Shown: one piece after another, positions 1-64,000 of the stretch
Numbering within the stretch: position 1 is the first letter of the stretch
Layout: the number at the start of each line of letters is the position of its first letter
Assembly (NCBI GenBank): GCA_037426365.1
Contig: JAXYTD010000052.1
Span: forward strand, 15,291 to 79,290
DNA length: 64,000 bases
Source: a bacterium
Lineage (GTDB): Bacteria > Pseudomonadota > Gammaproteobacteria > Enterobacterales > Succinivibrionaceae
Direction of reading: 5' to 3'
Translations under genes and position numbers: made by a program
Notes under the pieces: model-generated
Database searches by the model: none
What the model was told of the DNA's origin: nothing
The model's input: the letters and a program-made list of their open reading frames with translations, nothing else

Positions 1-2
1 CC

Positions 3-563
3 GATACTGCGGGGATCAGAGACACTCCGTCGGATGAAATAGAGGCAATAGGCATACGCAAAGCCGTTTCTGCACTAAAACAAGCCGATTTAGTTGTTTT
101 AATGATCGACGGTTCAGTTGCTCCGGAACCTGATTTGCTCCAAAAAATAAGTGACCTAAAAGAATTAAATAGTCAAATCCTCATTGCTATCTCAAAATCG
201 GATCTTCCTCAAAATCCTCAAACCACTTCTCAATTGAACAGCAAGGAGCTTTCTTCTATACCTAAATTACAGATTTCCGTAAAAACATCAGAAGGCTTGC
301 TTTCTTTGCGAAAAAAACTGTCAGAATCATTGGGGATCATACCGATAGAAGGTGTTTACAGTGCCCGTTCACGTCATCTTTCTGCATTGAATGACAGTAT
401 TGAAGCTTTGACTAGAGCTTCTCAGATACTGGAAATCGGTGATTTAGTTCTCTGTGCTCAGGAAATGAAACTTGCACAGGACAGTTTGGGCATGATCACT
501 GGTAAAGTAAGTTCTGACGATTTACTCGGTAAAATTTTCAGTACTTTCTGCATAGGCAAATAA
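3..563 (+). CDS. mnmE: tRNA modification GTPase MnmE (TrmE), 3' part; 5' end outside window
   Basis: Frame is open from the window edge. Translation starts DTAGIRDT (G-domain G3 motif) and ends with the family-typical C-terminal FCIGK. Confidence 0.93.
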   Translation, partial: DTAGIRDTPSDEIEAIGIRKAVSALKQADLVVLMIDGSVAPEPDLLQKISDLKELNSQILIAISKSDLPQNPQTTSQLNSKELSSIPKLQISVKTSEGLLSLRKKLSESLGIIPIEGVYSARSRHLSALNDSIEALTRASQILEIGDLVLCAQEMKLAQDSLGMITGKVSSDDLLGKIFSTFCIGK

Positions 564-565
564 AG

Positions 566-1099
566 CTAAAGTGCCGCCCTGCTTTGGGCTTCAACAGAGG
601 CGGCAAACTCAGCGCATATTTTTTTCCATCCCTTCTTAAGAGTTACAACCATACATTCATATCCGGGAACAGGCTGTTTTTCATTAAACTCCAATACCAG
701 TGAAGAAATTTTCTTTTCATTTTGATAGGCAGTAAACAAAGCTTCTATCTCTACTTGTGAATCCAAAGCTCCGTAAAATTTACTGACGTCTATATCCACA
801 CTGATCGGCTCACTGTTTCTTAATTCTTCAGACAGTACCGCTGCTAACTGCTCTTCCAGCTTTCCGCTCCAACGATGATGTTGCGCCGGTCGCATAACAA
901 CATCAGAGATTTTTACCACCAAGGATCCATCTGACAAAATACCAGCCAGATTCACTTTAATTCTGGATAAACCACGCCATGATGAGGCACTTACATCATC
1001 AGCCACAGTATATCGTTCAACATTGATATTTGACGTCTGACACCCAGAGAATATCAATAAACATGATAAACAACCTATCATTCTCAATATTTTTTTCAT
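566..1099 (-). CDS. pqiC: intermembrane transport lipoprotein PqiC (YmbA family)
   Basis: Signal peptide with lipobox (LIFSGC). HHRWSGKLEEQL and PGYECMV segments parallel E. coli YmbA. ATGA overlap with the pqiB stop. Confidence 0.75.
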   Translation of the reverse strand: MKKILRMIGCLSCLLIFSGCQTSNINVERYTVADDVSASSWRGLSRIKVNLAGILSDGSLVVKISDVVMRPAQHHRWSGKLEEQLAAVLSEELRNSEPISVDIDVSKFYGALDSQVEIEALFTAYQNEKKISSLVLEFNEKQPVPGYECMVVTLKKGWKKICAEFAASVEAQSRAAL

Positions 1100-2727
1100 T
1101 TGATGCTCCCTGGCTCCGGATCATCTTGTTCGTGGTTAAAAATCAAAGAATTTGGTTGCTGACTCAGCTGAGAAAACATCGGTTGCAATTCTTTTAATAT
1201 TTCTCTTATATCATCACTCAAATTGTACAGTTCTTCTACCAATCCCTTGTGTTTAGCTTCATTTTCATGTCCATTTAACTTTTTTAATAAAAATTCAAGT
1301 TCTTCTGATACAGCTGAAGCATGATTAATCAAACCAGAAGATCTCAATTCCCGTCCCGTGATTTTCCACTCAGTCATCAATGCATTCATTGTCTTTAAAT
1401 CACGTTTGATACCATCAGAAATACCTTTAAAATCTATATTTCCTATCTTTTCACTTACAATTTCCAGTCTTTTATCTAATGTCTGCGATTCAATTACAGG
1501 TATTACAAAATCACCGCGATAAGCCTCCTTGATTTTTTTACACTGTTTTTGTGTACCGAAATCCAGTTTTACCGTATCGAGACCTGTCAATAAAGAAGTA
1601 GAAACCAAAGATGCACATAACCTGCCTTCCTTCAGAGCCTGCTTTATCAATTCAGACACTTTTTCATCAGATAATCCTTTTACAGATAAAGCGATTCTAA
1701 CCGGAACATACTGTTCTGAAGACAGAACGGAGCCTGTGTTCTCATACCAAGGACTATCAACAACTCTTCCTATCACAGCCCCTTTCGCCTTTACCAAGCT
1801 ACCTTCGGCAACTACTCCGGACGAATTATTCATCATCAGAACAAAATGCGGGCTGTTTTCCAAAACACTGCCGCTTGCTTCTTTAAAATTTTCAAAAAGT
1901 TTCAATGTCTTGCCGCACTCTTTCAATTCCTCGTGATCATTTAGATCATCAAAGGTGATCCCGCTTGATAAAAGATTCTGTAAATTTTCTGTTCTAAAAG
2001 AAATGCCTTGCGGTCCCATGGAAAAATCCAGTCCGCTGTTTATCCAAAAAACGGATCGCGACGTCACAAGTTGCTTATATTTAGAATCTATAATTACCTT
2101 ATATTTTATTAATCCGCTATCTACTTCTAATTCTGCACCATTAACACTGCCAACCACAAAACCGCGATAGCTGACCGGATCACCGTAGCCAATACGTCGT
2201 CCTGAATTAGATATCAATGTCAAATGCAAAGCATTAGTATCACTTGCTGTTGCCGGAATGTTATCTAATAAGGCAAATTCCCTACCAAACTTATCTGATA
2301 TACCTTGATTCAGCTGAATGTAATTGCCAGTCAGTATAGTATCTAATCCAGAAATATTAGCCGATTGAACTCGAGGCTTAACTACATAAAAAACGGTATC
2401 ACTACGAAGAAGATCCTTTTCGTCTTCATCTATACGAATCTTAAGTTCAACTTTACTGTGATCTTTAGATAAGACTACCTTCTCAACTTTTCCCACTGTT
2501 ACCGATCTGAATTTAACTAAAGTCTTTCCTGCTTCCATACCAGAAGCATCGTCACAGTAAATAGTTATAAGTTCTCCTTTGTCAAAGGTATTTTTCCACA
2601 ACAAAGTTAAAGTAATAACCAAAGCCAAAATCGGAATCAACCAGATAAATGACAGAGTAAACGACTTTCTTGTTACAGCAATTCTATTTTTTTTCAACGT
2701 ACTTATCCCAAATAAGTCTCTCATCAA
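1096..2727 (-). CDS. pqiB: MCE-domain intermembrane transport protein PqiB
   Basis: 543 aa with an N-terminal TM helix, repeated MCE-like segments and a C-terminal helical region. Flanked by pqiA and pqiC. The start may be a few codons downstream. Confidence 0.85.
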   Translation of the reverse strand: MMRDLFGISTLKKNRIAVTRKSFTLSFIWLIPILALVITLTLLWKNTFDKGELITIYCDDASGMEAGKTLVKFRSVTVGKVEKVVLSKDHSKVELKIRIDEDEKDLLRSDTVFYVVKPRVQSANISGLDTILTGNYIQLNQGISDKFGREFALLDNIPATASDTNALHLTLISNSGRRIGYGDPVSYRGFVVGSVNGAELEVDSGLIKYKVIIDSKYKQLVTSRSVFWINSGLDFSMGPQGISFRTENLQNLLSSGITFDDLNDHEELKECGKTLKLFENFKEASGSVLENSPHFVLMMNNSSGVVAEGSLVKAKGAVIGRVVDSPWYENTGSVLSSEQYVPVRIALSVKGLSDEKVSELIKQALKEGRLCASLVSTSLLTGLDTVKLDFGTQKQCKKIKEAYRGDFVIPVIESQTLDKRLEIVSEKIGNIDFKGISDGIKRDLKTMNALMTEWKITGRELRSSGLINHASAVSEELEFLLKKLNGHENEAKHKGLVEELYNLSDDIREILKELQPMFSQLSQQPNSLIFNHEQDDPEPGSIK

Positions 2728-3916
2728 ATGAGGCTGCAGCCCATAAAGTAACTAAAACAACTAAACAGAAGGTCAAAATAGCAAGACCAGGAGCGATCGA
2801 CATCAAGCCACCGAACCTGACGGCTACAGTCATGATGATCACAACAAACACATCAAGCATTGACCATTTACCTATAAATTCAACTAAATGGAAAAGTCTG
2901 GACAAAGCTATAGGATTAGTGATTGCACCTTTATTTACCTTAAAAGACAAATAAGACAATGCCAAAATTTTAAATCCAGGAATAAACAGTGATGCAACAA
3001 TAATTACAGACGCTACTAACCAAGATCCGCTTTTCCACAAAAATAAGGCACCTTCTACGATATTAGATCCTTCCGTATTTCCAAGATAAGTGGTGAACAT
3101 TACAGGGTACAGATTTGATGGTAAAAACAATATCGATGCAGCAAGCAGCAATGCAACACATTTTTGTCCGCATCTTTTCTGACGGAAGGAAGTATTCATC
3201 CCGCATCTGGGGCAAACTGCTTCTTTTGCATGACTAACAAAAGCACATGAACACCGTCTGCAAATCTTTATTCCCTGATCTTTTCCATTCAATTCAAGAT
3301 TTATTTGTAATTCTGGCCCTTCACCTACCAACTTCCATATCGAAACAGGACGGTATTTATTCCAACACCATACAGTCATCCATGAAAATATAATGAACAG
3401 GTAAAATCCAGAAAGAAAATCAACTGTCGCTAAGGAGGTTATCTTGACAAGACTTATTGCCACCGCCAATACAAATACATCGACAAAAGAACATATATGA
3501 CAAAAAGAATAAACAGTAGCAACTGTCTTTGACGGTTTATATCCGAGAAAACCAATTGCACATATGATTAACAACATGCACAACGGTAATAACAACACCG
3601 TACTTACAAACAATGCCGCAAGAAAAAACCAATCCTCAAAAATAAAACATAAGGATAAAAGTGAAAAAGAAGCTGAATTACCAGCTGATGACAACGAAAA
3701 AAAAGGCAAAGGCAACGCACACAACATCATCAATATCGCCGAAATTGCCACAGCAGCACCTTGGGTCAACGATATTTCGTTTGCAGGCCTCAATAACCTT
3801 TTACAACGCGGACAACGGCATTGATAGCCGCGACGATAAGCAGGAAGCAATACAGCAAGATCACATGACGGGCAAATAACTATACTTTCACCATTTAGAT
3901 CCTGCGATTTTCCCAT
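2684..3916 (-). CDS. pqiA: paraquat-inducible protein A-like inner membrane protein
   Basis: Two repeats, each a Cys4 zinc ribbon (CPSC..CPRC and CRRC..CPRC) followed by TM helices. First gene of the pqiABC arrangement. Confidence 0.85.
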   Translation of the reverse strand: MGKSQDLNGESIVICPSCDLAVLLPAYRRGYQCRCPRCKRLLRPANEISLTQGAAVAISAILMMLCALPLPFFSLSSAGNSASFSLLSLCFIFEDWFFLAALFVSTVLLLPLCMLLIICAIGFLGYKPSKTVATVYSFCHICSFVDVFVLAVAISLVKITSLATVDFLSGFYLFIIFSWMTVWCWNKYRPVSIWKLVGEGPELQINLELNGKDQGIKICRRCSCAFVSHAKEAVCPRCGMNTSFRQKRCGQKCVALLLAASILFLPSNLYPVMFTTYLGNTEGSNIVEGALFLWKSGSWLVASVIIVASLFIPGFKILALSYLSFKVNKGAITNPIALSRLFHLVEFIGKWSMLDVFVVIIMTVAVRFGGLMSIAPGLAILTFCLVVLVTLWAAASFDERLIWDKYVEKK

Positions 3917-3945
3917 GCAAAGCCTACCTATTTGTTATCACACTC

Positions 3946-4470
3946 TCACACAAAACCAGAAGCTAAAACGATTTTTCCTGTTTTCAGCGATTGTTGTACA
4001 TCGATAATGCGTTGATTTGATGAACCTCTGAAATCAAGGTCTAAAGATTTTTTTGAAAGAATAAACTGACCATCTACTACTACGTCAAGTTGTTCTAATA
4101 ATGCTTTTCTATCGGGATTATCCAATAATTTTTCAAAAGTGAATCCAGTATAAGACCATAAAGAATATCCCTGTGCTTTAGCTATTTTTGCAAATACAGT
4201 CAAAGGTTTTGGTTGTATAAAAGGTTCTCCACCAGAAAAGGTTACACCGCCTACCAGAGGATCACGCTTCATTTCGTCATACAAAACCTTAAGACAAACT
4301 TCCAAACCACCGTTAAAATCCCATGATTGCTGGTTATGACAACCTTTACAGTGAAAAGGGCAACCTTGCGTAAAGATCACGTAACGAATGCCGGGGCCGT
4401 CAACGATTGATTCCTGAACGGCCCCGGCAATTCTTAAAGTGGTTTGATCCAGAATATCCAGATCAGACAT
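3946..4470 (-). CDS. nrdG: anaerobic ribonucleotide reductase activating enzyme (radical SAM)
   Basis: GCPFHCKGCHN cluster motif, 174 aa, directly downstream of nrdD. Confidence 0.93.
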   Translation of the reverse strand: MSDLDILDQTTLRIAGAVQESIVDGPGIRYVIFTQGCPFHCKGCHNQQSWDFNGGLEVCLKVLYDEMKRDPLVGGVTFSGGEPFIQPKPLTVFAKIAKAQGYSLWSYTGFTFEKLLDNPDRKALLEQLDVVVDGQFILSKKSLDLDFRGSSNQRIIDVQQSLKTGKIVLASGFV

Positions 4471-4477
4471 GGCTTAC

Positions 4478-4642
4478 TCAAACATGCATATGTTTAACAC
4501 GATCGTTTACTTCAGCTCTTTTGGCATTGTTAAAACGATCCAGAGTACCGACCAAATACCCAGTAACTCTTCTGATGCGCTCAAATTTAATACCTTCACC
4601 AACCACTCCATTGTGAGCATGTAATCTTGATTGCATAGCCAT
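4478..4642 (-). CDS. 54-aa stand-alone NrdD-type glycyl-radical peptide (small ORF not in the supplied track)
   Basis: My translation of the minus strand: MAMQSRLHAHNGVVGEGIKFERIRRVTGYLVGTLDRFNNAKRAEVNDRVKHMHV. GAGGAG Shine-Dalgarno lies 4 nt upstream of the ATG. RRVxGYL...RVKH is the C-terminal glycyl-radical signature of class III RNR. The stop is 7 nt before the nrdG ATG. Confidence 0.6.
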   Translation of the reverse strand: MAMQSRLHAHNGVVGEGIKFERIRRVTGYLVGTLDRFNNAKRAEVNDRVKHMHV

Positions 4643-4717
4643 CACTCCTCAAAACAATATATGCAAGATACCGCATCAAGGCGGATAAAAAAAATTAAAT
4701 GAGAAAAAATCTATTCT

Positions 4718-6979
4718 CTAATCAAAGCAACTGCAGTCAACACCAAGTCTTCTTAAACGTTCAATGCTGATCCCTTCTCCGTCACGTCTACCACAACGGG
4801 GACAAACGTCATTTATAACCCCTACATAATTACATACAGGGCAACGGTCCACAGGATGATTGACCGATCCATAGCCGACTCCGCACTGTTTCATATATAA
4901 AATGACTTTTTCAAATGCATCGACATTTTTAGTCAAATCACCGTCCAACTCAACATAAGAAATAGAACCTGCGTTGCACAATTCGTGATACGGGCCTTCT
5001 ATTTTAATCTTATCCGCTGCTGATATATCGTAATAAACAGGAACGTGGAAACTGTTGGTATAGTAAGCTCTGTCTGTAACTCCGGTGATCTTTCCATACA
5101 ATTGTTGATCAATTTTTACAAAACGACCGGACAAGCCTTCGGCCGGAGTTGAAAAAAGAGAAAAGTTAAGTCCTGTTTCCTGAGTATGCCTGTCTGTCAG
5201 CTCTCGCATATGCCTTACAATTTCAAGACCTAACTCGTTTGCCTCAGAACTTTCGCCGTGGTGTTTTCCGACCAATGCTTTGAGACATTCGGCAAGACCG
5301 ATAAAACCAACCGACATAGTTCCATGCTTGATGATATCTTCAATATAATCTTCAGGATCAAGCTTATCTGAACCAATCCAAATTCCCTGTCCCATTAAGA
5401 ACGGATAATTCAGTACTCGTTTCTTTGCAATAATGTCGAAACGATCCTTCAACTGCTCAAAAACCATGGCAAAGGTTCTGTCAACCGAAGTATAGAATCT
5501 GCTGAGCGAACCGTGGGCCTCGATACCGAGTCTAGGCAGATTTACCGACGTAAATGACAAATTACCTCTCCCGGGAATAATTTCCTTGGTTTTATCAAAA
5601 TCATTAGATACTACACGGGTACGACATCCCATCAAAGCAACTTCTGTTTCAGGATGTCCTTCCTTGTAATATTTAATATTAAAAGGTGCGTCTAAAAAGG
5701 AAAAATTGGGGAAAAGACGTTTAGCAGAAACTTTGCATGCTAATCTGAAAAGATCATAATTAGGATCACCTGCTTTGGTATTAATTCCGTCCTTTACTTT
5801 AAAAATCTGAACTGGGAAAATCGGAGTTTCTCCACCGCCCAAACCGGCATCCGTTGCCAACAACACGTTTCTCATGATCATGCGTTGTTCGGCAGTAGTT
5901 CCAGTTCCGTAATTGATCGAAGAAAAAGGTACCTGAGCACCTGCTCGCGATTGCATGGAATTTAAGTTGTGTATCAGCGCTTCCATTGCCTGATAAGTTT
6001 CACGCTGCGTAAGCTTTAAAGATTCCATCATGACATATGAAGCATCAGCCTTGGCATCATTGGATCCTAGCTGTACCAATTCCTGCTCCACAAATTCCTG
6101 AATCTTTTGCTGTGCTTCTTTATCTAACAAAGTGCCTTTTACTTCATAAAGCTCATTACAAAAGCTCTTTAGCGAAGAAATATCCATTTGCTCACGTCTT
6201 AAGCAAATCTCCATGACCTTGCCTACGTGTTTTATGTATGATTTGGCCACATAAGGTGCAAGATCATACTCAAACATAGGAATAGACTGACCGCCATGCA
6301 TGTCATTCTGATTTGATTGAATTGCTATACAACATAAAGCGGCAGCAGACTGAATGGACTGAGGTTCGCGTAAAAAACCGTGCCCTGTGGAAAAACCACG
6401 CTTGAATAAATCCTTAAGACCTATTTGACAACAATTAATTGTTAAAAGGTAGAAATCCAAATCGTGAATATGAATATCACCGCGTGCATGAGCCAACGCA
6501 TGTTCTGGGCGCAAAACATAACGCTTAACGTAATCCTTAGCTCCCTCAGAACCGAATCTCAACATCAAGCCCATAGGTGCATTGGCATCAATATTGGCAT
6601 TTTCACGCTTAAGATCCATATCAGCTGTACTTTTTGAAGTCAGATCTCTGTAAATTTTGGTCAGATCTGTATTGTAAGTACGAGCATTGGTACGACGCTG
6701 GCGGTAAAGGATAAAATTTTTGGCTTCAGAGGCAAGACCAGATTTAATCATGGCCTGTTCAATAAGATCTTGGGTGCGTTCGACAGACGGGGTCTTGGGA
6801 AGCTCTTTTTCAATATCGGCAACAACCATGGAGGTAAGCTTTAAGACTATTTTTTCGTCTGCTACGGTAATTTCGTCATCAGGGTGGACAGAGATCAAAG
6901 CCTTTCGGATCGCGTTGGAGATTTTCTGCTCATTAAAAGCGACTTTTCTCCCATCCCTCTTCATTATGAAACGAATCAT
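4718..6979 (-). CDS. nrdD: anaerobic ribonucleoside-triphosphate reductase, large ORF ending before the glycyl-radical segment
   Basis: N-terminal ATP-cone (KRDGRKVAFNEQKI), a long class III RNR-like body, and a C-terminal zinc ribbon CPVC..CPRC. Ends GEGISIERLRRLGVDCSCFD without the RVxGYL motif. Confidence 0.92.
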   Translation of the reverse strand: MIRFIMKRDGRKVAFNEQKISNAIRKALISVHPDDEITVADEKIVLKLTSMVVADIEKELPKTPSVERTQDLIEQAMIKSGLASEAKNFILYRQRRTNARTYNTDLTKIYRDLTSKSTADMDLKRENANIDANAPMGLMLRFGSEGAKDYVKRYVLRPEHALAHARGDIHIHDLDFYLLTINCCQIGLKDLFKRGFSTGHGFLREPQSIQSAAALCCIAIQSNQNDMHGGQSIPMFEYDLAPYVAKSYIKHVGKVMEICLRREQMDISSLKSFCNELYEVKGTLLDKEAQQKIQEFVEQELVQLGSNDAKADASYVMMESLKLTQRETYQAMEALIHNLNSMQSRAGAQVPFSSINYGTGTTAEQRMIMRNVLLATDAGLGGGETPIFPVQIFKVKDGINTKAGDPNYDLFRLACKVSAKRLFPNFSFLDAPFNIKYYKEGHPETEVALMGCRTRVVSNDFDKTKEIIPGRGNLSFTSVNLPRLGIEAHGSLSRFYTSVDRTFAMVFEQLKDRFDIIAKKRVLNYPFLMGQGIWIGSDKLDPEDYIEDIIKHGTMSVGFIGLAECLKALVGKHHGESSEANELGLEIVRHMRELTDRHTQETGLNFSLFSTPAEGLSGRFVKIDQQLYGKITGVTDRAYYTNSFHVPVYYDISAADKIKIEGPYHELCNAGSISYVELDGDLTKNVDAFEKVILYMKQCGVGYGSVNHPVDRCPVCNYVGVINDVCPRCGRRDGEGISIERLRRLGVDCSCFD

Positions 6980-7198
6980 CGCTTTGAATGCTCCCCCTTC
7001 AAGCTATAAAATATGTATATAAATCAATATAATAATTTAATTATAAAAGTTCCGGAACATTATGCGAAAAAGCATGTGTATTTACAAGCTCCATAAAATT
7101 TATAAGCTATCTTGACACTGCTAAAAACTCATAATTTTTCACATAAATTCACATAAAAAATATTTTTCTTTTAACTGTCTGCTGGAGATCTTAAGAAG

Positions 7199-8278
7199 AT
7201 GAACTACAAAAAGTACGATATCTTTTGTGACGTAATAGACAACTATGGTGATGCCGGCTTCAGCCTTCGACTTGCCCGCACGCTGAGCGAAAAAAATATA
7301 GAAGTCCGTCTTTTTTGTAATGATCTGCAAACTCTCTATACCATTACAGACAGACAAGATCTTACGAATCAATTGCTAAAGATTTCAAAATGGCCAGATC
7401 GCGGGAGCTATCATCCTTATGATATTGTGATTGAAGCTTTTTCGTGCCGTCTGCCTGATCTGTTAAATCAAAAACTGCGTGAACACCATTCATTGGTTAT
7501 AGAACTTGAGTACCTGACGGCAGAAAAATTTTCAGAAGACTGTCACGGATTGTCATCCTCTGCAGACAGTCTAAACAGTTATTTCTTTTTTCCAGGTTTT
7601 AGTAAAAAAACAGGCGGGGTGATTTTCGAACAAAATTTTTTAAACAAGAAAAAGTCGCAGACTTGTCATTTTTCCATACAAAAAGGAATACACGTATCAC
7701 TTTTTTCATACAAAAATCATAACATTACAGATTTTTTTCATATTCTTTCCAAAACAGGTGCTACTGTAAAAATCACTGTATTTAAAGGTCTCGCTCTTGA
7801 CAATGTTAATAACATTTTGAAGCTTTCTCTAAAACCAGGGAAACAACATAGATTAGACAACTTAGAACTTAATGCCGTAGATATGTGCAGTCAGGACGAA
7901 TACGATAATATCCTGCTTACATCAGATCTAAACTGTGTACGCGGGGAAGAATCGGTTGTCAGAGCGATGCTTTGCGGAAAACCTTTTCTTTGGCAGATAT
8001 ACCCACAAAGTGAACAAGCTCATATCATCAAACTAAATTCCCTTTTTGACAGAATGTCTGAATATTTGCCTGAATATCAAGATGATATAAAGATAATACG
8101 TTATTTTAATCTTGAATATAACGGAGTAAGAACAGAGCAGCAACTCCCGTCACTGCTTGAATTTCTTCCGAAATGGGAACAGGTATGTACTAAGTGGTCA
8201 TTGCATCTGATAAAACTAGGTTCACTTACAGACAACCTTATAAAATTTATAGATTGTATAACCTTAAAAAATTCTTAA
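7199..8278 (+). CDS. earP: EF-P arginine-32 rhamnosyltransferase EarP
   Basis: N-terminus YDIFCDVIDNYGDAGFSLRLAR is typical of the EarP (DUF2331) family. Located next to an Arg32-type efp. Confidence 0.85.
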   Translation: MNYKKYDIFCDVIDNYGDAGFSLRLARTLSEKNIEVRLFCNDLQTLYTITDRQDLTNQLLKISKWPDRGSYHPYDIVIEAFSCRLPDLLNQKLREHHSLVIELEYLTAEKFSEDCHGLSSSADSLNSYFFFPGFSKKTGGVIFEQNFLNKKKSQTCHFSIQKGIHVSLFSYKNHNITDFFHILSKTGATVKITVFKGLALDNVNNILKLSLKPGKQHRLDNLELNAVDMCSQDEYDNILLTSDLNCVRGEESVVRAMLCGKPFLWQIYPQSEQAHIIKLNSLFDRMSEYLPEYQDDIKIIRYFNLEYNGVRTEQQLPSLLEFLPKWEQVCTKWSLHLIKLGSLTDNLIKFIDCITLKNS

Positions 8279-8488
8279 TTTTCAACATATTTTATTGTTG
8301 AATAATCTGTAGAACATCAGTGCAATCAAATAACATCGCCCTGTAAAAAAAAGCTTGTATCTGCTAAAATGTCGCGTCAGCAGTTCAGCTGTGACCAAAT
8401 CAGCTGATTTTAGCAGTACACAGTTATCACCTCTTAGAAAAAGGGGTTTGTTTATACTTTAAACAAAATCAACAAAAAGGTTTATCAA

Positions 8489-9052
8489 ATGAAGTTAGCT
8501 CAAGAAGTACGTGCCGGCAACGTGATCATGGTCGACGGCAATCCTATGGTTGTTCAGAAAGCTGAATATAGCAAATCTGGTCGTAACGCCGCCGTAGTAA
8601 AAATGAAACTGAAGAGCTTGCTCTCCAACGCAGGTACCGAAAAAGTATTCCGTGCCGACGATCGTCTCGAAGATGTTGTTCTCGAGCACAAAGACTGCAC
8701 CTACTCCTACCTCAATGATCCTTTCTACGTTTTCATGGACGAAGAATTTAACCAGTATGACGTGGATAAAGACAACATGGGTGATGTTCTTAATTACCTT
8801 ATCGACGGCATGGAAGATGTTTGCCAGGTTACTTTCTATAACGGCAAAGCCATCAGCGTAGAACTTCCCATTAGCATCGTTCGCGAAGTTGAATACACTG
8901 AACCTGCTGTCCGCGGTGATACCTCCGGTAAAGTAACAAAACCTGCTAAGCTGGCCGGTACCGGTTATACCATCTCCGTTCCTGACTTTGTCAAAACTGG
9001 TGATAAGATCGAAATCGACACTCGTACCAATGAGTTCAAGAAACGTGTCTAA
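8489..9052 (+). CDS. efp: elongation factor P, Arg32 (EarP-modified) type
   Basis: 187 aa, closely parallel to Pseudomonas EF-P. The loop is [14 protein letters not shown], with Arg where E. coli has Lys34. Confidence 0.95.
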
Positions 9053-9086
9053 ACATCTGATCTAAGTTTTTAAGAATACGAAAAAC

Positions 9087-9120
9087 AAGCCTGACATCCT
9101 CATGGTGGTCAGGCTTTTTT
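9087..9120 (+). terminator. intrinsic terminator after efp
   Basis: Stem AAGCCTGAC / GTCAGGCTT (9 bp) followed by a T-run. Confidence 0.85.
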
Positions 9121-9557
9121 ACATCTGATGTCCATAAAAGCTCATCTCCAGAAATCAATGCCAGCATCTTTGATAAAATTACGCTAAAAAGTTGTGATTA
9201 GTCTGTTGAGAGTCATGGGATCAGCTGTCGCGTAATGTTTGAGAAAATACGCAAAATTTTTATACTGTTTAAAAGTTAGTTTTTTTCCACCAAACTCAAA
9301 CGATATTTTACCAATTCATAACAGAATTAATCTGATGTTAATGGGTTGTTTTAGTTGCCTTTTTTTAACTTTTCGTCTGTTTTTACATGACTAATAATAA
9401 AAATAATAAAAAAATATATTAATAATTAATATTTTTTTATTTATTAATTATTAGCGTCGTATTTTTCAACAAAAGTTAACGTGAGTACAACTGTCACTAC
9501 TCCATTTTTACATCCTTACTCTATCAACGAAGAAAGGATCTTCTAAAGGCTTACAAG

Positions 9558-11444
9558 ATGAATCCGCTGAGAAATTTTGACGTTATTGTTGTTGGCGCAG
9601 GACATGCCGGAATTGAAGCAGCTGCAGCCAGTGCCAGAATGAAATGCAAAACCTTGCTGTTAACACACAATCTTGAAACAGTTGGAGAAATGTCCTGCAA
9701 TCCGGCATTCGGAGGCATTGGCAAAGGACACTTACTTAAAGAAGTGGACGCAATGGGAGGGGTTTGTCCAGGAGCCATCGATCAGGCAGGAATTCAATTT
9801 CGTTCTCTAAATTCTTCAAAAGGCCCTGCAGTAAGAGCTACAAGAGCTCAGACGGATCGCCATCTTTATAAACAAGTAATAAGACAAACTTTGGCCTCTT
9901 ATCCTAATCTAACTGTTTTTCAGCAACCTTGCATAGCAGTGATCTTTAAGGATGGAACTGTTTGTGGAGTTAAAACAGCCGGTGGAGTAGATTTCTTTGC
10001 AAAAGCTGTAATTATTTGTGCTGGTACCTTTTTAAACGGTCTTATTCATATAGGCTTGGATCATTACAGCGGAGGACGAGCCGGAGATCCTGCTTCTGTT
10101 GCTTTGGCTGAAAACTTAAAGGAATTGGGACTTAAGGTAGGAAGACTTAAAACAGGTACCCCTGCTAGAATTTATGCTGATAGCATTGACTATTCCAAAA
10201 TGCAAAAACAGGAACCAGAAAATCCGCAACCTGTTTTTTCATTTATGCATTCTCATGATATACATCCTAAACAGGTACCTTGTTTTATTACCAGAACAAA
10301 CGAGAAAACTCATGAAATTATTCGTGGAGGATTGGACCGCTCTCCTCTGTATTCTGGAGTGATCCACAGTGTCGGTCCTCGTTATTGCCCGTCTATTGAA
10401 GATAAAATAGTAAGGTATCCTGATAGAACTTCACATCAAATATTTATTGAACCGGAAGGATTGACTTCACCTTTAGTGTATCCAAACGGTATCTCAACAT
10501 CTCTTCCGTTTGATGTACAGGAAGCATTCATACATTCTATCGAAGGATTGGAAAAAGCTGTAATAGCTAGACCTGGATATGCTATTGAATACGATTTTTA
10601 TGATCCAAGAGAATTATCCGTATCGATGCAGTCCAAAATTATCCCAGGTTTATTTCTTGCCGGACAGATTAACGGAACAACCGGATATGAAGAAGCTGCC
10701 GCTCAAGGTCTTTTGGCCGGTATAAATGCAGGACTTTTTGTAAAGGGATTGAAGCCGTGGTTCCCTGGACGTGAGCAGGCATATGTCGGCGTATTGATGG
10801 ATGATCTTTGTACTCTCGGTACGAAAGAACCTTACCGTATGTTTACTTCAAGGGCTGAACATCGTTTGATCCTAAGAGAAGATAATGCTGATGAACGATT
10901 GACTCCTAAGGCAAGGGAATTGGGGGTTATTTCCGATGAACGTTGGATAAGATTTGAGAATAAAGAAAAAGAAATAGAGCAAGAAAGAAATCGTCTTAGA
11001 TCTTACCTTGTGAAGCCTTCAACAACACAAGGAAAGAATATAAGCGAGATTTTGAATAATCCTATGTCACAAGAACAGAGCCTTGAGGAATTGTTAAGAA
11101 GGCCGGAAGTAAGGTATGAAAACTTAATTCAAGCATCAGGACTCGAGCCTTTGGTTACAGATCCGCAGGCTGCTGAACAGGTTGAAATTCAAGTTAAGTA
11201 TCAAGGATATTTAAAGCGTGAGTTGGACGATATTAAGAAAAATCGTAGCAATGAAAATACATTGTTACCATTAAATTTCGATTATTCGTCTATTCCTGCT
11301 TTGTCAAAAGAAGTTGCGCAAAAACTTAACCAATTTAAGCCAGAGACCATAGGTATGGCATCAAGGATCTCTGGAGTTACCCCTGCGGCGATTTCTATTT
11401 TACTAGTACATCTTAAGAAATTAGGTTTATTGGGACAGAGATGA
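9558..11444 (+). CDS. mnmG: tRNA uridine 5-carboxymethylaminomethyl modification enzyme MnmG (GidA)
   Basis: [19 protein letters not shown] motif, 628 aa, followed by rsmG-parAB-atp as in many Gammaproteobacteria. Confidence 0.97.
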
Positions 11445-12112
11445 AAACAAAAAATATAGACCAAGTTTTTTCTTCAGAGGCTATCAGTGAAAAAATCCGT
11501 CTTTTATGGGGACAATCTTCATGTAACGTCGCAGTAAGTGATTTGAAAGTAGAGCAAATGACCAAATTGGTAGGTTTGCTGCATCAATGGAATAAGGCTT
11601 TAAACCTTACTGCCATCAGAGAGCCTGAGGAAATGGTTGTATTGCATATCATAGACTCTATAAGCATAGAACCTTGTATATGTGGAAACAACATTGCTGA
11701 TGTAGGAACCGGCCCGGGATTTCCTGGTTTGGTGTTGGCCATTTTACATCCAGAGATTAAATTTACTTTGATAGATTCAGTAGCAAAAAAAATCTCATTT
11801 GTAAAAAACGCTGTAGCTGTATTAAAACTAGGTAACGTGATACCGGTAAATTGTCGTTGTGAAGACTTGAAAACAAAAGAACATTTTGACTGTATAGTTA
11901 GTCGTGCTTTTGCTCCTTTGGATAAGATTGTAAATTGGTGCCGAGAATTGCTGGTATCTGATGGTAAGTTTGTTGCCATGAAAGCAAAACTTTCAGAAGA
12001 AGAACTTGGTAACGTTCCAGAAGATGTTGTTATAGACAGAATCGAAAAATTAAACGTACCGGGACTGAATGCCACAAGACAAGCGGTAGTAATGTCTTTA
12101 CGCAAACAATAA
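11441..12112 (+). CDS. rsmG: 16S rRNA m7G527 methyltransferase RsmG (GidB)
   Basis: SAM motif [14 protein letters not shown] overlap with mnmG, conserved position. Confidence 0.93.
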
Positions 12113-12125
12113 AAAGGAAAAAAAA

Positions 12126-12920
12126 ATGGTAAAAACTATAGCTATCGCCAATCAGAAAGGAGGAGTCGGAAAGACTACTACCTGTGTAAATTTGGCCGCA
12201 TCTTTAGCTGCATTAAAGAAACGTGTATTGGTAGTAGATTGTGATCCTCAGGGAAATGCCACCATGGCTTCTGGTGTCAATAAGTTTGAGTTGAGAAAAA
12301 CTGTATGCCAAGTTCTGATAGATGATCTCGATGCAGAAGAAGTTTTGATTAAAGAGAATACAGGATCATTTCATCTGCTTCCTGCCAATGAAGATTTGAC
12401 TGCTGCTGAGGTAAAGCTACTTGATTATTACGGACGTGAATATCGTCTTAAAAATGCATTAAAACCTATCAAGGATAATTATGATTTTATTTTTATCGAT
12501 TGTCCGCCGTCTTTAAATCTTTTGACTGTCAATGCCATGTGCGCTGCAGACTCGATTATCGTACCGTTACAATGCGAGTATTTTGCATTGGAAGGTCTCA
12601 CACTGCTCATTGATACCGTGGATCAATTAGCTCATGCTGTTAATCCTGAATTAAAGATTGAAGGAATTTTGAGAACGATGTTTGACAACCGTAATCGCTT
12701 GTCATCGGATGTGTCAGACGAGTTAAAAAATAATTTCGGAAGTTTGGTTTACGAGACCATTATTCCAAGAAATGTAAGACTGGCTGAGGCTCCAAGCTAT
12801 GGAAAACCTGCTATGTATTACGATAAATCGTCAAGTGGCACTAAGGCTTATATGGCATTGGCTACGGAAGTAATCGAAAGAAACGGTGATTCAACTAAGG
12901 TAAAAACCGTCAAGAAATAG
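12126..12920 (+). CDS. parA: chromosome partitioning ATPase ParA (Soj)
   Basis: Deviant Walker A motif NQKGGVGKTTT, 264 aa, upstream of parB. Confidence 0.95.
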   Translation: MVKTIAIANQKGGVGKTTTCVNLAASLAALKKRVLVVDCDPQGNATMASGVNKFELRKTVCQVLIDDLDAEEVLIKENTGSFHLLPANEDLTAAEVKLLDYYGREYRLKNALKPIKDNYDFIFIDCPPSLNLLTVNAMCAADSIIVPLQCEYFALEGLTLLIDTVDQLAHAVNPELKIEGILRTMFDNRNRLSSDVSDELKNNFGSLVYETIIPRNVRLAEAPSYGKPAMYYDKSSSGTKAYMALATEVIERNGDSTKVKTVKK

Positions 12921-12995
12921 CAGATAATTTGTACAAGACTGTCTGGGTGAGTTACCGTTTTCTTTTGAAGATAATATACGAGCAAGGAGCTTACA

Positions 12996-13910
12996 ATGCC
13001 TTTAGGTCGAGGGTTAGGATCGCTTTTGAGTGAAAGCAGAAAAGCCAAAGAACTTAAACAGGAACAGTATCAAAACGAAAAATCAGAGGATGGTGAGAAT
13101 TTATCTGATGTTAATGCGGTAACGGAATTAAGTATTGAGCTGTTAAAGGCTTCTGCTTATCAGCCTCGCCGTAAATTTGATGATCCCGGTATAGCTGAGC
13201 TGGCTAATTCCATACGTGAACACGGTGTTCTTGAACCGTTGATCGTAAAAAAAACCAGTGACGGCTCTGGACAATATGAAATTATTTGCGGAGAGCGTCG
13301 CTTTCGTGCCTGCAAAGAAGCAGGAATAAAAAAAATCCCCTGTTTTGTCCGTGATTTGGTGAAAAATGATGCTTATGCTATTGCCCTGGTAGAAAATATC
13401 CAACGTGAAGATTTGAATCCTTTGGAGCAGGCTTCTGCATTGGAACAAATGCTGAATGAATGTGGCATGAGTCAGCAAGATCTTGCTAAAACACTGGGGA
13501 AGTCCCGATCTTCTGTAACCAACATTTTACGAATAAACAAATTAGAACCAGCTGTAAAAGAGATGGTGGGAGCCGGACAATTAGATTTTGGACACGCAAA
13601 AGTTTTACTGGGACTTGAAGGCAATCTGCAGTTAAAGGCTGCAGAAGTTGTTGTAAAAAAACAGCTGACGGTACGACAGACTGAAGATTTCGTAAATGAT
13701 ATCAAGGAAAAAAGCAACGATAACCTAGAGCCGACCAAAAAAGAGCCTACAAAACCGCAGAGTATCTGCGAGTTTGAAGGGGTTTTATCTGAGTTTTTTT
13801 CAGGTTTAAAAATCAAACTTGGCGGTAATGAAAATAAAGGAAAAATTACGATAGCGTATTCATCTGCTGAAGAATTTTCTAGGTTGAAGCGATTACTTGA
13901 GAAAAAGTGA
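12996..13910 (+). CDS. parB: chromosome partitioning protein ParB (Spo0J)
   Basis: LGRGLGSLL N-terminus, ParB box GERRFRA, HTH region. Confidence 0.95.
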   Translation: MPLGRGLGSLLSESRKAKELKQEQYQNEKSEDGENLSDVNAVTELSIELLKASAYQPRRKFDDPGIAELANSIREHGVLEPLIVKKTSDGSGQYEIICGERRFRACKEAGIKKIPCFVRDLVKNDAYAIALVENIQREDLNPLEQASALEQMLNECGMSQQDLAKTLGKSRSSVTNILRINKLEPAVKEMVGAGQLDFGHAKVLLGLEGNLQLKAAEVVVKKQLTVRQTEDFVNDIKEKSNDNLEPTKKEPTKPQSICEFEGVLSEFFSGLKIKLGGNENKGKITIAYSSAEEFSRLKRLLEKK

Positions 13911-13990
13911 GTTTGTTTGGTTAAAAATCACCAAAATAGTGCAGAAATTTAAAAAAACTTCGATAATATTTTGCAATTAGACAATAAAAG

Positions 13991-14368
13991 ATGTTAAAAG
14001 CCTTTCGCCCGTATTTATTTATCTATGTTGCATTGTTGGGATTAACCTTTGTTTATGCGTTTTTTTTTAAAAGTAGGTTACTCCTCTCACTTTCAGCATC
14101 TTTGTCTGCCATTTTTATTTTTTCTGTATCTAGTTTTATAGGATGGTATTGCGCTCACAGACGCGATAATAAAAAAAATACTGTTAATACAGTAATTTAT
14201 GATGCTGTTTACGGACTTATTCTGAAGTACATGGTTCTTGTATTATTACTTGTGTTTTATTTTAAATTTATAAAAATAGAAGAAGTTTTGTTTATACTTG
14301 AATTTATTTTATTAATTATTATAAAAAATATACTTATTTTTGTGCTTTATTTAAAAAGTCATAGCTAA
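13991..14368 (+). CDS. atpI: ATP synthase protein I
   Basis: Small, very hydrophobic, AT-rich ORF directly upstream of atpB. Confidence 0.7.
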   Translation: MLKAFRPYLFIYVALLGLTFVYAFFFKSRLLLSLSASLSAIFIFSVSSFIGWYCAHRRDNKKNTVNTVIYDAVYGLILKYMVLVLLLVFYFKFIKIEEVLFILEFILLIIIKNILIFVLYLKSHS

Positions 14369-14499
14369 CTGATTTTGACAATAAAATTTAATTGTCGTAA
14401 TTTCATCTGAAAATTTAACAAACGTAGGATGCGTCAGAATACGGATTTTCCGCATCTGTATTCGTATCCGTCGTCAACCAGGCTTTTGAAAGCCTATAA

Positions 14500-15722
<1,223 letters not shown>

Positions 15723-15760
15723 AACCTGACGTCTTTAAAGAATAAGCGGAGCGTTTCACT

Positions 15761-16231
15761 TTGGAAATCAATGCCACTTTTTTAGGACAGGCAGTTGCGT
15801 TCCTGATCTTTGCGGTTATATGTATGAAGTATGTGTGGCCGCCTTTGATCAATGCTATAGAGAAAAGGCAGAAGGAAATTGCTGACGGTCTTTCTAATGC
15901 TGAAAAAGCAAAAAAGAACTTAGAGTTGGCCAATAACGGAGTCAAGGAAGCTTTGCAGGAAGCTAAAGCTCAGGCTCAGAAAATTGTTGATGAAGCTCAA
16001 AAACAGCGTGCCGAGATTATCGACAAAGCTGCGACTGAGGCTCTTGAAGAAAAAGCAAAAATTCTTCAACAAGCTCAAAACGAGATTGAGGCAGAACGCA
16101 ATAAGGCGCAGGAAGAGCTTAGAGCTCAGATCGCTGCGTTAGCTGTTGCCGGAGCTGCGAAAATTTTGGGTGAGCAGGCTGATTTGCATACAGATAAAAC
16201 TGCTCTTGAGCAGATTGAAAAATCTATTTAA
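15761..16231 (+). CDS. atpF: F0F1 ATP synthase subunit b (TTG start)
   Basis: [35 protein letters not shown] matches E. coli AtpF. GGAG lies upstream of the TTG. Confidence 0.93.
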
Positions 16232-16248
16232 GGAAGGAATGAGCAGTA

Positions 16249-16779
16249 ATGGCTGAGAATTTGACTGTTGCTAGACCTTATGCGGAGGCTGTATTCGGTT
16301 TAGCAACAGAAGAAAAATCCTTCGACAAATGGCAGACGGTGCTTTGCGCTATGTCTGAAGCTGTCAAAGATCCTTTCTATTTGGGGTTTTTGAAGAACTC
16401 ATCGAGTCCTGACGATGCATCCAAGTGTTTTGTGAAATTGCTTACTGGGATTATTGATACCGCAGGAGAAAATTTCATTAAATTGTTGGCTACAAACGGA
16501 AGGCTGGAGGTTTTACCGGAAATCTACGACGAGTTCTGCAGACTCAAGGCCAAACACGATAAAGTGTTGACTGTGCATCTAACCTCAGCCCGTCGTTATG
16601 CCGATGCCGATCTCGAAGTTCTGAAGAAAAAGCTTTCTGAAAAATATGACTGCTCGATTGATTTGGAGCAACATCTTGATCCGACTCTGATTGGAGGAGC
16701 TGTGCTCAAGATTGGTGACAAAGTCATCGATGCTAGTATAAAGACAAGTTTGGTAAACCTGTCTTCAACCCTCAGATAA
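16249..16779 (+). CDS. atpH: F0F1 ATP synthase subunit delta
   Basis: 176 aa, VARPYAEA N-terminus, operon position. Confidence 0.93.
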   Translation: MAENLTVARPYAEAVFGLATEEKSFDKWQTVLCAMSEAVKDPFYLGFLKNSSSPDDASKCFVKLLTGIIDTAGENFIKLLATNGRLEVLPEIYDEFCRLKAKHDKVLTVHLTSARRYADADLEVLKKKLSEKYDCSIDLEQHLDPTLIGGAVLKIGDKVIDASIKTSLVNLSSTLR

Positions 16780-16794
16780 TCAAGGGGATGAATA

Positions 16795-18336
16795 ATGCAA
16801 CTGAATTCAACTGAAATTGCTGATCTGATTAAAGAAAGGATTAAGCAATTCAAAGTTGTGACTGAGGCCAGGGATGAAGGTGTTATCGTTTCTTTAAACG
16901 ACGGTATTGCCAGAATTCATGGTTTAGCCAATGTGATGCAGGGCGAAATGCTCGATTTTGGCAATGATCTTTATGGTCTTGCATTAAATCTGGAGCGCGA
17001 CTCTGTAGGTGCCATTGTGCTCGGACCTTATACTTCGTTATCAGAAGGCATGAAGGTTCATAGTACGGGTAGAATTTTAAACGTACCTGTTGGCAAGGCT
17101 TTGTTAGGCCGTGTGGTAAATGCTTTGGGCGAGCCGATCGACGGAAAGGGACCTATTGCATCAGACGGATTTTACCCTGTAGAAAAAATTGCTCCTGGTG
17201 TTATTGCCAGACAAGGCGTAAATCAGCCTATTCAAACTGGTTACAAAGCAGTTGATTCGATGATCCCAATTGGACGCGGTCAGCGTGAACTTATTATTGG
17301 TGATCGCCAAACTGGTAAAACAGCTTTGGCTATAGATACCATCATCAATCAAAAGAAATACGGTGTACGTTGTATCTATGTAGCCATAGGTCAGAAAGCT
17401 TCAACTATTGCCGGTGTAGTTAGAAAACTTGCCGATATGGGGGCATTGGATAACACTATCGTGGTAGTAGCATCGGCTTCTGATACAGCTGCATTGCAAT
17501 ATATTGCTCCTTACTCAGGATGTGCTATGGGGGAATACTTCATGGACCAAGGGGAAGATGCCTTGATTGTCTATGATGATTTGTCCAAGCATGCTGTGGC
17601 TTACCGTCAGATTTCCCTGTTACTGCGCCGTCCCCCTGGGCGTGAGGCTTTCCCTGGTGACGTTTTCTATTTGCATTCAAGATTACTTGAGAGAGCTTCT
17701 CGAGTAAATGCTGAGTATTTAGAGAAAAAATCAGGCGGTAAGGTTGTCGGAAAGACTGGTTCTTTGACAGCTCTTCCTATCATTGAAACTCAGGCTGGTG
17801 ACGTGTCGGCATTTATTCCGACCAATGTTATTTCCATTACTGACGGTCAGATTTTCCTGACTACCAGTTTGTTTAACTCCGGCGTAAGACCGGCTGTTGA
17901 TCCTGGTATCTCGGTTTCGCGTGTAGGTGGATCTGCTCAGACTAAGGTAATTAAGAAATTGTCAGGCGGAATTCGTACTGCATTGGCTCAGTACCGTGAA
18001 TTGGCTGCATTTGCTCAGTTCTCATCAGATCTTGATGAAAGCACCAGAAAACAGTTAAATCACGGTCAGAAAGTGACCGAGCTTATGAAGCAGAATCAGT
18101 ATGCTCCTTTGTCCGTTGCAGAACAGGCTTTGGTTATTTTTGCTGCTGAGCGCGGATTCCTTGAGGATGTTGAGCTCAAGAAGATTGCCTCGTTCGAGTC
18201 TGGACTTCTAAGTTTTGCTCACAGCAAGTATGAGGAAGTTCTTAAGGGTATAGACGAGAAGCCCGATTATAACGATGAGATCGTCAAGACTTTGACCGAT
18301 ATTGTGTCAGAGTTTAAGTCGACTCAGGCTTATTAG
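16795..18336 (+). CDS. atpA: F0F1 ATP synthase subunit alpha
   Basis: Walker A GDRQTGKT, 513 aa, highly conserved throughout. Confidence 0.98.
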
Positions 18337-18344
18337 GAGCTTAC

Positions 18345-20641
<2,297 letters not shown>

Positions 20642-20658
20642 GAGTACGGAGGCTGCAT

Positions 20659-21084
20659 ATGGACACATTTGCATTCACTTTGGAAGTTGTAAGTGCCGAA
20701 GGCAGCCTGTATTCTGGCAAGGTTAAATCAGTGCGAGTAACCGGCAGTGAAGGTGAATTGGGGATACGCTTTGGTCATACCCCTTTATTAACCACTATAA
20801 AAACCGGTTTAGTTACGCTTGTTGATGAGAATGACAAGGAAGATCAGATCTACTTGGCAGGTGGTGTTCTTGAGGTTCAGCCTGAGGTAACTACCATTCT
20901 TGCAGATACAGCGTTAAGGGCTGATGATATCGATGAGGCTAAGGCCAAAGAAGCTATGAATGCAGCGAAAGAAGCTATTAATAAGCATTCTAGCGGAGAT
21001 GTTGATTATAATACTGCACTTGCACGTCTTGCTGATGCTATGGCAAGACTTAAGGTAGTAGAAATCGCCAGAAACAGACGTTGA
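20659..21084 (+). CDS. atpC: F0F1 ATP synthase subunit epsilon
   Basis: 141 aa, last gene of the atp operon, typical beta-sandwich plus helical hairpin pattern. Confidence 0.93.
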   Translation: MDTFAFTLEVVSAEGSLYSGKVKSVRVTGSEGELGIRFGHTPLLTTIKTGLVTLVDENDKEDQIYLAGGVLEVQPEVTTILADTALRADDIDEAKAKEAMNAAKEAINKHSSGDVDYNTALARLADAMARLKVVEIARNRR

Positions 21085-21122
21085 TATTGATAGTGTAAAC
21101 TTACACATATCATATATGGTTG

Positions 21123-21152
21123 AAACCGGGTACTAAAAATATCCGGTTTTAT
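21123..21152. terminator. possible bidirectional terminator between atpC and rpoH
   Basis: Stem AAACCGG / CCGGTTT (7 bp, 13-nt loop) with a T-run on the plus strand. Overlaps the rpoH stop. Confidence 0.45.
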
Positions 21153-22087
21153 TCTTTTGTGATGGGCTTGTTTTCAAGTGAAGGTGTGTTGTCACTTATT
21201 CCCTGACTTACCAGAAAACTTTTAAGTTTTTTCATTCCTGCAAGTTCAATCTGACGTACTCTCTCTACGGAAATATGCAATTGAGCTGCCAATTCCTGTA
21301 ACGTTTTTTTATTTTCATCCAGCCAACGTTTTTGAATAACTGTTCTAGTACGCTCATCAAGCTGTTGCATTGCCATTCCTAGTTTTTCCAATTCAAAGGA
21401 CTGGTAATTACGATCTTCAAAACTCTTGGCAAAATTAGAACTTTCATCTTCTAGGTAAGCTGCAGGTGCAAATGAATCTTTGTCAGAAGAATCATCAGAA
21501 TCAGCGTCAAAAGCTACATCCTGTCCAGAAAGTCTTGTTTCCATTTCAGCAACATCTTTTGGGCTTACTTCAAGATCGTTGGCTACTTGATCGCGTTCTT
21601 TAGTTGTAAACCATCCGAGATGTTTTTTGTTTTGTCTTAATTTAAAGAAAAGCTTACGTTGGGCTTTGGTTGTTGCTACCTTGACCATACGCCAATTCTT
21701 TATAACGTAGTCATGGATTTCCGCCTTAATCCAATGTACGGCAAAAGCAGCTAGTCTTCCTCCTACATCTGGATCAAAGTGCTTTACGGCTTTCATGAGA
21801 CCTATATTACCTTCCTGGATCAGATCTGCGATAGGAAGTCCGTAACCTGAATATCCTCTGGCTACACTTACAACTAGTCTTAAATGAGAAAGCACCAGTT
21901 TTCGCGCTGCTTCTATATCTCCGTAATCTTTAAGTCTTCTGGCAAGAGAGCGTTCGTCTTCTTCTTCTAGCATTGGGATTTTATTGATCCCGCTTATATA
22001 GGAATTAAGATCTCCTACCGGTAACAACATCATTTGTTGCTGTGATGACTGATTCTGATCGTCAGCTGAAGTTGCAATTTTTGTCAT
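21149..22087 (-). CDS. rpoH: RNA polymerase sigma-32 (heat shock sigma factor)
   Basis: RpoH box KAQRKLFFKLRQ, region 2 (IQEGNIGLMKAVKHFDP) and region 4. Confidence 0.95.
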   Translation of the reverse strand: MTKIATSADDQNQSSQQQMMLLPVGDLNSYISGINKIPMLEEEDERSLARRLKDYGDIEAARKLVLSHLRLVVSVARGYSGYGLPIADLIQEGNIGLMKAVKHFDPDVGGRLAAFAVHWIKAEIHDYVIKNWRMVKVATTKAQRKLFFKLRQNKKHLGWFTTKERDQVANDLEVSPKDVAEMETRLSGQDVAFDADSDDSSDKDSFAPAAYLEDESSNFAKSFEDRNYQSFELEKLGMAMQQLDERTRTVIQKRWLDENKKTLQELAAQLHISVERVRQIELAGMKKLKSFLVSQGISDNTPSLENKPITKE

Positions 22088-22114
22088 GTGTTTTGTGTGA
22101 GATCTCAGAAATGA

Positions 22115-23278
22115 TTAGCCAAGTAAGGCGTCTACAAAAGATTCAACATCAAATTCACGCAGATCCTCGGTTTTTTCTCCTATGCCGATAAAACGTAAGG
22201 GAATGCCAAAGAGATCAGCTAGAGCAAATACCACACCTCCCTTGGCCGTACCGTCAAGTTTTGTAATTGTGATACCGGTGACCTTGACTGCTTCATTAAA
22301 AAGTTTCGTTTGAGATACGGCATTTTGTCCGGTTGTTGCATCAAGCACAAGCATGACTTCATCAGGAACATGTGTATCATGTTTTTTCATGACTCTGACG
22401 ATCTTTTTGAGTTCTTCCATTAGATTGTCTTTATTTTGTAATCTTCCTGCCGTGTCGCAGATCAGTACGTCACATTTTCTGGCTTTGGCTGCAGTTAAGG
22501 CATCGAAAATTACTGAAGCACTGTCAGAGCCGGTTGGTTGAGAGATTACGGGAACACCTGTACGTTCTCCCCATTTGTTCAGTTGTTCTACAGCGGCTGC
22601 TCTGAAAGTATCACCGGCAGCCAACATGACTTTTTTCCCTTGTGACATGAACTTAAGGGCTAATTTCCCAATTGTTGTAGTCTTCCCTGCTCCGTTGACT
22701 CCTACCATCAGGATTACATATGGGCTGTCTTTGTGCATTTCTGTATTAAGAGGTTGAGCACAAGGTTGTAATAATTCACAAAGTATTTGTTTTAGATTAT
22801 TTTTGAGAGCGCCTGCGTCATGCAAGTCTCTCAATTTAGAAGTTTCACGCAATTTAGTGATCACTTTTTCGGTAGTATCAACACCTAGATCAGCAGTAAG
22901 CAGAGCTGTTTCAAGATCTTCGTACAGATCTTCACTAATCTGTTTTCCTTTGATCATAGCTTCAAGACCATAGGCCAGATTCTCTCGAGTTCTTTTCAGT
23001 CTTTCGAAAAAGGATATTTTGTTTTTTTGTATATTTTCTGTTTGATGATCTGTGTTTACATCAATCGTTTGAATTGCATTTGCTTCTCTGTTGTCAGATA
23101 CAGATGATTTGAACGATTTCTCAGCTTGATTTTCGTTGTTTGAGTCCGTGCAAGTAGTATTTATTTGTCTATTCTGTATATCGGATTGTTGTTTTGAGAA
23201 GATCTGATCTTTTGTATTGGCATCAGTAGATATAGTTGAGGATTTTTTTTTGAAAAAATTGAAAAAACCTTTGCTCAT
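22115..23278 (-). CDS. ftsY: signal recognition particle receptor FtsY
   Basis: NG domain (GVNGAGKTTTIGKL, DTAGR, TKLDGTAKGG). Start chosen at MSKGFFNFFKKK by analogy with E. coli. The track ORF extends to 23374. Confidence 0.93.
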   Translation of the reverse strand: MSKGFFNFFKKKSSTISTDANTKDQIFSKQQSDIQNRQINTTCTDSNNENQAEKSFKSSVSDNREANAIQTIDVNTDHQTENIQKNKISFFERLKRTRENLAYGLEAMIKGKQISEDLYEDLETALLTADLGVDTTEKVITKLRETSKLRDLHDAGALKNNLKQILCELLQPCAQPLNTEMHKDSPYVILMVGVNGAGKTTTIGKLALKFMSQGKKVMLAAGDTFRAAAVEQLNKWGERTGVPVISQPTGSDSASVIFDALTAAKARKCDVLICDTAGRLQNKDNLMEELKKIVRVMKKHDTHVPDEVMLVLDATTGQNAVSQTKLFNEAVKVTGITITKLDGTAKGGVVFALADLFGIPLRFIGIGEKTEDLREFDVESFVDALLG

Positions 23279-23434
23279 GAGTGGCCTGCAAAAATTAGTG
23301 AAAAGGCTTATGCTTGATGTCGTAAGTTTAATGGTAAACATTGTACTCGTTTTGTCTCTATGGTTGATTTGCAAAACGGGTAACTGCTTTTTTAAATCAC
23401 TATTGTAGTGTTACTGGTGAACAAATTTTGTGGA

Positions 23435-24010
23435 ATGAAAATGAATATGCACACCAATGAACATAAAGTAAGGATTATAGGCGGTAAATTCAAGGGAATG
23501 ACGCTGATTGTTGGAAATGCTGAAGGACTTAGACCAACTCCTGACAGGATAAGAGAAACGGTTTTTTCTTGGTTGGAAGGAAAATGTCAAAATTTGAGAG
23601 TTTTGGATCTTTTTGCAGGAAGCGGTGCATTGGGAATTGAATCTTTTTCTCGAGGCGCTTCCGAAGTGGTTCTTGTTGAATTAGACGGATCTAACGCTCA
23701 GTTATTGTCGTCAGAAATAAGTAAATTTGGGAAAAATATAAAAGTCGTTCATCAGGATGCAATGAATTATTTAAAACAGGCATCAGGAAAATTTGATTTA
23801 GTATTTTTAGATCCGCCTTACTGTAGTGATCTTTTGAAGGATTGTCTAAATATGCTAAAAGATAGGAACTTAATTGATGAAAAATCTTTAATTTATGTAG
23901 AAATGAATGCCGGACGCTCGCTTGTTGTGACTGACTATGAAGTTATACGTGAAGAATGTTCAGGACAGGTAAAGTATGCTTTATGGAAAAAGAGTGCTCA
24001 TTTGTTTTGA
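23435..24010 (+). CDS. rsmD: 16S rRNA m2G966 methyltransferase RsmD
   Basis: VRIIGGKFKG..LRPTPDRIRETVFSWL..DLFAGSGALGIE..LDPPY. Divergent from ftsY as in E. coli. Start ambiguous (23435, 23441 or 23447). Confidence 0.9.
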   Translation: MKMNMHTNEHKVRIIGGKFKGMTLIVGNAEGLRPTPDRIRETVFSWLEGKCQNLRVLDLFAGSGALGIESFSRGASEVVLVELDGSNAQLLSSEISKFGKNIKVVHQDAMNYLKQASGKFDLVFLDPPYCSDLLKDCLNMLKDRNLIDEKSLIYVEMNAGRSLVVTDYEVIREECSGQVKYALWKKSAHLF

Positions 24011-24040
24011 GCAGTTGACATCATAAGATGCTGAAATAAT

Positions 24041-24073
24041 AAAAAAGTCCATCATTTGATGGACTTTTTTTTT
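24041..24073. terminator. bidirectional intrinsic terminator (rsmD / dehydrogenase gene)
   Basis: A-run, stem GTCCATCA / TGATGGAC, then a 9-nt T-run. Confidence 0.85.
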
Positions 24074-24102
24074 GAAATTAATCGTTATATGTAGCGATTA
24101 AA

Positions 24103-25158
24103 TTACTGAGGTTTGTAACCATTGAAGTTGTACTCAACCTTCATGGTCTCAGGAGATAAGGCTGCATTCATACCCTCAACACACTTTGAAGCGTCGAAGG
24201 AAGCTGAAAGCAACGGTAAAGGATTGATAAGACCTCTGTCCAAAGCACTGACAACAGCACCGAACTCGTCATAGAAACGGAATACTGAATGCCACTTGAT
24301 GCCCTTGACAGCGAAAGGTCCGAAGTCTTTAGGTTCGTGACCTGCACCGTACATACCGACCTGAGAAACGATGGCAGTAGGACGGACCAATTTCATGAGC
24401 TGTGCACAAGCAAAGCCGTTGCCAGTAGCTTCAATACCTAAATCAAAGCTACCCTTGTGTTCACACCATTTTTCAATCTGTTCAGGATCTTCTTTTGAGT
24501 TGCAGGTGAAGTCAGCACCCATTTGTTTTGCAACTTTTAAGGTTTCACCACGAATGTCAACTACAGTGACGGTATTAGCACCGAGAGTCTTGGCTGCGGC
24601 AACGCATAAGCAACCGATCGGGCCAGCACCCATAACTACAACATCTTTACCAATGATATTGCCCAAAGCATTAACACCGCTGTAGGCAATGCCCAAAGGC
24701 TCTGCAAAAGCGCCTACTTCAGGTTTTAAGGTGTGGACTACTCCGCACTGCTCTTCATGAACAGTAACATAGTCAGCAAAGAGACCAGTTGTGTGAGGGA
24801 ACAAGGCAGCAGAGCCTAAGTGCTGTACGTGCTCGCAGTAGGTGTACATTTTATTCTTGCAGTAGTAGCACTTAAAGCAAGGACGTGCAGGACGCATTAC
24901 AACCATGTCGCCTTTTTTGACCTTGGTTACTTCGCTACCTACTTCTTCGACAATACCGCAACCTTCATGGCCGATCACCAAAGGCTCTCTCACCACGATA
25001 GCAGTACCGTTACCGCCCTGAGTATAGTAATGTTGATCTGAACCACAGATACCGCCGGTCAACATTTTAACGATAACTTCTTTCGGATCTTTGATGGTTG
25101 CATCAGGGACATCTTCGTAACGGAGATCCATCTTTTTGTGTAAGACGATAGCTTTCAT
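24103..25158 (-). CDS. zinc-dependent medium-chain dehydrogenase (sorbitol / L-idonate / threonine dehydrogenase-like)
   Basis: GICGSDQHYY and GHEGCGIVEEVG zinc motifs, structural-zinc Cys cluster (CFKCYYCKNKMYTYC), GAGPIG Rossmann motif. Strong codon bias. Confidence 0.85.
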   Translation of the reverse strand: MKAIVLHKKMDLRYEDVPDATIKDPKEVIVKMLTGGICGSDQHYYTQGGNGTAIVVREPLVIGHEGCGIVEEVGSEVTKVKKGDMVVMRPARPCFKCYYCKNKMYTYCEHVQHLGSAALFPHTTGLFADYVTVHEEQCGVVHTLKPEVGAFAEPLGIAYSGVNALGNIIGKDVVVMGAGPIGCLCVAAAKTLGANTVTVVDIRGETLKVAKQMGADFTCNSKEDPEQIEKWCEHKGSFDLGIEATGNGFACAQLMKLVRPTAIVSQVGMYGAGHEPKDFGPFAVKGIKWHSVFRFYDEFGAVVSALDRGLINPLPLLSASFDASKCVEGMNAALSPETMKVEYNFNGYKPQ

Positions 25159-25478
25159 GGTTAACTTTTCCTATGTAATTTAGCTGAGCCTAATGTCGGC
25201 GTGCTTATCCCTTCCTTAAATTTGGCAGGGATCATCCTAAGCAAATGTTTATGCGTAACTTAGACCCACAAACATAAGCTAAATAAAATCTATTGATCAT
25301 TTTAGCCTACGGAAATTTGCAATGGCTTGAATGTCAGCATTAAATGCTGAACTATGTAAAAAACTGTTAATAAGGTCAAATTAATGAAATTAGCTCTTGT
25401 ATTGTTCTTGTATTTTAGAGAGGTTATTTCACATAAATCTCTCGGAAGATTTAATGGTAGTTATGACAGAGAATAAGC

Positions 25479-26372
25479 TTAGTTGGATAATTTTTTTGCA
25501 ACAAGAGAACGGTGCCTTACATGAGCAGTTATACCACGTGAGGTAAATCGGTCAGCTAATGTTTGTGCTATGAACACGCTACGATGAAAGCCTCCTGTGC
25601 AACCTATGGCTACGGTAAGATAGCTACGATTACTTCTTTCTATTTTTTCAAGACAATTGCTAAGCAGGTTATCGATTTCATCTATGTATGCTTTTACCTC
25701 AGGATAAGTTGAGAAAAAATCAATAATTGGTCGATCAAGTCCTGTATAAGAGCGCAGTTCTTTTTTCCAAAAAGGGTTCGGAAGAAATCTTGAGTCAAAT
25801 ACGAAGTCAGCGTCTTTTGCAATACCATCTTTGAATCCAAAGGACTCAAAGATCATTACCAATCTGCGTTCAGGTCTGCCTTGAACTAATGTAGTTATTT
25901 GGTTGGCCAGATCGTGAACAGATAATTCCGAAGTATCAATGCGAAGATCTGCTACTGATGAAATGCGCATAAGCATTTCTGATTCTTTAGAAATAGCTTC
26001 ATCAAGTGACATGGATTTAAGCGATAAAGGGTGCAACCTTCTGGTATTGGCATAACGTTTTACCAGAACTTGATCGTCGGCATCCAAATATATGATGGTA
26101 CTACGTATGTTCGGATCATGTCTTGCCTGGACATATGTTTCGCTGATCATGGCCTGATCGCGATCTCCGCTGTAGAGAATTGTTCGAATGTCTATGGAAA
26201 CGGCTATTTTAGGATAGTGTTCTTTTGCAAGTTTTATTAAATTGCCAAGAAAGGCAGCAGGTAAATTATCAATACAGTAAAAACCGAGATCTTCTAATAC
26301 CTTAAGAGCTAAAGACTTGCCTGATCCTGAGCGTCCAGAAATTACAAAAAGTTGGACAAGATGATCTTTCAT
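25479..26372 (-). CDS. rapZ: RNase adapter protein RapZ (YhbJ)
   Basis: VISGRSGSGKSLALKVLEDLGFYCIDNLP N-terminus. Conserved position after ptsN. Confidence 0.94.
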   Translation of the reverse strand: MKDHLVQLFVISGRSGSGKSLALKVLEDLGFYCIDNLPAAFLGNLIKLAKEHYPKIAVSIDIRTILYSGDRDQAMISETYVQARHDPNIRSTIIYLDADDQVLVKRYANTRRLHPLSLKSMSLDEAISKESEMLMRISSVADLRIDTSELSVHDLANQITTLVQGRPERRLVMIFESFGFKDGIAKDADFVFDSRFLPNPFWKKELRSYTGLDRPIIDFFSTYPEVKAYIDEIDNLLSNCLEKIERSNRSYLTVAIGCTGGFHRSVFIAQTLADRFTSRGITAHVRHRSLVAKKLSN

Positions 26373-26396
26373 ATTTTTCTATATCGTAATTATCGT

Positions 26397-26870
26397 TTAT
26401 ACCGTGGTTTTGTTGGTCAAAGCAGCATCTATCTGCTTTAGAAGAATTGTAATTTTGCTTTTTTCATTACGGGCCAGTCGCAGAGAATTCAAAAGATCTT
26501 GGTTAGAAAAAGTATCTGTCAGATTTTGTAGCAGTTTTTCTATATCCGAGTAATCGTCATTTGGAGAAATAAAAAGAGTATATGCTATGTCAATACTTTG
26601 CGGATCAGCATCGATTGAATTGAATTGAACTGGTGCGTCTAAAATGCTGAGTACAGCCAGAGTGTTATCGATTTCAGGAATAACCGCATGCGGCATTGCA
26701 ATTCCGTTGAAAAATACCGTAGTTCCGTATTGTTCTCGTAAAATCAAAGCTTTTATGAGTTTTGTCGGGGCTGTTTTCAGCAAGGTTGCGGCGTTTTCAG
26801 AAATTTCCTCAAAAAGACGTTTCTTACTGTAACAAAATAACGAGGAAAGTATGAGTGTGTTGGGAAGCAA
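26397..26870 (-). CDS. ptsN: nitrogen-related PTS EIIA (PtsN)
   Basis: EIIA-Ntr layout with phosphorylatable His in GIAMPHA. Part of the rpoN cluster. Confidence 0.88.
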   Translation of the reverse strand: MLPNTLILSSLFCYSKKRLFEEISENAATLLKTAPTKLIKALILREQYGTTVFFNGIAMPHAVIPEIDNTLAVLSILDAPVQFNSIDADPQSIDIAYTLFISPNDDYSDIEKLLQNLTDTFSNQDLLNSLRLARNEKSKITILLKQIDAALTNKTTV

Positions 26871-26891
26871 TTTTGTTGGATTAAAACATAA

Positions 26892-26915
26892 ATACCCCGC
26901 TTGTAGCGGGGGTAT
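26892..26915 (-). terminator. hairpin between hpf and ptsN (attenuator or partial terminator)
   Basis: Stem ATACCCCGC / GCGGGG(G)TAT, followed on the minus strand by a T-rich tract. Confidence 0.5.
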
Positions 26916-26944
26916 ATGGATTTTATGGATTTACAAAGCCAAAC

Positions 26945-27229
26945 TCAGTCTTTTAGCTTCTCTTTATATTTAACCAATTGGCGGTCAACTTTGTCTATAA
27001 GACCATCAATGGCTGCATACATGGTTTCTGCTTCGGCTTCGGTGTGAAGACTGTCACCGGTAACCGCAACGTCGGCCTTGGCAATATGTGTAAGATTATC
27101 CACAGTGAGGGTTATGTTAATCGAATTGATCAACTCGGCCTTGCGCTCAAGCTTTTTGAATTTATCATTCACGTAGTCCTTGAGTGCGTCCGTAAGTTTG
27201 ATGCCCACGCCCTGAATTTTTACTTGCAT
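26945..27229 (-). CDS. hpf: ribosome hibernation promoting factor (short HPF/YhbH type)
   Basis: 94 aa, MQVKIQG..ITDALKDYV pattern, downstream of rpoN. Confidence 0.9.
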   Translation of the reverse strand: MQVKIQGVGIKLTDALKDYVNDKFKKLERKAELINSINITLTVDNLTHIAKADVAVTGDSLHTEAEAETMYAAIDGLIDKVDRQLVKYKEKLKD

Positions 27230-27387
27230 ATAACTTCCTTAATTCAGTATTAACTGAATGGCAGATTTGCATTAACAATTAATGCATCCACAAGTAAATA
27301 ATAGGTTAATTTTTCAATAAAAGACAATGTGTTGATCAAATTTCTTAGTTTATTTGTTAAAAATTTGATCAAACGCAAAAAAGATAT

Positions 27388-28917
27388 TCAAACCAAACGT
27401 TTACGTTGTGAAGAAGAGACAATTCCCAGAGATTCGCGGTATTTTGCTACTGTCCTTCTGGCAACAATAATGCCTTCATCGGCTAACAAAATCGACAGCC
27501 GACTGTCTGAAAGCGGTTTTCTCGCATTTTCTTTTGCTATTAACTCTTTGATGCGAGCTCTTATTGCTTTTGATGATGCCGTTCCGCCGTCATCGGTGCT
27601 GACACTTGATGAGAAGAAATATTTTAGTTCAAATGTTCCCTTGGGAGTTTGTATGTATTTTTCTGTTGTAATGCGGGATACGGTGGATTCATGCATTTCA
27701 ATTTCAGATGCAATGTCATTTAACACCATAGGATGCAGAGATCCTTCTCCGTATTCCATGAAATCTTGCTGTTTTTCTACAATAACTGAAGCAACCTTCA
27801 TCAAGGTCTCGTTGCGTTTTGAAAGGCTTTGCATAAACCAGTTTGCTTCCTGGAGATTGTTTTTAAAAAATTTACGATCTTGTTCTGTTTGGGCTTGCGA
27901 TGCTAGTTGACGGTAGTGTTCGTTGATCTTGATTTTGGGAATACTGTTTGAATTTAATGTAGCGAAATATCTTCCGTCATCTCTTTTTATAACTATGACG
28001 TCAGGGATTATGAAATCTGATTTTTCTTTTACTGCGCCGCGTCCTGGTCTCGGATTTAGCGATGTAATCAAATCAATAGCCGGTTTTAATTCGTTTTCTT
28101 TAATATTAAGCTTTTGACAAAGCGTTCTGAAATCTCTAACTGATAGTTCTTTTAGATATTCGTTTACGATATGTAATGCTAATTTAGTTGTTGCAGAAGA
28201 TGCTTTTGCTTCAAGCTGAAGTCTTAAACATTCTTGTACGTTGCGCGCCCCTATTCCCACAGGATCGTAGTTCCAAATTAGCTTAAGAACGCTCAGAGCA
28301 TCTTCCCGTGTAATTTCTGGGTATGTTTCATTGACGGTAGCAACGATACTTTCAAGTGATTCATGCAAATATCCAGAATCGTCTATACCGTCGATTATAT
28401 TTTCAGCAATTAGTCTGTCTGCCCCTTCAAGCGGAGACAAATCCAATTGCCAATGCAGATGATCATGGAGATCTTCGGTGGTCTCACCTTCGTAGACTTC
28501 GTCATTTCCCAATGATTGTCCGTGCCGTGTATCAGCCGAGCTGTGCCTTTGATCTTGATTTTCAGAAAGATTTTGTACAGTGTTTTGCTCAGAGGATATG
28601 TTTACAGTTTGATTGGCATCTGGAAAAGCCGTATCCGTAGATTTTACCGATGAATCGTTATCAAACGGGTCAAATGCATCATTAGTGTCAGCATTGGCTT
28701 CTTGTTCGGCCAGACTCTCTAAAGATTCAAAGCGTTCATCGTTACCGTCATCTTCAACTTCGAGCATGGGATTTTGTAAAGCGACGGCTTTTATTTCCTG
28801 TCTTAGCTCCAATGTAGAGAGTTGCAACAATTTTATGGCTTGTTGCAATTGTGGTGTCAATGCTAATCCCAGCTTCTGGGTCTGCCTTAGCTGAAGTGAG
28901 TTGAACAAACCAGCCAT
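27388..28917 (-). CDS. rpoN: RNA polymerase sigma-54
   Basis: N-terminal LQLRQTQKLGLALTPQLQQAIKLLQLS, C-terminal RpoN box ARRTVAKYR. Confidence 0.97.
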   Translation of the reverse strand: MAGLFNSLQLRQTQKLGLALTPQLQQAIKLLQLSTLELRQEIKAVALQNPMLEVEDDGNDERFESLESLAEQEANADTNDAFDPFDNDSSVKSTDTAFPDANQTVNISSEQNTVQNLSENQDQRHSSADTRHGQSLGNDEVYEGETTEDLHDHLHWQLDLSPLEGADRLIAENIIDGIDDSGYLHESLESIVATVNETYPEITREDALSVLKLIWNYDPVGIGARNVQECLRLQLEAKASSATTKLALHIVNEYLKELSVRDFRTLCQKLNIKENELKPAIDLITSLNPRPGRGAVKEKSDFIIPDVIVIKRDDGRYFATLNSNSIPKIKINEHYRQLASQAQTEQDRKFFKNNLQEANWFMQSLSKRNETLMKVASVIVEKQQDFMEYGEGSLHPMVLNDIASEIEMHESTVSRITTEKYIQTPKGTFELKYFFSSSVSTDDGGTASSKAIRARIKELIAKENARKPLSDSRLSILLADEGIIVARRTVAKYRESLGIVSSSQRKRLV

Positions 28918-28941
28918 TTTTTAGTCCTCTGTATTGAGAAT

Positions 28942-29667
28942 TCAGAGCGAAAAGTCTTTACCAAGATAAACGTTTTTTACTTTTTCGTTTTCCTGAACTT
29001 CCTGAGGGGTTCCCTGTGCTATTAATTCACCGGCGCTGACAATGTAAGCTCGCTCGCAAACCCCCAATGTTTCTCTGACGTTGTGATCTGTAATTAGGAT
29101 CCCTATTCCGCGATTTTTAAGGTGCGTAATTATGTTTTTAATTTCAGATACTGAAATAGGGTCGACTCCTGCAAACGGTTCGTCAAGTAGTATGAATTTA
29201 GGACGTGCAGCTAAAGCTCTAGCAATTTCTACTCGGCGTCTTTCGCCTCCTGACAAGGACATACCTAAGTTGTTACTGAGTGATGCGACGTTAAATTCGT
29301 CAAGCAAATCGCTGACTAGATTTTCTCGCTGTGCTTTATTTAGATCTTTTTGCAGTTCCGCAACCCCCATCAGGTTTTGATAAACGGTAAGTTTTCTGAA
29401 AATTGAATTTTCCTGAGGAAGATAACCGATCCCCATTCTGGCTCTTTGATGCATGGGTAATGATGTAATGTCTCGCCCGTCTAGAAGTACTTGTCCCTGT
29501 TCAGAAGAGATGATCCCAACCAACATGTAAAAAGATGTTGTTTTGCCTGCGCCGTTTGGTCCTAACAAGCCAATGATAGAACCGCTGGATACTTCGAGGC
29601 TCACATCCTTGACCACCGTACGTTTTTTGTAGGTTTTTCTTAGGTGTAAAGCTTTAAGCTCACTCAT
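28942..29667 (-). CDS. lptB: LPS export ABC transporter ATP-binding protein LptB
   Basis: Walker [10 protein letters not shown], signature LSGGERRR, 241 aa, position between lptA and rpoN. Confidence 0.95.
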
Positions 29668-29680
29668 TTTTGGAAATATC

Positions 29681-30208
29681 TCACTTTTTGCCGTTGTCTG
29701 ATTTCATTTCTTGAGGAATAAAAGTACTCATTACTCTTCCTCCCTGGCTGTTGTTGTTTTGTGCTTTCATTTTTTGTGAGACGGTATTGTATTCAATTCT
29801 TTCGCCAGAGACGTGGGATTCACCTTGCCAGACAGTGGCATTGCCGGTTATTACGATATCTCCGGTTAAAGGATAATATTTGAGCTTTGATGATTGAGTT
29901 CGAAGAATTTTTCCGTTGTCCAGCTCCTGTCTGAAGGTTACCGGTTTGCCCCAGCCTGTAACTTCTTTAAGCTCGTTTTTTTCGTTGCGTATAAGTTCTG
30001 CCTTGTCGCAATAAACTTCAATAGTTCCTTGGGTGGCATGTACATCATCGATGAAATAAAGTTTGTTGGCCTGCAGATCAGCCAACTGTTCTTTTGAGGA
30101 TACATTAAGCGGTTTGCTAGTGTCGTCTTTTAAAGCGAAAGACTGTTGCGAATATGCGATTGCGGTAAGACTAATTATCAGAATGCTGATCCGGGTAATA
30201 AGTTGCAT
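29681..30208 (-). CDS. lptA: LPS transport periplasmic protein LptA
   Basis: Signal peptide, OstA-like beta-jellyroll pattern, operon position. Confidence 0.88.
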
Positions 30209-30752
30209 TGACGTTGCCTTTGTATGTGGAAATATCTTTATTCAGATCTATTGTAAAGTCGGTTCCTGCATTGATCCAACCCGTTCCGTACAATGTGGTG
30301 AGATCAGGTGATGTCACTAAATTGGATTTAAAATTGTAGTGAACTCTTTGACTTTGTGCTTGAGTAATGGCTGCTCCCTTAAAAAGAGGTTTTAGCACTA
30401 CATCCCTTTCCATTAAAGCAAAATCTCCATCACGCACTTGTCCTTGTTTGCCGCTCATAGTCCATTTTTCGATATGTTTGTCTTTACCGATCCTGTAAGT
30501 GGTTATTATAGGATTGGTAAGATGTGCAATACCGCTTCCATCGTCGTAACTGGCTGTATCTGCTTTTATGGTGTGATGTAAAAAGCCAGTTTTATCATAA
30601 TTTTTGCCGTAAAAATCTAAAGCTGTATAGATTTTAGATGCAGTCTCAACAGAATTTTGTCGTTCTTGCAGAGTTTGTGTGTAGCGATAAAGACCTAAGG
30701 CTACAACAAACAGACATACGGTAATTACTGTAGATTTAATCGTAGTAGCCAT
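30171..30752 (-). CDS. lptC: LPS export system protein LptC
   Basis: Single N-terminal TM helix, about 190 aa. Start at MATTIK overlaps the kdsC stop (ATGA). The track ORF is longer. Confidence 0.8.
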   Translation of the reverse strand: MATTIKSTVITVCLFVVALGLYRYTQTLQERQNSVETASKIYTALDFYGKNYDKTGFLHHTIKADTASYDDGSGIAHLTNPIITTYRIGKDKHIEKWTMSGKQGQVRDGDFALMERDVVLKPLFKGAAITQAQSQRVHYNFKSNLVTSPDLTTLYGTGWINAGTDFTIDLNKDISTYKGNVNATYYPDQHSDN

Positions 30753-31297
30753 CAAAAACCGCCGTCTGTATTCATTATCCCTTTTGCCATCAGGATAAGA
30801 TCGCACAATTCTCTTACAGCACCACGACCGCCGTCACGATGTAAAGTAAGATCAGCACGCTTTTGAATAAACGGTACTGCATCTTGAGGACAGGTACAAA
30901 AACCTGAAGCATCAAACATAGGTAAATCATTATGATCATCACCAATTGATGCCGATTGTTCTTTTGTCAAACCGAATTTTTTTAGAAGTTCTGCTACTGC
31001 AGGAGCTTTGTCCTTTTGCCCCTGTATCACATATTTGATCTGAACTTCCTCACATCTGCGTTCTACCAAATGAGAGCTTCGACCGGTAATAACAGCGCAT
31101 ATGCAGTCACTTTTTGATTGTAATTGGGTAAGCCCCAAACCGTCTTTGGTGTAAAAACGCTTGTATTCTCCGGTATCGTTGTTGAGATAAATTCCCCCGT
31201 CGGTTAAAGTTCCGTCCACATCAAGCATTAAAAGTTTGATTTTAGAAAGACGGGAAAAGACTTGTTCAGATATAAATCCGTAGCAAGTGTTTATCAT
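30752..31297 (-). CDS. kdsC: 3-deoxy-D-manno-octulosonate 8-phosphate phosphatase KdsC
   Basis: HAD motifs LLMLDVDGTLTDG and GDDHNDLPM, 181 aa, upstream of lptC. Confidence 0.92.
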   Translation of the reverse strand: MINTCYGFISEQVFSRLSKIKLLMLDVDGTLTDGGIYLNNDTGEYKRFYTKDGLGLTQLQSKSDCICAVITGRSSHLVERRCEEVQIKYVIQGQKDKAPAVAELLKKFGLTKEQSASIGDDHNDLPMFDASGFCTCPQDAVPFIQKRADLTLHRDGGRGAVRELCDLILMAKGIMNTDGGF

Positions 31298-31456
31298 AAT
31301 GAGCTCCCTGTACGAAGGTGATATTTTCGCGTCGAATATCGTTTTTTTGTCTGTTACGAGTTTTGTGCCATATCTTGTAGAATACCGGCAAGCATCATGC
31401 TATCCATAAATTATATCCTGCTTATGGCGGGTTAGCAGACAGCCGGATTCAAACAT

Positions 31457-32251
31457 ATGAATGAAGAGCCCATCGTTAAAATTGAAAATGTTTCTTTTTC
31501 ATATTCTGGAAAGAATATTTACCACGGTTTGAATGTTTCTTTTCCTCGCGGAAAAATTACAGCTGTTTTGGGACCTTCTGGAACAGGAAAAACAACAGTT
31601 CTGCGTCTGATTGGTGCTCAGTTAAAGCCTGATTGTGGAAAAGTATTGTTTGACGGCGTTGATATGCATGCCTTAAAACGTAAAGAACTTTATAAAATTC
31701 GGCAAAAAATGAGCATGCTATTTCAAAGCGGAGCCTTGTTTCAGGACATGAATGTATTTGACAATACGGCATATCCTCTTTACGAACACACTAATTTACC
31801 TCATGAAATTATACGTGATTTGGTGATGATGAAACTTGAAGCGGTGGGAATGCTTGCTGCTTCACAGTTGTACCCGTCGGAATTGTCAGGGGGTATGTCA
31901 AGACGTGCTGCTCTGGCAAGAGCCATTGTTCTTGATCCGGAACTGATTATGTATGATGAACCTTTTGTCGGTCAGGATCCCATTACCAAAGGGGTTTTGG
32001 TAAAGCTGATAGCTGATTTAAATGAAGCTTTGGGGTTAAGTTCAATAGTGGTAACTCACGACGTAAAAGAGATTATGGAAATAGCTCATTATGTTGTGAT
32101 AGTGGCCGAAGGCAGTGTTCTTGGAGCAGGTACTCCAGAAGAAATAAAAAACAGTTCAGATCCCAGAATAAGGCAGTTTATTAACGGTGAATTTGATGGT
32201 CCGTATGCTTTTCATCTAAAAGGAAAAGATAATTATCTGGAGGAACTTTAA
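31457..32251 (+). CDS. mlaF: phospholipid ABC transporter ATP-binding protein MlaF
   Basis: Walker [24 protein letters not shown]. First gene of the mlaFEDCB order. Confidence 0.93.
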
Positions 32252-33024
32252 TGCTGAATTTTTTGGGAGCTTTGGGCAGATATTTTCTGCAGAAGATCTC
32301 TTCACTTGGCCGTTCCTTTGTCATGCTTGTAAATGTGTTGTTGGTAAAGCCAGATTTTAAACGCAATACGTTGTTGCTCATCAATGAGGTTTACTTTATC
32401 GGTGTTCAGTCTGTGATCATAATTTTAGTGTCAGGACTGTTTATTGGCATGGTTTTGGGATTACAAGGTTTCAATATTCTTAAGGATTTCATGGCTACTG
32501 GTTCTTTGGGAACATTAGTAGCTTTATCGATAATCAGAGAATTAGGACCGGTAGTAGCTGCATTGTTATATGCAGGACGTGCAGGTTCTGCACTTACAGC
32601 TGAAATAGGGCAACTGAAAGCTTCAGAACAGCTTTCTGCGTTGGAAATGATGGCTGTAGACCCTTTGCATAGAGTAATAGCACCGAGATTTTGGGGAGGG
32701 GTTATTAGTCTGCCTTTACTTTCGCTGATGTTTGCAGTGGTAGGTATTTATGGCGGCAAATTGGTAGGCGTGGATTGGCTCGGACTTGATGAAGGAATTT
32801 TCTGGTCTGGAATGCAGTCTAGCGTTGATATTTTTGATGATGTCATACCAATGGCGGTTAAATCTTTTGTTTTTGCCGTGGTTTGTACTTGGATAGCCTT
32901 GTTCAATGGCTATGACTGCAAACCTACTTCTGCGGGGATCAGTGCGGCAACCACCTCCACAGTTGTGCAGTCGTCGTTGTCTGTGCTGGGATTGGATTTT
33001 ATTTTGACCGCATTGATGTTTTAG
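32251..33024 (+). CDS. mlaE: phospholipid ABC transporter permease MlaE
   Basis: 257-aa polytopic membrane protein with the [25 protein letters not shown] motif. Confidence 0.93.
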
Positions 33025-33036
33025 GAAAGTATAAAA

Positions 33037-33537
33037 ATGAAATATTTAAAAGCGGAAATTCTGGTTGGATTCTTTGTTTTTGCATCAATTGTAGCAGCGG
33101 CGGTGATGTCTCTTAAAATAGCTGGTTTGGTATTAAACGGCAGTTCAGCGTTTTATACCCTGCATGCAAAGTTTGACAATATAGGTTCTTTGAAATTAAG
33201 GGCTCCAGTAAAGATTGGCGGAGTGACGGTAGGACGTGTTTCTAAAATTTACCTTGATGACAAAAATCTGATCCCTGTTGTTGATATGGAAATTGACTCG
33301 TCTTGTTCATCTTTATCCAATGAATCGAAAGCATCGATTCAGACGGCTGGAATTATAGGTGAACAATATGTGTCTCTAACTCCTGGATTTTATGATGAAG
33401 AGTCGGGAAGTGAATATATGAAAGACGGTGATTATTTTACCGATACTGGTTCTGCCTTAGTACTGGAAGATCTTATAGGAAAGTTCCTTTACAGCGCAGG
33501 ATCTGATGCGCAAGAAGAGAAGAAAAAATCAGAGTAA
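33037..33537 (+). CDS. mlaD: MCE-domain phospholipid-binding protein MlaD
   Basis: N-terminal TM helix plus a single MCE domain (LRAPVKIGGVTVGRV). Confidence 0.92.
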   Translation: MKYLKAEILVGFFVFASIVAAAVMSLKIAGLVLNGSSAFYTLHAKFDNIGSLKLRAPVKIGGVTVGRVSKIYLDDKNLIPVVDMEIDSSCSSLSNESKASIQTAGIIGEQYVSLTPGFYDEESGSEYMKDGDYFTDTGSALVLEDLIGKFLYSAGSDAQEEKKKSE

Positions 33538-33567
33538 AAAAGGCAAACAGAATTAAAGGAGATTGAT

Positions 33568-34179
33568 ATGAAGATTTTTAAAACCGTTATTGTTGCAACG
33601 GTGATGTTGATGACGTCGTTTATTTCATATGCTAAAAACGATAATCCTTATGAAACGGCCAATGCAATTGCAGTACAGACATTTGATGACTTGAAAACTA
33701 ATCGTGAGCGTTTGCACGATAACAACGTGGTGATCGGGATCATAAAAAAGGATTTGTTACCGTATGTTGATGTACGTTATGCCGCATATAAGGTAATCGG
33801 TACATCGCTTAAGCAAACTAGTAAGGAAGAAAGAGACGCCTTTACCGAAGCTTTTGGTGATTACATGATGCGTTCCATGTCAAATGCACTGGGGAAATAT
33901 TCTAATCAGGAATTAAAAGTCAGTCCCGTTTCCGATGTGCCTGCAGATACGACTATTGTTGCGGTTAAATATACGGTTACGCAAAACGGTGCTCCTGATA
34001 TCAATTTCGTCGTTAAAATGAGACTTAATAAAAAGAGCGGTGAGTGGAAAGCATTTGATTTAATAGCAGAAAATATAAGTATTTTGGATGCCAAGCAGGC
34101 CGAGTTGTCTCCTGTGATAAGAGACAAGGGTATAAGCGAGGCTATTAATATGTTAAAAAAAGCCAAGGTATCTGAATGA
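33568..34179 (+). CDS. mlaC: periplasmic phospholipid-binding protein MlaC
   Basis: Signal peptide, about 200 aa, Tgt2/MlaC-like, operon position. Confidence 0.88.
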   Translation: MKIFKTVIVATVMLMTSFISYAKNDNPYETANAIAVQTFDDLKTNRERLHDNNVVIGIIKKDLLPYVDVRYAAYKVIGTSLKQTSKEERDAFTEAFGDYMMRSMSNALGKYSNQELKVSPVSDVPADTTIVAVKYTVTQNGAPDINFVVKMRLNKKSGEWKAFDLIAENISILDAKQAELSPVIRDKGISEAINMLKKAKVSE

Positions 34180-34427
34180 CAATTTTTACCGAGCTAACCA
34201 AGCTTACCGTTCCTGAATTATGGAAACAAAGATCAGTTTTTTTTTCGGACGATGCTGTGAATCTGGACGGTGTGAAAATTGATTCTGCCGGTGTGGCGTT
34301 TTTGGTGAGATGGACCAAAAGTTTAAAAAAAGGAAGAAAATTAAAGCTTATAAAGCCTAATGATGATCTTTTAAAACTGATTTCGGTATTTAGAATTGCC
34401 GACCTTTTTGATTGTGAACAAAGATAA
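34176..34427 (+). CDS. mlaB: STAS-domain protein MlaB
   Basis: 83 aa, VDSAGVAFLV-type STAS segment, overlaps the mlaC stop. Confidence 0.8.
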   Translation: MTIFTELTKLTVPELWKQRSVFFSDDAVNLDGVKIDSAGVAFLVRWTKSLKKGRKLKLIKPNDDLLKLISVFRIADLFDCEQR

Positions 34428-34438
34428 ATACGAGAAAA

Positions 34439-35005
34439 TTGATGAATAACGACATACCTCATTTTGAAGGCTTTGATAGCGAACCAGATGAAATGAGCCG
34501 TAGCGCTCATAAACGTGAGGCTCAGGCTGTCAGAAAATTAGTAGAAGAAGTAGCCGGTTTGGGAGATCAAAGTTTTGCTAAATTGGTATTACCTTCTGAC
34601 GTACGTGAAGCCATAAGTGTGGCCAGAAAATTAAGGCCGCGAAGCGATGAAAAGAGGCGGCAGTTGCAGTATGCGGCTAAACTTATGCGTGATTATTCTG
34701 ATATTGATTTAAAAAAGCAGCTTTCATTATTGGGGGCTTCTTCCAAAGAAGATCCTGACGTCATGCGTTATGAAAAACTGCGCAGTGAGCTTATCAATAG
34801 CGGTGTAGAAACAATAAATACTTTATGTCAGCTGTGTAAAGAGCTTGATCGTAACAAATTACGCAATTTGGTAAAAAAAGCAAAAGAAGAAGCTTTAAAA
34901 GTTGAAAACGGTGAAGAAAAACCTGCAGCTCGTCAGCTATTTAAATTTTTAAAAACAGAAATCAAAAAAGCCGGGATCAAAGTCCCGGATACTTTAATTT
35001 CCTAG
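34439..35005 (+). CDS. yjgA: ribosome-associated protein YjgA (DUF615)
   Basis: Collinear with E. coli YjgA (KSEIKRDAEELKRLG type segment, RRRQLQ-like KRRQLQYAAKLMR, basic C-terminus). Confidence 0.8.
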   Translation: MMNNDIPHFEGFDSEPDEMSRSAHKREAQAVRKLVEEVAGLGDQSFAKLVLPSDVREAISVARKLRPRSDEKRRQLQYAAKLMRDYSDIDLKKQLSLLGASSKEDPDVMRYEKLRSELINSGVETINTLCQLCKELDRNKLRNLVKKAKEEALKVENGEEKPAARQLFKFLKTEIKKAGIKVPDTLIS

Positions 35006-36445
35006 TTAGGATTTGGTGCCTCCGACAGTTATTGAGTCAATCTTGAGAGTCGGAGTGCCGATACCGACAGGTACGCTCTGTCCGGCTTTTCCGCATACAC
35101 CTATTCCTTTATCAAAAGACAGATCGTTTCCTACCATGGAAACTTGCTTCATGGTTTCGGGACCATTGCCTATCAATGTAGCGCCTTTGATTGGGGCGGT
35201 AATTTTACCGTGTTCGATAAGGTAAGCCTCGGAGGTGGAGAATACGAATTTTCCTGAGGTAATATCTACCTGTCCGCCTTTGAAATTGACCGCATAAATT
35301 CCTTTGTCCACTCCTTCGATAATTTCATTTTTATCATAGTCTCCGGGTAACATGAAGGTGTTAGTCATGCGGGGAATTGGCAAACAGTTATAGCTTTCAC
35401 GTCTGCCGTTGCCTGTTGGTTGTGTTTTCATAAGCATGGCATTTTGTCGATCCTGCATGTACCCTTTGAGGATCCCTTTTTCAATTAATACATTACGCTG
35501 CGTATTATTACCTTCATCGTCGATAGATTGTGATCCTCTGCGTTCTGCCATAGTTCCATCGTCTACGATTGTGCAAGCTTTTGAAGCAACCTGAGTGCCT
35601 ATTTTTCCTGTGAAGTTTGAACTGCCGGTACGATTGAAATCTCCCTCGAGTCCGTGACCGACAGCTTCATGGATTAATACTCCGGGCCATCCTGAACCTA
35701 AAACTACGGTCATATTGCCGGCAGGGGCCGGTATTGCTTCAAGATTTAATGCAGCTACTCGAACTGCCTCACGGGCAATGTTTGCCAAATCTTCTTCTTT
35801 GGTGATGCGATCTAGCATAAAAGCTCCGCCGGCAGCCCCGAAACCTTGCTCACGATTGCCTTTTTGTTCAAGAGTTACACTGGCAGATAGCGAAACAATC
35901 GGTTTTATATCACAGGATATTCTGCCATCGCTGTCGGCGATTAAGATTACCCTGTATGTGCTGGATAATGCGGCAATAAATTGCTTGACTCTTGGATCTG
36001 CCGCTCTTGCAAGAGCATCTATACGTTCCAATGCTTTGATCTTTTGTTCTCTGGGTATACTGAGAATAGGATCATTTGCATCATACAGAGGTTTTGTTTT
36101 GATGTTATTTAAAGAAATTCTTCTTGGGTTAACGCTCTCTTGAGAAATGGAGCGGGCTGCAAGACAGGCTTCCTTTAAAGAAGCGGCATCCAGTACGTCA
36201 CTGTATGAAAATCCTGTTTTGCCTCCCAACACGGTTCTTACGCCGACACCTTGAGAAATATCGAAGGATCCGCCTTTAATAATTCCTTCTTCCAAGAAAA
36301 AACTTTCAGAAGAGACCCGTTCGAAGAACAAATCTCCGAAGTCCATTTTTCGTTCATGCAAAAGAGCCAGAGAAGATTCTATTATCTTACTGTCAATATC
36401 TGAATTTTTGAACAGAATGTTTTTTGTCTGTTCTTGAATATTCAT
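35006..36445 (-). CDS. tldD: metalloprotease TldD
   Basis: 479 aa, HEAVGHGLE metal-binding motif, PmbA/TldD fold pattern. Confidence 0.95.
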   Translation of the reverse strand: MNIQEQTKNILFKNSDIDSKIIESSLALLHERKMDFGDLFFERVSSESFFLEEGIIKGGSFDISQGVGVRTVLGGKTGFSYSDVLDAASLKEACLAARSISQESVNPRRISLNNIKTKPLYDANDPILSIPREQKIKALERIDALARAADPRVKQFIAALSSTYRVILIADSDGRISCDIKPIVSLSASVTLEQKGNREQGFGAAGGAFMLDRITKEEDLANIAREAVRVAALNLEAIPAPAGNMTVVLGSGWPGVLIHEAVGHGLEGDFNRTGSSNFTGKIGTQVASKACTIVDDGTMAERRGSQSIDDEGNNTQRNVLIEKGILKGYMQDRQNAMLMKTQPTGNGRRESYNCLPIPRMTNTFMLPGDYDKNEIIEGVDKGIYAVNFKGGQVDITSGKFVFSTSEAYLIEHGKITAPIKGATLIGNGPETMKQVSMVGNDLSFDKGIGVCGKAGQSVPVGIGTPTLKIDSITVGGTKS

Positions 36446-37038
36446 TGTCTTTCTCCGTTGAAAATTCCGATCTCTTGAGAGAGTAGTAATTCTGAAGTTT
36501 CGTAAAGAGGCAATCCTATCACCGAACTTGCTGATCCATTGATCGAGCGTATGAGAAAAGCGCCTTTCCCCTGGATGGCATAAGCCCCTGCTTTATCCAA
36601 TACTTCTTCGCTGTCAGCGTAAGCTTTTAAAATTTGTTCTTTAAAATTACCGAACGTTACCTGAGTTTGTATACATTTTTGTTTGATATCGTTACGAAGT
36701 AATACACATATTCCGGTACATACTTCATGGGTACGATTGTTTAACAATTTCAGAAATTCAAAAGCTTCGTTGTGATCACGCGGTTTCCCCAAGATCCTTC
36801 CTGCATACGTTACTATGGTATCTGCGGATAAAATGGTAGCATCCGGATAATTTTTTTGTACTGCAAGAGCTTTTTCCAGTGAAAGTCTTAAAACCAAACT
36901 CTTGGGATCTTCATTTGGATGAATGCTCTCATCTGTATTTGGTATTGCTATTTGAAAATCATTTGTAAGTCTTGAAAGCAGTTCACGACGACGGGGAGAG
37001 CCTGAGGCCAGGATTAAATTATTTTTTTTCCGGATCAT
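36442..37038 (-). CDS. maf: Maf-like nucleoside triphosphate pyrophosphatase (YhdE type)
   Basis: LILASGSPRRRELL N-terminus, GAYAIQG motif, downstream of mreD as in E. coli. Confidence 0.92.
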   Translation of the reverse strand: MIRKKNNLILASGSPRRRELLSRLTNDFQIAIPNTDESIHPNEDPKSLVLRLSLEKALAVQKNYPDATILSADTIVTYAGRILGKPRDHNEAFEFLKLLNNRTHEVCTGICVLLRNDIKQKCIQTQVTFGNFKEQILKAYADSEEVLDKAGAYAIQGKGAFLIRSINGSASSVIGLPLYETSELLLSQEIGIFNGERQ

Positions 37039-37537
37039 TGGAGATTGTGCCGCTTATATTTGATACAAAAAAATTGAACAGCGGGCATAGCGGTAACCAT
37101 AGCAATCCCATCAGTAAAGAGGGCATAAGAAAGTTGGTTTCGTAATTAGTTTGCATGATCACATGTGCTAACCAATATCCGCCTATTCTTACTATTAGAG
37201 AACAAAGACTTATGGTAAGAGCTTGCTGCCACAGTTTATATTTTGAAAAAGCAGAAAATTGTGATGATATCAGGTATACCTGAGCGCATAGCGTAAGAGC
37301 ATTGATACCAAGAGGGGCGCCAATTAAAAGGTCGATGACAAAACCTGTCAACCAAGCAAGCTCAAGACAGATGTTTGAGCCTACTATCGTTGCGAAGAAA
37401 ATCATTACTATAGCCGCAAAATCGGGACGATTTTCGTCTATAAATGGTGGCAATGAAGCTATTTGCAAGATCACCGCTACCAATAAAAAGGGGAGCAGTA
37501 ACAACAAAGGAGAATGTGTTTCTTTGTTTTTACTCAT
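37019..37537 (-). CDS. mreD: rod shape-determining protein MreD
   Basis: 172-aa polytopic membrane protein following mreC. Confidence 0.85.
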   Translation of the reverse strand: MSKNKETHSPLLLLLPFLLVAVILQIASLPPFIDENRPDFAAIVMIFFATIVGSNICLELAWLTGFVIDLLIGAPLGINALTLCAQVYLISSQFSAFSKYKLWQQALTISLCSLIVRIGGYWLAHVIMQTNYETNFLMPSLLMGLLWLPLCPLFNFFVSNISGTISNDPEKK

Positions 37538-38513
37538 CTTTCACCTTTTCCTGTTCTGAATGTTCTGTTTGGATGTGAGCTTCTTCCGTAGACATGGATT
37601 CTATTAATTTTTTGATACGATCTCGCCTTAATACTATTTTCCCGTCAGTTGCTTCTTTTGGTGTACCCAATCCTACTTCGTCGTCACCGTTTCCGTGATA
37701 CCACAACAACAGAACATAGCGCATTGTAGTTGAGTCAACAGCAGGTTTGGCTTTAATAAAAGCAAAAGGTTGGGATTCTGAAAAACCAACCGATGTTACT
37801 GTAGCAACTGGGTATCCTTCCGGGAAAACTCCGCCTAATCCAGATGTTACTAAAGTGTCGCCGACTTTGAAATCAGTACTGCGGGGGACATTGTTGATCA
37901 ACAGTTCATCATTGCCGTTATCTCCTGCAGCTATTGCCCTTACCTGATTTCTTGTGTTTATTACCGGTACAGCACTCAGATTGTCAGTTAGCAATAACAC
38001 CCTTGAGAAGGCATAATTTACGGATATAACCTGACCTACTAATCCTGTATCAGTCATGACCGGCATCCCTACGTATACACCTGAGCCGGTACCGCGATTA
38101 ATAACGACACGACGTTGGTAAAGATCTGCTGCAACATCCACCACTTCAGCAAAAAGGCGCTTGGAAGTCTTCCTAACGGGAGAATTGAGCATGCGCCGCA
38201 TAGCTTCATTTTCGGATTCCAATGATTTTAAGCGAAGAATATCAGCTCTTTGCATGAAGTTTTCTGCTGACAATCTTTCGTTTTCTTTAATCAGCTCGCT
38301 GCTACTTTGCAGATGACTTGAAACCATTTTTGATACTTTATGCGGAGAATCGGCTAATGCCAAGATTGGATACAGCGCGGTCTCCAGATAGTATCTGGCA
38401 TTACTCAGTGTCTTTGAACTCATATCCACGGCGATTAAAGCTACGGATATTAATACCAATACTAAAAAGCGTATATGGATCAGTAAATCTTTGAGTTCTA
38501 ATCTTTTGATCAA
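37530..38513 (-). CDS. mreC: rod shape-determining protein MreC
   Basis: N-terminal TM helix, coiled coil (ENERLSAEN), beta domains (GLVGQV, TSGLGGVFPEGYPV). Confidence 0.93.
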   Translation of the reverse strand: MIKRLELKDLLIHIRFLVLVLISVALIAVDMSSKTLSNARYYLETALYPILALADSPHKVSKMVSSHLQSSSELIKENERLSAENFMQRADILRLKSLESENEAMRRMLNSPVRKTSKRLFAEVVDVAADLYQRRVVINRGTGSGVYVGMPVMTDTGLVGQVISVNYAFSRVLLLTDNLSAVPVINTRNQVRAIAAGDNGNDELLINNVPRSTDFKVGDTLVTSGLGGVFPEGYPVATVTSVGFSESQPFAFIKAKPAVDSTTMRYVLLLWYHGNGDDEVGLGTPKEATDGKIVLRRDRIKKLIESMSTEEAHIQTEHSEQEKVKDE

Positions 38514-38553
38514 ATCAGGGTCCGAGGAAAATGCTGTAAAAGCTGTGAAACAG

Positions 38554-38579
38554 CAGGGATCCTGTGGAGAGGATCCCTG
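38554..38579 (-). promoter_or_regulatory. stable hairpin in the mreB-mreC spacer (possible attenuator)
   Basis: CAGGGATCC-N8-GGATCCCTG, 9-bp perfect stem. Only a weak T tract follows. Confidence 0.4.
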
Positions 38580-38595
38580 TTCTATTGATTAATAT

Positions 38596-39645
38596 TCAGT
38601 CAAAAATTTCGCTGTCTTGAGCGTCGTACATTTCTAATGCTTTTCCGCCGCCGCGAGCTACGCAAGTTAGAGGATCGTCTGCAATAAGAACCGGAATTCC
38701 GGTTTCTTCACGCAATAATTTATCAAGGTTGTGCAACAAAGCACCGCCGCCTGATAATACCATTCCGTGCTCATATATATCTGCAGCCAATTCAGGAGGA
38801 GATTTTTCCAGAGCAGTACGCACTGCGTTGACTATACCCTTAATAGGATCGGACAGAGCTTCAAGAATTTCGTTGGAATTAAGAGTGAAAGAGCGAGGAA
38901 CACCTTCGACTACAGAGCGACCTCTTACAACTTCTTCGTGCATTTCTTGCTCGGCATAGGCCGAACCTATTTCCATCTTGACTTTCTCTGCTGTGGCTTC
39001 ACCTATTTCGTAACGTTTGGTATTGCGCACATAATCGATGATAGCCTGATCAAAACGATTTCCACCTATACGTACTGAACTTGAATAGACTACGCCGTTT
39101 AATGAAATGACGGCAACTTCAGTTGTACCGCCGCCGATATCAACAATCATGGAGCCTGTTGCTTCGGAGACAGGCAAACCGGCACCTATGGCTGCGGCCA
39201 TGGGTTCTGTGATGAGAAAAACTTCACTGGCACCGGCGCCTTCAACCGATTCACGTATAGCGCGTCTTTCTACCTGGGTAGCACCGCAAGGAACACAAAC
39301 CAACACACGTGGTGACGGTTTGAACGGGAAGAAATGAGATCCGGTCAAAACTTTATCTATGAAGTATTGCAACATCTTTTCGGTATATTGAAAATCTGCA
39401 ATTACACCGTCTTTCATCGGACGTATAACTTCAATATTGTCAGGATTTCTTCCCAGCATTTCTTTGGCTGCCCTGCCTACAGCGCCTACTTTTCGCTGAG
39501 CACCGCCGTTGCTGTCTATTTTGACGGCAACCACAGACGGTTCATTAAGAACAATGCCTTTGTTTTTTACGTAAACCAGGGTGTTGGCAGTTCCCAGATC
39601 TATTGAAAGATCATTTGAAAACATGCTGCGTATTTTTTTGAACAT
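38596..39645 (-). CDS. mreB: rod shape-determining actin homologue MreB
   Basis: [26 protein letters not shown], 349 aa. Confidence 0.98.
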
Positions 39646-39750
39646 TTGAGTCGGAGCCTACAGGTGCGACACGGTTTTTACGCGTCTGAAACAAGAGAAA
39701 TTTTTAGACGAGAGTATAACACACAAGGTGGGTAGCTATACGTTAAGAGA

Positions 39751-39823
39751 CATGTCCGTAATGCTTAAAACGGACATGCTTAAGATATGAGAATTCTCCT
39801 TTATCTTGTAACAATAAAGGAGA
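39751..39823 (-). terminator. two consecutive hairpins downstream of ssb (candidate terminators, no clear T-runs)
   Basis: TCTCCTTTAT-N9-ATAAAGGAGA (39795..39823) and CATGTCCGT-N10-ACGGACATG (39751..39778). Confidence 0.4.
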
Positions 39824-39838
39824 TAAAAACATGTCAAA

Positions 39839-40468
39839 TCAGAACGGGATATCGTCGTTCATTGTCATGGCTGGTTCCTCTGGTTCTGCTACAGGGGTAG
39901 TAGCCTGAGGCTGAGCAACAGGCGGTTGTTGCCCGTAAGCAGAATTTTGATGGTGAGCATAACCAGAATTGTCGTAAGCGGATCTTTGATTCCCTTTTTG
40001 AAATTGATTGCCGCTTCCTCCGTAAGGTTGTGCGTTACCGTAAGTTCCGGAGGATGAACCGTAAGCAGACTGATTTTGCTGACTGCCGTATGATTGTCCG
40101 TAGTTGTTTGATGAGGCATTAGCGTTTGCCGGAGCACGTCCCAACATCTGCATTTCATCAGCTACGATTTCTGTTATATAACGTTTTTGGTTGTCTTTGT
40201 CCTGATAGGAACGGGTACGGAGTTTGCCTTCTATATAAATTTGTGATCCTTTATGCAGGTATTGTTTGGCAATGTCGGCCAGTTTTCCCCACATGGTGAC
40301 GCGATGCCATTCGGCAAATTCGGTATACTCGCCGGTTTCTGCGTTACGACGGGATTCATTAGTGACCATGGAAATGGAAGCAACGGAACGACCTGTATTG
40401 GTTGTTCTGACTGTAGGTTCGTCACCCAAATTACCGATTAGTATTACTTTATTTACGCCACGGGCCAT
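39839..40468 (-). CDS. ssb: single-stranded DNA-binding protein
   Basis: MARGVNKVILIGNLG OB-fold N-terminus, long G/Q/S/Y/N-rich linker, acidic tip DDIPF. Confidence 0.97.
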   Translation of the reverse strand: MARGVNKVILIGNLGDEPTVRTTNTGRSVASISMVTNESRRNAETGEYTEFAEWHRVTMWGKLADIAKQYLHKGSQIYIEGKLRTRSYQDKDNQKRYITEIVADEMQMLGRAPANANASSNNYGQSYGSQQNQSAYGSSSGTYGNAQPYGGSGNQFQKGNQRSAYDNSGYAHHQNSAYGQQPPVAQPQATTPVAEPEEPAMTMNDDIPF

Positions 40469-40743
40469 ATGTGATTATCCTGTTCTAAAAATGCTATCTT
40501 TAAATTTTAGCTTACCCTAAAAACTCGGATCCGGCACACGATATACGGTTTTAAAAAAAGAGATTTCGGGAGCTTCGGTGGTTAAAGTTTTAGGTGGCAA
40601 TATCCTAGCAGGTATAGCATGGAAAGAAAGTATCTTCAGGCGGGATCCGCCTGATAGTGAAAATGTGTCATGTCAATGACATACTATGAAGCTAGTTTTT
40701 CATTTAAGTAATAATCTGATTTGTAAAAATTTGCGATTTAAAA

Positions 40744-43578
40744 ATGGACAAGATAACCATTCGCGGTGCTAGAACTCATAATCTTAAAAATATTAACTTG
40801 ACTTTGCCGCGTAACCGCTTGGTGGTGATCACTGGCCTTTCCGGATCTGGAAAGTCTTCACTTGCTTTTGATACTTTATATGCTGAAGGGCAGCGTCGTT
40901 ACGTTGAATCTTTGTCATCATATGCAAGACAATTTCTTTCTTTATCTGATAAACCTGATGTTGATTCCATAGAAGGACTGTCCCCAGCCATTTCCATAGA
41001 GCAGAAATCAACATCACATAATCCGCGTTCTACGGTAGGTACCATTACCGAAATTTATGATTATTTACGTTTGATGTGGGCCAGAGTCGGTGAAGCCCGT
41101 TGTCCGAAACACGGAACAATACTGAGAGCTCAGACTGTAACTGAAATAACCGATACGATTATGGCTTTGCCTGAAGGAGCAAAGTATATGATCCTTTCTC
41201 CGGTGGTACGGGGGCGTAAAGGAGAATATCGTCAACTGCTTGCTGATTTGGCCAAAGACGGATTTATAAGAGCAAGAATTGACGGAGAAATTTGTGATCT
41301 TGCGGATCCTCCTGAGCTTGGATTGAGGATCAAACATACCATCGAAATTGTCGTGGATCGTTTAAAGATCAGACAGGATATTCGTCAGCGTGTAGCTGAT
41401 TCTGTAGAAACAGCACTGAAATATGCCGACGGATTGTGTTGTGCAGTTCCCATGGATAAGCATAAACAAGAAGACGAACTTCTTTTTTCGTCAAAATATT
41501 CATGTCCAGAATGCGGTTATTCAATTCCGGAATTGGAGCCTCGAGATTTTTCATTCAACAATCCGCATGGAGCCTGTCCTAAATGTGACGGACTTGGTCA
41601 AATGATGGTGTTTGATGAGCACAAGATTGTGCCGGATGAATCAAAATCGATTTATGACGGAGCAATTGCTGGGTGGGATAGACGTTATGCGTTCTTTTTT
41701 CGGTACTTGGAGCAGGTGGCAAATCATTACAACATAGATATGCACAAACCTTTTTCCAAGCTTACCAAGAAAGAGAAAGAATTATTCCTTTATGGTACCG
41801 GTGAACCCATTCCAATGGAATTTCGTACTCACAGTAAAGTTGAGAAACGATTTGAAGCATTTGAAGGCGTGATCCCTAATTATGAGCGCAGATTACATGA
41901 GACAGAATCTGAATATGTCCGTGAATATATATCAACCCTGATGACTCCGCTTAAATGTCCAGAGTGCGGGGGAGCCAGACTGAAAGAAGAATACCGCCAT
42001 GTTTTTGTCGGGAACAAAAACATAGGAGAGGTTTGTGACATGTCGATTAAAGAGTGCTACGCATTCTTTGACGGATTGAAGCTTGAAGAGCAACAGAACG
42101 CCATTGCCAGCAGGGTGCTTAAGGAGATAAAAAATCGTCTTTCATTTTTAATAAACGTAGGTCTTGATTATCTTACTTTATCTCGTTCAGCAGAAACCCT
42201 ATCAGGAGGAGAGGCGCAACGTATCAGACTTGCCAGTCAGATAGGCGCCGGTCTTACCGGTGTTATGTATACATTGGACGAGCCGTCAATAGGTTTGCAT
42301 CAACGTGACAATAACCGTTTAATCGATGCTTTGAAACATTTGCGTGATTTAGGTAACAGTGTAATCGTGGTAGAACACGATGAAGATACTATGCGCGCTG
42401 CAGATTGTATTGTGGACATAGGTCCTGGTGCCGGCGTACACGGCGGAACAGTCGTAGCCCAAGGAAGTGTCGAAGATCTTGAAAATAACCCCGCTTCACT
42501 TACAGGTGATTATTTAGCAGGACGTAAACGTATAGATATACCTGCTAAAAGGATCAAACCGCAAAAAGGTAAAAAAGTTGTATTGTCTGGTTGTTCCGGC
42601 AATAATCTCAAAGATATCACTGTTGAATTTCCCGTGGGGTGTTTTATTGCAGTAACAGGGGTTTCTGGTTCAGGAAAGTCAACCTTGGTGAACGATACTT
42701 TGGTAAGAAATGCCGAACGAATCCTGAACGGAGTTACAGCAAATGATGAACCTGCTCCTTGTAAGAAAATTGAAGGCTTGGAGAATTTTGACAAGATCAT
42801 CTGTATTGATCAAAGTCCTATAGGAAGAACTCCCCGTTCAAACCCTGCTACTTATGTCGGATTATTTACCGAGATCCGCAGTTTGTTCGCACAGGTCCCT
42901 GAAGCCAGAGCCAGAGGTTATGGTCCTGGACGTTTTTCATTTAATGTAAAGGGAGGTCGTTGCGAATCTTGTCAGGGTGATGGAACCATCAGAGTATCAA
43001 TGAATTTTATGGCTGATGTGTTTGTAAAATGCGAAGCTTGCGGTGGAGCACGTTATAACCGTGAAACATTGGAAATCAAATATAAAGGCAAAAATATTTC
43101 TGAAGTTCTGAATATGAATGTTGAAGAGGCATTGTCTTTTTTTGAAGCCGTGCCTTCAATTGCCAATAAACTGCGAACTTTAAACGAAGTCGGTTTGTCT
43201 TATATTACTTTGGGTCAAGCCGCTACCACTTTTTCAGGCGGTGAGGCGCAGCGCATCAAACTTTCCAAAGAACTTTCAAAAAGATCCACAGGCAGAACTT
43301 TATATGTTTTGGATGAACCTACTACCGGTTTGCATTTTGACGACGTGCGTCAATTATTGGCAGTATTGATGAGACTTAGAGATCAAGGCAATACAGTAGT
43401 AGTGATTGAACATAACCTTGATGTTATTAAATGTGCCGATCACATAATAGATCTGGGTCCTGAAGGCGGAAGTGGCGGCGGTATTGTAATTGCTTGCGGT
43501 ACTCCGGAGGACATTGCTTCGCGGACGGATTCTTATACAGGACAATTTTTAAAACCTATTCTTGAACGCGGATACTAG
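40744..43578 (+). CDS. uvrA: excinuclease ABC subunit A
   Basis: 944 aa, two ABC modules ([25 protein letters not shown]), zinc modules. Divergent from ssb as in E. coli. Confidence 0.98.
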
Positions 43579-43588
43579 GAGAACATTT

Positions 43589-43978
43589 ATGTACGAACTT
43601 ACCGACAAGGAACACGAAGCCGTATTGCAGTTAAATGCTGAATATCGCAAATCTTACTTTGTAAACAAAGTTATGGAACAAGGCGGATTCTATATCATCA
43701 GCGATCAGGACGGACCTTTTATGCTTGAGGATTTGGAAACCGACGAGCAGGATGAGAAGGCTACCGTATTACCGGTATTTGCACATGAAATCTTTGCCAA
43801 TGACTTTATCGAACGGTCAAAACTTGAAGGAGCTAGAGCTCAGTACGTTACTGTTGATGCTTACAACCGCATTTGGGTTGAAACTCTGAAAAACAGTGAA
43901 GTTTTGGTGGCTTTTATGCCGGTAGGTGAGGGGGATTTTGAGATATCGGTTCCGGAACCTTTTGTTGGAGGGAAATAA
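43589..43978 (+). CDS. small cytoplasmic protein of unknown function (DUF2750-like)
   Basis: AGGAG lies 7 nt upstream of the ATG at 43589, 129 aa. The family assignment is from memory of DUF2750 proteins and is tentative. Confidence 0.5.
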   Translation: MYELTDKEHEAVLQLNAEYRKSYFVNKVMEQGGFYIISDQDGPFMLEDLETDEQDEKATVLPVFAHEIFANDFIERSKLEGARAQYVTVDAYNRIWVETLKNSEVLVAFMPVGEGDFEISVPEPFVGGK

Positions 43979-43990
43979 GGTCTGATCAAA

Positions 43991-44010
43991 AGCCGCCGTT
44001 CACGGCGGCT
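43991..44010. terminator. terminator hairpin between the DUF2750-like gene and the transporter gene
   Basis: AGCCGCCG-TTCA-CGGCGGCT. The T-run is on the minus strand, so it serves the 44018..45046 gene best. Confidence 0.75.
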
Positions 44011-44017
44011 TAACCTG

Positions 44018-45046
44018 CTATTCCTGATATGGTGGGATTTCCAAATCTTTGCAACGAGCTACCAATTTTTCGCGGTGGGCCAATTGCCATGAATTCATGA
44101 CATTCTGCCAAAGAATATAGCATCCAGGAGCAATAACTGCTGCCGGATCAAGAAACGACAAAGCTACCCAAAGTCCGAAAACACCGTTACGCTGACCAAA
44201 AGCTTGTCCTGCGCTAATGCGTTGATGGTGTAGGTTACCTACTAATTTGCCTATTGCAAAGTGAGCAAATGTGGTTACGAATCCAATTGCGGCCATAGAC
44301 CATAGGGTGACAGCATTTTCGGGAGAATTGACTATGCAGGAAAATGTTCTTGCAGAAACAGTGCATAGACATACGGCCCAAATATAGTAAGAAATTCCGC
44401 GAAGTTTATTTACAATAAAACGATGTAAAGGTTTTATGAAGAGTTTGGTAGCAAAGGCCAGAAGTAGCGGCAATACGATCACGGGAAAAATTCTTCCTGC
44501 GATTAACATAAACTCTTCAAAGAAACCGCCAGAAAGTTTTGAAGTAAATAAAGGAAAAAATAATGGTATAGCTACAGCACACAGTAAGTTTCCTATCAAA
44601 ATACCTGTAACTACCGATGCCTCGTTTCCGCCTAACTTTCCTGCTATCACGCCTGCGGCAGCAGCTGGCGGCATGATCACACACATTATTGCACCCTGAA
44701 TAAGAGCGCGATGCGGAGAATTTACATGATAAGCCAGATAGAAAGACAAAACTGCTGTTGTAATCAGCATTAACAGGTTGATTACAATATGCCATTGTCT
44801 GGGGCGCATATCTTTCAAGTTAACTTTGCAAAAGGAAAAATATAGCATGGAAAAGATCAATAGCGGTAAAAGATCGTTTCCAAAGAAATAAGCTATTGGT
44901 TTTAACGGTTTTAATGCATCGACAAAATGAAATAAAGAAAAAATTGTTCCGCCGGTACCTATGGCGAAAAAAAGCAGATAAGTCCGAACAAAGCGTCCGA
45001 TTTTAACAGACGCCGAAAACTGATTATTATTGTTCTGAGCTGTCAT
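44018..45046 (-). CDS. membrane transporter, bile acid:sodium symporter (BASS/SBF)-like
   Basis: About 10 predicted TM helices. The segment MPPAAAAGVIAGKLGGNEASVV resembles the BASS family core. Confidence 0.55.
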   Translation of the reverse strand: MTAQNNNNQFSASVKIGRFVRTYLLFFAIGTGGTIFSLFHFVDALKPLKPIAYFFGNDLLPLLIFSMLYFSFCKVNLKDMRPRQWHIVINLLMLITTAVLSFYLAYHVNSPHRALIQGAIMCVIMPPAAAAGVIAGKLGGNEASVVTGILIGNLLCAVAIPLFFPLFTSKLSGGFFEEFMLIAGRIFPVIVLPLLLAFATKLFIKPLHRFIVNKLRGISYYIWAVCLCTVSARTFSCIVNSPENAVTLWSMAAIGFVTTFAHFAIGKLVGNLHHQRISAGQAFGQRNGVFGLWVALSFLDPAAVIAPGCYILWQNVMNSWQLAHREKLVARCKDLEIPPYQE

Positions 45047-45171
45047 AATTCAGATAACACTTAATAAAAAATTTAGAATAATTTTCAGCTTTTATTAAGA
45101 ATTACATATAAGCTGAACATAAGAAATTTTACTGCTTTTTCAAAGTACTTTTTTAGTTGAAAGAAAATTAA

Positions 45172-46551
45172 ATGTTCAAAAAACAAGGTAAAAACATGCA
45201 TTTCTTAGCAGATATTAAAGAGCGTGAACAGAGACTTCAGCATATTGCAAATGAGGCGGTAAACAAAGCTTTGTCAGCAGGAGCTGATTCTTGTGCAGCT
45301 GTAAGTGCAAGTGCTCAGGGTATATCTGTCTCAAGTCGTAACGGTGAAGTAGAAAATTTAGAATTTAACCGTGACAATGAATTGAGTATTACTGTTTATA
45401 AAAATAATCGCCGCGGCAGTGCATCTACTACTGATTTAAGTTCGGAAGCTTTAGATCAGACAGCTGTAGCTGCGGTAGCTTTGGCAAAATATTCCGATAG
45501 TGATGAATGTGCAGGGTTGCCTGATGTTGATCTTTTGTGTCATGAATTCAGGGATCTCAAAGTCTTATATCCTGGATTTAAATCCCCTGACGATGCTGTA
45601 AAACTTGCTGTTGATTTAGATCGTTGCGGTGGAGCTATCAAAACCGGCGGGATCAAAGGATCTGACGGATCAAGTGTGGATTATTCCGTTTATACCAACT
45701 GTTTAGCCAATTCGTCAGGTTTTTGCAGAGCAAGTTCATCCAGTATTTGTTCGGCTGGTCTTACTTTATTGGGAGAAAGGGATGGAAAAATGCAACGCGG
45801 TAGCGGTTTTACCGTTGCACGAGATCCTTTGAAACTGGAGCAGTTAGTTGAAGTGACTGATGAGGCTTATAAAAAAACTAGCGGAAAATTAGGTGCCGTT
45901 TCAGTAAAAACCGGTAAATACAATGTGATTTTTTCGCGCTCTGCTGTGCAAAGTCTGCTTGGCAATTTTGCACAAGCAATTTCTGGCAACGCAATATACA
46001 GGAGAGGATCTTTCCTGTGCGACTTTTTGGGTAAAAAAGTGATGCCGCAATATGTATCTTTATTAGAAGATCCGTTTATTGAAGGAAGTTTTGGTGCTGC
46101 TAATTGTGACGGAGAAGGAGTAAGGGTAACCAAAAATTTATTGGTAAAGGACGGAATATTGCAGGATTATTTACTTTCGTCTTATTCAGCACGAAAACTA
46201 AAGATGCGTACCAACGGGCACTCAGGCGGTATTTACAATTGGTTTTTAAACTTTGACAAATCTCATACCAGAAGTTTTGACGACTTATTAAAGGAAGCGG
46301 GAGAGGGTTTGGTTATAGACGAACTTATGGGACAGGGAGCTGATCTTACAAGCGGAAATTATTCTAGGGGAGCTGCCGGTTATTATTTTAAGAACGGGAA
46401 GAGGGAGTATGCCGTATCTGAAATTACGGTGGCAGGAAATTTAAAAGATATGTTTTTGAATATGGCTCTTATTGGTAACGATATCGACAAACGTTATAAA
46501 GTTCAGACAGGATCTATTCTTATTCCGAAGCTTACGGTATCAGGGAATTAA
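45172..46551 (+). CDS. pmbA: metalloprotease PmbA (TldE)
   Basis: Collinear with E. coli PmbA (GISVSSRNGEVENLEFN, SITVYKNNRRGSASTTDLS). The start could be the ATG at 45196. Confidence 0.93.
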   Translation: MFKKQGKNMHFLADIKEREQRLQHIANEAVNKALSAGADSCAAVSASAQGISVSSRNGEVENLEFNRDNELSITVYKNNRRGSASTTDLSSEALDQTAVAAVALAKYSDSDECAGLPDVDLLCHEFRDLKVLYPGFKSPDDAVKLAVDLDRCGGAIKTGGIKGSDGSSVDYSVYTNCLANSSGFCRASSSSICSAGLTLLGERDGKMQRGSGFTVARDPLKLEQLVEVTDEAYKKTSGKLGAVSVKTGKYNVIFSRSAVQSLLGNFAQAISGNAIYRRGSFLCDFLGKKVMPQYVSLLEDPFIEGSFGAANCDGEGVRVTKNLLVKDGILQDYLLSSYSARKLKMRTNGHSGGIYNWFLNFDKSHTRSFDDLLKEAGEGLVIDELMGQGADLTSGNYSRGAAGYYFKNGKREYAVSEITVAGNLKDMFLNMALIGNDIDKRYKVQTGSILIPKLTVSGN

Positions 46552-46592
46552 GCAAAGATGTTTCTTTGAACTTAGGGATCTTTTATAGAGAA

Positions 46593-46618
46593 AAAGCGGG
46601 ATCTTACCCCCGCTTTTA
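46593..46618. terminator. bidirectional terminator between pmbA and gpmI
   Basis: A-run, stem AGCGGG / CCCGCT, T-run. Confidence 0.7.
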
Positions 46619-46652
46619 TCAGAATATCTAACTAATTAGCAGTAATTGACAA

Positions 46653-48191
46653 CTATTGTAATTCCACAATAGGAGTTCCGGTCATTTCTTTTGGTTGTTC
46701 CATGCCGATCAAAGACAGAATGGTCGGTGCTAAATCGCACAAACGACCGTCTTGTCTCATTTTTGCTTTTCTGCCTACATAAATAAGCGGAACAGGTAAA
46801 TTAGTGTGAGCTGTATAAGGCTGACCGGTGGTTAGATCTTTCATGCGTTCGCAATTGCCGTGATCTGCTGTAATGAGGCATTCACCGTTTACTTTCTTCA
46901 GTGATTCAACCACGCGTCCTATGCAGTGATCAACTGCTTCTACTGCTTTAACAGCTGCATCAAATTTACCGGTATGACCGACCATATCGCCGTTAGGATA
47001 ATTGCAGATGACAACATCGTATTTTCCTGATTCGATAGCGTTACAGAGTTTGTCGGTCAGTTCTTGTGAACTCATTTCAGGTTGCAGATCATAAGTGGCA
47101 ACCTTGGGAGACTGAACAAGAATACGATCTTCACCGGGGAATATGGTTTCGACTCCTCCGTTGAAGAAGAAGGTGACGTGGGCATACTTCTCGGTTTCTG
47201 AGATACGTAATTGAGTCTTGCCGTGTTTGGAAAGCCATTCACCCAAAGTGTTGACTAAATCCTCAGGCGGGTACGCACAAGCGGTTTTAATATCTGCAGC
47301 GTATTGAGTGAGCATTACAAAGTCTGCAAGTTTAGGACGGTATGCACGTTTAAATCCTTTGAATTCATCATCTGAATTAACAAAGGCACGGGAAATTTGA
47401 CGGGCACGATCAGCACGGAAATTCATAAAGATCATGCTGTCCCCGTCTTCCATCTTTACTGGTTCGCCGATAACGGATGCTTTAACGAATTCATCGTTTT
47501 CATCACGATCGTAGGCTGCCTTTAATGCTTCAGTTGCAGAAGCAAAAGGAGCAAAATCACTCTTGGCTTCGGTGATGAGATCATAGGCAGCCTGAACGCG
47601 GTCCCAACGATTGTCACGATCCATTGCATAATAACGACCGATAAGCGAAACGATGCGTCCTACACCCAACTCTTTGAATAATTTTTCAAAGAAGTCGATG
47701 TCTCCCTGAGCAGAACGCGGAGGAACGTCACGACCGTCTAAGAAGGGGTGGAAGTAGATTTTTTTTGCACCGCGTTGTGCTGCCAACTTAATCATAGCGG
47801 CAATATGTTGCTCGTGACTATGAACTCCGCCGGGAGACATCAGTCCCATGATGTGAACAGCTTTACCGGCTTTTACAGCTTTATCTACGGCTTCAACAAG
47901 TACTTTGTTTTTAAAAAAATCACCGTCTTCGATGGCCTTGGTTATACGTGTCAATTCCTGATAGACGATTCTGCCGGCACCGATATTGGTGTGACCGACT
48001 TCAGAATTACCCATCTGACCTTCAGGCAGACCTACATATGTACCTGAAGCCTGAATGTCGGTGTGAGCATATTCGGCGGTGAGTTTATCCAAATTGGGAG
48101 TTTTTGCTGCGGCAACGGCATTGAACTCTTTATTGGGATTATCTCCCCAGCCATCCATAATGATAAGTGCGAAAGTTTTCTTCTTTTCCAT
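46653..48191 (-). CDS. gpmI: 2,3-bisphosphoglycerate-independent phosphoglycerate mutase
   Basis: 512 aa, [27 protein letters not shown] motifs. Confidence 0.97.
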
Positions 48192-48438
48192 AAATGAAAG
48201 ACTTCTCTTGATTGTGTGAATGCTGATAGTATTTTAGCTGTATTTCATCATTAAAATGAGACTTTTTCACTGTCGATGGTGTCAGTTGATAAGAATTACC
48301 TATAACTAACTTGTTACGCATCTTTTGATACGGTGCACACTTGATTGGGTAGAATTTTTTTCAATGGCTTCCGTATGTTAAAATTTTACGATCGAAATAG
48401 ACTCGATTTAAACAATTCTTCTTTTTGAGAGGTATGTC

Positions 48439-48900
48439 GTGGAAAGTTTATTTTCAGCTGAAAATATGGCTGAATTTTCTGCTTTTTTCGGTCGTCATTA
48501 CTTTATGTGCATGATTTGGGTTTTTGCTTTTGCAGGACTCATTTTTGTGCAGTTACGTATGATGACGGCTAGGATCAAAAAAGTGACTTCTGCAGGAGCC
48601 ACTTTCATGGTCAATCACGAAAACGGTCTTTACTTAGATGTAAGATCCGCAGATGCTTTTGGTAAAGGTCATATTGCAGGATCTGAGAATGTTTCGGCAG
48701 CCGACATTAAAGCGGGCAAAGTTCAGCGCGTCGGTGCTGATCTTAACCGTCCGCTTATCATGGTAGGTCGTGACAAGTATGACTCTGATGCTTTTAACAG
48801 TGCCAGAGCCCTCAAAAAACAGGGTTATACCAAAGTCTTCTCTTTAGAAGGTGGAATAGCTCAGTGGCAGATTGATAATCTCCCGCTTTCTATTAAGTGA
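48439..48900 (+). CDS. yibN: rhodanese-domain inner membrane protein YibN-like
   Basis: GTG start with GAGAGG SD, N-terminal TM helix, rhodanese fold (GHIAGSENV). Divergent from gpmI and upstream of secB as in E. coli. No active-site Cys seen. Confidence 0.8.
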   Translation: MESLFSAENMAEFSAFFGRHYFMCMIWVFAFAGLIFVQLRMMTARIKKVTSAGATFMVNHENGLYLDVRSADAFGKGHIAGSENVSAADIKAGKVQRVGADLNRPLIMVGRDKYDSDAFNSARALKKQGYTKVFSLEGGIAQWQIDNLPLSIK

Positions 48901-48920
48901 TCAGCATAAGGAAAACTAAA

Positions 48921-49439
48921 ATGGCAGATAATGATCAGAAAAGTGAAGTGACAAATTCAAATACTCAGCCTCAGCAGGCTCCCCAGCCTGAATTTGAAAT
49001 ATTGAGAGTTTATGCGAAAGATTGCTCTTTAGAGACTCCCAATACTCCGGCTATTTTCCGCGAGCCCTGGAAGCCTCAGATTAACGTTGAATTTGATGCT
49101 AAGCCTCAGAGTGTTGATACTGATCAATTTGAAATTGATTTGCGTGTTACCGTGACCTGCAAGGTCGGCGAAAAGACTGCTTTCATCGCGGAAGTCCATC
49201 AAGGCGGACTTTTCTTAGTGCGCAATGTCAGTGATGAGGCCGCACATTATCTTTTGGGTGCCGTTGCTCCTAATATTCTTTTCCCTTATGCACGTGAACA
49301 TATTGCGTCCATGGTTAATCGTGCTACGTTCCCTGCTTTGAATTTGCGTCCGCTTAACTTTGAAGCCATTTATCGTGCGCGTCAGGCTGAAGCCATGGCT
49401 AAGGCAGCCGCTGCGAAGAAAGAAGAGGCAAAGGCTTAA
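48921..49439 (+). CDS. secB: protein export chaperone SecB
   Basis: FEILRVYAKDCSLETPN, FPYAREHIASMVNRATFPALNL. Start set at the ATG at 48921 (AAGGAAA upstream). Confidence 0.94.
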   Translation: MADNDQKSEVTNSNTQPQQAPQPEFEILRVYAKDCSLETPNTPAIFREPWKPQINVEFDAKPQSVDTDQFEIDLRVTVTCKVGEKTAFIAEVHQGGLFLVRNVSDEAAHYLLGAVAPNILFPYAREHIASMVNRATFPALNLRPLNFEAIYRARQAEAMAKAAAAKKEEAKA

Positions 49440-49446
49440 ATATCCG

Positions 49447-50448
49447 ATGCTTCGGACAGCCAGTGATCTTAGCGTTATTGGTGCCGGTTCTTACGGTACC
49501 TCTTTGGCAGTTTCTGCAGCAAAAAAAGGTCTGCGCGTAATTCTTTGGGACAGAAATTCCGAAAGAGCGCGGCAAATGCAACTCAAAAGGGAAAATATCA
49601 AGTATCTTCCCGGTATCATTTTTCCGGATACGCTTAAAGTTGTTTCTTCGCTTGAAACTGCCGTACGCTCATCTCTTAGACTTTTGGTGGTAGTTCCCTC
49701 TAAAACTTTTAGAGAGGTCGTCTCCGCTATTTCTGCATTTGTTTCTCCAAGTCATTCTTTGGCATGGGCAACTAAAGGATTAAGTTCCGACGGGCGTTTC
49801 TTAAGCGAAGTTGCTAAAGAAATTTTGCCATATGAACTGCCTTTGGCGGTCTTGTCAGGTCCGACGTTTGCCAGAGAACTTGCTTTCGGTATGCCTACGG
49901 CTATATCAGTAGCTGGTATTCCTTCTTCCTTCGCTGCTGAAATTTGTGAATTGATGCATACAGATACTTTCAGATTGTATGAAAGTAAAGATCTCATCGG
50001 TTTACAGATAGGCGGGGCAGTTAAAAATGTCATTGCTATAGCAGCGGGAATGTCGGACGGTTTGGGATACGGTGCTAATGCGAGAACGGCAGTGATCACA
50101 CGAGGACTTGCAGAAATGGTCAGGTTCGGATTGGCCTGTGGCGCGGAAGAGCGTTCTTTCATGGGATTGTCGGGACTTGGTGATCTTATTTTGACTTGTA
50201 CCGACGATCAGTCTCGTAATCGACGATTCGGCGTTATGTTGGGGCAAGGTAAAACTTCAGTTGAAGCTTTAAACAATATAGGTCAGGTTGTTGAAGGTTA
50301 CGGAATGGTTAACGTGATCAAGAACCTTTCTGCAAAATTGGGAATTGAAATGCCGATTTGTTCCGAACTTTACGAAGTGCTTTATAAAGGAAAAAACGGC
50401 TGTGATGCCGCCAGATCACTTTTAACTCGTGAGTTAAAAGCCGAGTAA
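49447..50448 (+). CDS. gpsA: NAD(P)H-dependent glycerol-3-phosphate dehydrogenase
   Basis: VIGAGSYGTSLA Rossmann motif, GAVKNVIAIAAG, TCTDDQSRNRRFG. The track ORF start at 49360 lies inside secB. Confidence 0.95.
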   Translation: MLRTASDLSVIGAGSYGTSLAVSAAKKGLRVILWDRNSERARQMQLKRENIKYLPGIIFPDTLKVVSSLETAVRSSLRLLVVVPSKTFREVVSAISAFVSPSHSLAWATKGLSSDGRFLSEVAKEILPYELPLAVLSGPTFARELAFGMPTAISVAGIPSSFAAEICELMHTDTFRLYESKDLIGLQIGGAVKNVIAIAAGMSDGLGYGANARTAVITRGLAEMVRFGLACGAEERSFMGLSGLGDLILTCTDDQSRNRRFGVMLGQGKTSVEALNNIGQVVEGYGMVNVIKNLSAKLGIEMPICSELYEVLYKGKNGCDAARSLLTRELKAE

Positions 50449-50460
50449 AATTAGGCAAAC

Positions 50461-50508
50461 AAAAAAAGGCCGGATCTTTAAAATTATCAGGAAGATCCGG
50501 CCTTTGTT
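50461..50508. terminator. bidirectional terminator (gpsA / sugar-binding protein gene)
   Basis: 14-bp stem AAAGGCCGGATCTT / AAGATCCGGCCTTT flanked by an A-run and a T-rich tract. Confidence 0.85.
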
Positions 50509-50540
50509 ATACCGAAGCTGATGCTTCGATATAACCACTA

Positions 50541-51680
50541 TTATTTGGCACGTGCAGCAGCGTCAGCAATAGAGAGTTTGTTAGCTGCTTTCTGCAAACC
50601 TTCGATGTCGAGTTTTGACAGAGCAACGAGTTCGTCGTTGGTATAAGGCAATTGTTTAACAAAGTACTGATCATATCCTTCGTAATCCTTGGTTGAGGAT
50701 ACGAACAGGTAAGGGAACTTGAAGTCTTCGAATTTACCTTCAATGTCCTTGTATTCACCCTTGATGGCGTTATAAGTCATCATGAATGCAAACAAAGGAT
50801 CGCAGAAGTGACCGCCTGATTCACCGGCCATTGAACCATTAGCCAGTCTTTCTCCCAAATCAGGAAGGAAGTCGGTAGATACGATGTGGATCTTTCCGGT
50901 CTTGCCTGCTCTTTCTACGGCTGCAATGGCACCCTGTAAAGGATCACCGCCACCACCGGCAGGGATCAGAGCGTCAAGCTTAGGATTTGCCGCCATTAGA
51001 GCTTCAGCTGCTTTTGAACCGCCTTCTGAAGATGTACCTGCGTACTGAGGTTCGGATAGATTGACCTGATCGTTAGGATGAGCTTTATTCCATTTTTCCA
51101 CACCGGCTTTATAACCAGTCCATCTGCCTAACCAGGTTGCATCGCCTTGTTCCCAACCGATAAGACCGATGTTACGGCATCCTTTGTCAATCAGGATATT
51201 CACGAGCTTTTCACCATTGTCTGGTTCATTTTCGTGAACGGCACCGATGTAGTAAGGTGATTCGGTAGCCATTTTGTAAATATCCGGATTAGCGTCTTTA
51301 GAAATAATACGGAAGAACTGGGTAAGGTAAATCTCATACTCATTTGCAGTCTTAATGGCGGAAACCATTTCCGTGTCTGAAGAGTTACAAATGATTACAC
51401 CCTGACAACCAGCAGCAGCCAACTGTTCAACTGATGCTGTAACTTTTTCGGAGATGTGGCCTTGGTCAACATATTGAACCTGAACACCCAAAGATTCGGC
51501 TGCTTTGTCCAGAATACGTTTGCACTGTGAGCCTAAAACGTCAGTGGATGACCAAATGGAAACACCGATTTTGATCTCGCTGTTTTCAATTGCTGAAGCA
51601 CTGGTGCTGAAACCGGCGATACCTGCCGCAAAGGTAGTGCAGGCAACTGCAAAAGCTACTTTTTTTAAAGCAAATTTCAT
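50541..51680 (-). CDS. periplasmic sugar-binding protein of an ABC transporter (PBP type 1)
   Basis: Start at MKFALKK gives a signal peptide ending ASA. Alternating beta-alpha PBP1 pattern. Strong codon bias. The track ORF is 48 codons longer. Confidence 0.85.
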   Translation of the reverse strand: MKFALKKVAFAVACTTFAAGIAGFSTSASAIENSEIKIGVSIWSSTDVLGSQCKRILDKAAESLGVQVQYVDQGHISEKVTASVEQLAAAGCQGVIICNSSDTEMVSAIKTANEYEIYLTQFFRIISKDANPDIYKMATESPYYIGAVHENEPDNGEKLVNILIDKGCRNIGLIGWEQGDATWLGRWTGYKAGVEKWNKAHPNDQVNLSEPQYAGTSSEGGSKAAEALMAANPKLDALIPAGGGGDPLQGAIAAVERAGKTGKIHIVSTDFLPDLGERLANGSMAGESGGHFCDPLFAFMMTYNAIKGEYKDIEGKFEDFKFPYLFVSSTKDYEGYDQYFVKQLPYTNDELVALSKLDIEGLQKAANKLSIADAAARAK

Positions 51681-52354
51681 ATTTTTTATCCCTATGTTGT
51701 TACAGCTGACTTCCGCAAGCTGCATCAGGCGGTGCGGCAATGAAGCTTTGCACCTTTGCCCTCTGGCTGTAAATATATAGAAAAAAAGCGTCCGTAAACG
51801 TGTGCGGAGATCACAAAAACGCAAAAATATACATATTTTTTTAGAAAAGCTTTATTATTAATTTGATCTATAAAGATATTTTATGAAATGTTAAAAAATT
51901 CTGATTTTCGGATAATTAACCTTTCTCTCTTTTTATTCCGAAATTAGCAAGCGTTAAATGCAAACAAGGTCGCGATAATCGGAATTCGGTTTTATGTTTT
52001 TCAATTGATAATGGATTTAACGTAAAACTCCCGAAAAAAAGCCTTTTCAAACTTTTTTATTCAATATGTGATCATGGTCAAATAAAGCGATAAAAACAAC
52101 CAAAAAACGTGCGATCCTCCGAATAATCGCAAGCGGTTGCATTGATTTTGAGTCAATGCGGAATAAGCTAAAGGAAAGCCTGCGGGAACAGATCCTGAGT
52201 CAATCTTTGCGTTTGGCGTGTTCGATGCAAGAAAAAAGTTGAATTTTCAGCATTTATCAGGACGTTTTCCCTAATTTTTAAAGCAGAGTATTCGGATGCA
52301 ATACGCAGCAATGCGTTTGTGAACCGCCTTCACGAATGCCGTCGGGTAATAAAT

Positions 52355-53305
52355 ATGACTGGATTCAAAAACCTGTCCGGAGCTACCAAGGGATATATAG
52401 TGCTTGTATCTTTGGTATTTCTCTCCTGGCTGATTTTCAAAGTTCTCACTCCTGACAACTTCGGATCAGCTTCGAACATGCTGAGTTATTTTCAAGCAAG
52501 TCTTATAACCACGGTCGGTGCCGTAGGCTTCTATTTCGTGATGGATATGGGACTGTTTGATTTTTCTATTGGTGCCAATATTATTTTGTCAGGCATCATC
52601 GGCTGCCAGTTAGCTACCGGGCTTGATATGGGGTATTTCGGTTTGGTAGCTGGGTGTTTGGTGACGGGTGCTTTAGTCGGTTTGTGCAACGGTGTTCTTT
52701 ACGTTAAGTTGCGTATCCCTTCTATGATTGTTACTGCTGGTTTGGCATTGATCTACGAGTCCGTGGCCAACTATATGGCAGGCGGTGTCGAGCAGACCTT
52801 ACCTTCCAATTTACGCGGATTCGGTTCGATGCCCGGCAATGTCATTCTTGCAATTCTTACGTTTGTAATTGCATATGTGATTTTAAATTACACTAGGTTC
52901 GGTACGTATACGTATGCAATCGGCTCTGATGAGTTTGTTGCCAAGAATATGGGCATCAACGTTAACAAATATAAGGTATTGGCATTTGTATTAAGCGGAG
53001 CCTTCTTCGGAGCCATGGCCATTTTGACAATCAGTTACGGTTCATCGATGGTAGCTGTAACCGGTATGGCTTCCATGTCCAGAAACTTTATCCCTACCAT
53101 GGGATGCTTCTTCGGACTCGCTTTTATGAAATACGGCATTCCGCTACAAGCCATTATTTTGGGTGAGTTCATAGTTAACATCATCTTCTTCGGCTTCATT
53201 TCTTTGGGGGCGCCTACCGCAATTCAAGATGTGATCACCGGTTTGGCTTTGCTAGTCATTATTACCATGACCACCAAGGTTACCAAGGGTGAAATCGTTA
53301 AATAA
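52355..53305 (+). CDS. sugar ABC transporter permease (RbsC/AraH family)
   Basis: About 9 TM helices, family-typical ITTVGAVGFYFVMDMGLFDFSIGA segment. Start at the ATG at 52355. Confidence 0.88.
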   Translation: MTGFKNLSGATKGYIVLVSLVFLSWLIFKVLTPDNFGSASNMLSYFQASLITTVGAVGFYFVMDMGLFDFSIGANIILSGIIGCQLATGLDMGYFGLVAGCLVTGALVGLCNGVLYVKLRIPSMIVTAGLALIYESVANYMAGGVEQTLPSNLRGFGSMPGNVILAILTFVIAYVILNYTRFGTYTYAIGSDEFVAKNMGINVNKYKVLAFVLSGAFFGAMAILTISYGSSMVAVTGMASMSRNFIPTMGCFFGLAFMKYGIPLQAIILGEFIVNIIFFGFISLGAPTAIQDVITGLALLVIITMTTKVTKGEIVK

Positions 53306-53317
53306 GGGGCGTTACAA

Positions 53318-54829
53318 ATGAGTGAAATCAGATTGCAAGTTGATAACATCTCCAAGTCATTCGGTATCACCAAAGCCTTGAAGAATGTTTCTTTTAATAT
53401 AAATAAGGGTGAAGTTCACGCCCTGATCGGTGAAAACGGTTCCGGCAAATCCACTTTGACCAATATGTTGTGCGGGATTTATTCGATGGATCCTGGGTGC
53501 GGCCGCTTTATTTTGGATGGAAAGGAAATTCATTCAAAAAATCAGGTTGATGCCAATAACCATGGAATTTCCATCATTGTGCAGGAATTGGGGACTTTAT
53601 CGGGGCTTACAGTTGCCGAAAATATTTTTTTAGGTCACGAGGAACGCTTTATTCACGGTGGGATCTTCAGAAATACTGTAGCTATGAATGCCGAAGCTGA
53701 TCGTTTGTTGCATCAGTATGGTTTTGACCGGATCAAGGCTTCTGATTTGGTAGATAACTATAATTTTGAAGATCGCAAGTTAATTGAGATTGTAAAAGCT
53801 ACTTATTTCAAGCCGAAAATAGTGGTTATCGACGAAACTACTACTGCTTTGTCACAGGAAGGACGTGAAGAACTTTATAAACATATGAACCGTATTCGTG
53901 AAGAAGGCGGAACGGTGATTTTTATTTCCCATGATTTGCCTGAAGTGCTAGCAAAGTCGGATACCATCACGATTTTGCGTGACGGAACTTATATAGACAC
54001 AGTTAAATCCTCCGATGTTACTGAAGAAGATATAAAAAAACTCATGGTCGGTCGTGAGATGACCGGTAACTACTATCGAGCCGATTACGGTGAAAAAATT
54101 TCCGATGAAGTGGTATTGTCGGTTCGCAATGTCACCGTACCAGGCATTATTCACGATGTCAGTTTTGATCTGCATCGCGGAGAAATCTTAGGGTTCGGCG
54201 GCTTGTCAGAGTCCGGTATGCATGAAATCGGTAAAGCAATATTCGGTGCAAGTTTTGATCGAGAGGGAACGGTAAAACTTGCAGATGGGACTGTAATAAA
54301 CGATATTCCTACAGCTATCAAACATTCTATTGCCTATACATCCAAGGATAGAGATAACGAATCGATCGTTATTAATCAAAGTATACGTGACAATATTGCG
54401 TTGCCATCTTTAAATGATTTGACCGTGGGACAAAGTAAATTCATCAGTTGGGCAAGAATTAAAGCTTTTGCTGTGAAATTTGCCAAAGAGATGTCTGTAA
54501 AGATGGTCAACACCGATCAGTTTGTATCTGAGCTGTCAGGCGGTAATAAACAAAAAGTTGTTTTGGCTCGCTGGATAGGAAAAGGATCGGACTTAGTTGT
54601 GCTGGACAGTCCTACCCGTGGTATCGACATCAAAGTAAAGCAGGATATATACCAGTTAATGGATGAAATGCGTAAACAGGGAAAATCTATCATTATGATT
54701 TCCGAGGAGCTTATGGAACTCATCGGTATGTGCGATCGCATCATCATTATGAAAGATGGCACTGTCAGCGGAGAGACGCTGCGTAGCCGTGATTTGAACG
54801 AACAGCATCTCATTTCGATGATGGTTTAA
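53318..54829 (+). CDS. sugar ABC transporter ATP-binding protein (duplicated NBD; RbsA/AraG/MglA family)
   Basis: 503 aa. First NBD has GENGSGKST. Second NBD has LSGGNKQKVVLARW. Confidence 0.93.
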   Translation: MSEIRLQVDNISKSFGITKALKNVSFNINKGEVHALIGENGSGKSTLTNMLCGIYSMDPGCGRFILDGKEIHSKNQVDANNHGISIIVQELGTLSGLTVAENIFLGHEERFIHGGIFRNTVAMNAEADRLLHQYGFDRIKASDLVDNYNFEDRKLIEIVKATYFKPKIVVIDETTTALSQEGREELYKHMNRIREEGGTVIFISHDLPEVLAKSDTITILRDGTYIDTVKSSDVTEEDIKKLMVGREMTGNYYRADYGEKISDEVVLSVRNVTVPGIIHDVSFDLHRGEILGFGGLSESGMHEIGKAIFGASFDREGTVKLADGTVINDIPTAIKHSIAYTSKDRDNESIVINQSIRDNIALPSLNDLTVGQSKFISWARIKAFAVKFAKEMSVKMVNTDQFVSELSGGNKQKVVLARWIGKGSDLVVLDSPTRGIDIKVKQDIYQLMDEMRKQGKSIIMISEELMELIGMCDRIIIMKDGTVSGETLRSRDLNEQHLISMMV

Positions 54830-54845
54830 AGATAGGGAGTCAATC

Positions 54846-55811
54846 ATGACTGAAGCAACTGCAGAAATCAGCAAAGAAAGTCAGATGAAAAAACAGCATA
54901 CCTGGAGATTGGTACGTGCATTGTTGCCTATCTTGGGCCTCATTCTGATGTTTATTCTCTTTAATTTTTTAACCCACGGCAGAATGATGAAACATTTGCC
55001 CTTGGCCATGTCTCAGGTGTATGTCACCATGATTGCATCCATGGGCGTGTTCTTTATTATGTCCATGGGAGGTTTGGACTTTTCGCAGGGATCCATTTTG
55101 GGATTGTCTGCTATTACAGTGTGCGTTTTGTCCAAATACAACATTCCTCTGGCTATTGTCGGAGGTATTTGTACCGGAGCATGCATCGGGGCAATCAACG
55201 GTTATTTCTACGTTAATCGTAAAATAAAATCGTTCATAGTAACGATTTGTACCATGTTCCTGTTCCGCGGGCTTATCAAGTTCCTGACTACCAATTCACC
55301 TGTAGCTGGTTCTGCTGATCTGGTAAGCATAGACAGTACTTTCTTTAAAGTTACAGTAACCGCTGTGGTGGTTTTAATCGGTTTTATATGCTTTACCTTC
55401 ACTAGGTTCGGTACTGATTTGAAAGCCATCGGTGCTGGTGAGAAGGCGGCCAAATTCTCCGGTATACGTACGGATCGTATGAAATTTTTTGTTTACGTAT
55501 TGGCCGGAGCCATTACCGGTTTTGCCGCTTTTATCAGTGCCATAAAAGTCGGATCAGTGACTTCCTCAGGCGGCAATCAGCTTGAAACGCAGATCCTGAT
55601 CGCTTTGGTCTTGGGCGGTATGCCTATTTCTGGGGGTGCCATGGTGCGTTTTAGTAACTGTGTTGTGGGTTCGTTGCTTTACGTAGTCTTAACCTCTGGT
55701 TTGACCATGATCGGGTTTACTCCGCAGATGATGCAGCTGATTCAAGGCATTATTTTCTTAGTGTTCGTGGCTATATTTGCCGACAGAGATTCTCTGACGG
55801 TGATCAAGTAA
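54846..55811 (+). CDS. sugar ABC transporter permease (second permease gene)
   Basis: Polytopic protein, paralogous to 52355..53305 (MGGLDFSQGS, RFGTDLKAIG). Confidence 0.88.
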   Translation: MTEATAEISKESQMKKQHTWRLVRALLPILGLILMFILFNFLTHGRMMKHLPLAMSQVYVTMIASMGVFFIMSMGGLDFSQGSILGLSAITVCVLSKYNIPLAIVGGICTGACIGAINGYFYVNRKIKSFIVTICTMFLFRGLIKFLTTNSPVAGSADLVSIDSTFFKVTVTAVVVLIGFICFTFTRFGTDLKAIGAGEKAAKFSGIRTDRMKFFVYVLAGAITGFAAFISAIKVGSVTSSGGNQLETQILIALVLGGMPISGGAMVRFSNCVVGSLLYVVLTSGLTMIGFTPQMMQLIQGIIFLVFVAIFADRDSLTVIK

Positions 55812-55882
55812 TCAGTAAGCCAGAACCGTTGATTTGCGGTTCTGGTAAGTTTTATCTTTAAATGACTAAAAGGTAATTTCAG

Positions 55883-57322
55883 ATGGACAAGCTTTATTTT
55901 GTAGTCGGTTCTCAGGATCTTTACGGAGACGAGTGCTTAAAACAGGTCGCAGCCGATGCTGCACGCATGACTGTATTCTTTAACGAGAAATTCAAAGGAA
56001 TTTGCGAAGTCGTGTTATTGCCTACTGTAGTTAATTCTGAAACTTGCATTCAGGATTTGCGTAAGGTCAGTTGCGATGACGAATGTATCGGTGTCATGAC
56101 TTGGATGCACACTTTCTCTCCTGCCAAGATGTGGATCAAAGGATTGCAGGAATTGAGAAAACCTTTGTTACATCTGCATACTCAGGCTAATGAAAAGCTT
56201 CCTTACGATACCATCGATATGGATTTTATGAACCTCAATCAGGCTGCACATGGTGATCGTGAATATGGCTTTATTCTCTCGCGTATGCGTATACCTCATC
56301 AGGTCGTTGCTGGTTATTACGAGCATGAAGATGTTCTTGACGGTATTCGCAAGTTTATAGACGTTGCCAGAGCCATCAATTTCTCACGTCATCTGAAGGT
56401 GGCTTCCTTCGGTAACAATATGCGCGAAGTAGCTGTGACCGACGGTGATCGTGTGGAGTCTCAAATCAAGTACGGTTGGGAGTGTAATTATTTTGCTCTT
56501 GGCGATTTGGTTGACATTATCAACAAGGTTACCGAGGCAGAAATAGATGAAAAGATGGCCGAGTATACCTCTAAGTACATAATGAAGACCGATCGTATTT
56601 CTTCCGTAAGAGAGCAGGCTCGTTACGAAGTAGCATTGGACAAATTCTTAAAGGATAACGGTATTGGTGCTTTTGCGGATACTTTCCAAGATTTGCACGG
56701 TTTAAAACAGTTGCCAGGTCTTGCCGCACAAAATCTTATGGGCAAAGGCATCGGATTCGGACCTGAAGGTGATTATAAGATTTCTGCTTTCAGTGCCGTA
56801 CTTATGGCTATGTCCAAGGGCAGAAGGGGGGTAACAGGATTTATAGAGGATTACACCTATGATTTAACCCCGGGTAAGGAGTTGGAATTGGCTTCCCATA
56901 TGTTGGAAGTGCCGGTCAGTTTTGCTGCTACTAAGCCTGAAATCGACGTTCTTCCTTTGGGGATCGGCGGTAAGGAAGATCCTGCTCGTCTGATCTTCGA
57001 CGGAGCCGAAGGTGACGGTATTCAGGTAACTATGGTTGATATGGGAGATCATTTCCGTATAATTTGCGCTGATATCGAATTGGTCAAACAGCCAAAACCC
57101 ATGCCTAAATTGCCCGTAGCCCGCATCATGTATCGTCATAAACCCAATTTCCGTATTGGTACTGCAGGTTGGTGTTATGCCGGCGGAGCTCATCACAGCG
57201 TAGTGTCAACAGCGTTAACTCGTGATGATATTGCTTTATTTGCAAAACTTACCGGTACAGAGCTTATTACAATAGGCGACGATACTACTGAAGCTGATTT
57301 GCTGAAATTAGGCGAATGTTAA
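55883..57322 (+). CDS. araA: L-arabinose isomerase
   Basis: Collinear with E. coli AraA: HTFSPAKMWI, IDMDFMNLNQAAHGDREYGF, NMREVAVTDGD, DLHGLKQLPGLA, EDYTY, HMLEV. Confidence 0.94.
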   Translation: MDKLYFVVGSQDLYGDECLKQVAADAARMTVFFNEKFKGICEVVLLPTVVNSETCIQDLRKVSCDDECIGVMTWMHTFSPAKMWIKGLQELRKPLLHLHTQANEKLPYDTIDMDFMNLNQAAHGDREYGFILSRMRIPHQVVAGYYEHEDVLDGIRKFIDVARAINFSRHLKVASFGNNMREVAVTDGDRVESQIKYGWECNYFALGDLVDIINKVTEAEIDEKMAEYTSKYIMKTDRISSVREQARYEVALDKFLKDNGIGAFADTFQDLHGLKQLPGLAAQNLMGKGIGFGPEGDYKISAFSAVLMAMSKGRRGVTGFIEDYTYDLTPGKELELASHMLEVPVSFAATKPEIDVLPLGIGGKEDPARLIFDGAEGDGIQVTMVDMGDHFRIICADIELVKQPKPMPKLPVARIMYRHKPNFRIGTAGWCYAGGAHHSVVSTALTRDDIALFAKLTGTELITIGDDTTEADLLKLGEC

Positions 57323-57345
57323 TCAGTAATAGATCCTGAATAAGT

Positions 57346-57378
57346 GAAGGCCCCTGAAAAAATAGGGGCCTTTGTTTT
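57346..57378 (+). terminator. intrinsic terminator after araA
   Basis: AAGGCCCCT-N8-AGGGGCCTT followed by TGTTTTG. Confidence 0.85.
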
Positions 57379-57426
57379 GCTTACAGAATGTAAGTTTTGA
57401 AATATTCTGTAATTGAAAAAAGAAAA

Positions 57427-58017
57427 TCAGGCGTAGGTTTCGTCGGTTTTTACGTGTTCGGTGACATCAACTACATCTTTGATTATGCCAGGAAAAGCCT
57501 GATTAAGTTGAGATTTGATGCCGTCTTGTAAAGTGACGCTTGCCAGAGAGCATCCCATGCAACCGCCTTCAAATTTAACCTTGACAATACCGTCCTCGGT
57601 AACGTCGACGAGTTCAACCGCACCGCCGTGACCTGCAAGAGAAGGGCTGACGGTCGATTTGATAAACATGTCAATTTTATCTTTCAATGTAGCGTCGTCA
57701 GGCAAGTTGCTCTTGTTGAGATTAGGTGCATGGAAAGTAAGCAGATCCTCTCCGTTTTCATCTTTTCCCAAATCAATAACGGAGTCATCTAAATATTCAC
57801 TTACCGAGCTGTCGATGACTATTTCAAAGCCTTTCATTTGAAAGTGTTCGTCGTTTGATGTGATGTATTCCTTTGGACAGTACAGAATACCGCACTGTAC
57901 TCCCGGAGTTCCGACGTTCGTAGCTGTCAGGCGGATGGCAAGCCCTTTCATATTTTGTTTATTGATAATGCTAAGAAAATATTCTTGGGCTTTGTCGCTT
58001 ACGGAAATTTTGCTCAT
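57427..58017 (-). CDS. nfuA: Fe-S cluster biogenesis protein NfuA
   Basis: Degenerate A-type N-domain plus Nfu C-domain with GGCMGCS. Collinear with E. coli NfuA. Confidence 0.93.
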   Translation of the reverse strand: MSKISVSDKAQEYFLSIINKQNMKGLAIRLTATNVGTPGVQCGILYCPKEYITSNDEHFQMKGFEIVIDSSVSEYLDDSVIDLGKDENGEDLLTFHAPNLNKSNLPDDATLKDKIDMFIKSTVSPSLAGHGGAVELVDVTEDGIVKVKFEGGCMGCSLASVTLQDGIKSQLNQAFPGIIKDVVDVTEHVKTDETYA

Positions 58018-58071
58018 AAATTTTTCCTGAAAATTATTTATTCAGGGATTTACTCCCTTTTTACCGCTGAA

Positions 58072-58080
58072 ATTATAGCA
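58072..58080 (-). promoter_or_regulatory. candidate extended -10 promoter for nfuA
   Basis: Minus strand reads TGcTATAAT, 55 nt upstream of the nfuA ATG. No good -35. Confidence 0.4.
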
Positions 58081-58298
58081 AAGCAGTCAAGCTGCTTTTT
58101 TGCAGAGATGAAAGACTGCCCAAAATTTAAGAGCTGGTTTTGGTTTTTAGTCTTACTTTTTAAAAGCGATTACAAGTACTTCCATACAGGATTTGAAAAA
58201 AGATCACAAAGATGCCGCATAATCATTTTTTTTCTGTAAAATTGTGCTAGCAATTTTATGAGCCGAGTTCACTCGGGGTATTTTTGGAGAAAAACTCA

Positions 58299-59912
58299 AT
58301 GAAGTCTTTTGACGATCTTCAGTTAGCTAAGTATGGCATTTCTTCCGCTGCTAGCATTAAGTACAACCCTAGCTATGAGCAGCTGTTTGCTGATGAGACC
58401 GTTGCAGGTCTCGAGGGCTATGACAAGGGCGTTGTTACCAACATGGGTGCCGTGGACGTCATGACTGGCGTTTACACCGGCCGTTCTCCCAAAGATAAGT
58501 TCATTGTTAAAGACGACACCTCCAAGGACACTTTCTGGTGGACTTCTGATTCCTTCAAGAATGACAACAAGCCTTTGTCAACCGAGTCTTGGAATGTCCT
58601 CAAGAAATTGGCAGGCAAAGAACTTTCTAACAAGAATCTGTATGTAGTTGACTGCTTCTGCGGTGCTAATGCCAACACCCGTATGAGCATCCGTTTCGTG
58701 ATGGAAGTGGCATGGCAGGCTCACTTTGTGACCAACATGTTCATTCGTCCTACCGAAGAGGAACTCAAGAACTTTAAGCCTGACTTCGTCGTTCTGAACG
58801 CAGCCAAGGCTAAGGTTGAGAATTACAAAGAGCTGGGACTCAATTCCGAGACTGCCGTTGTGTTCAACCTCACTGAGCGTATGCAGATCATCCTCAACAC
58901 CTGGTACGGCGGTGAGATGAAGAAAGGCATGTTCTCCATGATGAACTACTACCTGCCGCTCAAGGGCATCGCTGCCATGCACTGCTCCGCAAACACCAGC
59001 AAAGACGGTAAAGATACTGCCATCTTCTTCGGTTTGTCCGGAACCGGTAAAACCACTTTGTCAACCGATCCTAAGCGCTTGCTGATCGGCGACGACGAGC
59101 ACGGCTGGGATGATGACGGCGTGTTCAATTTTGAAGGCGGTTGCTATGCTAAGGTCATTAACCTTTCCAAGGAAAATGAGCCTGATATTTGGAACGCCAT
59201 CAAGCGCAATGCTCTGCTTGAGAACGTGACCACCGATAAGGACGGCAACGTTGATTTTGCTGACAAGTCAGTCACCGAAAACACCCGTGTTTCTTATCCT
59301 ATTTTCCATATCACCAATATCGTCAAGCCCATTTCCAAGGGACCTGCCGCTACTCGCGTGATCTTCTTGTCAGCTGATGCTTTCGGCGTTTTGCCTCCAG
59401 TTTCTCTGCTGAATAAGAACCAGACCAAGTATTACTTCCTCTCCGGCTTTACTGCCAAGTTGGCCGGTACCGAGCGTGGTATTACTGAGCCTACCCCGAC
59501 CTTCTCACCTTGCTTCGGTGCAGCTTTCCTGTCACTGCCTCCTACCACCTATGCTGACGTTTTGGTCAAGCGTATGAACGAGTCTGGCGCTAATGCTTAC
59601 CTCGTTAATACTGGTTGGAACGGTAGCGGCAAGCGTATTTCCATTAAGGATACCCGCGGCATCATCGACGCTATTCTTGACGGTTCAATCGACAAGGCTC
59701 CTACCAAGACCATTCCGCACTTCTCCTTCGTGGTTCCTACCGAACTGCCCGGTGTTGACAGCGGTATTCTCGATCCTCGCGACACTTACAAAGATGCTGC
59801 CGAGTGGGAGACCAAGGCTCAGGATTTGGCCCAGCGTTTCATCAAGAATTTTGCCAAGTTTGCAGAGTTCGATAAGGACGGCGCTCTGAAGGCAGCTGGT
59901 CCTCAGCTCTAA
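58299..59912 (+). CDS. pckA: phosphoenolpyruvate carboxykinase (ATP)
   Basis: [11 protein letters not shown] kinase-1a, [14 protein letters not shown] motifs. GGAG lies 8 nt upstream of the ATG at 58299. Very strong codon bias. Confidence 0.97.
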
Positions 59913-59947
59913 TTTGAGTTTTCTTTAAAAACTCACAACTGAAATCT

Positions 59948-59986
59948 GAACCCGGTGTGTTGAAAACATGCCGGGTTCTCTGTTTT
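59948..59986 (+). terminator. intrinsic terminator after pckA
   Basis: GAACCCGG ... CCGGGTTC stem followed by TCTGTTTT. Confidence 0.85.
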
Positions 59987-60001
59987 GGAGACAAGAATCG
60001 T

Positions 60002-60616
60002 ATGAAACTGCCTTATATCACCAGAGATGGCTATGATCAGTTACATAAGGAACTTGATTATTTGTGGAACGTAAAACGTCCTGATGTAACAGCTAAGGTT
60101 TCTTGGGCGGCAAGTTTAGGTGATCGTTCTGAAAATGCAGATTATCACTACAACAAAAGACTTTTGGCTCAAATTGATCGTCGTGTGCGTTTTTTACGTC
60201 ACTGCCTTAATGATCTGCAGGTGGTTGAATATAACCGTCAGCAGGAAGGTAAAGTTTTTTTCGGAGCTTACGTTGAAATTGAAGCTGATGATGACGGATC
60301 CGTAATGCAGATCAGAATCGTCGGTGGAGAAGAGATCTTCGGACGCAGTAATTACATATCTATCGATTCTCCCATGGCCAAAGCTTTGTTGGGCAAATCT
60401 CAGGATGACGAAGCCGTGGTGAAAACTCCAAAAGGAGATCGTCTGTGGTACATAAACAAGATCGCTTATCACACTCCTGAGTGGTTTGAGGAGCAGGAGA
60501 TCTTCGATACCTATATGCAGGATGAAAATCCTGATGAAAATATAAAAGTCGAGGAAGTAAGCGAAGAAGAACAAAAACGTATTGAACAGGAATATCTTAA
60601 AACGTTAGTTAAGTAA
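60002..60616 (+). CDS. greB: transcription elongation factor GreB with a C-terminal acidic extension
   Basis: ITRDGYDQL..LWNVKRPDVT..AASLGDRSENADYHYNKR..ISIDSPMAKALLGK matches GreB over about 157 aa, then 47 extra residues. Confidence 0.9.
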   Translation: MKLPYITRDGYDQLHKELDYLWNVKRPDVTAKVSWAASLGDRSENADYHYNKRLLAQIDRRVRFLRHCLNDLQVVEYNRQQEGKVFFGAYVEIEADDDGSVMQIRIVGGEEIFGRSNYISIDSPMAKALLGKSQDDEAVVKTPKGDRLWYINKIAYHTPEWFEEQEIFDTYMQDENPDENIKVEEVSEEEQKRIEQEYLKTLVK

Positions 60617-60623
60617 TTACTCT

Positions 60624-61187
60624 TCAGATAAGGGCATCAATATTTTGTCCCAACAACATTCTGCTGCCGGTCGAGTTATAACGTCCGGCTATGGCATTGA
60701 GCCTTTGCAAGCTGTCTTTTGACAGCTTCTGTGCAACGGCGGGAGATATTTTGGCGTGTAATGCTTTGTTCTTTTGATTATTCGTTAAGGTCGCCTCAAC
60801 GTTGACTAATGTCGGGGAAAAAACTGCAGGATCACCTAGAGCTTGCCGACTCTGCGTTAACGAATTGGCTGATGCCGTTCCGATTTTAGAAATAACTTTG
60901 CCGGTAGCACTTAAAGCACTGCTTTTCTTTTCTCTATCCTTACCCTGATCTTTATCGTTTCCTCTTCCCTGTTGACCGGCACCTTGTATAAGGCTTTGCG
61001 ATTGGGTATAGAGCAGAGAATTAGTCCCTGTCGTAGAGCCGCTACCAGTATGGTTTCCCTTTGGAGTACCAGATGTCGGAGCCGGTTTGGGGATTGTTTC
61101 ACGGCTTTGACTGTCTTTTTTTGCCTCTTCCGTACCTTGAGAAAAGATAGGCGGGGCTATGGCTACGGTAAAGTTTGAAACTTCCAT
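60624..61187 (-). CDS. hypothetical low-complexity (S/T/G/Q/K-rich) protein, function unknown
   Basis: AGGAGGG lies 5 nt upstream of the ATG. 187 aa with no TM helix or signal peptide. No family recognised. Confidence 0.6.
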   Translation of the reverse strand: MEVSNFTVAIAPPIFSQGTEEAKKDSQSRETIPKPAPTSGTPKGNHTGSGSTTGTNSLLYTQSQSLIQGAGQQGRGNDKDQGKDREKKSSALSATGKVISKIGTASANSLTQSRQALGDPAVFSPTLVNVEATLTNNQKNKALHAKISPAVAQKLSKDSLQRLNAIAGRYNSTGSRMLLGQNIDALI

Positions 61188-61351
61188 ATTTTCCCTCCTA
61201 TCTCTTCTGCGCAGAAATAGCGTGTAAATTCCCGGCTATTCTCAATAATGTTTCAACAGAGCATATTAAAGCATTATGCAGATACACTACTCCTTATCCT
61301 GTTTAACGTAAGTTGAAGTTTTTTCTTGAGGATGAAATTAAAAAAACTTAT

Positions 61352-62188
61352 TTATTTGATGTTATTTAAGAAGTTTATTACGCTTTGTGTAAAAGCTTTT
61401 TTTTCAGTTATGAAGGGAAGATGAGCCGATTGCTCGAATATGTGTACAGTTGTGTTTTTCGAGTTTGCCAGCAACGAAGCCTGTTTTGACGGCACCAGAA
61501 GATCTTGTTTACCGAAAAGATGTAATTTCGGAATTGATAAGTTCATTAAATTTTCCCTTTCATCTCCTTGAGTCATATGTAGGATGCCGCTTTGAAGTAC
61601 TTCGTATGAGGGAATTGTGAATCTTGCAAAACTTGCTTTAATAGCTTCTCCTACGGCGCCTATTCCCTGAATGGTGTAAAAAAGCTTAATTAGCCGCTCA
61701 GCATTTTTGGCGTTAAATGAAAGATTTAACTTTTGTATGTAGTGTTGGTTAAATCCTGGATTGCCTTTTTCGTCGGGAAAACGAGGAGAGCCGCATATTG
61801 TGATCAATGCTGACGGCGTAAAGGAGCCAAAAGAGCATGCTCTTATGGCATAAAGTGTTGAGAGTGACCAGGACATCAAAACGGAGTGTGCCGGGACCGT
61901 ATTGGAAATAAGTTTGGCTACTGAATCAAAATCTTTGGAGGAGTCAGCCAGAGAGGCACTTAATCCATATCCGGGCAGATCAATGAGCATCACTTTGAAA
62001 GAAGGAAAAAGTTCAGCTAAAGGAATGGTAAATTCAGAGTCAGCTGCCCAGCCGTGGGTCACGGCCAGTACTTGGCCGTGAGGATCTCCTGCGAGCCTGT
62101 AACCCAGCCGTTCACAATTTGCGTTTACGGCTGGGAAAAAAGGAGTATTTTGCTCCGGATCAAACATTATGTGCTTTGCGATAAGCAA
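61352..62188 (-). CDS. alpha/beta-fold esterase, BioH-like (candidate pimeloyl-ACP methyl ester esterase)
   Basis: Collinear with E. coli BioH (HGW.., LIDLPGYGLS, SWSLS nucleophile elbow, SAHLPF His motif). bioH and nfuA are also neighbours in E. coli. Confidence 0.6.
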   Translation of the reverse strand: MLIAKHIMFDPEQNTPFFPAVNANCERLGYRLAGDPHGQVLAVTHGWAADSEFTIPLAELFPSFKVMLIDLPGYGLSASLADSSKDFDSVAKLISNTVPAHSVLMSWSLSTLYAIRACSFGSFTPSALITICGSPRFPDEKGNPGFNQHYIQKLNLSFNAKNAERLIKLFYTIQGIGAVGEAIKASFARFTIPSYEVLQSGILHMTQGDERENLMNLSIPKLHLFGKQDLLVPSKQASLLANSKNTTVHIFEQSAHLPFITEKKAFTQSVINFLNNIK

Positions 62189-62810
62189 TTAGATCACTGA
62201 TGGTTACGACGGTCAGATCGTGTTCAAGAGCAAATGCACATACTCGCGGCAGCTTTGCCATTAAACCGTCAGGAGCACAAAGTTCGCATAGAATACCGGC
62301 AGGCGTAAATCCGGCAAGTCTTGCCAAATCCACGGATGCCTCGGTATGTCCATCACGTTCCAGTACACCGCCTTTTTTTGCAATCAGCGGAAAAGTATGC
62401 CCAGGACTTGCAAGATCCGAAGGAGAGCCTTCAGGATTGATGGTTGCTTTGATGGCCTTAACACGATCCGGTGCGGATACACCGGTGGTTACGCCGTGAG
62501 CGGCATCTACACTTACGGTGAAAGCCGTTCCGTAGACGGAAGTATTGTGGGATACCATAAGCGGCAGGTTCATGCGTTTGGCCTGATCTTCTTCAATACA
62601 TACGCAGACAATGCCGGAGCATTCACAGATCATAAATGCCATTTGAGCATCGGTTACCGTTTGAGCTGCGTAGATGAGATCGCCTTCATTTTCACGATCC
62701 TCATTGTCGACTACCAAAATGCCGCGTCCTTTTTTCAATTCTGCAATGGCATTTTCAACGCGCTCGTCAGAGGTACGGCCGAAGGTTTCCAATAAATTAG
62801 CTGTAAACAT
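62160..62810 (-). CDS. ribB: 3,4-dihydroxy-2-butanone 4-phosphate synthase
   Basis: VDNEDRENEGDLIYAAQ, GSPSDLASPGHTFPL, 216 aa. Confidence 0.96.
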   Translation of the reverse strand: MFTANLLETFGRTSDERVENAIAELKKGRGILVVDNEDRENEGDLIYAAQTVTDAQMAFMICECSGIVCVCIEEDQAKRMNLPLMVSHNTSVYGTAFTVSVDAAHGVTTGVSAPDRVKAIKATINPEGSPSDLASPGHTFPLIAKKGGVLERDGHTEASVDLARLAGFTPAGILCELCAPDGLMAKLPRVCAFALEHDLTVVTISDLIAYRKAHNV

Positions 62811-62975
62811 TGAGACCTCGAGAAATCAGCTGTTCAAGACATCTTGCTCCGCAAATACGGGGGAGCCCTACCGATCGTAAAATAGAATATTCGGGTCAGA
62901 TCCGTTCAAGGGCTTACGGTGAAACAGTATTCTCCGGACGAGAGGATCTGTGTTGCCCGCGGATTATTTCCAAAC
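62811..62975 (-). promoter_or_regulatory. long structured ribB 5' leader (riboswitch expected by position; FMN core not recognised)
   Basis: About 165 nt lie between the candidate promoter and the ATG, with several mutually exclusive pairings (AGAATA/TATTCT, AGCCCT/AGGGCT, GCTCC/GGAGC). Confidence 0.3.
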
Positions 62976-62983
62976 AAGTGCAC

Positions 62984-62992
62984 AGTATAGCA
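62984..62992 (-). promoter_or_regulatory. candidate extended -10 promoter for ribB
   Basis: Minus strand reads TGcTATACT. Confidence 0.4.
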
Positions 62993-63012
62993 TCGTTGTC
63001 AGCGGTCACTTT

Positions 63013-63044
63013 GTAAATCCTTAAGATGAATTCTAAGGATTTAC
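63013..63044 (-). terminator. hairpin downstream of the MFS transporter gene
   Basis: Perfect 11-bp stem GTAAATCCTTA / TAAGGATTTAC with a 10-nt loop. No T-run. Confidence 0.45.
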
Positions 63045-63086
63045 ATAGTATTACGTGAAAAAAGCTTAACTGTATCAGTCTGTTGT

Positions 63087-64000
63087 TTAATCTTCTTGAG
63101 TTTCCGTATCCTCTGGTTCCTTTAGCAGGAAAAGTATGAATGAAGCAATTACCAGTGCAGGTAACAGAGTGATGCCAAGAGCAAAGCTTAAACCGAAGTA
63201 ATCAGCGATAAAACCAGTGAGCACCGACAGTATATAACCTACACCGAAGGTAAATCCCAACATCATCGAGGTAGCAAAAGCGGCTGCAGAACGGGACAAC
63301 ATGCGTTCTGCCCAGACTATAGCTACCGGTGTAGAGCCGTAAACCGATGCTCCGACTACAAATAAAGCCAGATAAGTTATCAAGTTAAGATCCGGTTGCC
63401 ATAAAAAGACTGCAATTCCGGCAAAACAGGTTGCATAGGTACTAAGAATTAGAAATTTAAGTCCGAAACGGGTAGACAGACCACCGATTGCCAAACCGCC
63501 TGCAGCTGTTCCTATTAACATGGTTGTTACGGCACCTGCGCTCTGCATGGTGTCAAAACCGTGATTTTTAAAGAGTAACGGCAAATAGATAAGAAGAGCG
63601 CAATAGCAAAGCGAACGGAGGGCGAAACTTACTGTAAACCACACGAAAGGTCCGTTTTTCATCAGGGCTTTGATGTCGACATTTTTTATGTGTGACGAGG
63701 ACAGATTGTTTTCCTTGGTATGCAGTTTGCGCATGTAAATTACGCAGGCTGTAAGTATTGCCGGAAATGATAAATAGAAGAGTTTGTCGTCGGTAAAATG
63801 TTCTAAAAATAAAGCAACAACCAATGGAGCAAAAGCAAAACCTATATTGCCGCCGGCAATAAAAATGGATGTTGCCAGCACATCACGATGTTTCGGTGTG
63901 ACTTTCGGCATGATCCCGCCTGCTACAGGATGGAATGTCGAGGCGCACATACCGGAAAGAATTATTGTGGCTATCAGGATCCATGTGCTGGAGGCCAGAG
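63087..64000 (-). CDS. MFS transporter, 3' part (5' end outside window)
   Basis: Continuous hydrophobic helices. The frame stays open upstream of the track's Met through the window edge. Confidence 0.8.
   Translation of the reverse strand, partial: LASSTWILIATIILSGMCASTFHPVAGGIMPKVTPKHRDVLATSIFIAGGNIGFAFAPLVVALFLEHFTDDKLFYLSFPAILTACVIYMRKLHTKENNLSSSHIKNVDIKALMKNGPFVWFTVSFALRSLCYCALLIYLPLLFKNHGFDTMQSAGAVTTMLIGTAAGGLAIGGLSTRFGLKFLILSTYATCFAGIAVFLWQPDLNLITYLALFVVGASVYGSTPVAIVWAERMLSRSAAAFATSMMLGFTFGVGYILSVLTGFIADYFGLSFALGITLLPALVIASFILFLLKEPEDTETQED

What the first reader, a model, noticed from the sequence alone, without database searches (positions are those of the whole stretch)
4478..4780. 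Class III ribonucleotide reductase split: glycyl-radical C-terminus encoded as a separate 54-aa ORF, with a decayed duplicate at the end of nrdD
The 753-aa nrdD ORF stops (TAG at 4720..4718) shortly after its C-terminal zinc ribbon (CPVC..CPRC), with the tail GEGISIERLRRLGVDCSCFD. The 75 nt downstream carry two further in-frame stops (TGA, TGA), so three stops in total separate the two ORFs. After that gap, a GAGGAG Shine-Dalgarno precedes a 54-codon ORF that the supplied track omits because it is under 60 aa: MAMQSRLHAHNGVVGEGIKFERIRRVTGYLVGTLDRFNNAKRAEVNDRVKHMHV. The pattern RRVxGYL...RVKH is the hallmark C-terminus of NrdD proteins and carries the radical glycine (RRVCGYLG in E. coli as I recall it). 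The tail of the large ORF (GEGISIERLRRLG) looks like a degenerate duplicate of the start of the small ORF's conserved part (GEGIKFERIRRVTG), and it diverges exactly where the radical Gly-Tyr should be. The small ORF ends 7 nt before the nrdG start, so large ORF, small ORF and activase appear co-transcribed. The arrangement suggests either a two-polypeptide class III RNR or a spare-part radical domain analogous to GrcA/YfiD for pyruvate formate-lyase. I am not aware of a described stand-alone glycyl-radical module for NrdD.
Basis: partly seen in the sequence, partly recalled or inferred. Interest (0 to 1): 0.7.

Follow-up and report, generated by a model that had tools for sequence, protein, structure and literature searches.

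The report
Two-gene anaerobic ribonucleotide reductase, separate radical peptide
In this gut bacterium the oxygen-sensitive, radical-carrying tip of the anaerobic DNA-precursor enzyme (class III ribonucleotide reductase) is made as its own conserved 52-residue protein, and many gut phages carry that small gene alone, which suggests a "spare-part" radical module so far identified only for pyruvate formate-lyase.

Summary
nrdD (4718-6979, minus strand, 753 aa) ends just after its zinc ribbon without the radical glycine. An 81-nt spacer and a GAGGAG ribosome-binding site follow. Then comes a small ORF (4478-4636) that carries RRVTGY...RVKH, and nrdG starts 7 nt later. The conserved start is the second ATG, so the peptide is 52 aa, not 54.

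The same split occurs in 50 of 50 Succinivibrionaceae species loci. Spacers run 18-360 nt and fall in all three relative frames. Nearly all have their own Shine-Dalgarno, and selection is purifying (pN/pS 0.12). This excludes a pseudogene, readthrough or bypass.

The large ORF's tail does duplicate the segment before the glycine, with Val at the radical position. It is conserved (pN/pS 0.22), not decaying. It parallels the duplicate strand that oxygen-cleaved PFL needs to bind YfiD.

The small protein belongs to a large unnamed family:
- It pairs with truncated nrdD in two Firmicutes-type chromosomal contigs and in some phages.
- About 75 of the 80 best viral contigs carry it alone.
- A Bilophila wadsworthia prophage also carries it alone.

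A 2026 review states that no spare-part protein is known outside PFL. Function is inferred, not assayed.

The parts
4718..6979 (-). nrdD-L. This is the large subunit of the class III ribonucleotide reductase (753 aa): ATP-cone, alpha/beta barrel and zinc ribbon, but no radical glycine.
   Evidence: NCBIfam NF005497 scores 1019.8 bits (cut-off 764) over profile positions 1-718 of 746. Pfam NRDD E=3e-182. Residues 1-732 align to P. copri NrdD 8p23 residues 5-705. The motifs NAN (127), INCCQ (181), MGCRTR (450), RGNLSF (471) and TPAEG (611) are present.
6689..6970 (-). ATP-cone (allosteric activity domain), residues 4-97 of nrdD-L.
   Evidence: Pfam PF03477, E=1.9e-16.
4793..4843 (-). C-terminal zinc ribbon CPVC-x9-CPRC. 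It stays on the large subunit.
   Evidence: Translation. It aligns to the Zn site of the P. copri glycyl radical domain.
4721..4780 (-). Tail GEGISIERLRRLGVDCSCFD. This is a conserved duplicate of the pre-glycine limb of the radical loop, with Val at the radical-glycine position and a terminal CxC.
   Evidence: It occupies the same HMM columns (710-718) as the small ORF. 0 of 20,000 shuffles reach the observed similarity. [LI]G[VI] is present in 50 of 50 loci, and 46 of 50 have at least 2 Cys in the last 9 aa. pN/pS is 0.22. The motif GE[GA]VS.E.L..LG recurs in Firmicutes-type and phage split genes.
4637..4717 (-). An 81-nt intergenic spacer (75 nt to the first ATG) with two extra in-frame TGA codons.
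   Evidence: In 50 related loci the spacer is 18-360 nt, with relative frames 0/1/2 in 22/15/13 loci. A 1-nt T-run indel relative to L001 already changes the frame. There is no Rfam match.
4645..4650 (-). Shine-Dalgarno GAGGAG, 8 nt upstream of the conserved ATG of the small ORF.
   Evidence: An SD-like 4-mer lies upstream of the small ORF in 49 of 50 loci.
4478..4636 (-). nrdD-S. This is the 52-aa radical subunit MQSRLHAHNGVVGEGIKFERIRRVTGYLVGTLDRFNNAKRAEVNDRVKHMHV, comprising the Gly loop plus the C-terminal helix and tail.
   Evidence: Pfam NRDD positions 533-562 of 562, E=6.8e-8. NCBIfam NF005497 positions 710-744 of 746. Residues 18-50 align to 8p23 residues 707-739. Over 3,800 homologues were found, and the best 120 plus 146 further representatives are all short stand-alone proteins. 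pN/pS is 0.12.
4559..4561 (-). Codon of the predicted radical glycine. It is Gly26 of the 52-aa protein and corresponds to Gly711 of P. copri NrdD.
   Evidence: T25, G26 and Y27 are invariant in a 32-member alignment of small proteins.
3946..4470 (-). nrdG, the radical-SAM activase, starting 7 nt after the small ORF.
   Evidence: NCBIfam TIGR02491 scores 154.3 bits (cut-off 126.1). Pfam Fer4_12, E=1.5e-37.
7040..7068 (-). Promoter-like site TTCGCA-17-TATAAT upstream of nrdD-L. This is a consensus match only.
   Evidence: The number of such sites in the region is not above the shuffled expectation.

Best explanation
This is a class III (anaerobic) ribonucleotide reductase built from two polypeptides plus its activase, encoded as nrdD-L, nrdD-S and nrdG.

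**The parts**
- NrdD-L (753 aa) carries the ATP-cone, the catalytic barrel with the thiyl-radical cysteine loop, and the zinc ribbon.
- NrdD-L ends in a dead copy of the radical loop's ascending limb, with Val where the radical Gly would be.
- NrdD-S (52 aa) is translated independently from its own Shine-Dalgarno sequence and ATG.
- NrdD-S supplies the buried Gly loop (RRVTG*Y) and the C-terminal helix and tail.

**Inferred steps**
1. NrdG abstracts the C-alpha hydrogen of Gly26 of NrdD-S.
2. The loop sits in the NrdD-L barrel next to the Cys of MGCRTR, as in one-piece enzymes.
3. It is held by the same contacts that are seen in P. copri NrdD (Tyr after Gly to the Glu of TPAEG; Arg of DRFN to the NxN flap), and probably also by the conserved duplicate tail.
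4. Reduction uses formate, because the active site is the Cys/Asn type.

**Inferred benefit**
Oxygen destroys a glycyl radical by cutting the chain at the glycine. With a split enzyme only a 6-kDa peptide is lost, and it can be replaced. The large subunit is in effect a genetically fixed equivalent of oxygen-cleaved NrdD, and the small one is a permanent spare part.

The same small gene carried alone by many phages and prophages would supply or re-arm the host enzyme. That is also inferred.
For: **Shown by the sequence and domain searches**
- The domain split falls on adjacent genes, with overlapping profile columns 710-718.
- Against the solved P. copri enzyme, the split maps between the Zn ribbon and the Gly711 loop.
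- Y27 and R34 are retained in S. NAN, TPAEG, the Cys loop and the Asn of RGNLSF are retained in L.

**Shown by comparison with related loci**
- 50 of 50 Succinivibrionaceae species loci are split. Spacers run 18-360 nt in all three frames, and 49 of 50 have an SD-like motif.
- Synonymous sites are saturated (pS about 0.78) while pN/pS is 0.12 for S, 0.22 for the tail and 0.11 for a control region.
- 29 Clostridia relatives at 54-58% identity are unsplit.
- Two Firmicutes-type chromosomal contigs (one an Oscillospiraceae MAG) have the same L-S-nrdG operon and tail motif.
- Five phage loci have an L gene without a radical Gly near an S gene, in variable order.

**Evidence that S is an autonomous family**
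- All 266 retrieved S homologues start with Met, and none has an upstream Zn ribbon.
- About 75 of the 80 best viral contigs carry S with no nrdD or nrdG within 6 kb. Their phage context is confirmed.

**Precedent in PFL**
- YfiD/GrcA rescues oxygen-cleaved PFL.
- Cleaved PFL keeps a duplicate strand that is required for YfiD binding and activation.
Against: - There is no expression, proteomic, EPR or activity data.
- I could not check whether these genomes also hold another RNR or a second, intact nrdD.
- The oxygen-damage rationale is an analogy with PFL/YfiD. Succinivibrionaceae are, to my knowledge, strict anaerobes, so the selective advantage is uncertain.
- The terminal CxC of the tail is unexplained, and it is missing in some clades.
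- The role of the tail in docking is inferred only from its conservation.
Confidence: 0.8

Rival explanations
1. Decaying pseudogene or assembly/sequencing artefact. On this view nrdD was broken by mutation or mis-assembly and the small ORF is a leftover.
For: The window alone shows a stop codon plus two more in-frame stops inside what is normally one gene. The source is a MAG.
Against: - The same architecture appears in 50 independent species-level assemblies, including cultured isolates (S. hippei YIT 12066, A. succiniciproducens DSM 6400, Succinivibrio faecicola).
- pN/pS is 0.12 against saturated synonymous change.
- The SD and start codon are conserved.
- The small protein has thousands of stand-alone homologues.
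Confidence: 0.02
2. Recoding. On this view a single NrdD polypeptide is made by stop-codon readthrough, frameshifting, ribosomal bypass (as in T4 gene 60), RNA splicing or protein splicing.
For: In this window the small ORF happens to be in frame with the large one, 75 or 81 nt downstream. T4 nrdD is known to carry a group I intron (own knowledge), and phage nrdD genes seen here carry inteins.
Against: - Three stops would need to be read through.
- Spacers range from 18 to 360 nt in all three frames, and near-identical L001 differs in frame by a 1-nt indel.
- Each small ORF has its own SD and ATG.
- In phages other genes sit between L and S, or S precedes L.
- There is no Rfam intron or other RNA family.
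- Pfam finds no intein (Hint) domain, and the 20-aa and 12-aa flanks are too short for a split intein.
Confidence: 0.03
3. Accessory-only model. On this view NrdD-L is active without NrdD-S, using another radical site or partner. NrdD-S would then be only a back-up or a regulator, for example a decoy substrate that titrates NrdG. In phages it could be an inhibitor of host dNTP synthesis.
For: - A Gly is invariant in the tail ([LI]G[VI], 50 of 50).
- Most phage copies are solitary, so they must act on a host enzyme of unknown type.
- YfiD acts only on damaged PFL.
Against: - In an ungapped alignment the tail has Val/Ile at the radical position, and its Gly aligns with the Thr before it.
- In the Succinivibrionaceae tail the conserved Tyr that H-bonds to the TPAEG Glu is also lost; the two Firmicutes-type tails keep a Tyr there. 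All the tails lack the whole C-terminal helix and tail that anchors the loop.
- Class III RNRs are, to my knowledge, not known to work without the glycyl radical.
- S is as constrained as the catalytic core, and it is always placed between L and nrdG in cellular genomes.
Confidence: 0.07

Closest known systems
GrcA/YfiD of E. coli and Y06I of phage T4 (autonomous glycyl radical cofactors, spare parts for pyruvate formate-lyase)
   Same: - It is a small stand-alone protein that carries only the Gly-radical loop and C-terminal helix of a large glycyl radical enzyme.
- It is activated by that enzyme's radical-SAM activase.
- The large partner keeps a duplicate of the strand before the glycine, and in PFL that strand is required for binding and activation.
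- Phage-encoded versions exist (T4 Y06I; here).
   Different: - By sequence this protein belongs to the NrdD family, not the PFL/Gly_radical family. It has no PF01228 or GrcA model hit.
- It is much shorter (52 aa against 127 aa) and has no long disordered N-terminus.
- In this genome the partner has no radical glycine of its own, so the small protein is an obligatory subunit rather than a repair part.
- Its function has not been assayed.
One-piece class III RNR NrdD (P. copri 8p23; T4 1h78; L. lactis-type NF005497)
   Same: - It has the same domains in the same order, and the same formate-type active-site residues.
- It has the same Zn ribbon and the same RRxTGY...DRVKH radical module.
- nrdG is adjacent.
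   Different: - The chain is interrupted between the Zn ribbon and the Gly loop, which is inside the glycyl radical domain (P. copri residues 676-739).
- About 12 residues are duplicated on both sides of the break.
- The small part has a new conserved N-terminal extension, M.TRLH..NG.VGEG.
Split class II RNR NrdJa/NrdJb of Pseudomonas aeruginosa (PMC4520616); split class I nrdA of Aeromonas phage Aeh1 (own knowledge)
   Same: An RNR catalytic subunit is encoded by two neighbouring genes and expressed as separate polypeptides that must assemble.
   Different: The RNR class and cofactor are different. Those splits do not isolate the radical-bearing element on a tiny peptide, and no solitary mobile copies of one half are known for them.

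Membership tests
Class III RNR catalytic subunit NrdD (Pfam PF13597; NCBIfam NF005497) | Sequence match above the curated cut-off | tested here: met
   Large ORF: NF005497 scores 1019.8 bits against 764, and PF13597 scores 607.5 against 26.2. Small ORF: PF13597 scores 32.1 against 26.2, covering only the last 30 profile positions.
Class III RNR catalytic subunit NrdD (Pfam PF13597; NCBIfam NF005497) | Thiyl-radical Cys loop, bottom-face Cys and Asn (formate type), NxN flap | tested here: met
   MGCRTR, INCCQ, RGNLSF and NAN align to the corresponding P. copri residues.
Class III RNR catalytic subunit NrdD (Pfam PF13597; NCBIfam NF005497) | Radical glycine motif RRxxGY and the C-terminal helix on the same polypeptide as the barrel | tested here: not met
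   The large ORF ends ...IERLRRLGVDCSCFD, with Val at the Gly position. The motif lies on the separate 52-aa ORF.
Class III RNR catalytic subunit NrdD (Pfam PF13597; NCBIfam NF005497) | Cognate radical-SAM activase NrdG | tested here: met
   TIGR02491 scores 154.3 bits against a cut-off of 126.1, and the gene starts 7 nt downstream of the small ORF.
Class III RNR catalytic subunit NrdD (Pfam PF13597; NCBIfam NF005497) | Glycyl radical formation and NTP reduction | not testable with these tools
   This needs EPR and an activity assay.
GrcA/YfiD autonomous glycyl radical cofactor (InterPro IPR011140; Pfam Gly_radical PF01228) | Small stand-alone protein consisting of a glycyl radical loop and C-terminal helix | tested here: met
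   The ORF is 52 aa with its own SD. It has 266 stand-alone homologues of 52-196 aa, all starting with Met.
GrcA/YfiD autonomous glycyl radical cofactor (InterPro IPR011140; Pfam Gly_radical PF01228) | Sequence membership in the PFL-type Gly_radical/GrcA models | tested here: not met
   Only NrdD models hit the small ORF at E<=1. There is no PF01228 or GrcA family hit.
GrcA/YfiD autonomous glycyl radical cofactor (InterPro IPR011140; Pfam Gly_radical PF01228) | Partner enzyme normally has its own radical glycine, and the spare part acts after oxygen cleavage | tested here: not met
   The partner in this window and in 50 related loci lacks the glycine. For the solitary phage copies the host enzyme type is unknown.
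GrcA/YfiD autonomous glycyl radical cofactor (InterPro IPR011140; Pfam Gly_radical PF01228) | Duplicate pre-glycine strand kept by the large partner | tested here: met
   The tail and the small ORF share HMM columns 710-718. 0 of 20,000 shuffles reach the observed similarity. The tail's pN/pS is 0.22.
Programmed recoding (readthrough, frameshift, T4 gene-60-type bypass) | Fixed geometry between the two coding parts and no independent initiation signal | tested here: not met
   Spacers run 18-360 nt with frames 22/15/13, and 49 of 50 loci have their own SD.
Intron or intein-interrupted nrdD | Self-splicing RNA or a Hint/intein domain at the break | tested here: not met
   There is no Rfam match at E<=1 in 3800-7300. 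Pfam finds no intein domain in either ORF.

The most novel reading that the evidence does not exclude
NrdD-S would define a widespread, unnamed family of NrdD-type autonomous glycyl-radical peptides. That would make it the first spare-part or consumable radical subunit for a glycyl radical enzyme other than pyruvate formate-lyase.

- In Succinivibrionaceae, in two Firmicutes-type chromosomal contigs (one an Oscillospiraceae MAG) and in some phages, it has become the obligatory radical subunit of a two-piece class III RNR.
- Many temperate gut phages and prophages carry it alone, including a very common Bilophila wadsworthia prophage.
- In those phages it would act as a moron or auxiliary gene that arms or re-arms the host's anaerobic RNR to sustain dNTP supply.
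- The tail-plus-small-gene module may move between nrdD genes as a cassette.
Probability: 0.5. Interest if true: 0.9.

Novelty: new variant of a known kind. Interest (0 to 1): 0.8.

Why it matters
- **An open question in the field.** A 2026 review of glycyl radical enzymes says spare-part proteins are identified only for formate-lyases, and that it is undetermined whether they exist for other family members. This locus, its 50-species conservation and the phage-borne solitary copies give a concrete candidate for class III RNR, and it is directly testable in cultured strains.
- **Mechanism.** A natural two-piece enzyme gives a handle on how the glycyl radical domain leaves the barrel to meet its activase. 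It would also help test what the duplicate strand does in the PFL/YfiD case.
- **Phage biology.** The solitary copies would be a new class of phage auxiliary gene acting on host nucleotide metabolism in the anaerobic gut.
- **Annotation.** Sources name these proteins "hypothetical" or label them as full reductases. NCBIfam, Pfam and PHROGs have no dedicated model.

Tried and rejected
- **Fused-chain AlphaFold model.** I did not run the large or small protein alone. The tool returns only confidence and secondary structure, which would not locate the tail.
- **Rfam scan of 3800-7300.** It found nothing.
- **Promoter and terminator scan.** It found no terminator and only one weak promoter-like match in or next to the spacer, and counts were at the shuffled expectation. 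Co-transcription is therefore neither shown nor excluded.
- **First regex-based ORF calls.** These missed many loci. They were replaced by coordinate-based extension and tblastn.
- **Bootstrapped NJ tree.** It timed out. The unsupported NJ trees are only indicative.
- **GenBank phage collection.** It gave few hits, mostly unsplit nrdD of C. difficile phages. IMG/VR was far richer.
- **Literature searches.** Searches for a split, truncated or two-gene NrdD returned nothing.
- **Rejected explanations.** I considered an assembly artefact, a pseudogene, readthrough or bypass, an intron, and a split intein. All are rejected; see the rival explanations.
Full report
**Observation**

On the minus strand the window encodes three adjacent genes:
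- a 753-aa NrdD (4718-6979);
- an 81-nt spacer;
- a small ORF (4478-4636);
- nrdG (3946-4470), starting 7 nt after the small ORF.

Pfam and NCBIfam put the large ORF on the anaerobic RNR model NF005497 from position 1 to 718 of 746 (1019.8 bits, cut-off 764). The small ORF falls on positions 710-744. The third ORF matches NrdG (TIGR02491, 154 bits). The large ORF has the ATP-cone, the barrel and the zinc ribbon CPVC...CPRC. It ends GEGISIERLRRLGVDCSCFD without the RRxxGY motif. The small ORF carries GEGIKFERIRRVTGYLVGTLDRFNNAKRAEVNDRVKH.

**Start codon**

In 50 related loci the small protein begins M[QV]TRLH. That corresponds to the second ATG of the window (4636-4634). GAGGAG lies 8 nt upstream of this ATG and only 2 nt from the first ATG. 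The product is therefore most likely 52 aa, not 54.

**Is it real and selected?**

A scan of one genome per GTDB species identifies the window as a Succinatimonas MAG. L001 has a 100% identical large protein. It returned 52 Succinivibrionaceae-type loci at 71-100% identity. Among them are the isolates Succinatimonas hippei YIT 12066, Anaerobiospirillum succiniciproducens DSM 6400 and Succinivibrio faecicola. All 50 loci with a complete 3' region show the same architecture.

- The spacer varies from 18 to 360 nt.
- The small ORF lies in relative frame 0, 1 or 2 in 22, 15 and 13 loci.
- 49 of 50 have an SD-like motif.
- L001 is nearly identical to the window. It differs by one T in a T-run of the spacer, which changes the relative frame.

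Synonymous sites between species are saturated (pS about 0.78). Non-synonymous change is low. pN/pS is 0.12 for the small ORF, 0.14 for its N-terminal 18 codons, 0.22 for the 23-codon tail of the large ORF, and 0.11 for a 60-codon control. There is no Rfam family in the region. Pfam finds no intein domain. An artefact, a pseudogene, readthrough, frameshift, bypass and splicing are therefore rejected. These are two separately translated, selected genes.

**Where the break lies**

The best solved relative is Prevotella copri NrdD. The large ORF residues 1-732 align to chain residues 5-705. The small ORF residues 18-50 align to 707-739. In that enzyme residues 676-739 form the glycyl radical domain. 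It consists of the Zn site, the buried loop with Gly711, a short helix and an extended tail. The break is thus inside this domain: the Zn ribbon stays on the large protein, and the loop, helix and tail form the small one.

The contacts described for P. copri have conserved partners on both polypeptides here. These are Tyr712 to Glu581, and Arg719 to the NxN flap. The small protein keeps Y27 and R34. The large protein keeps TPAEG and NAN. The Cys/Cys/Asn formate-type active site is also conserved.

**The duplicate**

HMMER aligns ISIERLRRL of the tail and IKFERIRRV of the small ORF to the same profile columns. Their local similarity was never reached in 20,000 shuffles. Unsplit relatives have a single copy directly after the Zn ribbon (CGRxExxxxFERIRRITGY). 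In an ungapped alignment, the tail has Gly at the Thr position and Val/Ile at the radical Gly position. [LI]G[VI] is invariant in 50 of 50 loci.

The tail is conserved, not decaying. A related motif, GE[GA]VS.E.L..LG, ends the truncated nrdD genes of Firmicutes-type contigs and phages that are only about 55% identical overall. Most tails end with CxC, whose role is unknown.

**A wider family**

The small protein has more than 3,800 database homologues. The best 120 are all proteins of 52-95 aa. An exhaustive HMMER search of 1.8 billion cluster representatives gave 2,042 hits. The best 150 are all 52-196 aa. All 266 retrieved sequences start with Met. None has a Zn ribbon upstream, so they are not fragments of full-length genes. 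They share (V/I)GxGVxFERIRR[IV]TGYLVGTxDRFNxAKRAExxDRVKH.

Three kinds of context were found.

1. **Cellular operons.** Besides Succinivibrionaceae, nrdD-L/S/nrdG operons occur in two chromosomal contigs with housekeeping neighbours. One is from an Oscillospiraceae MAG. The other is an unassigned, apparently Firmicutes-type JGI metagenome contig.
2. **Phage loci with both genes.** L and S occur in variable order and spacing, and every such L lacks the glycine.
3. **Solitary copies.** Of the best 80 IMG/VR contigs, all encode a stand-alone S. Only three have an nrdD within 6 kb, and two have an nrdG.

Phage identity of the solitary-copy contigs is supported by several kinds of neighbouring gene. 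These include tail, anti-repressor, integrase, holin/endolysin and terminase genes. A 58-aa member annotated in Bilophila wadsworthia lies in a prophage next to the large terminase. It was indexed in 1,419 collection blocks. One group of viral contigs (L087-L106) has S proteins 82-88% identical to the window's, including the N-terminal TRLH..NG extension. This suggests phages of Succinivibrionaceae that copy the host subunit.

**Mechanism**

*Shown:* the gene structure, the conservation, the independent translation signals, the homology of each part, and the retention of interface residues.

*Inferred:*
- NrdG makes the radical on Gly26 of the small subunit.
- The loop docks in the large subunit's barrel as in one-piece NrdD.
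- The duplicate tail helps binding or activation.
- Separating the radical element makes oxygen damage cheap to repair.

The last two points rest on the PFL precedent. YfiD/GrcA and T4 Y06I replace the oxygen-cleaved C-terminus of PFL. Cleaved PFL retains a duplicate beta-strand. Removing that strand abolished detectable YfiD binding and reduced activation 32-fold. The large ORF here looks like a genetically encoded version of oxygen-cleaved NrdD.

**Comparison with what is known**

By sequence the parts are NrdD, not GrcA. No Gly_radical or GrcA model is hit. The locus fails the NrdD feature "radical glycine on the catalytic chain". It also fails the GrcA feature "partner has its own glycine". 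Split RNR catalytic subunits are known for class II (P. aeruginosa NrdJa/b) and, from my own knowledge, for a phage class I enzyme.

Full-text searches found no report of a split class III enzyme or an NrdD-type autonomous radical peptide. A June 2026 review states that formate-lyases are the only GRE class with identified spare-part proteins, and that it is yet to be determined whether they exist for other GREs. The library does not cover all journals, so an earlier mention elsewhere cannot be excluded.

**Origin**

The Succinivibrionaceae enzyme is of the Firmicutes/Lactococcus type (NF005497), not the enterobacterial type (NF006732 scores 462 bits, below its cut-off of 657). Its nearest cellular relatives outside the family are Clostridia. 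Unsupported NJ trees place a phage L gene (L083) next to the Succinivibrionaceae clade. They interleave split and unsplit Firmicutes-type genes. This fits horizontal transfer and perhaps cassette-like movement of the tail-plus-S module, but it is not established.

**Verdict**

It is a new variant of known kinds (class III RNR; autonomous glycyl radical cofactor), and it bears on a question the field calls open. Function awaits biochemistry.

Noticed in passing
L003, L004, L006, L020: These contigs carry this Succinivibrionaceae-type split nrdD at 77-89% identity. They are deposited under Bacteroidaceae, Firmicutes CAG:534, Akkermansia muciniphila and Bacillota MAGs. Mis-binned contigs are the likely explanation.
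   Followed up: no
L084 4873-5078 (Eggerthella phage EL753P1, OP172808.1): The small radical-peptide gene is broken exactly in the radical loop. The annotated 42-aa CDS ends ...GFERIRRI*, and TTGYLTGSADRWNDAKKAELRDRVKHGK continues in another frame. This could be a sequencing error, a pseudogene or a frameshift site. The adjacent 960-aa nrdD lacks the radical glycine.
   Followed up: partly
L083 787-3426; L084 1626-4508: The phage nrdD-L genes carry large insertions after the MGC motif (CFTKGHW...VSNNC, CADERET...NSHNC). These look like inteins, and the second has a homing-endonuclease-sized insert.
   Followed up: no
L153 6000-8728: In this viral contig the small gene lies immediately upstream of nrdD-L, the reverse of the usual order. 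The tblastn match of L is interrupted by about 335 nt between residues 174 and 173 (6654-6989). That could be an intron or another insertion.
   Followed up: no
L170-L173 (Bilophila wadsworthia-type contigs), gene at 7001-7177: A 58-aa NrdD-type radical peptide (WP_278657544.1) sits in a prophage between a DNA methylase, an unknown ORF and the large terminase, with HicAB nearby. It is indexed in 1,419 blocks of the collection, so it is very common in gut metagenomes.
   Followed up: partly
window 4721-4744 and tails in L001-L057, L083, L153: A terminal CxC (for example GVDCSCFD, GVGCICTG, IGCNCYK) is present in 46 of 50 Succinivibrionaceae tails and in two phage tails. It is absent in L007, L008, L047, L112, L165 and L084. 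Its role is unknown. The small protein has His-rich ends (RLHAHN, KHMHV).
   Followed up: partly
window 102-12112: The locus sits in core-chromosome context, not in a mobile element. The neighbours are the mnmE 3' end, pqiA, pqiB (MlaD) and a lipoprotein gene on one side. On the other side are earP, efp, mnmG and rsmG.
   Followed up: yes
window 4637-4717 compared with L001 and L002: The spacer contains a T-run whose length differs by one base between near-identical strains. It also has a small inverted repeat CCGCCTTGATGCGG. No function has been assigned.
   Followed up: no
L174, L176 compared with L058, L077: In a rough NJ tree, split Firmicutes-type nrdD-L genes fall at separate places among unsplit Clostridia genes, although their tails share a motif. 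This hints at repeated acquisition or recombination of the 3' tail-plus-small-gene module. The tree has no support values.
   Followed up: partly
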